Shown: positions 1-17,644 of the stretch, one piece after another
How positions within the stretch are numbered: the stretch's first letter is position 1
Layout: every line of letters begins with the position of its first letter
Virus record (IMG/VR): IMGVR_UViG_2737471835_000010
Location: 1-17,644 of that record
Origin: a virus
Lineage: Duplodnaviria; Heunggongvirae; Uroviricota; Caudoviricetes
DNA length: 17,644 bases
Strand: one strand, 5' to 3'
Made by a program: the position numbers and the translations under genes
Notes under the pieces: generated by a model
Databases searched by the model: none
Seen by the model: only the letters and a program-made list of their open reading frames with translations
What the model was told of the DNA's origin: nothing

Positions 1-1053
1 ATGAATTCATCTAGCGCATTTGCTACGCCTGTTGTTGCCAACAATAGTCAACAAGTATTATCTGATTTGATTACTGCGCTTGAGCAGACCAATCTATATT
101 CATTTATTTCTCAGATAGCAACTGTGTATGGATTTCCACCTGTTAAAGGTGGAATGGATGCGGTTTTGAAGGCAATCGAGGCATCTATACAGAATCCAAC
201 AACTGCATTTCCTAATGCTACATTAAATTCACTTGAGAAAATGATCGATAGAATAATAATTTCTGGTAGTAACTATTATTCTATTGACGAAACACAAGAC
301 CCAAATTTCCAAAGTGTGATCCAACATGTTTTTAGTACAAGTGTAACTGATTCAAGGTATGAAAATTCTTATCCAAGAAAGTTATATGATGGGAATTCAC
401 TTGGGAACAATGTCAAAGGTCTTTATCTGACTAAATTAATTGATACTGGCGATGGCTTTGCTTTTATTTTCTCATATGTTTATAGTGTTAAGATTAAGGG
501 AAGTCGCGGTTTAGGACTATCGTATACCCCACAGCAACAATTTATAACAGTATTTGTTCCCCATAATAAAAATAGGATCGAGTATCGTCTTCCAAAAAAT
601 TTAGGGAAACGGGAGACAGCAAAAGCGCTTGCATCGGTGCGTAATAAATTTTTTGATATGCTCATCAGTACTAATAATACTATTCATTTCAAACAATTGA
701 ATTTTTATAATGTGATCAATAGCATTATTACTGATAGATCGTTCGGGAAAGCAGTTCAGATAATTTATGTTGGTTCTAATACAGGTTGTGATGCTAATGT
801 CATTGGCCGCAAAGATCCGACATATGAAGCTCGAGATGTCGAGATTACTAATAAGAAAAGAAATGATATTTATACACCACGTGCTGTAGCCGTAAGATTT
901 TACAGAAATAATGGTGACTTTACAGAATTGGGTCTAGATCCAAATAAGAAATCTTGGTTGGATGATAATTTTTGTGGCGAATTTTATGTTGATTTTCCTG
1001 AAGATACAATCTCATTAAATGGTTTAATTGAAAATGTCATCTCACGAAAATGA
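1..1053 (+). CDS. Hypothetical protein (350 aa), first gene of AT-rich three-gene cassette; no recognisable domain
   Basis: Long uninterrupted ORF starting with ATG at window position 1. Composition is markedly AT-rich and rich in Asn/Ile/Tyr/Phe codons compared with the prophage to its right. Its stop lies just upstream of, or overlapping, the next ORF, consistent with an operon. No Walker A, HTH or catalytic motif recognised by eye. Confidence 0.6.
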   Translation: MNSSSAFATPVVANNSQQVLSDLITALEQTNLYSFISQIATVYGFPPVKGGMDAVLKAIEASIQNPTTAFPNATLNSLEKMIDRIIISGSNYYSIDETQDPNFQSVIQHVFSTSVTDSRYENSYPRKLYDGNSLGNNVKGLYLTKLIDTGDGFAFIFSYVYSVKIKGSRGLGLSYTPQQQFITVFVPHNKNRIEYRLPKNLGKRETAKALASVRNKFFDMLISTNNTIHFKQLNFYNVINSIITDRSFGKAVQIIYVGSNTGCDANVIGRKDPTYEARDVEITNKKRNDIYTPRAVAVRFYRNNGDFTELGLDPNKKSWLDDNFCGEFYVDFPEDTISLNGLIENVISRK

Positions 1054-1069
1054 TAGAATCAAGGTCATA

Positions 1070-1465
1070 ATGATGCTTTTGTCTGAACAAAGGATATTAT
1101 TGGATGAAATGAAAGATATCTTTCCTGAAGAAGATATCTTTCTATTCAATAATGTTTTGGATTTCATTCAAAATAATTATGATAAAAATTATTACCCGAT
1201 TAATGTATTAAGGCAAGCGGCAGGCTGTGAATCGGACTCGGATTTGCTAAAGTTAGTCCGTTATTTTTGTGGTGCACATTCTAAATTATTTAATATAACT
1301 TATTGCTATTATGATTTTGATGGTGAAGAAATCCCTATTTCAGCAGAATGCTACTATAATGCTCTGATTAGTGATATTTCTCCGATCAGTTTATTGTCTG
1401 GGCGCGAAATAGATGATTTCGATGTTAATAACATTTCTTTTTACTGTATATTAAATGTCAAATAA
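1070..1465 (+). CDS. Hypothetical small acidic protein, second gene of AT-rich cassette
   Basis: The ORF track opens at 1028 with a TTG codon. I prefer ATG at 1070, which follows an AAGG Shine-Dalgarno-like motif (1061-1064) and lies after the upstream stop at 1051-1053. The 3' end overlaps the next ORF by 11 nt. No recognisable domain. Confidence 0.5.
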   Translation: MMLLSEQRILLDEMKDIFPEEDIFLFNNVLDFIQNNYDKNYYPINVLRQAAGCESDSDLLKLVRYFCGAHSKLFNITYCYYDFDGEEIPISAECYYNALISDISPISLLSGREIDDFDVNNISFYCILNVK

Positions 1466-2252
1466 TTTTCTTCAAAATATAACACCTGCCGAATTAGCCG
1501 CGCTGGTAAACTTGAAGCCATTCGATGAGGATGTGTTTGTACAAAGTCTATATGCCGATATAAATAATGCAATTAAGCATATTGAGAAGACTGCGGATAA
1601 ATATTATTCAGATGATGAAGATAAGATCACTAATTTACTGGTTTTATTTCTCAAAGGTGTTGGGTACAACGCATCTGAACAAACAAAATCTAATGGTTCC
1701 GTCGATATTACAGTTCAGGATCGTGATCAGAGCTTTACTTGGCTCGCTGAAGCAAAAAGAGGGAATTCGTATAATGGTGTCTTTGAAGGCATGTTACAGT
1801 TAGTAACAAGATATATTTCTGATGAGAAACATGCAGGTTTCTTTATTTACCATCAGAAACTTGATTCATTAAGTTACTTTAAAAATTGGTTCAGCTACCT
1901 TAGCTCTGGTGATTTTGAAAAATATAAGGCTATTTCTGATAGGCTTGATGAGTGCCGATATCATTTTAAAAAGAGCCCCATAGCAAATGCGTTTACCGGT
2001 GATGAATGTTATTTTGACTACAATATAGTTTCAAAAAAGGGAAAAGAAGTAAAGGTTAGAAATTTTATTTTAAGTTTGCACTATAACCCTGCTGATAAAA
2101 GTGGACGAGAGAATAAATCCTTGAAGGTCGGACAAGCGAAAATTTATGTCAATGAAGTGTGTGACAAGTGGTTTCGTGAGCAAGAACCTCCTGAAGATAT
2201 TGATAAATTCATGAATTCACTACAATTAGTATTCCCTGAACTATTTGAATAA
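1455..2252 (+). CDS. Hypothetical protein with PD-(D/E)xK-like nuclease motif (putative effector), third gene of AT-rich cassette
   Basis: 265 aa ORF with ATG at 1455 overlapping the upstream stop. The translation contains GSVDITVQDRDQSFTWLAEAKRG, i.e. an Asp on a hydrophobic strand followed about 15 residues later by E-A-K, the spacing typical of the restriction-endonuclease-like PD-(D/E)xK fold. This is motif-level inference only. Confidence 0.6.
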   Translation: MSNNFLQNITPAELAALVNLKPFDEDVFVQSLYADINNAIKHIEKTADKYYSDDEDKITNLLVLFLKGVGYNASEQTKSNGSVDITVQDRDQSFTWLAEAKRGNSYNGVFEGMLQLVTRYISDEKHAGFFIYHQKLDSLSYFKNWFSYLSSGDFEKYKAISDRLDECRYHFKKSPIANAFTGDECYFDYNIVSKKGKEVKVRNFILSLHYNPADKSGRENKSLKVGQAKIYVNEVCDKWFREQEPPEDIDKFMNSLQLVFPELFE

Positions 2253-2270
2253 GTGCGCTAACGCGCACTT
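2251..2270. terminator. Perfect 8-bp-stem hairpin (AAGTGCGC-TAAC-GCGCACTT) between convergent cassette and int
   Basis: Inverted repeat read directly from the sequence; followed on the plus strand by a T-rich run (TCTAATTTTTATTT). It sits in the 23-bp gap between the cassette stop (2252) and the int stop (2276). Confidence 0.5.
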
Positions 2271-2275
2271 AGAGT

Positions 2276-3262
2276 CTAATTTTTATTTAATGTTGGTGTG
2301 ATGCGTATTTTTCTATCATAAACCATGACTTGTGATTCAGTTTTGTGCCCACTAAATAGCTGCTTTTCTTTTGATGATCCTTCATAGTCAGAAATTCCTT
2401 TAGCTTTCAGATCATGAAATGTACAATCCAGAGGTCTTCCAAGATAGTTGGCTGCCGCTGTTCTTGCTTTTCGCCATGCCTCATTAAACCCCTTGTAAGA
2501 GTAACGCTCTCCATACATGGTTTTAATTACTGACCCTGTTTCCCCCCACGATCTGCAAATATCAACTGCCGCGCGCAGGCGATCAGTCCACGCCTTGATC
2601 TGCTTAACTCCCGTCTTGCCCTGCTGAATAAAAATTCCTTTATCCATTATCTGCGGCCAGTCCATTTTCAAGACATCGGATACCCTCGCTGCACATAAAT
2701 AAGCTATTTCCATTGCGGCTTTAACTGGCTCACTGGCGTGTTCATAAATCGCCATGTATTCCTCATCTGTGATGTAGCGATCACGCTTTGGTTTAGGGAA
2801 TTTATCTACTCCAACGCAAGGATTTCCAGGAACATATCCTCGTTGGTATCCCCAACGAAATACCCGAGACATTGAACTGTGCTCATGGTTAGCTTGGACA
2901 CGACTTTTCTTTCCTCTGGCATCCATATACCGCCTTACATGTTCTGGTCTAATAGTCTTTGCTTCCGCTTCGCCAAAAACAGCAAGGAGATATTTTTCGT
3001 GGGCTAGATAATCCTTTTGAGTTCGTGGTGCCAAATCTGCATAATCGGCACTATTGAGAAATTTCTTCCAAAGCTGGGCAAAAGTTATTCGTCTTTTTCT
3101 CCCCTCTACAATTTTTTCAAAAGCAACCCAGACATCTGCTTTTGTTGCATTGGCTGATGCAATTTTTTCTGTTGTTCCCCCTGGTTTCCAGTAGTAGCCA
3201 GAAGGGCGGAAATATACCCCCTTCGGCATCCATTCATTACCAGGTGCTCGTTTTCGACCCAT
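2276..3262 (-). CDS. int: Tyrosine site-specific integrase (lambda Int family)
   Basis: 328 aa. The N-terminus MGRKRAPGNEWMPKGVYFRPSGYYWKPGG resembles the arm-binding region of lambdoid integrases. The catalytic domain has the typical R...H..R...Y layout (e.g. HDLKAKGIS ... SGHKTESQVMVYDRK). It lies directly next to an xis-like gene. Confidence 0.9.
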   Translation of the reverse strand: MGRKRAPGNEWMPKGVYFRPSGYYWKPGGTTEKIASANATKADVWVAFEKIVEGRKRRITFAQLWKKFLNSADYADLAPRTQKDYLAHEKYLLAVFGEAEAKTIRPEHVRRYMDARGKKSRVQANHEHSSMSRVFRWGYQRGYVPGNPCVGVDKFPKPKRDRYITDEEYMAIYEHASEPVKAAMEIAYLCAARVSDVLKMDWPQIMDKGIFIQQGKTGVKQIKAWTDRLRAAVDICRSWGETGSVIKTMYGERYSYKGFNEAWRKARTAAANYLGRPLDCTFHDLKAKGISDYEGSSKEKQLFSGHKTESQVMVYDRKIRITPTLNKN

Positions 3263-3266
3263 AATT

Positions 3267-3491
3267 TCACTCTATAGCATCAAAGTTCATACCCGGAGTG
3301 GGCGAGAAACCTGCTGGTGGAGCCAAACGATGAATGGGATGATTTATATGAAACCAGGTCGTTTTTACAGAACCGTCCCTGCGTTCAATAAAAAAAATGC
3401 CATTCTGCGTTAAGACTTCTTTCTGTAGTGACTTTTGGGAAGACCCTGTCGCCTCTATCAGTTCTTCATCAGTCAGGAAGCGGTTGCTCAT
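3267..3491 (-). CDS. xis: Putative excisionase / small DNA-binding protein
   Basis: Small ORF ending 4 nt upstream of the int start. The ORF track starts at a GTG (3506); I prefer the ATG at 3491, which has GGAG 9 nt upstream. The call rests on position and size, not recognised homology. Confidence 0.45.
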   Translation of the reverse strand: MSNRFLTDEELIEATGSSQKSLQKEVLTQNGIFFIERRDGSVKTTWFHINHPIHRLAPPAGFSPTPGMNFDAIE

Positions 3492-3553
3492 GAGTCTTTT
3501 CTCCACTTAGCCCGCTGCACACGGGCAGTAATATCAAATTTCAGTCCTGATAA

Positions 3554-3769
3554 TTAATTTTGTTCTCTGGTTGCTACCTGTTTAATTGGCCTGATGCTGT
3601 CCAGGAGCAGTCGGCGGCGCGTATTTTCTGCAAAGTGGCGGCGTCCGGTTTCTTTGTGGTAAAACTCGTTTTTTCCGACGACCCACATCCGCTTTGTCAG
3701 GTGCAGTTTTTTTACCTGCGGACCGTTTCGGGTAATAACAATTCCTGTATGAGTTTTTATCACGCTCAT
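3554..3769 (-). CDS. Hypothetical small basic protein (71 aa)
   Basis: ATG at 3769 overlaps the upstream gene's stop (ATGA) and has GGAGA 8 nt upstream. It is co-oriented with the early-left operon. The plus-strand ORF 3560-3808 over the same DNA was rejected. Confidence 0.45.
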   Translation of the reverse strand: MSVIKTHTGIVITRNGPQVKKLHLTKRMWVVGKNEFYHKETGRRHFAENTRRRLLLDSIRPIKQVATREQN

Positions 3770-4128
3770 TTCTTAGTCTCCGGTGCTTTCGGCATTACTG
3801 CCCAGTGAGTGATATTGACGTTTTCAAGATCCCCGACCTGAAATGTCCACTGCCATTCTCCAGTTTCTTTTTGCCCCCATGTGTACCAGAGAGAACGCCA
3901 GCCAATCAGCCAGCCTTCTCCATTAGCATCAAATAACAGAACACTTTCATTTGCTGGCGGTAGTTCAGCTGACACTGGTATTACTTTGTTTTCCAGTGCT
4001 GCACATTTAGCTTCAAGCGTATCGAATTTACGTACCAGGTATTCAGCATCCGTTTCATTCACTTTCAGATCTCGCGGTACACATTTCCCGCGAAGAAACC
4101 CTTCCATTTCGAAAAGATTCATGCGCAT
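3766..4128 (-). CDS. DUF551-like phage protein (YfdS-like, 120 aa)
   Basis: C-terminal pattern WLIGW...ITHWAVMPKAPE matches, from memory, the conserved end of DUF551 proteins. GGAG lies 8 nt upstream of the ATG. Same length as E. coli KplE1 YfdS. Confidence 0.65.
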   Translation of the reverse strand: MRMNLFEMEGFLRGKCVPRDLKVNETDAEYLVRKFDTLEAKCAALENKVIPVSAELPPANESVLLFDANGEGWLIGWRSLWYTWGQKETGEWQWTFQVGDLENVNITHWAVMPKAPETKK

Positions 4129-4655
4129 TTGCGTAACTCCGATAACTCGTTGAAGCGTTCTATAAACATCCCATAGGCATGGCCTGGCGACAGTGGAATA
4201 ACTTTGAACATCTCTGTTGCCGGGATACCTTCCAGTACAGGCCAGAAAGAGCCATCATCAAGCCCGAGATCGCGGCGTTCGGTTGCCAGCATGATGAGAT
4301 CGGCATATTTCACAGGCGTGCTCATAACCGTGGGTAACCCGTATTTCTCACGGATTACGGCGTCTATTTTTTCTTCCATCCGTTTATAGTCAGGAAGAAG
4401 GCGTTTCAGCGGCGCGGGGATGTCCTGGCAATACGCTTCTGTTGCATCATGCATTAACGCTTCAAAAGCAAATTCCTGCGGCACCAGCTGGCTGCAAAGC
4501 ACCGCATGTTGGGCGACACTGTAGAAGTGTGAAAGATGACCGGCAAAGCGACAGATATTTGAAAGGGAAACCGCGATATCGTTAATCACGATGTCGTCTT
4601 TATTTATCCTGTCATAATAAAAATGCTTCCCGGAAAAAGTTTTAATAAATGACAT
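4119..4655 (-). CDS. HD-domain phosphohydrolase (YfdR-like)
   Basis: His...His-Asp signature (SVAQHAV ... LMHDATEAY) typical of the HD metal-dependent phosphohydrolase superfamily. The ORF track start at 4685 is a GTG; I prefer ATG at 4655 with GGAG 6 nt upstream, giving 178 aa, the length of KplE1 YfdR. Confidence 0.8.
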   Translation of the reverse strand: MSFIKTFSGKHFYYDRINKDDIVINDIAVSLSNICRFAGHLSHFYSVAQHAVLCSQLVPQEFAFEALMHDATEAYCQDIPAPLKRLLPDYKRMEEKIDAVIREKYGLPTVMSTPVKYADLIMLATERRDLGLDDGSFWPVLEGIPATEMFKVIPLSPGHAYGMFIERFNELSELRKCA

Positions 4656-4782
4656 TTTGTTCTCCGCGTATATGTGCTGCACCACGCTGAATTCTGGTAA
4701 AAGGAAGCCCTCACCATCCGGCGATTATTGAGTCAATTACGTTTCCATAAATGCCCCCGCAGGGGCATTTGCAGTAATGAAA

Positions 4783-5607
4783 TCAGGCGGTGAAAGTACC
4801 AATAAAGGTTTCTACTTTGCTGTCTTTGAATTTCTCAACAAGCAGATCACGAAATTCGTTAGCCATTTCTTCCTGCACCGCCTCCAGCTGAATAATGCGC
4901 AGAACCAGTACAGGACGATCGCCAGTGATAATGCTGAGGCGTAATTTAAATGGACGTTCTTTCAGACCTTCAAACGGAACGCATTTAAATTCAAATGCCA
5001 CTGGCATAATATCTTTGGTTTTCGCTTCGACAGACTCCATCAGGGAGCGTTTGCCGCTGAAGTCATTATCTTCAAAATCAGCGGTCTGGTTTGCTTCAAT
5101 CGTGATTTTACGGACAGCCGCAGCCGCTTTTGTTGCCTGAATAGCGTCACCATTAGCATCAAAGCCCACAAGGTAGTCGGCCCAGTCTTCAATCCATTCT
5201 GCCAGTGACTTCTGGGAATGACGCTCGCCATTAACAGACAACAGAGCAGAGAACGGTGCTGTCTTTTTCAGTTTGAGAGTGGCGGTGTTATCTGCGTGAC
5301 CTGGTTCATCAATAGTACCCAGGTTAAGCACACTGACGGCTCGCATATTATCGGCATCGATAAAGCAGCGGGTGCCTTCATCTGCAAGATCTTTAGAATA
5401 ACGGGTAAAGTCATCGATGCTGGCAGTGGAAAGCGCACCACGGAAACGGAAGCGATTTAAATTAAATTTTTCCAGATCATGAATGCGGAAATTCTCAGGC
5501 AATGCCACAGCATCGGCACCAATCTTACTGATAATTTCATTAACACCCTGAGCAGAAATAAGAGCATGGATTTGATTAATTGCGGTTGCGTCTAAGTTCT
5601 GAGACAT
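4783..5607 (-). CDS. YfdQ-like protein (DUF2303 family), function unknown
   Basis: 274 aa, the same length as E. coli KplE1 YfdQ and in the same gene order as yfdP-yfdQ-yfdR-yfdS. GAGGA lies 7 nt upstream of the ATG. Family assignment is from memory. Confidence 0.7.
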
Positions 5608-5672
5608 AATAAGTCCTCACTATATAAAGATATTCAGTGATGAGATAAATAATCAGTTAATTAAGAACGATA

Positions 5673-6045
5673 TTAATGACCTGCTGCGCGAAGTTTTCCG
5701 TCAGGTTCACCGGCAAGAGTCAGTAATTGTCCCTGGTCTTCCTGCAGAATAGTCAGGCGACCACCGCGATTGACATACATCGGCGTTTCGGTGGTGTCTT
5801 CTTCAGAAATTTTCCCGCGGTTAGTCGGGCGAACATATGAGAGTTTGTGTTTGATTTTCACACGGTTCTCATCAAACGGTTCGATTTCCAGGTTGAGCGA
5901 GACCTTACCTTTGGTTTTCGTGTTCATCACACCGGAAGCGACTTCACTGAGAACAGCGCCGATTTTGGTTTCAAATACGCCGCCGTCCAGCTCCCCGATA
6001 AATGCCTGCACATCAGTACTGCGTTCGCTAGCCATTTTGCTGCTC
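5673..6045 (-). CDS. Hypothetical early-left protein (YfdP-like)
   Basis: The ORF track extends to 6266, but the only start with a ribosome-binding site is ATG at 6045 (GAGGAG 7 nt upstream), giving MASERSTDVQAF... (124 aa). The upstream extension overlaps a highly structured non-coding region. Confidence 0.6.
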
Positions 6046-6083
6046 CTCATCATATCGACCCTGCAAGGTCGGTTGGTTTCTCC

Positions 6084-6172
6084 ACAAAACAGAGAAGAAC
6101 ACCTGCGGTGACTGCCGCCCGGATGGATTGGGTTATGAGCCCGTCGTCCGGTGATGCTCTTCTCTGTTTTGT
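6084..6172. repeat. 15-bp perfect inverted repeat (ACAAAACAGAGAAGA ... TCTTCTCTGTTTTGT) flanking a 59-bp GC-rich spacer
   Basis: Read directly from the sequence: arms at 6084-6098 and 6158-6172. It would form a long hairpin in the 5' leader of the YfdP-like gene, immediately downstream (minus strand) of the terminator at 6173-6218. Confidence 0.6.
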
Positions 6173-6235
6173 AAAAAGAGCGGTACCAGCCGGAAGCAAG
6201 GGTACAAACTGGTACCGCCAAAGCAGTGGCTGTTG
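6173..6235 (-). ncRNA. Candidate small RNA 3' end / intrinsic terminator in the early-left leader (possibly DicF-like)
   Basis: On the minus strand a 10-bp perfect stem (GCGGTACCAG / CTGGTACCGC, 6180-6218) is followed by UCUUUUU. The segment UUUGGCGGUACCAGUUUGUACCC resembles my recollection of the E. coli DicF sRNA. This is unverified memory; extent and identity are uncertain. Confidence 0.3.
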
Positions 6236-6643
6236 TGGTGGGGTTGTCACTCAGGCGTATGGTCAACCTGACAATCCGGTGTCCTCAACGGGGAAAGAGT
6301 AACCCCGCCATACTTACCGCCGCGCCATTTCGCGGATTACCACAACGCTGAGAGCACTTAGCCAGTTACGGCACCACACTTTGTCGCGGCTCCATAAATG
6401 CCCTCATCGTTGCACCCTGGTCTCTTCCCAGGCGTCAAACCGAATCGCCACGCTGGTTAGGCGTCTTATCAGCATCATCATTGACTTGCACATTCCGGCT
6501 ACCTGGTTTGTTTGCCCGAGCAAGGAGTGGATTGTCCCCTTTAACGTCCCCAGACCGCTAACGACGCATGTGCCATACGCCGTGTTACAACCAAATTTTG
6601 TTAGTACCTTGTTTGTTTGTCTGGAAAGAAAGATAAAATGAAG

Positions 6644-6682
6644 TTGCGCATTATGCAAGTGTTTTTGTTGCGAGATATGCAA
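6644..6682. promoter_or_regulatory. Putative OL operators: two 15-bp sites TTGCGCATTATGCAA and TTGCGAGATATGCAA
   Basis: Two copies of a TTGCG-N5-ATGCAA dyad-symmetric motif lie 9 bp apart just downstream of the cI terminator. A third copy (TTGCGCGTTAAGCAA) lies in the cI-cro intergenic region. Confidence 0.45.
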
Positions 6683-6692
6683 TTTAAAGGGT

Positions 6693-6717
6693 AATGAAAA
6701 GCCACCTTTGGGTGGCT
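6693..6717 (-). terminator. Rho-independent terminator downstream of the cI-like repressor
   Basis: Minus-strand hairpin AGCCACC-CAAA-GGTGGCT followed by TTTTCATT, 20 nt after the cI stop. Confidence 0.65.
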
Positions 6718-6737
6718 AATTGATGAGGAGGTAAGGG

Positions 6738-14026: not shown

Positions 14027-15079
14027 ATGAAAAATACTGTAAAAATAAACAGTGTTGATTTAATCAACGCTGATTGCCTGCATTTTATTCAGTCCCTGCC
14101 TGATGATTCCATTGACCTGATTGTTACCGATCCGCCGTACTTCAAGGTGAAACCCAACGGCTGGGACAATCAGTGGAAAGGGGACGAAGATTACCTTAAG
14201 TGGCTGGACCACTGTCTGGCCCAGTTCTGGCGGGTGTTAAAACCTGCCGGAAGCCTTTACCTGTTCTGTGGGCATCGCCTGGCATCTGATATTGAGATCA
14301 TGATGCGTGAACGTTTCAACGTGCTTAACCATATCATCTGGGCGAAGCCGTCCGGACGTTGGAATGGGTGTAATAAAGAAAGTCTGCGCGCATATTTTCC
14401 TGCCACAGAGCGCGTTCTGTTTGCTGAACATTACCAGGGGCCATATCGCGGCAAAAGTGACGGCTATGCAGCAAAAGAAAGGGAACTCAAACAGCACATA
14501 ATGGCACCGCTGATATCGTATTTCAGGGATGCTCGTGCCGAACTGGGTATAACGGCAAAACAAATTGCCGAAGCCACAGGTAAGAAAAATATGGTTTCCC
14601 ACTGGTTTGGTGCCAGTCAGTGGCAGTTGCCGAATGAGGCTGACTATCGGAAGTTACAGGCACTGTTTTCCCGTATAGCGGCAGAGAAGTTTCAGGAACA
14701 ACAACTGGAACAACCACACCACCAGCTGGTGGCATCTTATGATTCACTGAATCGTAAATATTCTGAATTGCTGGATGAGTTTAAATCTCTCCGGCGCTAT
14801 TTCTCCGTATCAGTCTCCGTGCCTTATACCGATGTCTGGATGCATAAACCCGTTCAGTTCTACCCGGGGAAACATCCGTGTGAGAAACCGGCGGATATGC
14901 TCAGGCAAATAATCAATGCCAGTAGTCGACCAGGTGATCTGGTTGCTGATTTTTTTATGGGATCCGGTTCCACAATAAAAGCAGCAATGGCGCTGGGGCG
15001 TCGGGCCTTAGGTGTTGAGCTTGAGTCAGAGCGGTTTAATCAGACAGTGAAAGAGATAAACGAGCTGGTGGGGAAATAA
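14027..15079 (+). CDS. DNA methyltransferase, beta-class amino-MTase (probably N6-adenine), orphan
   Basis: Motif IV DPPY (LIVTDPPYF) near the N-terminus and motif I FxGxG (DFFMGSGST) near the C-terminus, the order typical of beta-class N6A/N4C methyltransferases. No restriction endonuclease partner is adjacent. Confidence 0.9.
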
Positions 15080-15085
15080 TCTGGT

Positions 15086-15111
15086 GGCCACGTCAGGTGG
15101 CCTTTTTATTT
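15086..15111 (+). terminator. Intrinsic terminator-like hairpin (GGCCAC-GTCAG-GTGGCC followed by TTTTTATTT) after the methyltransferase
   Basis: Read directly from the sequence, 7 nt after the methyltransferase stop and upstream of the holin. Confidence 0.55.
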
Positions 15112-15146
15112 CCATTACACAGCACCCGCATCTGCGAGGTGGGGTT

Positions 15147-15362
15147 ATGAAATCCATGGATAAGTTAACAACGGGTGTCGCCTATGGCACCTCAGCAGGT
15201 AGTGCCGGGTACTGGTTTTTACAGTTGCTCGATAAAGTCACGCCCTCACAGTGGGCGGCAATAGGTGTGCTGGGTAGTCTGGTATTTGGCTTGCTGACGT
15301 ATCTGACAAACCTTTATTTCAAGATTAAAGAAGACAAGCGTAAGGCTGCACGGGGAGAGTAA
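15147..15362 (+). CDS. S: Pinholin, phage 21 S21 family (dual-start MKSMDK motif)
   Basis: [71 protein letters not shown] is near-identical in pattern to phage 21 S21 as I recall it. GAGGTGGGG lies upstream of the ATG. The ORF-track start at 15084 was rejected. Confidence 0.9.
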
Positions 15363-15366
15363 TTCA

Positions 15367-15717
15367 ATGACTCAAAACTATGAACTGATTGTGAAAGGGA
15401 TCCGCAATTTTGAGAATAAAGTTACGGTAACTTTAGCGTTACGGGACAAAAAACGTTTTGACGGTGAAATTTTTGACCTGGACATCTCGCTGGACCGTGT
15501 TGAAGGTGCCGCGCTGGAGGTTTATGAGGCAGCAGCCAGAAGGAGCATCAGACAGGTCTTCCTGGATGTTGCTGCCGGGTTATGTGAAGGGGATGAGCAG
15601 TCGCCGGAAAAGCGCCCCGTAATTTTAGATGCGCAGAATGTTTGGATAACCTACAAAGGAAAGCTACCAGGAAGAATTACTGGTTCTCTGAAGACTCCTC
15701 CGGAATCACAACCTTAA
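15367..15717 (+). CDS. Hypothetical soluble protein (116 aa) inserted between holin and endolysin
   Basis: Clean ORF 4 nt after the holin stop. No transmembrane segment and no recognised motif. Confidence 0.5.
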   Translation: MTQNYELIVKGIRNFENKVTVTLALRDKKRFDGEIFDLDISLDRVEGAALEVYEAAARRSIRQVFLDVAAGLCEGDEQSPEKRPVILDAQNVWITYKGKLPGRITGSLKTPPESQP

Positions 15718-15780
15718 GTCACTGACCGGAACAGATAAACCTGTCCGTGGGCAGAAACCGATAAATCCTGATAAATATCC

Positions 15781-16314
15781 ATGAACGCAAAAATCAGATA
15801 CGGCCTGTCGGCTGCCGTTCTGGCACTGATTGCCGTCGGTGCGCCCGCGCCTGATATTCTCGACCAGTTTCTGGATGAAAAAGAAGGTAACCACACAACG
15901 GCATACCGCGATGGGTCCGGCATCTGGACCATCTGTCGGGGTGCCACGATGGTGGATGGAAAACCCGTTTTTCCCGGTATGAAACTGTCGAAGGAAAAAT
16001 GCGACCAGGTCAACGCCATTGAGCGTGATAAGGCGCTGGCATGGGTGGAGCGCAATATTAAAGTACCACTGACCGAGCCACAAAAAGCGGGTATCGCGTC
16101 ATTTTGTCCCTATAACATTGGCCCCGGTAAGTGTTTTCCGTCGACGTTTTATAAGCGGCTGAATGCTGGTGATCGTAAAGGTGCATGCGAGGCGATTCGC
16201 TGGTGGATAAAAGATGGTGGGCGCGATTGCCGCATACGTTCAAATAACTGCTATGGACAGGTTATTCGTCGTGACCAGGAAAGCGCATTAGCCTGTTGGG
16301 GGATAGATCAGTGA
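15781..16314 (+). CDS. R: SAR endolysin (T4-lysozyme-like glycoside hydrolase, R21-like)
   Basis: N-terminal weakly hydrophobic Ala/Gly-rich signal-anchor-release segment ([18 protein letters not shown]), followed by a catalytic E...D...T region ([20 protein letters not shown]). Located right after the pinholin, as in phage 21. Confidence 0.9.
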
Positions 16315-16778
16315 GCAGAGTCGCCGCGATTATTTATGCTCTGGTTATCTGCATCATCGTCTGCCTGTCGTGGGCGGTCAATCATTACCGTGATAACGCC
16401 ATCGCCTACAAAGAACAGCGTGATAAAAAAGTCAGTGAGCTGAAGCAGGCGACCGCCACCATTACTGACATGCAGCAACGCCAGCGTGCTGCTGATGTAC
16501 TCGATGCTAAATACACGAAGGAGTTGGCTGATGCGAAAGCTGAAAATGATGCTCTTCGGCGCAAGCTTGATAATGGTGGTCGGGTGCTCGTCAAAGGAAA
16601 ATGCTCTGTGCCATCCTCAGCCGAAACCTCCAGCGCCTCCGGCATGGGCAATGATGCCACCGTCGAACTCTCTCCAATTGCTGGACGAAACGTTCTCGGT
16701 ATCCGGGACGGAATCATCAGAGACCAGACAGCACTGAGAACGCTTCAGGAATACATCAGGACGCAATGCCTTCGATGA
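16311..16778 (+). CDS. Rz: Rz i-spanin
   Basis: GTG overlaps the endolysin stop (GTGA), with GGGGGA 7 nt upstream. The ORF track offers a TTG at 16296. N-terminal TM segment ([17 protein letters not shown]) then a charged coiled-coil-like region. It contains the embedded Rz1 ORF. Confidence 0.8.
16531..16737 (+). CDS. Rz1: Rz1 o-spanin (lipoprotein) embedded out of frame within Rz
   Basis: AAGGAG 8 nt upstream of the ATG. Lipoprotein signal with lipobox LIMVVGC, followed by a proline-rich segment ([16 protein letters not shown]). Entirely inside Rz in another frame. Confidence 0.75.
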
Positions 16779-16952
16779 TAGCGATAATTTTACTCATCAT
16801 CCTTCACATCTGGCTCTGTAGACAGGGTGGTGATCACTTCTGGAGTAAATCCAGATTAAACATCTCATTGCTGATGCTTGATATTGAGCATCTGGCGCGC
16901 AGTAAGGGGCTGCGTTGAGATAAGAGCCAGTTCATTACAAATACCAGGATTT

Positions 16953-16978
16953 AGCCTCGCATTCGCGGGGCTTTTTAT
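16953..16978 (+). terminator. Intrinsic terminator-like hairpin (AGCCTCGC-ATTC-GCGGGGCT followed by TTTTAT)
   Basis: 8-bp stem with one G-U pair plus a T-run, in the non-coding gap between Rz and rha. Confidence 0.5.
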
Positions 16979-17120
16979 ATCTGAATTTCACAGCGCATCT
17001 CACGCGCATATTAACGAGAGCCTTTCAGTAAGCGAGCCTGAGAAATGCCGTTATAGGTGGCGACCTCTCTCGGGCGGCTTTTCTGTGAGACAGGCTCACT
17101 TTCTAAAAGGTAAAGACGCT

Positions 17121-17644
17121 ATGAATAATCATTCAGTTATTCCAGCCTTCGACTTCCGAGAAATGGTGCAAGCCAAAAACGGAGAGGTCGTTACCACATC
17201 CAGAAAAATTGCCAAGTACTTCGGCAAGCGACACGGTGATGTTCTCAGGAAAATCGAGCAGGTTAAGGCTGATTGCTCGCGTGAGTTTAGCCAACGCAAT
17301 TTTCGTCGGCTGATTATATCGATGAGCAGGGCAAGGTTCGCCCGATGTACAGCCTGACGAAAGATGGCTGGATCATGGTTGTGATGGGGTTCACCGGGAA
17401 AGCTGCTGCGGCAATCAAGGAGAGCTATATCGCAGCATTCAACTGGATGGCAGAGCAACTGAGCCGCCGCATGGCAATTGGCGAAGAAATGCAGCACCGC
17501 TACGCCATCAAAGAAACACGCTCAAAGCTGAAAGGTACGATCGGCAGTCGGTTAATGAACGAACGGAAGAAAGAGAAGCGTGTCCTGGCTGTCGAGCATG
17601 AATACATCTTGCAGGTGACACAGCCTGAACTGCTGATTAATTGA
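17121..17644 (+). pseudogene. rha: Rha-family phage regulatory protein, interrupted by a frameshift near 17300-17312
   Basis: The N-terminal part (MNNHSVIPAFDFREMVQAKNGEVVTTSRKIAKYFGKRHGDVLRKIEQV...FSQRNF) is in one frame and stops at 17355-17357. The expected continuation (ADYIDEQGKVRPMYSLTKDGWIMVVMGFTGKAAAAIKESYIAAFNWM...) is in another frame that ends at 17644. A single-base indel in or near the TTTTCGTCGGCT segment explains the break. Confidence 0.6.

Follow-up and report, generated by a model that had tools for sequence, protein, structure and literature searches.

A predicted PD-(D/E)xK nuclease encoded in a conserved three-gene operon of temperate phages

Introduction

Nuclease-based defence cassettes are common, and hundreds of candidates exist. 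HamA of Hachiman, LmuA/Cap4 of Lamassu and NucC of CBASS and type III CRISPR are nuclease effectors of multi-gene systems. The effector of Avs and bNACHT proteins is usually N-terminal. Rst_3HP is, to our knowledge, the only phage system named after 'three hypothetical proteins'. It was found in a P2 hotspot, comprises three hypothetical proteins and protects against phage P1 (Rousset et al. 2022, PMC9122126). PADLOC adds further candidates, its PDCs, which were proposed on the principle of 'guilt by embedding', from their location inside known defence loci (PMC12881386). PDC-S54 is a single-gene model of this kind.

Here, we analyse a 17,644-nucleotide stretch of phage DNA (the window) that carries a cassette of three genes, designated A, B and C. 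A sequence-only reading had proposed that the third protein of this cassette is a PD-(D/E)xK nuclease and its likely effector. The cassette resembles the systems named above in what appears to be its logic, a PD-(D/E)xK nuclease under the control of partner proteins. It differs from Hachiman, Lamassu and CBASS in having no helicase, SMC-like ATPase or cyclic-nucleotide synthase among its partners, and neither A nor B shows a recognisable NTPase or signalling domain: searches of A, B and their homologues against PADLOC and Pfam for HamB helicase, LmuB and CD-NTase gave no match, and these three systems were ruled out for want of a helicase, an SMC-like protein and a cyclase. Unlike the single-gene PDC-S54, C is one gene of a conserved three-gene operon. 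The likeness to Rst_3HP lies in its being phage-encoded and made of three genes without recognisable domains, though the protein sizes differ (333/359/227 aa in Rst_3HP, 350/143/265 aa in the cassette). Rst_3HP was ruled out as well: against its Hp1, Hp2 and Hp3 from E. coli E1114 (sequences in Table S2A of PMC9122126), hmmsearch and BLAST bit scores were about 0, and hhalign probabilities were 0.1-0.8% in all nine pairings.

Results

A cassette between tRNA-Ser and the integrase gene of a lambdoid prophage

The E. coli MB15 chromosome contains the window at 100% identity. It is there the left arm of a lambdoid prophage, whose integration site adjoins tRNA-Ser and mtfA. Genes A, B and C are co-directional and overlapping (B shares 20 nt with A and 11 nt with C), and they lie between tRNA-Ser, on the attL side, and a convergent integrase gene. 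The designation of C as the third cassette protein was therefore correct, the three genes occupying 1-1053, 1034-1465 and 1455-2252. The features of this region are as follows.

1 to 1053, plus strand: gene A, 350 aa, first in the cassette; family without annotation
1034 to 1465, plus strand: gene B, 143 aa, second in the cassette; annotated CDS WP_072100812; family without annotation
1455 to 2252, plus strand: gene C, 265 aa, ATG start; predicted PD-(D/E)xK (restriction-endonuclease-like) nuclease
2251 to 2270, no strand: perfect 8-bp stem with a 4-nt loop (AAGTGCGC-TAAC-GCGCACTT), read directly from the sequence
2276 to 3262, minus strand: prophage tyrosine integrase, convergent with the cassette

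In the 100%-identical E. coli chromosome, RefSeq names the product of gene C a hypothetical protein. The stem-loop at 2251 to 2270 covers the last two bases of the C stop codon and is situated between the convergent C and integrase genes; it is a possible bidirectional terminator. As no T-run adjoins it, a scan for the terminator consensus passed it over. Scanning for promoters and terminators around the cassette yielded nothing beyond chance.

The GC content of the cassette is about 33%, against 45-55% in the remaining prophage, and the cassette segment is present in 16 of 5426 complete E. coli genomes (0.3%). Two of these 16 matches are only about 78% identical to the window segment; in the one examined, E. 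coli L37, the cassette again sits at this tRNA-Ser site, but in another prophage. In one E. coli genome, an IS1 insertion was found inside the matched cassette-integrase segment. None of the three cassette genes encodes an NTPase or a methyltransferase. The methyltransferase gene of the prophage (14027-15079) is located 12 kb from the cassette, in the late region. No methyltransferase was found in or beside the cassette in the window or in the L37, Stx1a and Vibrio loci, nor was one a regular neighbour in the 47 genomic loci described below.

A, B and C occur together in phages and in bacteria of several phyla

Loci were retrieved with a hand-built degenerate DNA pattern for the peptide EAK-x9-EG-x-L-Q-L-xx-R-Y. 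This pattern returned 47 genomic loci from Cyanobacteria, Bacteroidales, Beta- and Gammaproteobacteria and Streptomyces, 45 of which contained a C-family ORF as assessed with an HMM. Wherever upstream DNA was present, the gene order was an ORF of about 350-370 aa, then one of about 135-150 aa, then C. Iterated profiles seeded with A and B of the window recovered 32 of 32 ORFs in the A position and 38 of 40 in the B position; among those recovered were the Stx1a phage proteins that BLAST had missed. In IMG/VR, the same DNA pattern identified 30 viral contigs; A, B and C were found in order in all 28 that had enough upstream DNA, and a B homologue was present in 29 of the 30. The annotated B-C junctions overlap or abut (-11, -11, -4 and 0 nt). 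We read A-B-C as an obligate three-gene operon shared by phages and bacteria of several phyla.

The position of the operon could be followed in several elements. In Stx1a phages, the cassette (350/130/221 aa) is inserted between the Q antiterminator gene and stx1A. In a tectivirus-like Vibrio Vinavirales element it adjoins the integrase gene, and all three proteins are homologous by BLAST to those of the window. The layout of the window, with A-B-C convergent with a phage integrase and excisionase, was also observed among the called genes of Pseudomonas syringae, and the cassette-integrase layout recurs in E. coli L37. In Ectopseudomonas mendocina, A-B-C is likewise found in called genes, with an integrase about 1.6 kb downstream. 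The operon is, on this reading of its surroundings, accessory cargo of temperate phages, placed here just inside attL next to the integrase gene.

Among the carriers of the operon are prophages of E. coli, Salmonella, Pseudomonas and Vibrio, Klebsiella-type phages and Stx1a-converting phages. A megablast of the cassette against the phage collection gave no match; with tblastn, C had relatives in the Vibrio Vinavirales element, in Stx1a-converting phages and in phages of Moraxella, Klebsiella and Acinetobacter.

Among 112 flanking ORFs in the genomic loci, phage integrases were the commonest family (8). Scattered neighbours included type I, II and III restriction-modification genes, a Pycsar cyclase, GajB-, HerA-, SoFic- and PbeA-like genes, other PDCs and HipA. 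This neighbourhood, for which the sample of 112 is to be taken as qualitative only, fits mobile accessory cargo with a defence flavour.

Gene C encodes a predicted PD-(D/E)xK nuclease

The nuclease reading of C originated from two peptides, both of which are indeed present in the protein: S82-V-D84-I-T-V-Q-D89 and W96-L-A-E99-A-K101-R-G. The proposed spacing of about 15 residues between the aspartate and the hydrophobic-E-x-K element also holds, since D84 and E99 are exactly 15 residues apart. Taken alone, the motif does not exceed chance: when C was shuffled with its composition preserved, 64% of the shuffles contained the loose version, D-x(8-25)-hydrophobic-[DE]-x-K, and 2.7% a stricter one. 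Independent support was therefore needed.

This support came from conservation and from a structural model, which together delimit the following features of gene C.

1617 to 1853, plus strand: nuclease core, residues 55-133, from DSSP on AF2 model m3b3282411063
1617 to 1619, plus strand: codon of E55 (in D54-E55-D56-K57), start of alpha1 (helix 55-69); invariant in 91 relatives
1704 to 1706, plus strand: codon of D84 (the 'D' of PD), start of beta2, as positioned by the AF2 model; invariant in three alignments
1749 to 1757, plus strand: codons of E99-A100-K101, the (D/E)xK of beta3 (strand 95-102); E99 (1749-1751) and K101 (1755-1757) invariant, A100 nearly so
1785 to 1814, plus strand: E111-G112-x-L-Q115-L-x-T-R119-Y120 on alpha2, after ExK; nearly invariant family signature
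2088 to 2102, plus strand: P212-A-D214-K-S216 (PxDKS), near the C-terminal end of short family members; conserved, in a low-confidence loop

A word-indexed search of 5.8 billion proteins found close relatives of C in only 15 clusters, all from Enterobacterales. An alignment of 16 close homologues shows no variation at D84, E99 and K101, nor at D54-E55-D56-K57, Q115 and Y120. An exhaustive HMM search of 1.84 billion representatives (E<=1e-3) extended the family to 514 members, counted after clustering at 50%; their length is mostly 205-235 aa. When 91 relatives sharing 23-53% identity with the query were aligned, the sole invariant columns were E55, G81, D84, E99 and K101, while Q115, R119 and Y120 were conserved in at least 90% of the sequences. 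P212, D214 and S216 are invariant in the alignment of close homologues and in one other alignment, P212 being conserved in at least 90% of the 91 relatives. This is the pattern that an E...D...ExK active site would be expected to leave, and such conservation across the alignments lifts the motif above chance. We take the position of E55 to be that at which enzymes of the BamHI or Hjc type have their first metal-site glutamate.

The AF2 model of C contains the alpha-beta-beta-beta-alpha-beta core that the sequence-only reading had suggested looking for, made of alpha1 (55-69), beta1 (72-75), beta2 (85-88), beta3 (95-102), alpha2 (106-120) and beta4 (126-133). The mean pLDDT is 81; values in the core are mostly 74-92, and residues 214-218 fall below 50. 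The conserved aspartate had been placed at the end of a hydrophobic strand; this detail was not confirmed, as the model positions D84 just before strand 85-88, at the start of beta2, which as modelled is the canonical position. E99 and K101 are in beta3 and E55 is at alpha1, a placement of residues that matches PD-(D/E)xK enzymes. The model resembles bona fide members of the superfamily, and its best structural matches are type II restriction enzymes. Foldseek against PDB returned no significant match (best E 0.03), and the weak list was mostly composed of proteins with the same fold (YaeQ, Hna, HindIII, OkrAI, EcoRV, Hjc, BamHI and FokI).

The AF2 fold and the invariance of E55, D84, E99 and K101 thus support the PD-(D/E)xK reading of C. 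We conclude that C almost certainly encodes a restriction-enzyme-like nuclease of an unannotated family. We are highly confident in the modelled restriction-endonuclease fold. The alignments and the model together also make it probable that C is catalytically active, and the invariance of the four residues argues against a non-catalytic relic.

Sequence databases link C to known families only through its relatives

C itself matched no Pfam, NCBIfam or PADLOC model (PADLOC at E<=1), and searching PDB chains by sequence and by profile with C, A and B returned noise only. In PHROGs, C matches phrog_9664 (1.3e-44), a family of unknown function. A Pfam scan of the 91 relatives, each taken separately, gave weak or sub-threshold hits for 7 to PDDEXK_9 (best 5.4e-5), for 2 to Mrr_cat and for 1 to HSDR_N, so that the ties of the C family to annotated PD-(D/E)xK families appear weak at this level. 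The PDC-S54 HMM (PDLC05036) was matched by 33 of the 91 relatives (best E-value 5e-13) but not by C. At the superfamily level C therefore falls into one group with these relatives, on a divergent branch of greater length (265 aa). A few of the 91 relatives match the PADLOC models LmuA, HamA or REase_II. With the single-gene PDC-S54, PADLOC models only C, and A and B have no model.

Family members are called 'hypothetical protein' throughout the databases, the exception being one UniRef entry named 'Restriction endonuclease'. In the library searched, no papers were returned for PDC-S54, phrog_9664, the accessions of the cassette proteins or RdgC in connection with defence, and a language-model defence preprint does not mention the C family.

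C also differs in several respects from the restriction endonucleases that it most resembles. Its sequence identity with enzymes of the BamHI/BglII/BstYI/OkrAI type is 11-15%, and the sequence and profile searches of PDB chains missed them. Unlike these enzymes, it is extended by helices at the N-terminus and by a PxDKS-containing region at the C-terminus, it has no cognate methyltransferase and it is linked to two additional proteins, A and B. A type II restriction-modification pair was ruled out by the absence of a methyltransferase in or beside the cassette.

The nuclease core is also found on STAND proteins

Several relatives of 700-1200 aa end in the C-type core, which is preceded by a NACHT or NB-ARC NTPase and by HEAT or TPR repeats. 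The fused portion corresponds to positions ~24-159 of the C profile. Such fusions occur in Cyanobacteria and other lineages; P0064, P0070 and P0091 are examples. Most of the fusions that were checked retain the full E-D...D...EAK...EG..Q..RY signature. The presence of a motif-intact core on NACHT-HEAT proteins thus points to a portable output module on STAND scaffolds. In this architecture the fusions are akin to Avs and bacterial NLR-like STAND proteins with nuclease effector domains, though in these fusions the nuclease is C-terminal to the repeats. An Avs or NLR system was ruled out for the cassette itself, in which Pfam scans found no STAND NTPase.

The fusions support, by way of domain architecture, the idea that C is an effector. 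They also suggest that joint action with A and B is what residues ~160-265 of C, including PxDKS, are specific for. The proposal of the sequence-only reading that C is the likely effector of the cassette is plausible in the light of these observations.

A and B have no recognisable family

No family match was obtained for A and B in Pfam, PADLOC, NCBIfam or PDB sequences, and a Pfam scan of 73 A and B homologues one by one gave single-member noise only. The AF2 model of A shows a helical N-terminal part followed by two alpha+beta (TBP/RdgC-like) domains, with low confidence over residues 250-330. Its best structural match, a weak one, is RdgC, a recombination-associated DNA-binding ring; the other matches are generic TBP-like alpha+beta domains. 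By sequence, the A profile bears no relationship to RdgC (hhalign probability 0.05%), which ruled out its membership in that family. The only invariant residues of A are N234, G249 and R278. The alignment of 39 B homologues contains no invariant column, as might be expected if B is not an enzyme but serves in binding or as an adaptor. From these conservation patterns it follows that C is the only cassette protein with an enzyme-like invariant motif. A may be a sensor or nucleic-acid-binding partner, and B a non-enzymatic adaptor or inhibitor.

Discussion

The explanation that best accounts for the whole of these findings is that C is the nuclease effector of an A-B-C complex acting in phage exclusion or abortive infection, an assignment that we favour with some reserve. 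C would be a metal-dependent PD-(D/E)xK nuclease whose active site consists of E55 (alpha1), D84 (at the start of beta2) and E99-x-K101 (in beta3), with the EG..Q..RY helix behind them, and would represent the catalytic output of the obligate A-B-C operon. A, with its RdgC/TBP-like fold, would probably bind nucleic acid or a phage component. In the uninfected lysogen, A and B would be complexed with C and keep it inactive or untargeted. Infection by another phage would change the complex, and the nuclease, once released or directed, would degrade phage and/or host nucleic acid, resulting in superinfection exclusion or abortive infection. The analyses show the fold, the conserved catalytic residues, the strict linkage of A, B and C, the mobility of the operon and the reuse of the C domain on STAND NTPases; that C is catalytically active, what it cleaves, what A and B do and that the cassette acts in defence are inferred. 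C is probably the killing arm of a candidate anti-phage or addiction module. The broader proposal that A-B-C is an unrecognised, widespread three-component anti-phage system, in which A and B would license C without an NTPase, a modification enzyme or a second messenger and which temperate phages would carry as competitive cargo, is put forward tentatively.

We considered the possibility that an active C belongs to a toxin-antitoxin or addiction module stabilising the prophage or mobile element, with C as the toxin, B (translationally coupled and lacking conserved catalytic residues) as its neutraliser and A as a regulator. This is the main rival to phage exclusion, and we regard it as unlikely: a 350-aa third component kept in every locus is unusual for a simple toxin-antitoxin pair, the same nuclease domain is found on NACHT-HEAT STAND proteins, which are typical immune-sensor scaffolds, and relatives of C are PADLOC defence candidates by virtue of their embedding in defence loci. 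Since toxin-antitoxin and abortive-infection functions overlap, it is a rival only in part. Less probable again is a C that acts as a stand-alone type II- or IV-like restriction enzyme, or as a non-catalytic DNA-binding module, with A and B as unrelated neighbours. The structural matches to type II restriction enzymes, the single-gene candidate PDC-S54 and the UniRef relative named 'Restriction endonuclease' would agree with the first of these versions, yet homologues of A and B stand beside C in essentially every locus examined, across phyla, and a methyltransferase is absent in or next to the cassette; the second is opposed by the invariance of all four catalytic positions.

A slightly lower probability still is given to a role in phage DNA metabolism (recombination, replication restart or genome processing), in which A would bind DNA in the manner of RdgC and C would act as a structure-specific nuclease or resolvase. 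RdgC is the best structural match of A, and Hjc-type Holliday-junction resolvases, which share the fold of C, appear in its weak Foldseek list; however, the hhalign probability of 0.05% leaves A without a sequence relationship to RdgC. The cassette also lies outside the early and recombination operons of the phage, at attL and convergent with int, and has a foreign GC content. It occupies differing moron slots in unrelated phages (between Q and stx1 in Stx1a phages, adjoining the integrase in the Vibrio element), and is carried by only 0.3% of complete E. coli genomes, in one of which an IS1 is inserted in the cassette-integrase match. The least probable of the alternatives, and a very improbable one, is that the motif is a chance match and C no nuclease at all. 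The frequency of the loose motif in shuffled sequences (64%), the empty Pfam and PDB sequence searches with C and the non-significant Foldseek result would be in keeping with it, but it is largely refuted by the AF2 fold, the structural matches and the conservation in 91 relatives.

If C is a nuclease as predicted, a biochemical function would be provided for a family that counts over 500 clusters at 50% identity, and PDC-S54, for which PADLOC models C only, would be one gene of a fixed three-gene operon. The finding of one more nuclease cassette is useful rather than surprising. The nuclease, although of a new family, belongs to a very well known superfamily; what is new is to be sought more in the strictly conserved phage-borne triad, in partners without known relatives and in the place of the cassette next to stx1 in Stx1a phages. 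How A and B could control a nuclease without an NTPase or a methylase is a directly testable question. The operon is a well-defined candidate for a new mechanism of phage exclusion in medically relevant lysogens and, if the proposed function is true, the cassette of Stx1a phages could influence which phages superinfect Shiga-toxin lysogens.

The predicted nuclease core and a further conserved motif of C

C is the predicted PD-(D/E)xK nuclease of the A-B-C cassette, and cores of its type are also found outside such cassettes. In seven of its relatives (P0064, P0070, P0074, P0091, P0100, P0103 and P0163), the core forms the C-terminal domain of NACHT plus HEAT-repeat proteins of 850-1230 aa. A protein of this architecture, also with a C-terminal core, is encoded in Xenococcus (L014 309-3902), and in P0068 the core lies at the C-terminus of an NB-ARC plus TPR protein. 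The catalytic signature is retained in most of the fusion proteins checked.

A further motif of C is invariant in close and mid-distance alignments:

Window 2088-2102 (C residues 212-216): PxDKS

Across the 91 relatives at 23-53% identity, its proline, P212, likewise reaches 90% conservation or more. The motif is placed by the structural model in a loop with pLDDT <50, and short family members (about 210-225 aa) end a few basic residues past it. PxDKS may serve as an interface with A or B, as a substrate contact or as a modification site.

Possible signals flanking the cassette

Two sequence elements were found at the borders of the cassette:

L001 (the E. coli chromosome locus holding the window sequence) 7920-7947, outside the window: best sigma-70-like match, TTGAGA-16-TATCAT, 10/12, 54-81 nt upstream of gene A
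Window 2251-2270: hairpin with a perfect 8-bp stem, AAGTGCGC TAAC GCGCACTT, overlapping the C stop codon

The sigma-70-like match falls in the stretch separating tRNA-Ser from gene A, and this candidate promoter, judged from sequence, could drive cassette expression from the prophage end. The count of promoter-like sites around the cassette did not exceed that in shuffled sequences. The hairpin lies where C and the integrase gene converge; it was not called by the terminator scan because no T-run directly follows it.

The cassette and methyltransferase genes in this and other prophages

A-B-C is also present in Pseudomonas syringae-group prophages (L083/L084 8610-9936 and L085), with proteins of 381-417/116/202 aa and with integrase and Exc running toward it, an arrangement that matches the E. 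coli window exactly. These prophages have cytosine and N6/N4 methyltransferase genes a few kb farther inward. The window prophage also encodes a methyltransferase:

Window 12667-13419: ydfT, Q-like antiterminator gene
Window 14027-15079: DNA methyltransferase gene (350 aa), between the Q-like antiterminator gene and a holin gene

The holin is of the lambda family and part of the lysis cassette. The methyltransferase gene occupies a moron slot, the same that holds stx in Stx phages; no adjoining endonuclease is annotated, and it is apparently an orphan methyltransferase.

The Stx1a-converting phage Stx1_499 (LC567825; L003 3454-5561) has a divergent A-B-C copy (350/130/221 aa) flanked by the Q antiterminator gene and stx1A, both of which are transcribed in the other direction. 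The same arrangement occurs in six further Stx1a phages, whose A and B, like those of Stx1_499, show homology detectable by iterated profiles only.

In E. coli L37, a 78%-identical cassette (L002 9761-13664) lies at the same tRNA-Ser site in a different prophage, the early region of which encodes a DGQHR-domain (DndB-like) protein, a ParB-like protein and rdgC. The prophage integrase and the cassette appear to move jointly as a module. In E-ge-1, one of 16 E. coli genomes carrying the cassette, the match (NZ_CP158503.1 1184349-1188425) is interrupted by an IS1B insertion. This probably inactivates the cassette in that genome, suggesting that it is dispensable.

Follow-up and report, generated by a model that had tools for sequence, protein, structure and literature searches.

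The interval at positions 6036-6640 of the window (the window being the whole stretch analysed, 17,644 nucleotides of the Caudoviricetes record IMGVR_UViG_2737471835_000010) lies between the OL operators and yfdP and is non-coding, G+C-rich and strongly folded (Table 1). Sequence comparison indicates that this leader is pieced together from four conserved, separable RNA modules (C, then B, then a DicF-type hairpin-terminator, then A), each of which is common to otherwise unrelated phages. It appears best explained as equivalent to the dicF-containing 'long untranslated region' of the K-12 Qin dicBF operon. On this reading as a whole, the leader is probably the untranslated 5' part (approximately 590 nt) of the transcript made from the early-left promoter pL in an SfV/mEp460/cdtI-like lambdoid prophage and, by analogy with dicBF, would both yield a small RNA and attenuate the early-left genes.

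Extent and composition of the leader

The G+C fraction of the leader is 0.53-0.57, compared to 0.38-0.45 in its flanks. Relative to shuffled sequences, a 631-nt stretch folds with z = -4.8 on the minus strand and z = -4.95 on the plus strand. With the lack of a coding signal (see below), these values bear out the first-pass annotation, which had proposed a structured, GC-rich non-coding pL leader of approximately 600 bp. That annotation was wrong to start the first early-left gene at 6045, as the RefSeq annotation of the identical locus places the ATG at 6035. It also listed several long perfect inverted repeats, of which only one is perfect.

Exact matches to TTGC-N7-GCAA are found at 6644-6658 and 6668-6682, at 7451-7465 (on the pR side, beyond cI) and at one chance site. 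The pL promoter and its transcription start were read by eye from the sequence and are putative; a consensus promoter scan of the window does not call pL. Comparison with homologues that carry other immunity regions shows that immunity-type-specific sequence stops near 6600. The repressor may have an S24 peptidase domain, judging by eye and from a note on the mEp460 repressor.

Table 1. Features of the early-left region of the window, listed in the direction of pL transcription
Feature	Coordinates	Strand	Description
cI-type repressor gene	6738-7430	minus	Placed in the XRE family by RefSeq at the identical locus; the gene and its terminator hairpin lie immediately upstream of OL
cI-type repressor terminator hairpin	6717-6700	minus	
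OL operators	6643-6658, 6667-6682		Two 16-bp repeats, identified as a direct repeat
Candidate pL promoter	6630-6658	minus	-35 TTGCAT (6658-6653), 17-bp spacer, -10 TATCTT (6635-6630); predicted start near 6622
Module C	6582-6343	minus	Pseudoknotted RNA of ~240 nt
Module C core	6416-6582	minus	H1 (6582-6562, loop UGGCACA); H2 (6554-6502, long, variable); invariant junction GGUAGCCGGAAUGUGCAAG (6503-6485); variable hairpin H3; pseudoknot of H4 and its loop (6465-6434); H5 (6432-6416, loop GAAGAGA)
Module C 3' domain	6343-6412	minus	Long hairpin closed by CAACGAUGAGGGCAUU / AAGUGCUCUCAGCGUUG; variable tip; its end is the first base of the next unit
Module B	6232-6346	minus	Pseudoknotted domain of ~115 nt, homologous to the sequence directly 5' of dicF; outer helix (6346-6339 with 6239-6232); hairpin P2 (6335-6320); helix P3 (6318-6308 with 6262-6254); hairpin P4 (6307-6289, C/U-rich loop); pseudoknot (6277-6269 with 6249-6241)
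DicF-type cassette	6171-6231	minus	Spacer AGCCACUGCUUU (6231-6220); hairpin (6219-6179); tail UCUUUUUAC (6179-6171)
Module A	6084-6172	minus	Three-way junction located shortly before the ribosome-binding site of yfdP; closing stem of 20 bp (6172-6153 with 6103-6084); branch P2 (6151-6119) with invariant GGGCUCAUAACCC hairpin; variable branch P3 (6118-6105)
Leader 3' end	6036-6083	minus	Conserved GGAGAAAC (6083-6076); small hairpin CGACC-UUGCAG-GGUCG (6071-6056); Shine-Dalgarno GAGGAG (6048-6043)
yfdP	5673-6035	minus	First early-left gene, 120 aa, start ATG 6035; RefSeq annotation of the identical locus; PHROG phrog_204 (E = 1e-49)

Modular organization and sense strand

BLAST breaks the leader into blocks that are each common to unrelated phages. 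In the approximately 250 loci compared, the modules occur in many combinations, all of them in one orientation and all keeping the order C, B, A. As these loci were retrieved by exact conserved strings, the blocks described here as invariant are partly invariant by construction. Covariation folding across homologous prophages, an approach suggested by the first-pass annotation, reveals compensatory base changes in modules C, B and A, far above slid and shuffled controls (related sequences inflate the shuffle statistics). The sense strand is the minus strand, because pairs that are invariantly or frequently G-U (such as columns 24-34 and 47-106 of the module C alignment, A3, where every or nearly every sequence has G-U) would turn into A-C mismatches if the opposite strand were the transcript, and because the neighbouring tRNA genes are co-oriented with the modules in nine of nine loci. 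Judged from these signals, the functional strand is that of the pL transcript.

The conserved blocks might instead act as DNA, either as recombination linkers for module exchange or as protein-binding sites, with the RNA folds being incidental. They lie at the borders of mosaic segments common to unrelated phages, and at one locus (L330) a recombinant junction falls inside the terminator. However, pair-keeping compensatory changes that include G-U pairs, as well as two pseudoknots, are strand-specific RNA signals, and the blocks keep a fixed orientation with respect to transcription and tRNA genes. A role at the DNA level is very improbable.

Module C

In the alignment of 27 module C sequences (A3), which represents 12 or more genera or phage types, 98.7% of cells are paired (26-45% with slid partners), 11 pairs are changed on both sides and the observed covariation is reached by none of 500 shuffles. 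The pseudoknot pair is C-G in 23 sequences, A-U in four and unpaired in none; in the window, the pseudoknot joins 6458-6455 to 6441-6438. The H1 loop may also pair with the junction (GCACA with UGUGC). The closing duplex of the 3' domain has a predicted energy of -20 to -29 kcal/mol in 18 of 19 loci (approximately -12 for shuffled partners) and shows many compensatory variants. In phiV10, SPN1S and a Klebsiella phage, this domain abuts position +1 of a tRNA-Arg gene.

Of 5426 complete E. coli genomes, 1834 carry module C. It is also found in P1/D6, epsilon15-like and other lambdoid phages, where it often adjoins co-oriented tRNA genes, and its range covers the Enterobacteriaceae together with a few genera close to them among the enterobacteria (Erwinia, Phytobacter), and the phages of these hosts. 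In many loci it lies 15-40 nt downstream of strong promoter-like sequences, and in both the window and mEp390 it lies downstream of pL. In P1 it is located deep within the ban operon, after a tRNA; in epsilon15-like phages it is part of a short tRNA/sRNA unit with its own promoter-like sequence and terminator. What fills the tRNA slot downstream of module C varies, and the modules found there have an acceptor-like closing stem in common (GUUGUGG...CCACAAC). Even with up to three mismatches allowed, the window has a single copy of each conserved module C block. The compared phage loci have no gene partner common to the contexts of modules C and B.

These contexts bear on the possibility that module C, module B or both are functional RNAs in their own right and share a transcript with the early-left genes only incidentally; they might be ligand- or protein-binding, act as a decoy or sponge, or be self-processing in connection with tRNA maturation. 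The promoter-like sequence and terminator that accompany module C in the epsilon15-like phages and in many prophages would suit such RNAs, as would its position beside co-oriented tRNA genes in nine loci, the ending of its 3' helix at tRNA +1, the shared closing stem of the modules in the tRNA slot and the recurrence of C/U-rich UCCUU or CCUCC loops (found in H2, in hairpin P4 of module B and in the terminator hairpin). The lack of a common partner gene and of similarity to ribozyme, riboswitch or protein-binding families in Rfam argues against it, and we consider it unlikely, although it overlaps the dicBF-type reading and is compatible with it.

At gathering scores, Rfam 15 has no match anywhere in the window, and lax scans of 5600-7600, 6140-6260 and 6225-6625 return chance-level matches only. 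The leader has no Rfam 15 match to ROOL, GOLLD or C4/IsrK, or to ribozyme, riboswitch or protein-binding families, and ARAGORN finds no tRNA or tmRNA in the window. GOLLD and ROOL, reportedly described by Weinberg et al. in 2009 and 2017, are said to be large structured RNAs of phages and prophages that adjoin tRNA genes. Module C resembles them in being an ornate, pseudoknotted, non-coding RNA of phage genomes that is often beside co-oriented tRNA genes. It differs in matching no Rfam family, in its smaller size, in its occurrence in enterobacteria and their phages, and in being part of an mRNA leader here.

Module B and the DicF-type cassette

Homologues of module B are located directly 5' of an Rfam-confirmed DicF in PPompW and of the annotated dicF in K-12 Qin, and another is present in the 'dicF-like region' of P1. 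(P1 itself has both B-like and C-like modules in its ban operon.) In an alignment of 46 sequences (A4), 96.1% of module B cells are paired, compared to 34-52% with slid partners, and eight pairs are changed on both sides. The cassette that follows module B varies across phages: at least seven different short seed-plus-terminator types are seen, that of the window among them. Two other readings of module B were considered. Its outer stem is acceptor-like, but a tRNA-like or RNase P substrate would lack a conserved 3' NCCA, and this was kept as an idea only. An HDV-like ribozyme topology for the pseudoknot was dropped because the helix order differs.

The cassette in the window has a hairpin with a 13-bp stem (-21.5 kcal/mol, z = -3.1) and the U tract UCUUUUU. 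Its loop, UUUGUACCCUUGCUUCCGG, is C/U-rich and 15 nt long, or 19 nt if the stem is limited to the 10-bp perfect repeat. With a G+C-rich stem followed by a U tract, 6219-6171 has the features of an intrinsic terminator, and the hairpin that the first-pass annotation called a terminator (6173-6218) is real. A generic terminator scan (loop of 3-8 nt) skipped this hairpin because its loop is longer than 8 nt. In most loci, a DicF-type hairpin with the tail CUUUUUAC lies 320-670 nt downstream of module C.

The position of the cassette is that of DicF: it lies 3' of the dicF upstream domain, ends in an intrinsic terminator and belongs to an early prophage operon. The DicF model (RF00039), which gives 76.7 bits in PPompW as a positive control, does not match the cassette, whether at the gathering score or in relaxed scans (2 kb at E <= 5; 121 nt at E <= 10), and the DicF 5' seed UUUCUGGUGAC (approximately 20 nt) is absent. 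DicF itself is characterized by Hfq binding and by base pairing with ftsZ, xylR or pykA mRNAs. Because it lacks both a DicF-type seed and a covariance model match, the cassette may be only a terminator rather than a trans-acting sRNA. The earlier suggestion that one or more prophage sRNAs are derived from the leader nevertheless gains support from the homology of 6346-6232 to the dicF 5' domain and from the DicF position of 6219-6171, which are consistent with such a product.

A boxA-like sequence had also been noted directly after the terminator. The string is present (CGCUCUUUUUAC at 6182-6171) but is not conserved, as homologues read CCGCCCUUUUUAC, CCGUCCUUUUUAC or CCGACCUUUUUAC. It belongs to the terminator tail, which in homologues is CCGCC-CUUUUUAC, CCGUC-CUUUUUAC or CCGAC-CUUUUUAC, so that the CGCUCUUU of the window is a single C-to-U change in a conserved tail. 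A functional boxA is not supported, and the boxA/nut reading was rejected for this lack of conservation.

The resemblance to the K-12 Qin dicBF operon extends beyond module B. Both have a structured domain (~115 nt in the window) directly 5' of the sRNA position, followed by a hairpin and U tract with a C/U-rich loop that begins with the shared string UUUGGCGGUAnCAGUUU. In both, a long-stem structure extends to the ribosome-binding site of the next gene, within a repressor-controlled early operon of a lambdoid prophage (PMC5069750). The two differ in that the window cassette lacks the 5' seed, has a different loop and has no match to the DicF model. The window unit is located directly at pL and is preceded by module C, whereas the K-12 unit is preceded by ydfABC, and the K-12 dicF-dicB spacer has no homology to module A. 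This spacer does fold into a long closing stem that starts right after the U tract. In K-12, RNase III is reported to make a 72-nt DicF and RNase E its 5' end (PMC5069750).

If a small RNA is produced as proposed, the leader would also resemble the sources of P4 CI RNA and P1/P7 c4 (C4, RF01695), small RNAs that are cut from the untranslated leader of a repressor-controlled early operon. Unlike these, the window has no match to the C4 or IsrK model, both of which match elsewhere, in mEp460, and no complementary target sites are recognized in the leader. The literature searched on yfdP, on the dicF-like region of P1, on antitermination in SfV and on pseudoknots in connection with dicF gives no description of modules C, B and A. 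A 1994 study of dicF-related prophage sequences by Faubladier and Bouché may already note part of the conserved flank.

Module A

The minimum-free-energy fold of module A is the same three-way junction as that in Table 1 (-46.2 kcal/mol, z = -6.6). Its closing stem corresponds to the inverted repeat at 6084-6108 and 6148-6172 (25 nt, 84% complementary). In an alignment of 36 sequences (A6), 96.1% of cells are paired (38-52% with slid partners), 11 pairs are changed on both sides and 65 cells carry such changes. Module A precedes different first genes. In one locus it directly follows a pL-like promoter, and in ST64B-type loci it is located directly after the promoter without C or B.

The 20-bp, covariation-supported stem of module A is a candidate RNase III site; its positional analogue in K-12 is also a long stem. 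The pL leader of lambda is said to contain nutL and an RNase III-sensitive hairpin upstream of N (reportedly Kameyama et al., 1991). As in lambda, a long hairpin in the window separates the pL-proximal signals from the ribosome-binding site of the first gene, the module A stem being the positional analogue. In contrast to the lambda leader, the window lacks boxB, a conserved boxA and an annotated N gene, and module A is a conserved three-way junction common to many phages, in which the RNase III site is putative.

Coding potential of the leader

Several GenBank phage records annotate hypothetical proteins here (mEp460_036/037 and SfII_35/36 among them), so the leader might encode one or more small proteins. 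The G+C-rich sequence contains stop-free runs of 34-66 codons, and an ORF at 6053-6250, which overlies the module A hairpin, is matched by PHROG phrog_33599 (unknown function); this match is read as deriving from earlier annotation calls. The annotated ORFs, however, are on differing strands in different records, and the identical RefSeq E. coli chromosomes have no gene annotated by PGAP in the leader interval. A conserved coding frame was looked for in homologues and is absent. Variable columns are spread over the three codon phases (37/40/38 in module C and 26/32/27 in module B), showing no three-base periodicity, and in-register indels are outnumbered by out-of-register ones by 110 to 14 in module C and 32 to 1 in module B. 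Module A varies from 102 to 129 nt among homologues, with out-of-register lengths. Pfam finds nothing significant in four ORFs inside the leader, and only BHD_3 in the ORF that overlaps yfdP, at a chance-level E-value of 0.07 that is far below cut-off. Paired columns change together, as expected for RNA. These results agree with the first-pass view that the leader has no credible ORF, and a protein-coding function is extremely improbable.

Antitermination

The first-pass annotation found no N-like gene. PGAP lists only a Q-type antiterminator in the identical prophage, and the first gene, yfdP, lacks an N-terminal arginine-rich motif; N proteins are poorly conserved, and this comparison is at the annotation level only. 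A conserved boxA (CGCUCUUUA-like), as in the lambda-type N/nut system, is likewise not found in the leader. RNA-mediated processive antitermination could replace N, with module C or B binding the elongating RNA polymerase to allow read-through of the DicF-type and later terminators. Such a mechanism would be put-like without kinship to put. The invariant junction nucleotides and pseudoknots suit a protein- or polymerase-binding RNA, module C is near promoters in many loci (including pL in the window and in mEp390), and a terminator is always located between modules C/B and the protein genes. The module C carriers mEp460 and mEp390 bear mEp names, from which we infer membership of the mEp collection, isolated as Nus-dependent; the source names neither phage (PMC11893012).

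Other contexts do not fit this mechanism. Module C is missing from Qin-type operons, which do have module B and the terminator, both C and B are missing from ST64B-type loci, the epsilon15-like unit is a short tRNA/sRNA unit rather than the head of a long operon, and the P1 module C follows a tRNA within the ban operon. The boxA-like string is not conserved, and module C has one copy only, without a partner on the pR side.

The first-pass annotation had considered a relationship to the HK022 put RNAs. The leader does resemble putL and putR in being a structured RNA near the early promoter of a lambdoid phage without an N gene and upstream of terminators. A put covariance model (R1) built from 17 putL/putR sequences scores 99 bits with HK022 putL and 82.8 bits with putR as controls. 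Its best match in the window is 7.1 bits (E approximately 6) at 15934-15981, and nothing is found in 6036-6640. Known put loci have two divergent matches approximately 1.2 kb apart, whereas the leader has no similar repeat on the pR side of the window. The put RNAs, which suppress termination in cis in dependence on the RNA polymerase beta' zinc-binding domain, are approximately 70 nt long with two stem-loops and share no sequence or structure similarity with the much larger pseudoknotted module C, which also occurs outside operon leaders. Kinship with put is not upheld, and antitermination by the leader RNA is distinctly unlikely. A 35-nt similarity between 6357-6391 and 9439-9473 was judged to be due to chance, an 11-nt exact core being expected many times in 17.6 kb.

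Proposed model of leader function

A model based on dicBF can be outlined for the pL transcript. Upon derepression, RNA polymerase starting at pL would transcribe modules C and B and reach the hairpin-terminator at 6219-6171. Transcripts that stop there would be non-coding RNAs of approximately 450 nt. Trimming of the 5' side by RNase E, as for DicF, would release a small hairpin RNA whose C/U-rich loop could pair with the purine-rich ribosome-binding regions of target mRNAs. Read-through transcripts would enter module A, where RNase III cleavage of the closing stem would separate the RNA section from the yfdP-yfdQ-yfdR message. The terminator would thus serve both to make the sRNA 3' end and to attenuate early-left expression. 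The start site, termination and processing steps in this model are drawn by analogy with K-12 dicBF. Modules C and B may be processing or stability domains, binding sites for host factors or modifiers of elongation.

In modules C and B, junction nucleotides and pseudoknots are conserved more strongly than a passive processing scaffold would require, which points to a specific function outside this model. It is conceivable, at somewhat less than an even chance, that module C, and B and A along with it, belongs to a kind of structured phage RNA not described before and has a specific biochemical activity within a modular RNA-producing system. Module C, directly upstream of a tRNA or a tRNA-sized module with an acceptor-like stem and then of a DicF-type sRNA, would in that case bind RNA polymerase or a host factor, direct or catalyse the processing of the downstream tRNA/sRNA, or sense a ligand. 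DicF would then be merely the best-known output of such a system.

Since the 1980s, work on DicF has treated it as a 53-nt sRNA standing alone within a "long untranslated region". The comparisons made here indicate that the dicF-type untranslated region itself consists of conserved pseudoknotted RNA domains, which are shuffled among lambdoid, P1-like and epsilon15-like phages and combined with different sRNA hairpins and tRNA genes. Three of the modules have no match in Rfam 15, yet roughly one in three complete E. coli genomes carries module C. If the modules control termination, processing or stability of the early transcript, this would explain early-left expression in lambdoid phages that lack N (SfV, mEp460, Stx2c and cdtI types). 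The modules provide defined RNA elements for mutational work, and spurious "hypothetical proteins" can be removed from many phage records.

Setting and boundaries of the leader

The window is a lambdoid E. coli prophage of the SfV/mEp460/cdtI-like type, and many E. coli chromosomes are 100% identical to positions 5600-7500. In the PGAP annotation of an identical locus, integrase and small genes are followed by minus-strand yfdR, yfdQ and yfdP; beyond a gap of 700 bp come the minus-strand gene of an XRE-family cI-type repressor, cro, ymfL, an O-like gene, others and a Q-type antiterminator gene. This annotation contains no N-like gene, in agreement with the first-pass annotation. A 71-aa basic ORF toward the distal end of the early-left operon has an arginine-rich stretch (TGRRHFAENTRRRLLL); its position and layout are not N-like.

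The gap contains a leader between OL and yfdP that would be transcribed from pL on the minus strand. Operator repeats bound it on the cI side, and their motif (TTGC-N7-GCAA) is found again on the pR side. A candidate pL with a putative start can be read from the sequence, although it is not called by a consensus promoter scan. The first early-left gene, previously placed at 6045, is yfdP, which begins at 6035 (Shine-Dalgarno sequence at 6048-6043). The interval is GC-rich as proposed (G+C 0.53-0.57 vs 0.38-0.45 in the flanks) and highly structured, beating dinucleotide shuffles on either strand (z ~ -4.8); the terminator hairpin and the 25-nt inverted repeat within it are likewise confirmed. 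In several homologous prophages in the databases the early-left region is decayed and the RNA leader intact. The prophage of strain GTEN_24 (L001 4213-4910), otherwise identical to the window, has an IS1 inserted in yfdR.

Features of the leader and other regions of the window
Feature	Window positions	Description
Operator repeats	6643-6658, 6667-6682	cI side of gap
Operator motif	7451-7465	pR side
Candidate pL, -35	6658-6653	TTGCAT; 17-bp spacer
Candidate pL, -10	6635-6630	TATCTT
Candidate pL, start	~6622	
Module C	6582-6343	minus strand
Module B	6346-6232	minus strand
DicF-type hairpin-terminator	6219-6171	between modules B and A
Terminator hairpin	6219-6179	13-bp stem, -21.5 kcal/mol, then UCUUUUUAC
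Module A	6172-6084	minus strand
Inverted repeat	6084-6108 / 6148-6172	25 nt
Purine-rich GGAGAAAC	6083-6076	3' of module A stem
BLAST block	6046-6240	common to SfV, SfII, SfIV, ST64B
BLAST block	6224-6346	common to PPompW-type (Qin-like) prophages
BLAST block	6340-6583	common to epsilon15-like phages phiV10, TL-2011b, SPN1S
BLAST block	6419-6596	common to P1, P7, D6, SJ46
Basic ORF	3554-3769	minus strand
Iteron-like repeats	8971-9093	six tandem 15-bp repeats (TCAAAATCTGACNCG)
O-like replication gene	8683-9624	
Gap after Q-type gene	13420-14027	~600 bp, before next long ORF

A mosaic of RNA modules

When compared to phage genomes by BLAST, the leader resolves into several blocks, each with its own phage set, rather than one homologous block. 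The matched regions of these phages carry no RNA annotation, and some records list "hypothetical proteins" there on a strand that varies between records. Three modules were defined (C, B and A, in order of transcription). Among approximately 250 loci, these occur as A alone, B with DicF, C-B-A, C-A and C alone; in P1, module B is followed by module C 2.4 kb downstream. Such varied combinations, in which orientation and order never change, support the view of the modules as independent RNA units. Loci were collected using exact conserved strings, so that outside the first eight sequences, which came from BLAST, the invariance of these strings is imposed by the search.

G-U pairs are invariant or frequent in all three modules, where the plus strand would give A-C mismatches; together with the co-orientation of neighbouring tRNA genes, these fix the minus strand as the sense strand. 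The interval had been described as non-coding and can be retained as such: substitutions are not periodic by codon, most indels break the reading frame, module A lengths are out of register among loci and Pfam matches nothing significantly. A single PHROG match, to a family of unknown function, falls on an ORF overlying module A and is regarded as annotation-derived.

Module C and its tRNA neighbours

Alignment of module C from the window, P1, D6, phiV10, SPN1S, PAT1, a Klebsiella phage and mEp390 shows invariant blocks split by variable hairpins. In a one-genome-per-species scan with the invariant 19-mer, further loci came from Kosakonia, Citrobacter, Klebsiella, Kluyvera, Enterobacter, Buttiauxella, Erwinia, Phytobacter, Superficieibacter, Pseudescherichia and Pseudocitrobacter. 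The structure derived from 27 sequences consists of H1, the H2 base, a junction helix, H4, a pseudoknot (the H4 loop pairing with a downstream GGUG) and H5. It is 98.7% paired, compared to 26-45% when each column is paired with a shifted partner, and 11 pairs (62 cells) are changed on both sides. No shuffle of 500 matches this, but because the sequences are related such shuffle controls are inflated and the slid-partner controls are the fairer comparison. At the pseudoknot pair, 23 sequences have C-G and four, from at least three lineages, have A-U; none is unpaired.

The 3' domain of module C has a long closing helix (-20 to -29 kcal/mol in 18/19 loci; approximately -12 with shuffled partners) whose end coincides exactly with the first base of the unit that follows. 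In phiV10, SPN1S and the Klebsiella phage the following unit is tRNA-Arg, and in the window it is module B; elsewhere it is another module, enclosed in the same acceptor-like stem (GUUGUGG...CCACAAC). Modules with such a stem recurrently take the place of a tRNA. A tRNA directly precedes module C in P1, D6 and one Escherichia genome, and same-strand tRNA genes, always co-oriented, lie within 600 nt in 9 of approximately 31 loci. Many loci have a promoter-like sequence (TTGACA-17-TACCTT) 15-40 nt upstream. Module C is present in 1834 of 5426 complete E. coli genomes and annotated in none.

In phiV10 (L005 2650-3190), SPN1S (L008) and Klebsiella phage ST512-KPC3phi13.3 (L009), the terminase-portal gap contains a minus-strand unit of promoter-like sequence, module C, tRNA-Arg(UCU), DicF-type hairpin and second terminator. 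This unit occurs in epsilon15-like and related phages, and only its tRNA is annotated.

Module B and the DicF cassette

In PPompW (L006), Rfam places DicF at 2940-2991, and the match to window 6224-6346 (3001-3123) is on the same strand, immediately 5' of DicF. In the Qin prophage of E. coli K-12, the same domain (GUUGUGGC...GCUGCAAC) leaves 17 nt between its end and the annotated dicF. Searching IMG/VR with a conserved 19-mer gave more than 100 module B loci, and in these at least seven different short cassettes come after the ~115-nt domain, among them canonical DicF, the window version and a P1 version; every cassette ends in a hairpin and U tract. The window cassette shares UUUGGCGGUAnCAGUUU with DicF but lacks its 5' seed, and is not matched by the DicF model.

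The module B structure, derived from a 46-sequence alignment, comprises an outer helix, hairpin P2, helix P3, hairpin P4 and a pseudoknot. In this structure, 96.1% of cells are paired (34-52% with slid partners) and eight pairs are changed on both sides. The "dicF-like" region of the P1 ban operon is a diverged module B copy with compensatory changes.

In this C1-controlled operon (L004, NC_005856.1 68010-74194), the module B-like domain precedes tRNA-Asn and tRNA-Thr and a module C-like domain lies between tRNA-Ile and ban, all on the ban strand. PP818812.1 (L380, "Actinobacillus phage vB_Apl-pPE4") has Rac/Qin-like genes (kil, exoVIII, dicA, ydaT) and, in its pL leader (1360-1620), a 5'-truncated module B followed by two tandem DicF-variant cassettes; the 85% identity of its sequence to E. 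coli prophage sequence casts doubt on the stated host. In mEp460 (L002), Rfam identifies adjoining IsrK (67 bits) and C4 antisense RNA (83.6 bits) matches at 5665-5853, within the annotated rha antirepressor gene (5305-6456); neither is matched by Rfam in the window.

Module A and the 3' end of the leader

The "long hairpin" formed by the inverted repeat is the closing stem of a three-way junction with an invariant branch, GACGGGCUCAUAACCCAAUCCA. This junction is the minimum-free-energy fold of the window sequence (-46.2 kcal/mol, z = -6.6). Approximately 100 module A loci were found in a third scan; in 36 sequences, 96.1% of cells are paired (38-52% when slid) and 11 pairs (65 cells) are changed on both sides. 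The terminator tail always directly precedes module A, which is followed by conserved GGAGAAAC, a small G+C hairpin and the ribosome-binding site of a first gene that varies between phages. At one locus, module A follows a pL-like promoter without modules C or B.

Possible antitermination or processing of the leader

The leader had been compared to the HK022 put RNAs. A put model, built from loci retrieved by a pattern common to putL and putR (many with the expected divergent pair ~1.2 kb apart), assigns 99 bits to putL and 83 bits to putR and finds nothing in the leader. Module C is single-copy in the window. Homology to put is not supported, nor is the proposed boxA. Hairpins of homologues from Citrobacter and other prophages end in CCGCC, CCGUC or CCGAC followed by CUUUUUAC, a tail also present in the DicF-type hairpins that lie downstream of module C in phiV10, Klebsiella, Erwinia and others, so the window's CGCUCUUU is one substitution in a terminator tail. 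The mEp collection was isolated as Nus-dependent (PMC11893012), which keeps the antitermination question alive without locating a signal; mEp460 and mEp390 carry module C and bear names of this collection, and neither is mentioned in that paper.

With module B adjoining dicF in both PPompW and K-12 Qin, the evidence favours the other initial suggestion, that sRNAs are processed from the leader. In K-12, the DicF 5' end is made by RNase E; its 3' end results from termination in the 53-nt form and from RNase III processing of full-length transcripts in the 72-nt form (PMC5069750). The K-12 dicF-dicB spacer has a long closing stem starting just after the U tract, where the +19 cut would fall. The K-12 dicBF region and the window have the same layout of structured 5' domain, hairpin-terminator and long-stem module reaching to the next ribosome-binding site, and a stop-or-read-through mechanism is proposed on this basis.

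The proposed model is as follows. Transcripts from pL would either stop at 6173-6179 or read through. Stopped transcripts would form an RNA of ~450 nt, from which trimming would yield a small hairpin RNA whose loop is C/U-rich. Read-through transcripts would be cleaved within the stem of module A and would express yfdPQR. Termination, trimming and cutting are all inferred by analogy with K-12. The conservation of modules C and B exceeds the need of a passive scaffold; they may bind a host factor, take part in processing or have a put-like function without homology.

C/U-rich loops (UCCUU or CCUCC) recur in H2, module B hairpin P4 and the terminator hairpin. GGAGAAAC lies 3' of the module A stem in nearly all of the ~100 loci, whichever gene is downstream, and could form base pairs with the UCCUU or UUCUCC loops that recur in the modules upstream of it.

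Elsewhere in the window, the gap following the Q-type antiterminator gene presumably contains the late promoter and leader, and has no Rfam match. The iteron-like repeats within the O-like gene look like a lambdoid replication origin.

Follow-up and report, generated by a model that had tools for sequence, protein, structure and literature searches.

A conserved long RNA stem between a DicF-related small RNA and yfdP in the early-left leader of lambdoid prophages: a candidate RNase III processing site

Introduction

What is the role of a long inverted repeat placed between the terminator of a phage leader and the ribosome-binding site of the first early gene? The question is raised by a stretch of viral DNA of 17,644 nucleotides (IMG/VR record IMGVR_UViG_2737471835_000010), the whole of which is referred to here as the window. 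It is a lambdoid prophage sequence of the mEp460 / cdtI / SfV / ST64B type. A sequence-only reading had noted the repeat ahead of yfdP and had offered three roles for it: an RNase III processing site, a translational regulator of yfdP or a DNA-level protein-binding site. In our analysis RNase III processing is the best-supported of the three.

Genomic context

The features of the locus are listed in Table 1. The operator-like sites would place pL in their own region, firing leftward into the leader. The hairpin was said to lie between an intrinsic terminator and the yfdP ribosome-binding site, and we find it in that position on the minus strand. In the early-left leaders examined the element always occurs 3' of a GGCGG...CCGCC hairpin with a T-run. 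The gene that follows varies (yfdP, an rdgC-like gene of PF04381, a yfdR-like gene and others) and the module is therefore not specific to yfdP.

Table 1. Features of the early-left leader and its surroundings (window coordinates).
Feature	Position	Strand	Basis and remarks
Whole hairpin element	6079..6177	-	Fold; CM match of 117 bits over 6077-6177; covariation
15-bp repeat, 5' arm in RNA sense	6158..6172	-	Repeat search, minus-strand read
15-bp repeat, 3' arm in RNA sense	6084..6098	-	Repeat search, minus-strand read
Upstream terminator U-tract	6173..6177	-	Fold; base of helix 1 in read-through RNA, paired with GGAGA (6083-6079)
Arm P2 of the three-way junction, bearing the anticodon-arm-like hairpin	6119..6151	-	Fold; three pairs with compensatory changes
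Apical hairpin, GGGCUCAUAACCC	6130..6142	-	Single exact match in the window
Arm P3, short hairpin	6105..6118	-	Length variable; insertions of up to ~30 nt in other genera
GGAGAAA motif, directly 3' of the 3' arm	6077..6083	-	Alignment
Small G+C hairpin between element and SD	6054..6073	-	Fold; a hairpin there in related loci too, sequence differs
Homologue of sRNA-17 and of the Qin 190-nt pre-DicF	6174..6350	-	Precursor domain and terminator stem in common; DicF 5' seed absent
DicF-like terminator hairpin (GGCGGUACCAG...CUGGUACCGC) with T-run 6177-6173	6179..6219	-	Repeat search, fold, alignment
yfdP SD (GAGGAG, 6048-6043) and ATG (6035-6033)	6033..6048	-	Minus-strand read
yfdP, first protein-coding gene of the early-left operon	5673..6035	-	RefSeq: 'protein YfdP'
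Two operator-like sites, TTGCN7GCAA	6644..6682	.	Motif; third site at 7451-7465 between the repressor and cro genes

Structure of the element

The two 15-nt arms (ACAAAACAGAGAAGA and TCTTCTCTGTTTTGT; coordinates re-derived from the minus-strand read) are perfectly complementary, as had been claimed. They form the longest perfect inverted repeat in the window for loops of up to 100 nt; a repeat of 15 bp was reached in one of 300 dinucleotide-preserving shuffles, with an analytic expectation of 0.0016 per window, and the earlier judgement that chance is an unlikely explanation is borne out. A repeat search extends the arms to 25 nt each (6084-6108 and 6148-6172, 84% complementary, 39 nt between them). 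The stem does continue beyond the core, as proposed, but not through the CACC/GGTG pairing that had been suggested; the register above the core is GCAUC with GGUGU.

Read as minus-strand RNA, which is the sense of yfdP, the element forms a helix (helix 1) of 25 continuous pairs, G-U pairs included, between 6177-6153 and 6103-6079, and this helix closes a three-way junction. The fold has an MFE of -51.0 kcal/mol (z -8.25), with none of 200 shuffles equally stable. The plus strand folds to -45.6 kcal/mol with just the 15-bp core and a few more pairs. In a 231-nt context the element's fold is retained (z -6.15) and the leader as a whole is highly structured. In that fold AGCCA...CUGCU, immediately before the DicF-like hairpin, forms pairs with AGCAG...UGGCU, which surrounds the yfdP AUG. 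The element's own hairpin stops 30 nt short of the SD, with which it forms no pairs; this leaves the translational-regulator proposal with an indirect role at most. Pairing of the loop with the start codon (CUCAU with AUGAG) is seen in some genera and is absent in others.

The element does not have the form of an intrinsic terminator. Its stem is followed by GGAGAAACC, a terminator scan lists none for the hairpin on the minus strand, and its own U-rich stretch is located within the 3' arm.

Two features had escaped the sequence-only reading, namely that the terminator U-tract is absorbed into the stem and that the apical hairpin is the anticodon stem-loop of the initiator tRNA.

Conservation and covariation

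The 67 distinct versions that were compared come from E. coli, Shigella and Salmonella, from Klebsiella phages and from about ten other enterobacterial genera. Across these, 96.0% of pair cells are paired and compensatory changes, proposed earlier as a check on the hairpin, are found at 13 of the 39 pairs. The covariation counts are raised by relatedness, many of the aligned sequences being nearly the same version from E. coli. In alignment A1 (37 distinct sequences) 95.7% of cells are paired versus 44-55% with the partners slid, a comparison in which the tested structure has an advantage, having been taken from the window sequence. Changes on both sides occur at 13 pairs of A1 versus 6.3 +/- 1.3 in shuffles (0/500). 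Helix 1 is 96.5% paired in A1 and holds seven of the compensatory pairs, for example A-U in 18 sequences and C-G in 16, or G-C in 24 and C-G in 12. This pattern indicates that the structure is maintained by selection.

The pairs between the U-tract and GGAGA are U-A or U-G in 67/67 distinct sequences. Fixed U-G pairs are present, G-U, G-C and A-U interchange at pair 21/79 among the 67 sequences, and the sense-strand fold is the more stable in 30 of 39 versions. On the evidence of these alignments the element acts as RNA, with the minus strand as its sense. A site read at the DNA level is accordingly disfavoured, since conserved G-U pairs would be mismatches in DNA and the G-U/G-C/A-U interchange is a signature of RNA.

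The length of the helix is conserved more widely than its sequence. It measures ~22-26 bp in other genera, with one or a few 1x1 mismatches allowed, and the Providencia versions, of unrelated sequence, carry a ~22-26-bp helix at the same place. The loop from arm to arm ranges from ~22 to ~76 nt. GGAG is retained in all versions, the otherwise unrelated Providencia stems included, with one GGGG singleton as the sole exception. At least 1,028 of 5,426 complete E. coli genomes have at least 80% of the 661-nt leader, and the element is found in the named phages cdtI, mEp460, SfV, SfII, SfIV and ST64B and in Stx2c phages.

Other identifications were considered and rejected. A miniature inverted-repeat mobile element would be flanked by direct repeats and have copies dispersed over unrelated contexts. 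Here the flanks are complementary instead, and in the early-left leaders examined the copies with the long stem are not dispersed: each stands at an operon head, after a DicF-like hairpin with its T-run. A leader peptide after the invariant GGAG was dismissed, since inspection showed neither a suitably spaced start codon nor an ORF that is conserved. The string CGCUCUUUUUACAA, at the junction of terminator and hairpin, was considered as a boxA/nut site; it is the tail of the terminator and is not kept elsewhere, where for example CGUCCUUUUU or CGCAAUUUUUU is found.

The upstream small RNA

The 'leader terminator' of the sequence-only reading is indeed a terminator, with hairpin and T-run, and by sequence comparison it is also the 3' end of a DicF-related small RNA that has been published as sRNA-17. 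This RNA was described from an mEp460-like prophage of E. coli K1 RS218 with a mapped length of 193 nt, and no Rfam homologue was reported for it (PMC7719688). The full-length sRNA-17 primers (PMC7719688, Table S2) map to the leader, with the 3' end at the T-run. Window positions 6225-6355 align with the Qin pre-DicF, and 6240-6346 share 93.5% identity with the region upstream of dicF in K-12; the window has a Qin-like variant of the 5' part of sRNA-17. The string TTTGGCGGTA-CAGTTT is common to the window and DicF, and the 5' 20 nt of DicF are missing in the window. The DicF model RF00039, with which K-12 dicF scores 76.7 bits, gives no match in the window at the gathering score, in 5900-6800 at E<=10 or in 20 related loci. 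These alignments establish a relation between sRNA-17 and the DicF precursor that is new relative to PMC7719688.

Deletion or replacement of sRNA-17 alters the levels of yfdP and yfdR, and in the sRNA-17::cat replacement yfdP rises about 95-fold (PMC7719688, Table 1). There yfdP is treated as a regulated target. The ~95-fold rise also fits a yfdP that lies downstream in the transcription unit of sRNA-17.

The apical domain

At the apex of the element, the hairpin GGGCUCAUAACCC has exactly the sequence of the anticodon stem-loop in E. coli initiator tRNA-fMet, and with the flanks 16 of 17 nt match. The local alignment score is 29, compared with 13.5 +/- 2.1 for shuffles (0/2000); the initiator tRNA sequence was verified and carries a tRNA-Met annotation in each of the 5426 genomes. 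Within A1 GGCUCAU shows little or no variation, and the apical domain is the most sequence-conserved part of the element. A search for a tRNA-like cloverleaf or a tmRNA gave none with ARAGORN, and there was no match to the Rfam tRNA model RF00005 at E<=10 in 5900-6800.

The domain also occurs away from the long stem. With a closing stem of 5-6 bp it lies ~120 nt ahead of several unrelated holin genes and, in the one holin locus with upstream sequence, downstream of a Q gene. Phage P1 has two weak homologues, GGG(U/G)UCAUAUCCCAAUC, inside the ban operon. The apical domain with its anticodon-arm copy is a separable module.

Proposed function and alternative readings

We propose that the element is an RNase III processing stem which separates the small RNA from the yfdP mRNA, a reading whose chances we consider evenly balanced; we infer both the cleavage and its consequence. 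It is suggested by a dsRNA helix of 22-26 bp kept by compensatory changes, together with the analogous stem after DicF in Qin. The transcript from pL (about 6640-6690) would cross a non-coding leader of roughly 450 nt whose last part is the sRNA-17 homologue (about 6350-6174) and that homologue's intrinsic terminator, and the element would be transcribed by polymerases that read through this terminator. In the resulting RNA the 25-bp lower helix takes in the terminator U-tract and closes the three-way junction. RNase III may then cut the long dsRNA helix, which would leave the small RNA with an alternative 3' end and create a new 5' end on the yfdP-yfdQ-yfdR mRNA; the cut, we propose, would thereby set the stability or the translation of the early-left message. 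Such a cut would parallel the reported RNase III cleavage that yields the 72-nt form of Qin DicF.

In K-12 Qin a long-range stem of 19-21 bp runs from 4 nt past the DicF terminator to 16 nt short of the dicB ATG. Two papers, which cite Faubladier 1990, report the 72-nt DicF (53 + 19 nt) as made by RNase III (PMC5069750; PMC9438474), and the end of this form, counted from its reported size, would fall within the 5' arm of the Qin stem. The published RNase III map of E. coli refers to DicF in passing only. RNase III specificity is not reliably predicted from sequence; as a guide to processing stems of the Qin type we took a helix of at least 20 bp, about two turns, and helix 1 has 25 pairs. It lies 3' of a DicF-like terminator and 5' of the next early-left ORF, an order identical to that in K-12 Qin. 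The two stems are not homologous: the alignment diverges right after the T-run, megablast matches to K-12 end upstream of the DicF-like hairpin, and the element's CM has no match in Qin. With no sequence common to the two, the analogy is one of position and structure.

The structure and covariation are explained equally well by a structural RNA element whose action is independent of RNase III, and we regard it as an unlikely but serious candidate. Such an element might insulate the leader, protect the 5' part of the read-through mRNA, remove unstructured RNA available for Rho loading in a long untranslated leader, or hold its flanks together so that upstream sequence masks or unmasks the yfdP start region. 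This reading is favoured by the structured leader, and the last of these roles by the pairing of the segment 5' of the DicF-like hairpin around the yfdP AUG, by which the long stem could place an inhibitory segment beside the start site; that pairing, however, is confined to the E. coli version and was not found in other genera on inspection. Retention of ~22-26 bp in Providencia, where the sequence and the apical part have been replaced, argues for a reader of dsRNA length rather than for generic structure. We consider it rather improbable that the main function resides instead in the apical domain, as a mimic of the initiator-tRNA anticodon arm that binds whatever reads this arm (the 30S P site or IF3, MetRS, a modification enzyme, or an anticodon nuclease such as the VapC-type toxins), the long stem merely presenting it. 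The identity of GGGCUCAUAACCC, 16/17 with flanks, the near-invariance of GGCUCAU in A1, the P1 homologues and the short-stem copies ahead of holin genes speak for a mimic. Against it, the match comprises just three stem pairs and the loop, the element as a whole is not tRNA-like and the literature searched holds nothing on such a mimic. Moreover, the domain is missing from the Providencia versions and its loop differs in Scandinavium, so that it is dispensable for the role of the stem. Against RNase III processing as the whole function stand the sequence conservation of the apical domain, highest in the element, and its copies before holin genes: closed by 5-6 bp, these cannot be read by RNase III, so that part of the function is something other than RNase III processing.

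A put-like or nut-like RNA for processive antitermination at terminators further down the early-left operon would fill an evident gap, since no N-like gene is apparent at the head of the operon and an HK022-like RNA mechanism could take its place; the E. coli version also has the boxA-like string at the terminator/hairpin junction. Yet the element lies downstream of the only obvious leader terminator, occurs once in the window with no CM match in the pR or late operons (HK022 has both putL and putR), and is not similar to the pL region of HK022, where the best blastn match has an E value of 0.75. We therefore think this reading very improbable. We give least credence to a role at the DNA level (as a protein-binding palindrome, as a cruciform or as the terminal repeats of a miniature mobile element), to a coding region or to a chance match. 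Taken as DNA, the 15-bp core forms a perfect palindrome interrupted by a spacer, 'hypothetical protein' ORFs run across the element in some GenBank/RefSeq records and two minus-strand ORFs of the window span it (5673-6266 and 6050-6250). The fixed G-U pairs, the exchange among G-U, G-C and A-U, and the variable spacing of the arms (loop of ~22 to ~76 nt) nevertheless speak against a DNA-level element, the proposed protein-binding site included, and the inspected RefSeq ORFs are flagged as frameshifted pseudogenes. Module lengths of 77-128 nt fall in all three residues modulo 3 and, differing by non-multiples of three, conserve no reading frame; chance is excluded by the shuffles and by conservation.

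Novelty and significance

Among the gene-control systems studied most closely are the lambdoid prophages, yet Rfam contains no family for this leader element: none matched the hairpin, or the DicF-like hairpin beside it, in the window or in 31 related loci at the gathering score, or in 5900-6800 at E<=10. The Rfam matches obtained overall were tRNAs, K-12 DicF, and isrK/C4 elsewhere in ST64B, with nothing else. In the literature searched we found no description of the hairpin, no papers on ST64B small RNA and RNase III, and no report of an initiator-tRNA mimic in prophages.

Were the stem an RNase III site, small RNAs of the DicF type would be coupled to early-left genes throughout a group of N-less lambdoid phages, by a mechanism of terminating or of reading through and cutting. 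The published sRNA-17 phenotypes, including the 'regulation' of yfdP, would then need rereading.

That the element holds an exact copy of the anticodon stem-loop was unexpected. The copy is kept from genus to genus and recurs both before holin genes and in P1, and it offers a testable handle on contact between phage leaders and the translation-initiation machinery or tRNA-targeting toxins. A bolder proposal, for which we see little prospect, is that the apical three-way domain mimics the initiator-tRNA anticodon arm in function and is, besides, an RNA module that is portable among phages. It would stand at the heads of phage operons, early-left here, late or lysis elsewhere, and ban in P1. In the early-left operon the domain would exist on read-through transcripts only, as it lies directly 3' of an intrinsic terminator. 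If true, the domain would engage the 30S P site with IF3, MetRS or an anticodon nuclease directed at tRNA-fMet, and might serve ribosome loading on antiterminated leaders, tuned initiation of the first gene or as a decoy for a host toxin, with the 25-bp stem adding RNase III control in the early-left version.

Comparison with known systems

The closest parallel is the dicBF stem of Qin. Both stems belong to a lambdoid early-left operon, begin within a few nt of a DicF or DicF-like terminator and end shortly before the SD of the next gene; in both a helix of ~20-25 bp closes a branched apical domain, and the RNA upstream is homologous at the two loci. They differ in that stems and apical domains have no sequence similarity, that the next gene is dicB in Qin and yfdP (or an rdgC-like or yfdR-like gene) here, and that the terminator U-tract is itself paired only here. 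Cleavage is reported for Qin by the papers cited above (PMC5069750; PMC9438474) and is predicted here. sRNA-17 is the adjoining RNA in the same kind of prophage, and the T-run at its 3' end forms the base of the hairpin, whereas the hairpin falls beyond the 193 nt mapped for that RNA and is absent from its description (PMC7719688).

The putL and putR sites of HK022 are likewise structured RNA in the early leader of an N-less lambdoid phage. They precede the terminators that they suppress and occur in both early operons, whereas the present element follows a terminator, is single-copy and is dissimilar in sequence.

In phage lambda, the N-leader hairpin is reportedly cleaved by RNase III with an effect on N translation, in work by Kameyama et al. 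in 1991 and Wilson et al. in 2002. Both are large pL-leader hairpins lying shortly before the first pL gene's ribosome-binding site. Lambda, however, has nutL and N in place of an upstream small RNA and terminator, the sequences are unrelated, and the N-dependent repression relieved by RNase III has no known counterpart here.

An RNase III site is also said to lie between metY (tRNA-fMet2) and rimP-nusA-infB, as described by Regnier and Grunberg-Manago in 1989. Cleavage at the metY site reportedly frees the small RNA and initiates decay of the downstream message. The order of parts is the same at both loci: a non-coding RNA gene, one or more terminators, an RNase III hairpin (predicted in our case) and an mRNA. 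The metY operon is chromosomal and has a real initiator tRNA upstream, whereas the prophage leader carries a 13-17-nt copy of the anticodon arm inside the hairpin.

Genomic context and predicted structure of the hairpin

The sequence-only reading had pointed to a perfect 15-bp inverted repeat upstream of yfdP and considered it unlikely to have arisen by chance. The repeat is present where it was placed. An inverted-repeat search returns arms of 25 nt with 84% complementarity, the outer 15 nt of both being perfect, and no longer perfect inverted repeat occurs in the window with a loop of up to 100 nt. A chance origin is improbable: when the window was shuffled 300 times with dinucleotides preserved, one shuffle reached 15 bp, and 0.0016 such repeats are expected analytically. 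The repressor gene, the terminators, the hairpin and yfdP all lie on the minus strand. Some 660 nt carrying no annotated gene separate the repressor-gene terminator from yfdP, which is followed by yfdQ (DUF2303) and then by further early-left genes as far as the integrase. Operator-like sites of the form TTGCN7GCAA lie on either side of the repressor gene (four matches in the window versus 0.7 expected), the fourth match, at 11545-11559, probably being due to chance. The sites suggest a leftward-firing pL at about 6640-6690.

Features of the leader region and of related loci
Feature	Position	Strand	Remark
XRE/cI-type repressor gene	6738-7430	-	
Repressor-gene terminator	6717-6700	-	
Operator-like sites TTGCN7GCAA	6644-6658; 6668-6682		
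Third operator-like site TTGCN7GCAA	7451-7465		between repressor and cro genes
DicF-related small RNA	6174-6350	-	
Leader terminator	6219-6179; 6177-6173	-	13-bp hairpin, then UUUUU
Inverted-repeat arms	6084-6108 / 6148-6172	-	
Helix 1	6177-6153 with 6103-6079	-	25 continuous pairs
Arm P2	6151-6119	-	
Tip of P2	6142-6130	-	GGGCUCAUAACCC
Short hairpin P3	6118-6105	-	
Reading frames over the hairpin	6050-6250; 5673-6266	-	one is an in-frame TTG extension of yfdP
yfdP	5673-6035	-	
P1 homologues	L122 3607-3692 and 3867-3970 (P1 record 70003-70088 and 69725-69828)	ban sense	antisense to upl/plp ORFs

Folded as RNA in the sense of yfdP, positions 6077-6177 give a single dominant structure (-51.0 kcal/mol, 34% of the ensemble, z -8.25), and the identical fold is obtained in a 231-nt context (z -6.15). 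The inverted repeat begins at the base directly after the UUUUU of the leader terminator, and at the base of helix 1, the lower stem, GGAGA pairs with these five U residues; above lie the 15-bp core and five further pairs, GCAUC/GGUGU. P2 and P3, the apical domain, emerge from a three-way junction closed by this helix. The opposite strand folds less stably (-45.6 kcal/mol) and retains only the 15-bp core and a few pairs.

Conservation and covariation

Homologous loci were gathered with a YfdP protein query (31 from the genome collection and 80 from IMG/VR), and records of Klebsiella phage Kp4866-6, Salmonella phages ST64B and 118970_sal3 and Escherichia phage LLS were added. The same order recurs: a GGCGG...CCGCC hairpin with a T-run, the long hairpin, GGAG(A/U)A, a small G+C hairpin, then a Shine-Dalgarno (SD) sequence and ATG. 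The hosts are E. coli, Shigella, Mangrovibacter, Enterobacter, Atlantibacter, Leclercia, Superficieibacter, Phytobacter, Kosakonia, Scandinavium, Pseudocitrobacter and Providencia.

We aligned 37 distinct versions and scored them against the structure of the window sequence itself, from which the fold under test was derived: 95.7% of cells are paired, compared with 44-55% when partners are slid by 1-3 columns. Both sides have changed in 13 pairs, against 6.3 +/- 1.3 in shuffles (0/500 reach 13), and the covariation score is 0.179 against 0.096; many rows are near-identical E. coli versions, and independent events are far fewer than these cell counts. Helix 1 is 96.5% paired with seven compensatory pairs, for example A-U in 18 versions and C-G in 16, or G-C in 24 and C-G in 12. 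With extra versions from a motif scan of IMG/VR the set grew to 67 distinct sequences; pairing then holds in 96.0% of cells, and compensatory change affects 13 of the 39 pairs. The comparison of homologous prophages that the sequence-only reading had proposed thus finds pairing preserved. The stem sequence is unrelated in the two Providencia versions, which also lack the three-way junction; their helix is still about 22-26 bp long at the same location. Helix length is preserved across all versions, and selection maintains the element as an RNA structure: a real, conserved and unannotated hairpin.

The scan for the conserved apical motif gave at least 120 stretches, 80 of them listed as loci, and among these listed matches the next gene is yfdP-like in 54 of 80. 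The module of terminator, hairpin and GGAG also precedes an RdgC-family gene (PF04381), a YfbR/YfdR-like 5'-deoxynucleotidase gene (Pfam match of 25.1 bits, slightly below the family cut-off of 25.9) and, in other loci, small ORFs. The element is not specific to any one gene; it goes with the DicF-like terminator and the early-left operon head. Leaders with these modules act as cassettes of small RNA genes. In a Phytobacter prophage a tRNA gene immediately precedes the DicF-like hairpin (L022 2223-2296), and in another phage one lies about 220 nt downstream of an isolated anticodon-arm motif copy (L163 10718-10788). The rightward region of ST64B (L119 5732-5920) has Rfam matches to isrK and C4 antisense RNA; no counterpart of either was found in the window.

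The upstream small RNA is related to DicF

The leader terminator of the sequence-only reading has its hairpin and T-run but is more than a terminator, forming the 3' end of a small RNA related to DicF. Positions 6240-6346 are 93.5% identical to the E. coli K-12 prophage Qin between ydfC and dicB, immediately upstream of dicF; 6225-6355 aligns as a homologue of the Qin 190-nt pre-DicF region, and the start of the terminator stem, TTTGGCGGTA-CAGTTT, is common to both. The Rfam DicF model has no match in the window, since the RNA lacks the first 20 nt of the 53-nt DicF, which hold DicF's 5' seed.

Primer mapping identifies this RNA as the published sRNA-17 of E. coli K1 RS218 (PMC7719688): the 'full length' primers (Table S2) place its 3' end on the T-run at 6174-6177 and its 5' end at the CGTTGTGG motif, 6350-6343. 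It derives from an mEp460-like prophage, measures 193 nt by RACE, is visible on Northern blots and was reported to have no Rfam homologue (PMC7719688). The small RNA itself is therefore already published; its kinship with DicF is not noted there. Replacement of its region by a cat cassette up-regulated yfdP (~95-fold) and yfdR (PMC7719688), likely a cis effect on the downstream transcription unit.

The leader stretch 6340-6596, the ArcA-binding 'promoter fragment' of that study (PMC7719688), is ~79-84% identical to non-coding DNA of very different phages, lying between tRNA-Ile and ban in P1, P7, D6, RCS47 and SJ46 and immediately upstream of a tRNA-Arg gene in phiV10, TL-2011b and relatives. 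A (U)UGUGGUGAAUGCG-type motif occurs at borders of non-coding modules (window 6343-6350 (-), L002 ~2880-2900, L004 ~4310-4340, L122 ~3600 and 3860). It is found at the sRNA-17 5' end, in the 5' arm of the stem that follows dicF in Qin, ahead of the DicF-like hairpin in other prophages of E. coli and immediately behind both P1 hairpins, and may mark shared processing or recombination junctions.

A copy of the initiator-tRNA anticodon arm

The tip of P2 matches the E. coli initiator tRNA-fMet anticodon stem-loop at every position, with the loop CUCAUAA and the three consecutive G-C pairs typical of initiator tRNAs; the match, GGGCTCATAACCC on the window's minus strand, is kept in the element across genera. 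With flanks, 16 of 17 nt agree (alignment score 29 versus 13.5 +/- 2.1 in shuffles, 0/2000). For elongator tRNA-Met and tRNA-Ile2 the agreement is confined to the loop. The reference tRNA was verified at 100% identity in 5,426/5,426 genomes (annotated tRNA-Met, median four places per genome). GGCUCAU is invariant or nearly so in the alignment of 37 versions; the motif is absent from Providencia and altered in Scandinavium.

A covariance model built from this alignment found two weaker homologues in the P1 ban operon, between tRNA-Thr and tciA, each with the tip GGG(U/G)UCAUAUCCCAAUC. A 'dicF-like region' is annotated in the P1 record farther upstream in this operon. In 12 IMG/VR contigs (L127, L140, L246-L255) the three-way domain has a short closing helix of 5-6 bp, usually follows a GCCGCCAG...CUGGCGGC hairpin and precedes four different holin-type genes by ~120 nt (11/11 contigs with downstream sequence). 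L140, the sole locus with upstream sequence, has a Q antiterminator gene (PF06323) and a terminator before it. The apical domain is thus a module separable from the long stem, and RNase III cannot explain the short-stem version. That the apical domain functionally mimics the initiator-tRNA anticodon arm seems to us quite doubtful. Our literature search found no description of such a mimic in prophages. Both the anticodon-arm copy and its recurrence at the heads of other phage operons are unexpected.

Alternative explanations

A DNA-level protein-binding site, raised by the sequence-only reading, fits poorly, as do a cruciform and a conserved reading frame. Several pairs are invariably U-G in 67/67 sequences, and pair 21/79 is G-C (43), G-U (22) or A-U (2); of 39 versions, 30 fold better as the sense strand, and the inter-arm distance is highly variable because of insertions in P3. 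Module lengths of 77-128 nt are spread over all three residues modulo 3, and the element-crossing RefSeq ORFs inspected are flagged as frameshifted. The ORFs over the hairpin, like the 'hypothetical protein' annotated across it in many phage and RefSeq records, look like spurious calls on structured RNA.

As an RNA, the element is not an intrinsic terminator, its stem having no trailing U-run, nor a put-like antiterminator, as it lies downstream of the terminator and the window contains just one copy; sequence comparison found no similarity to the HK022 pL region. A boxA-like string at the junction is merely the terminator tail and is missing from other versions. tRNA identity was rejected by tRNA scan and Rfam searches, and a mobile element by the finding that, in the early-left leaders examined, every long-stem copy has the same context. 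The main rival to cleavage is a structural role without RNase III, which we consider unlikely. In the 231-nt E. coli fold, sequence 5' of the DicF-like hairpin pairs with the yfdP start region, a pairing that cleavage would break; it was not found conserved in other genera.

Proposed processing by RNase III and its precedents

Two 3' ends are reported for DicF, one from termination (53 nt) and one from RNase III processing of read-through dicBF mRNA (72 nt) (PMC5069750 and PMC9438474, both citing Faubladier et al., 1990), and the 5' end of the 190-nt species is also made by RNase III (PMC10448788). Folding K-12 from dicF to dicB, we find a 19-21-bp long-range stem, UGAAUUUUGUGAUGUGGUG / CACUGCAUCACAAAAUUCA, that starts 4 nt past the terminator tail, ends 16 nt short of the dicB ATG and encloses a branched domain of ~110 nt; an O157 prophage has the same stem. 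Counted from the reported size as 19 nt beyond the 53-nt end, the 72-nt end would fall inside its 5' arm. Although they have no sequence in common, the window hairpin matches the Qin stem in position and structure and is therefore the counterpart of a stem with reported RNase III cleavage. The Qin precedent is old; by analogy, the window element would be a further processing-type stem after a prophage small RNA.

The element can form solely on transcripts that pass the small RNA's terminator. Read-through would thus yield the hairpin, and RNase III would cut in helix 1, leaving the small RNA with an extended or trimmed 3' end and the early-left mRNA with a new 5' end shortly before the small G+C hairpin and SD, which could change the stability or translation of that mRNA. 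Such processing, altering both ends, we regard as an evenly balanced proposition. The lambda N-leader hairpin and the metY-nusA-infB operon undergo RNase III-type processing likewise, and the working principle proposed for the window element is the same.

Follow-up and report, generated by a model that had tools for sequence, protein, structure and literature searches.

A terminator hairpin in the early-left leader of an Escherichia coli lambdoid prophage is a probable recombinant relative of DicF, KilS and sRNA-17

The early-left leader of the prophage described here carries a minus-strand hairpin that probably serves as an intrinsic terminator and, at the same time, as the 3' module of a ~175-180-nt RNA, which would derive from the repressor-controlled leader and belong to a recombining superfamily together with DicF, KilS and sRNA-17. 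We analyzed the whole 17,644-nt stretch of IMG/VR record IMGVR_UViG_2737471835_000010 (hereafter, the window), in which the original prediction, made from the sequence alone, had singled out this hairpin as a possible DicF-like sRNA. Judged by its sequence, the element belongs to the DicF/KilS/sRNA-17 group, within which it has diverged and recombined.

The DNA of the window comes from a lambdoid prophage of E. coli, of the SfV/mEp460/CPS-53 type. Several E. coli chromosomes carry the 1.2 kb at 5600-6800 with 100% identity, Stx2c and PhiR phages carry them with 97-99% identity, and phage cdtI has the 211 nt surrounding the hairpin with 99.1% identity. Besides a DUF4224 protein and a yfdR-like gene, both early-left genes, the following features frame the hairpin:

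2276-3262: integrase, an early-left gene
4783-5607: yfdQ, an early-left gene beyond yfdP
5673-6035, minus strand: yfdP, the first early-left gene downstream of the hairpin, followed by yfdQ and the yfdR-like gene
6347-6625, minus strand: non-coding leader common to phage mEp460, with the published 'sRNA-17 promoter' fragment (6347-6596) inside it
6630-6658, minus strand: putative PL, with a -35 TTGCAT (6658-6653), a 17-nt spacer and a -10 TATCTT (6635-6630), as read from the sequence
6644-6658 and 6668-6682: OL, two operator palindromes TTGCG-N5-TGCAA, from a motif search
6700-6717: terminator-like hairpin of the cI-type repressor
6738-7430, minus strand: cI-type repressor (HTH and S24 peptidase)
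7528-7788: cro, beyond the repressor; cII is also present

The gap of ~700 nt between the cI-type repressor and yfdP contains no credible ORF, and the candidate ORFs of the leader (e.g., 6404-6682) matched no Pfam or PHROG family. The operator motif occurs four times in the window, versus 0.7 expected, and recurs in the cI-cro intergenic region (7451-7465). The putative PL overlaps the operators, its predicted start lies near 6623, and the hairpin is located ~450 nt into the leader under repressor control. The original placement of the hairpin in a repressor-controlled early-left leader thus stands as far as the operators and the cI-type repressor are concerned, whereas PL, which a consensus promoter scan did not flag, is an assignment that we infer from the sequence.

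The string quoted in the original prediction matches the minus strand at 6222-6173 exactly, and its description of a terminator hairpin with a 10-bp stem was borne out. This hairpin (type B) and the RNA elements around it are arranged as follows:

6081-6175, minus strand: domain 3, in which a helix of 23 bp closes off a small branched interior (inverted repeat and fold)
6173-6178, minus strand: terminator tail C-UUUUU, the expected RNA 3' end, equivalent to the 3' RACE position of sRNA-17 (sequence)
6179-6219, minus strand: type-B terminator hairpin, a 13-bp stem with a 15-nt C/U-rich loop, UGUACCCUUGCUUCC (fold)
6220-6231, minus strand: 12-nt tail AGCCACUGCUUU, single-stranded, linking domain 1 to the hairpin (alignment and fold)
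6232-6346, minus strand: domain 1, a structured domain of DicF-precursor type (Qin homology, consensus fold, covariance model and MFE fold)

Ten Watson-Crick pairs join GCGGUACCAG (6218-6209) to CUGGUACCGC (6189-6180), and the inclusion of G-U pairs extends the stem to 13 bp (6219-6207 with 6191-6179), leaving a loop of 15 nt (6206-6192). When folded in isolation, the hairpin reached -21.2 kcal/mol, as compared to -10.6 +/- 2.4 for 200 dinucleotide shuffles (z = -4.39), none of which (0/200) folded as well; the DicF hairpin is comparable (-15.9, z = -4.2 versus shuffles). With this 13-bp stem and CUUUUU directly after it, the element has the features of a rho-independent terminator, and 3' RACE mapped the RNA 3' end of a sister allele, distinct at a single loop base, to the U-tract (PMC7719688). 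The 15-nt loop is long relative to the 3-8 nt usual for intrinsic terminators; our terminator scan overlooked the hairpin solely through its 3-8 nt loop limit.

The hairpin lies opposite an open reading frame on the other strand:

5847-6302, plus strand: ORF of 151 aa, phrog_3651 (E = 6e-97), orf40 in phage cdtI

Were this ORF a genuine protein-coding gene, the hairpin could be incidental, which we consider highly improbable. The PHROG match, a frame that is open in most alleles and its annotation in some phage records all favor a protein; however, NCBI PGAP never called the ORF in the E. coli genomes examined, no Pfam family matches it, its open stretch ranges between 89 and 152 codons, and the SfV and mEp460 contexts have another sequence in place of its C-terminal third. 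Moreover, the changes at 6055-6203 exhibit no third-position bias (11/4/8 at positions 1/2/3) and comprise 8 synonymous versus 15 non-synonymous changes, and the frame runs antisense to yfdP and to three RNA structures far more stable than shuffles. Given its missing Pfam match and PGAP call, variable length and absent third-position bias, we judged the ORF to be probably spurious.

The resemblance to the 3' part of DicF, which the original prediction had noted, proved to be partial: the 5' arm, the U-tail and the locus agree with DicF, but the loop, the 3' arm and the model score do not. A search of Rfam 15 at gathering scores yielded no match anywhere in the window, and the Rfam DicF model (RF00039) yielded none at E <= 10 on 5950-6750 (800 nt). 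In a 91-nt search, model positions 12-52 aligned to 6222-6178 with 11.9 bits (E = 1.8) against a gathering score of 48, so that the comparison with the DicF covariance model, which the original prediction had itself proposed, failed; as positive controls, the same model scored 76.7 bits on K-12 Qin and 76.4-76.7 bits on phages Evi and PPompW. When aligned to K-12 dicF, the 5' arm is identical at 16 of 17 positions and the 3' arm reads CCGC-UC-UUUUU, with the window's UUUGGCGGUAcCAGUUU opposite UUUGGCGGUAuCAGUUU of DicF, and CCGCUCUUUUUA opposite CCGCCCUUUUUA; the window thereby matches the DicF scaffold as UUUGGCGGUAcCAGUUU...CCGC-UUUUU. The first 12 nt of DicF (UUUCUGGUGACG) fall opposite a gap of ~20 nt in the window, and the single-stranded 5' seed UUUCUGGUGAC, through which DicF pairs with xylR, was not found in the window alignment.

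The likeness to DicF thus lies in position and scaffold. Both RNAs occupy the slot in the repressor-controlled early-left leader directly after a conserved precursor domain of ~123 nt (89% identity), and both carry a terminator-type 3' end on a common scaffold (UUUGGCGG...CAGUUU...CCGCC-UUUUU; in shared form, UUUGGCGGUAyCAGUUU...CCGC-CUUUUU). In both, a closed helical domain follows the hairpin ahead of the first ORF, and the 5' boundary lies at GUUGUGG, the RNase III-dependent start of the 190-nt DicF species. Unlike DicF, the window RNA is devoid of the 12-nt 5' seed used for xylR; its loop is UGUACCCUUGCUUCC rather than UUUUACUCCGUGA, the ACUCCG anti-SD loop of DicF being replaced, and the ftsZ pairing is lost with it; its stem is longer and perfect (GGUACC core); and it is followed by yfdP and yfdQ, in contrast to dicB and ydfD in Qin.

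These differences bear on the further claim that the prophage carries a cell-division-inhibiting sRNA module. A functional equivalent of DicF, repressing ftsZ translation and blocking cell division, could draw on the homologous locus, the common scaffold and an AGUUU able to pair with AAACU at the ftsZ start region, yet we regard it as very unlikely in view of the model score (11.9 bits versus a threshold of 48) and the missing ACUCCG loop and 5' seed. Since RNAduplex, run without constraints on the entire sRNA and the ftsZ leader, paired distant segments in a meaningless way, for DicF too, we used windowed duplexes, in which the pairing of the window RNA with the ftsZ leader was at chance level (-19.0, versus -19.1 +/- 2.7 for shuffles and -22.9 for DicF). 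In 18-nt windows, type B reached -10.4, which is among the weakest values in the family, compared to -14.4 for DicF and -18.1 for a variant termed type C, in which 11 nt match the ftsZ ribosome-binding site perfectly (positions -11 to -1). The longest Watson-Crick run between type B and ftsZ is the 5-nt AGUUU, which is buried in the hairpin's own stem. As for operon partners, no DicB or Kil family match was found downstream, where yfdP, yfdQ and the yfdR-like gene are present instead. Because the model score is low, the seed and the ACUCCG loop are missing, ftsZ pairing is at chance and dicB/kil are absent, a cell-division module is not supported; the element appears to be without the DicF sequences that silence ftsZ. 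Translation-initiation regions inside the window fared no better as targets, the best energy being no better than that of shuffled seeds.

Like DicF in Qin, the hairpin is located between two closed domains, and these flanking domains fold far better than shuffles. Domain 1 is closed by a helix of GUUGUGGU (6346-6339) with ACCACAAC (6239-6232) and contains three stem-loops. Positions 6224-6346 share 89% identity (E = 5e-42) with a 123-nt segment of K-12 Qin whose end lies 9 nt ahead of dicF, and covariance model R1 scored 149.5 bits on 6223-6355. An alignment of 12 domain 1 sequences, among them those of P1, P7, Salmonella F1055 and pPE4, yielded a consensus of four helices in which 94% of cells are paired, versus 39-61% in slid controls, with six pairs exhibiting compensatory changes and a covariation score above that of all 500 shuffles. 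A scan of contigs with a 15-mer of domain 1 returned nearly only chance matches in unrelated phyla, E. albertii L154 being the only useful one. One long-range helix is common to the closure of domain 1, the mEp460 body, the SfV body and the K-12 dicF-dicB segment; in K-12, it comprises only ~8 bp in domain 1 and ~24 bp in the dicF-dicB segment, where the reported 3' end of the 72-nt DicF falls inside it. On the other side of the hairpin, domain 3 starts inside the U-tract and folds at -49.3 kcal/mol (z = -7.3), and its 23-bp helix is, on the strength of this fold, a candidate RNase III site in read-through transcripts. Two other identities for domain 1 were considered and rejected: a put-type antiterminator of the HK022 kind (R1 finds 0 matches in the whole HK022 genome, and the window has no second copy) and a tRNA-like element (ARAGORN predicts 0 genes in the window, and there is no Rfam tRNA match).

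Two IMG/VR scans revealed at least ten tail-plus-hairpin modules that follow domain 1, namely canonical DicF (type A), type B (as in the window), a type-B stem with another loop (L347), type C (L045), type D of E. albertii, type E of Salmonella F1055, types F, G and H, and the P1/P7 type. Nearly all of them retain UUUGGCGG...CAGUUU...CCGCC(C)UUUUU, with loops that vary and are for the most part C/U-rich. The type-B hairpin, in turn, occurs behind three unrelated 5' bodies (domain 1 and those of SfV and mEp460), always with CACCACAAC at the junction. By sequence comparison, the window copy is a chimera, in which a DicF-type domain 1 is joined at CACCACAAC to a tail and hairpin of sRNA-17 type; the tail AGCCACUGCUUU sits where DicF has its 5' seed.

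A further relative is found in K-12 Rac, where the annotated sRNA KilS (b4833) lies upstream of kilR and scores 39.1 bits with the DicF model, below its threshold. KilS was discovered through Hfq RIL-seq chimeras (Bar et al. 2021, PMC8175672), an origin that supports sRNA behavior of members other than DicF. It shares with the window RNA the slot before the first early-left gene and the hairpin scaffold GGCGG...CAGUUU...CCGCCCUUUUU, but has a different loop and a different tail, AUUGCUGUGUGUAGUCC, which matches the RprA model consensus; moreover, no domain 1 precedes it (no R1 match), and it is followed by a dom2/STnc100-like domain and kilR. Going by these scores and sequences, DicF, the dicF of Evi and PPompW (~76 bits), KilS (39 bits) and the window RNA appear to form a graded family. 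The 'dicF-like region' of P1 and P7 is similar in having domain 1 (R1 94-105 bits; two stems show compensatory changes) and, after it, a tail with a terminator hairpin, all downstream of a repressor-controlled promoter (the leader of the C1-controlled ban operon); it differs in its hairpin, GCCCAUCUUCGGGUGGGC-U7, in residing in a non-lambdoid phage, and in the tRNA genes and ban that lie downstream. Hybridizing dicF-related prophage sequences in bacterial genomes were reportedly described by Faubladier and Bouche in 1994, and part of the diversity of the dicF-like family may thus already be on record.

A closely related RNA already described is sRNA-17 of E. coli K1 RS218, which measures 193 nt by 5' and 3' RACE, is Northern-positive, rises in stationary phase and maps to an mEp460-like prophage, adjoining yfdP (PMC7719688). 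By sequence identity, the type-B hairpin is already in the literature as the 3' part of this RNA (PMC7719688); a full-text literature search for the hairpin sequence yielded no match. We reconstructed sRNA-17 from mEp460 and the supplement of the paper (PMC7719688); on mEp460, its ends are GUUGUGGUGAAUGCG... and ...CUGGUACCGCUCUUUU. The final ~70 nt of sRNA-17 (CACCACAAC, tail, hairpin and U tract) are identical to the window but for one loop base (C versus A), the module being present in the window as CACCACAAC-AGCCACUGCUUU-hairpin-CUCUUUU. Also shared are yfdP downstream and, upstream, the leader with the 'promoter' fragment and the qPCR primer sites: the primers of the fragment (6347-6369 and 6575-6596) and both qPCR primers (the forward one at 6575-6596) have exact matches in the window, and of the published primers, AAGCAGTGGCTGTTGTGGTG fits it with 0 mismatches and AAAAGAGCGGTACC... 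with 1. What differs is the ~120-nt body from GUUGUGG to CACCACAAC, which is specific to mEp460 in sRNA-17 and of the DicF-precursor type (domain 1) in the window. In the supplementary alignment of the paper, the window's exact allele (e.g., CP023899, 99.8% identical to the window) is labeled 'degenerative sRNA-17', and the authors reported no Rfam homolog, naming DicF as a general example only (PMC7719688). Because the published Northern probe (best match in the window, 24/50 mismatches) and the deleted segment both lie in the mEp460-specific body, the published functional data do not transfer to the window.

The sRNA-17 mutant itself showed its largest change in the adjacent yfdP and yfdR genes (PMC7719688). 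According to our mapping of the primer table, the published deletion keeps the hairpin. The resistance cassette of this mutant (pKD3) is presumably oriented toward yfdP, and the 2^6.6-fold rise of yfdP may therefore be a polar effect of the cassette. A loss of the terminator was rejected as the reason for this up-shift, since the mutant still has the hairpin and its cassette presumably faces yfdP.

How the 5' end of such an RNA arises bears on its identity. In K-12, the 5' end of the 190-nt DicF species depends on RNase III and lies ~137 nt ahead of mature DicF (PMC10448788); by length, this end falls ~6 nt upstream of GUUGUGG, a position that places the cut within a few nucleotides only. Both the sRNA-17 5' end and the Qin homology block start at GUUGUGG. 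In addition, the published qPCR amplicon starts 250 nt upstream of the sRNA-17 RACE 5' end, inside the so-called promoter fragment, and therefore a longer leader transcript exists. These data suggest that the published sRNA-17 is a processed leader fragment. Sun et al. ascribe sRNA-17 to an ArcA-controlled promoter of its own and not to processing.

Accordingly worded for the window, that alternative holds that the element is an independent sRNA gene, expressed from its own ArcA-repressed promoter just upstream of GUUGUGG and not from a processed PL leader. Sun et al. found that ArcA-P binds the 250-bp upstream fragment in EMSA and that sRNA-17 levels are oxygen- and ArcA-dependent (PMC7719688); the window contains this fragment, and both of its primers match exactly (the ArcA binding itself pertains to the published fragment). 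An independent start site was also suggested for KilS by global TSS data (PMC8175672). Nevertheless, the forward qPCR primer lies at the far upstream end of the 'promoter' fragment, which indicates that the measured transcript starts further upstream, near the operator-flanked PL; the RACE 5' end coincides with the helix arm of the RNase III-dependent DicF 5' end; and a consensus scan, albeit an insensitive one, found no sigma-70-like site at 6347-6420 of the minus strand. We therefore hold a dedicated promoter to be unlikely, and favor the processed leader RNA.

In this processed-leader model, transcription would start at PL and proceed through the leader, and the hairpin would halt a fraction of the polymerases, lowering yfdP-yfdQ expression and giving the RNA a defined 3' end, as 3' RACE in the sister allele suggests. 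The 5' end would be generated by processing at or near the closing helix of domain 1, like that of the RNase III-dependent 190-nt DicF, and read-through transcripts would be cut in the 23-bp helix of domain 3; RNase III cutting of the flanking helices in this prophage is what we infer by analogy with K-12. The released RNA, with its GC hairpin, U-tail and C/U-rich loop, would probably be bound by Hfq and pair with mRNAs other than ftsZ. Most likely, the hairpin terminates transcription in part and forms the 3' module of a leader RNA that is processed and, by analogy with its relatives, possibly binds Hfq. A role in trans for the released RNA, with the loop or the 12-nt tail as its seed, is also argued by analogy, and we put it forward tentatively, as somewhat short of an even chance.

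The main rival to a trans-acting sRNA is a function purely in cis, wherein the hairpin is a tL-like leader terminator, the flanking helices are processing or stability signals of the yfdP operon, and the RNA is a by-product. We deem this a serious possibility, though one that we would not bet on. It accords with the absence of a target in the ftsZ leader and in the initiation regions of the window, with the position of the module, always directly before the first early-left gene, and with the mutant phenotype, whose largest change is in the neighboring yfdP and yfdR. The loop is, moreover, polymorphic, and because its C/A polymorphism is common among alleles, it provides weak evidence of selection on a seed. 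On the other hand, relatives built on this scaffold, DicF and KilS, have a trans-acting role or an association with Hfq, and one variant of the family has the 11-nt perfect match to the ftsZ ribosome-binding site. Furthermore, across the family the base of the stem is constant, and the loops vary yet stay C/U-rich and anti-SD-like, which would be unexpected of a mere terminator.

Returning to the processed leader RNA, a broader interpretation is conceivable, though we hold it with less than even confidence: DicF, KilS, sRNA-17 and the window RNA would constitute one recombining superfamily, in which seeds are swapped at the GUUGUGG/CCACAAC arms, type B would be an Hfq-dependent regulator with host targets of its own, and domain 1 would be a new processing-directing RNA. 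Under this same speculative interpretation, which we find no easier to credit in this part, the invariant scaffold UUUGGCGG...CCGCCCUUUUU would serve as a cassette slot next to helix-closed, RNase III-bounded domains, with domain 1 kept from lambdoid phages to P1.

The element is widespread. Of 5426 complete E. coli genomes, 2386 (44%) contain the type-B hairpin and 815 contain the chimeric form of ~180 nt, and neither is annotated in any of them; the 180-nt query matched in part, mostly through domain 1, in 4577 genomes, at up to 9 places per genome, none of them annotated. DicF (1990), sRNA-17 (2020) and KilS (2021) were named separately, yet they share one slot and one hairpin scaffold, and the link among the three is absent from the sRNA-17 paper, the KilS paper and the reviews consulted. 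The window presents a natural chimera of two of these kinds. For annotation, this means that neither the DicF label nor the inference of cell-division control should be carried over to the window element. If the variable loops and tails are indeed seeds, prophages would diversify host-targeting sRNAs through cassette exchange, and one seed type would be sitting unannotated in nearly half of the sequenced E. coli, including the ST131, UTI89 and O157 lineages.

The type-B terminator hairpin in the early-left leader is flanked by structured RNA on both sides, and an ORF runs antisense to these structures. The features of the window considered here are as follows.

Window 6232-6346, minus strand: domain 1, a structured RNA of ~115 nt
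Window 6081-6175, minus strand: branched domain with a closing helix
Window 5847-6302, plus strand: 151-aa ORF, phrog_3651 (E = 6e-97)
Window 6221-6240 and 6575-6596: published sRNA-17 primer sites (PMC7719688)
Window 11545-11559, plus strand: TTGC-N7-GCAA palindrome, fourth exact match

Domain 1, located 5' of the hairpin, consists of three stem-loops and a closing helix, with UCCU always present in the loop of the middle stem. The element is conserved across lambdoid prophages and as far as P1/P7, its sequence differences including compensatory changes, and Rfam contains no family for it. When a 180-nt query was used, 4577 of 5426 E. coli genomes matched parts of it, mostly domain 1. Right after the terminator U-tract lies the second, small branched domain, which is closed by a perfect 23-bp helix, folds at -49.3 kcal/mol (z = -7.3) and also occurs in SfV and mEp460. 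This helix is likely an RNase III substrate in read-through transcripts.

The plus-strand ORF, which is antisense to the RNA structures and to yfdP, is annotated in phage cdtI. Its substitution pattern was not of the coding type, and therefore it is probably a propagated mis-annotation. The same leader was assayed in the sRNA-17 study (PMC7719688), which reported effects of ArcA and oxygen on sRNA-17, and an up-shift of yfdP/yfdR. The qPCR assay used there covers leader from a point that lies 250 nt upstream of where the 5' end was mapped, and the terminator hairpin is still present in the deletion mutant; thus, the reported effects and the up-shift may reflect the whole early-left leader transcript and read-through from the cassette. 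The operator-like palindrome lies within the KilA-N gene region, distant from the immunity region, and may be a chance match.

Related elements were found in other records.

L003 (K-12 Qin) 2752-2874, L005 1481-1618, and L251, L252 and L253: domain 1 copies
L002 (phage mEp460) 6111-6299, plus strand: isrK and C4 antisense RNA (Rfam), antirepressor region
L253 (Actinobacillus phage vB_Apl-pPE4) about 1290-1480, plus strand: type-F module duplication
L045 (IMG/VR UViG_3300036778_000215) 5625-5779 and downstream, minus strand: type-C module
L361 (K-12 Rac) 2906-3003, minus strand: kilS
L361 2723-2909, minus strand: KilS-kilR closed domain
L003 2936-3110, plus strand: dicF-dicB segment
L006 (SfV) 1360-1490, plus strand: SfV body

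The mEp460 matches, isrK (67 bits) and C4 antisense RNA (83.6 bits), are both absent from the window. In vB_Apl-pPE4, the type-F tail-plus-hairpin is duplicated in tandem together with the beginning of the domain that follows it (two copies, about 95 nt each). The rest of this record resembles Rac, with DicA, Kil and exonuclease VIII, an unusual make-up for a phage of Actinobacillus.

The type-C module shares its GGUACC stem with the window, yet its loop, UUUCUCUCCCUUAUUU, holds AGUUUCUCUCC, 11 nt perfectly complementary to ftsZ -11..-1, a better antisense match than DicF's own. KilS is a DicF homolog with a sub-threshold DicF-model score (39.1 bits); the KilS paper (PMC8175672) does not mention DicF. 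The closed KilS-kilR domain gave a sub-threshold match to Rfam STnc100 (28 bits, E = 4e-4) and, judged by eye, has the same 5' end as the dicF-dicB segment and the SfV body, the latter two being homologous and the SfV body sitting upstream of that phage's type-B hairpin. The KilS tail, AUUGCUGUGUGUAGUC, exactly matches the RprA model consensus, and SfV, type C and Salmonella F1055 have tails nearly identical to it; these sequence matches suggest that prophage sRNAs bear RprA-like seeds.

Follow-up and report, generated by a model that had tools for sequence, protein, structure and literature searches.

A ydfR-family (DUF1327) gene between the pinholin and SAR-type lysozyme genes of an Escherichia coli lambdoid prophage, a candidate late-operon accessory gene

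Gene order and transcription of the lysis region

The stretch of DNA analysed here, which we call the window, is 17,644 nucleotides long and corresponds to the integrase-to-lysis part of an E. coli lambdoid prophage; 87% of it is covered at ~98.7% identity by five complete genomes. A Q antiterminator gene lies upstream of the lysis region (12667–13419), which contains the following features.

15147–15362, + strand: P21-type pinholin gene, 71 aa (PF04971, E 2e-35; PHROG holin; essD in RefSeq)
15352–15359, + strand: ydfR Shine-Dalgarno sequence GGGGAGAG, inside the last holin codons, read from the sequence
15367–15717, + strand: ydfR-family gene, ATG start, 116 aa plus stop
15367–15582, + strand: codons 1–72, conserved DUF1327 core (AlphaFold2 model and family alignments)
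15583–15717, + strand: codons 73–116, C-terminal module GLCEGDEQSPEKRPVILDAQNVWITYKGKLPGRITGSLKTPPESQP, modelled with low confidence and exchangeable between variants
15718–15780, + strand: 63-nt spacer between ydfR and the lysozyme gene, with no partner gene, unlike many other loci
15781–16314, + strand: SAR-type lysozyme gene, 177 aa (PF00959, E 1.4e-24)
16296–16778, + strand: Rz spanin gene (PF03245, E 1.1e-28), marking the end of the lysis cassette
about 16531–16737, + strand: embedded Rz1 lipoprotein frame with lipobox VVGC, within the ORF 16486–16737

The holin stop codon (TAA, 15360–15362) is followed after a 4-nt gap by the ydfR ATG at 15367, and ydfR ends 63 nt before the lysozyme gene, as expected from the earlier note on this DNA, which had placed a gene between pinholin and SAR endolysin. 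Read from the sequence, the pinholin begins with MKSM, a dual start at Met1/Met4, and the lysozyme has both the Ala/Gly-rich N-terminal segment typical of SAR endolysins and an E-x8-D-x5-T spacing. In S of phage 21, the dual-start motif encodes the holin's own antiholin form. The cassettes of phage 21 (S21-R21-Rz/Rz1) and DLP12 (essD-rrrD-rzpD) contain the same holin and lysozyme families and the same spanins as the window, but in them the holin and endolysin genes are adjacent, without the additional ydfR gene that separates the two in the window. The view that the gene is an insertion relative to a minimal cassette is likewise borne out by K-12 DLP12 and by a phage locus, L010, in both of which holin and lysozyme genes directly adjoin.

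That note had also regarded the gene as unknown and its product as lacking any recognisable motif. This description was wrong, because the 116-aa protein matched PF07041 (DUF1327) in Pfam over residues 1–112 with an E-value of 1.8e-41 and a score of 140.7 bits, compared to a gathering cut-off of 25 bits for this family. In PHROG, the protein matched phrog_2091 and phrog_406, both in the category of unknown function. RefSeq labels a 100% identical copy 'YdfR family protein' (WP_000193288.1), and the entire holin, ORF, and lysozyme stretch is 100% identical in complete E. coli genomes. It is essentially certain that the product of 15367–15717 is a member of the YdfR/DUF1327 family.

Scanning the + strand of the window from 15103 to 16953 revealed no promoter-like or terminator-like site, and terminator-like hairpins bracket the lysis region at 15086–15102 and 16953–16972. 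Because nothing resembling a promoter or terminator lies between these hairpins, holin, ydfR, lysozyme, and Rz would form a single transcription unit. Co-transcription of ydfR with the lysis genes, as had been proposed, is thus almost certain from the anatomy of the region, namely the 4-nt gap, the lack of internal promoter-like and terminator-like sites, and the Q gene upstream. The 63-nt spacer between ydfR and the lysozyme gene had a folding z-score of −0.19 and no match in Rfam, and a regulatory RNA in this spacer was rejected on these two grounds. The GC content of ydfR is 0.467 and that of the window 0.471. In the N-terminal domain, most pairs of variants gave a dN/dS of 0.25–0.5, with values up to 0.87 in the least diverged pairs. 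By dN/dS and by the length and predicted fold that its homologues keep, ydfR is a real coding gene that is selected as a protein.

Two neighbouring regions of the window are also of note. A gene for an N6/N4 DNA methyltransferase (350 aa, PF01555; 14027–15079, + strand) immediately precedes the holin gene, with the terminator-like hairpin at 15086–15102 between the two; the order methylase then holin is also found in mEp460 and, with a different holin type, in two Klebsiella loci (L126–127). On the 3' side of the lysis cassette, a Rha-family regulatory gene (PF09669; 17118–17644, + strand) is split into two overlapping ORFs, one at 17118–17357 that matches profile positions 1–41 and the other at 17345–17644 that matches positions 55–90, which suggests a frameshift, a pseudogene, or a sequencing error.

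Core domain and C-terminal modules of YdfR

YdfR of the window is a 13.0-kDa protein with a pI of 5.5. Its highest Kyte-Doolittle mean over 19 residues is 0.69 and it has no membrane segment, in agreement with the earlier assignment as a soluble protein. In an AlphaFold2 model calculated with a diverse alignment, residues 1–76 were modelled confidently (pLDDT 88.7, pTM 0.76), with antiparallel strands at 5–14, 18–27, and 33–43 packed on one long helix (50–73). The core contains an (F/Y)-Y-E motif at positions 52–54, which reads V-Y-E in the window, and Y53 and E54 are present in 31 of 32 family members. Counted on the alignment, residues 1–72 of the window protein are ~81% identical to residues 1–72 of K-12 YdfR, and length and predicted fold are kept in homologues at about 25–30% identity from several enterobacterial genera. 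Stand-alone homologues of 72–76 aa score above the Pfam cut-off and gave an hhalign probability of 99% to the family of the window protein.

We also compared the core with double-stranded RNA-binding domains (dsRBDs). At the positions corresponding to a KKxAK-type dsRBD motif, residue 59 is basic in 27 and residue 62 in 17 of 32 members, and the domain is acidic overall; for the window protein, neither structural nor profile comparison gave a significant match to the alpha-beta-beta-beta-alpha fold of dsRBDs. Tandem DUF1327-like domains were observed in two distant proteins (P0188, 176 aa; P0191, 170 aa), which hints that the single-domain proteins may work as dimers.

C-terminal to the core, residues 73–116 had pLDDT values below 50, and the model suggests that this variable tail is probably poorly ordered. 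Family members span 72 to 287 aa owing to different C-termini, and the long C-terminal extensions had no Pfam match above threshold. Compared to the ydfR gene of Stx2 phage 86, the window gene has a dS of 0.29 in the C-terminal module and 1.33 in the N-terminal domain. This more than four-fold difference indicates that the gene is an intragenic mosaic with a recombination junction near codon 70–75. One protein (P0153) consists of later modules, including the C-terminal module, without the core domain. The K-12 protein ends in EKLSEKVESYLQHQYSFKIENPANKHERPHHKYL, which is unrelated after about residue 70 to the EKRPVIL...KTPPESQP module of the window. The modules that appear shuffled among ydfR genes are the core, the EKRP...KTPP module, a coiled-coil extension, and, in Stx2 phage 86, a further tail of 100 aa; such arrangements can be seen at 15583–15717 of the window, in proteins P0153, P0021, P0025, and P0131, and at L002:2501–3307.

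Distribution, insertion sites, and convergent partners

Of 5,426 complete E. coli genomes, 4,349 (about 80%) contain DNA resembling ydfR, at 8,617 places in total, and 5,166 contain the P21-type holin, at 16,913 places. By these two counts, a detectable ydfR accompanies roughly one in two copies of the P21-type holin. At least 534 loci in IMG/VR encode a close relative, and we determined neighbours in the best 80 of them. The holin gene was located 4 nt upstream of ydfR in all 80 and the lysozyme gene downstream in 78, the remaining two being cut by a contig end; the gap between ydfR and lysozyme was 63 nt in 65 loci and 319–452 nt in 13. The same holin-ydfR-lysozyme order with a 4-nt gap is present in K-12 Qin and in mEp460, Evi, PhiR12_2_star, and Stx2 phage 86, so the position seen in the window is overwhelmingly conserved elsewhere. 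Phage records with ydfR include mEp460, Evi, and Stx1a, Stx2c, and Stx2 converting phages. K-12 YdfR (b1555, P76160) belongs to the same family and occupies the same position in Qin (essQ-ydfR-rrrQ-rzpQ), but K-12 ydfR overlaps the start of rrrQ, whereas a 63-nt spacer intervenes in the window. Truncated and frameshifted ydfR variants are frequent in databases. Among GTDB species representatives, ydfR of the window type was found only in Escherichia and Shigella, plus two contigs of metagenome-assembled genomes (MAGs); these contigs (L109 and L111), assigned to Veillonella parvula and Bacillota MAGs, are probably mis-binned E. coli prophage contigs.

A profile search of 1.84 billion representative proteins returned only 87 proteins, the stand-alone ones of 72–76 aa among them; the genera represented by distant members or by their hosts are, among others, Citrobacter, Cronobacter, Salmonella, and Klebsiella. 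None of the distant DUF1327 members examined was found at the holin-endolysin position. Their genes occur instead at the following places, and members scoring above the Pfam cut-off account for six kinds of site, with the two settings after spanin genes counted as one.

Between the tape-measure gene and the next tail gene: L011, L012, and L113–116
Between tail genes M and L: L008, L014, and Salmonella L123–125
Between L and K: L119–121
Between I and J: L007, L009, and L013
After Rz/Rz1: L010, a phage whose P21-type holin gene directly abuts the lysozyme gene
After the spanin gene of a Klebsiella cassette with a lambda-S-type holin: L126–127
Upstream of HNH/terS genes: L015–16 and L117–118

These placements indicate that the core domain is a mobile accessory element of late operons rather than a component of the lysis cassette. 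In one of these phages, an additional 80-aa ORF between the tape-measure gene and M (L008:3323–3565, + strand) has an end that resembles the DUF1327 helix (...SLAEIERRAIEDANQQLKDLVAGF). This ORF had no Pfam DUF1327 match; it is possibly a second DUF1327 copy of that phage, either highly diverged or degenerate.

In almost all of the distant loci examined, a small ORF on the opposite strand lies immediately 3' of the DUF1327 gene, and Stx2 phage 86, PhiR12_2_star, and Evi also have an opposite-strand small ORF directly 3' of ydfR. In twelve loci across different insertion sites, this partner belongs to phrog_10490, which encodes a helical protein of about 94 aa with the motif AA[TS]NF...LDE.SG..FS..LK...K[HS]AINEL. 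The partner genes are as follows.

Convergent DUF1327-phrog_10490 pairs: L007, L009–L012, L014–L024, L113–L118, and L123–L127
Example of such a pair: partner at L011:4227–4514 (− strand), DUF1327 gene at L011:3962–4222
Other partners, all on the − strand: L002:3317–3631, L003:2958–3218, L004:2744–3040, L008:4247–4486, L013:3782–4006, and L119:3773–4321

When IMG/VR was searched from the partner side, a convergent DUF1327 gene was located 5–14 nt away in eight of eight loci, and Salmonella and Klebsiella loci likewise had the partner with a convergent DUF1327 gene; in Serratia, the partner was found without DUF1327. No partner gene follows ydfR on its 3' side in the window, in mEp460, or in K-12 Qin. 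The pair is present at many late-operon junctions in Salmonella, Klebsiella, Citrobacter, Cronobacter, and Enterobacter-type prophages and, to judge by this distribution, behaves as if it moved as a unit. Partners outside phrog_10490 belong to at least six unrelated families (PHROGs 1853, 2572, 25324, and 6806, and two without a PHROG), a diversity that makes the 3' side of DUF1327 look like a slot for variable reverse-oriented cargo. Pfam gave no match above threshold for the partner genes. PADLOC-DB gave no match for the window protein, three distant members, or eight partner or cargo proteins, and a known anti-phage defence system was therefore rejected for DUF1327 and its partners.

Possible roles of YdfR

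Experimental information on the family comes from the K-12 homologue. The leading 72 codons of K-12 ydfR came out of a two-hybrid screen, and full-length K-12 YdfR gave a two-hybrid signal with Rne(1–597) for which residues 1–72 were sufficient (Göpel et al., RNA Biol 2026, PMC13232886). In the same study, Rne(1–598) co-eluted with Strep-YdfR from lysate, the material not having been nuclease-treated, and the YdfR eluate was rich in DNase-resistant nucleic acid (PMC13232886). Overexpression of K-12 YdfR was not toxic, had no effect on growth, and changed few transcripts, and K-12 ydfR yielded almost no reads and was essentially silent under standard growth (PMC13232886). A ydfR mutant also appears in an envelope-integrity screen, only in the supplementary hit tables and unvalidated (screen cited in PMC13232886); this hit could be a polar effect, because the lysozyme gene rrrQ is immediately downstream. 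In an overexpression screen for streptomycin survival, ydfR was associated with a 3-fold higher MIC. Literature on DUF1327 contained only an incidental mention, and we found nothing useful on essQ/rrrQ. The reported association of K-12 YdfR with RNase E and RNA is the only experimental lead on function.

Our best explanation, which we hold tentatively, is that ydfR is an accessory gene of the late operon, carried within the P21-type lysis cassette of a great many Escherichia and Shigella lambdoid prophages, and acts outside the lysis machinery: its small acidic core would bind a target in the host cytoplasm, for which RNase E and/or RNA are the best candidates. According to this explanation, the Q-dependent late promoter would drive ydfR along with the genes for holin, endolysin, and spanins, and translation of ydfR would probably be coupled to that of the holin, as the anatomy of the junction suggests. 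The product would be a small acidic cytoplasmic protein with a conserved N-terminal domain of ~72 aa and a variable tail, and its most likely action would be to bind a target in the host cytoplasm rather than the membrane or cell wall. Homology with the K-12 protein points to the catalytic N-terminal half of RNase E, to RNA, or to both as the candidate target, through which YdfR may modulate RNA decay late in infection. Lysis by pinholin and SAR endolysin would not require YdfR, because P21-type cassettes without ydfR exist, in DLP12, in L010, and at about half of the holin copies. In any effect on RNA decay, YdfR is only a candidate modulator of RNase E, unlike Dip/gp37 of phiKZ, gp0.7 of T7, and Srd of T4. 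It has no sequence similarity to these RNase E modulators and its structural match to them is at noise level; moreover, the part of RNase E bound by Dip is the C-terminal scaffold, and the part reported with YdfR is the N-terminal half.

The main rival is an accessory module that acts on a target other than RNase E, in superinfection exclusion, in anti-phage defence or counter-defence, or as one half of a two-gene cassette whose other gene the window has lost. Such a role, which we consider unlikely, would agree with the presence or absence of the gene between otherwise equivalent cassettes, with its hypervariable C-termini and intragenic mosaicism, and with a small acidic protein, as is typical of phage-encoded inhibitors of host proteins. 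The small opposite-strand gene 3' of DUF1327 in most other loci also favours it, as do the convergent DUF1327 genes in eight of eight IMG/VR loci searched from the partner side and in Salmonella and Klebsiella, and the occurrence of the pair at many insertion sites, like a mobile unit. However, PADLOC matched neither DUF1327 nor any partner tested, the window, mEp460, and K-12 Qin lack a partner gene, and Serratia has the partner without DUF1327. In addition, ydfR lacks a separate promoter that could drive it in the lysogen, and the K-12 gene gives almost no reads under standard growth.

The earlier note had proposed a lysis regulator or antiholin-like factor, and the invariant placement of ydfR after the holin gene in Escherichia gives this reading some weight. 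A cytoplasmic YdfR could modulate lysis timing by acting on the pinholin, for example via its charged cytoplasmic C-terminus, or on the SAR endolysin; the cytoplasmic RIII protein of T4 supports inhibition of the T4 holin. The start of ydfR 4 nt after the P21-type holin stop in 80 of the best 80 IMG/VR loci, probable synthesis of YdfR at the same time as the lysis proteins, the overlap of ydfR with the rrrQ start in K-12 Qin, and the ydfR mutant among the unvalidated supplementary hits for envelope integrity all point in this direction. Members in other genera, however, adjoin neither holin nor endolysin, and the gene follows the spanins in L010 and in Klebsiella, where the holin is of a different type. 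These distant positions, together with the common occurrence of P21-type cassettes without ydfR, argue against a dedicated lysis role. The holin of the window also has the dual-start motif from which phage 21 S obtains its antiholin, YdfR lacks a membrane segment (highest hydropathy 0.69) and similarity to any lysis-category PHROG or Pfam family, and overexpression in K-12 had no growth effect. Judged against S21-71, T4 RI and RIII, and P1 LydB, YdfR shows neither a membrane or periplasmic segment nor similarity to these regulators, and its linkage to the holin gene is not family-wide. The non-lysis positions, the dual start of the holin, and the missing membrane segment thus weaken the proposal, and we regard regulation of lysis timing as improbable. 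We consider it still more improbable that ydfR is a functionless passenger, an ORF kept only through linkage to the holin gene and to a recombination junction. Dispensability of the gene (DLP12, L010), frequent truncated or frameshifted variants, fairly high dN/dS (0.25–0.5, and up to 0.87 in close pairs), and little phenotype on overexpression would all fit a passenger, but dN/dS is below 1, tandem-duplicated versions exist (P0188, P0191), and length, predicted fold, and the Y-E motif are conserved down to about 25% identity over several enterobacterial genera. It is this conservation that makes a passenger unlikely.

A further suggestion had been that the gene is a moron unrelated to lysis. 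A role unrelated to lysis does fit better than a regulator, but ydfR shows none of the marks of a classical moron, namely a promoter, a terminator, and a deviant base composition. Like the lambdoid morons bor and lom of lambda, ydfR is an optional gene between conserved late genes, being present (Qin, window) or absent (DLP12, L010) between otherwise equivalent gene pairs, and DUF1327-related cassettes are found at many junctions, often with a gene in reverse orientation, as lambda bor is. Unlike these morons, ydfR lies on the late-operon strand without a flanking promoter or terminator and has an ordinary base composition. We therefore rejected a classical moron in the strict sense, for which ydfR has neither its own promoter or terminator nor a composition shift (GC 0.467 vs 0.471).

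A more speculative proposal, which we consider quite improbable, is that DUF1327 proteins are phage-encoded adaptors or decoys of RNase E that ancestrally belonged to a two-gene convergent cassette, the partner having been lost from the Escherichia copies between holin (S) and endolysin (R) genes. In that cassette, the DUF1327 gene would share the strand of the late genes and would face a small helical gene on the other strand, either phrog_10490 or other cargo. Once late transcription starts, DUF1327 would redirect or block RNase E, so that the long late transcript would be protected or the antisense cargo transcript disposed of. The Escherichia copies between S and R, including that of the window, would be derived, having lost the partner and gained C-terminal modules.

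Databases already record the gene and the family it belongs to, as well as its position and ubiquity, and a paper on the K-12 homologue exists. Among the prophage genes of E. coli, ydfR is one of the commonest. Compared to that record, our analysis makes a modest addition: a mobile core domain, a convergent partner, and intragenic mosaicism. With a core that is not tied to lysis genes outside Escherichia, a usual companion gene on the opposite strand, and a reported association with RNase E, the range of experiments worth doing on this family is narrowed.
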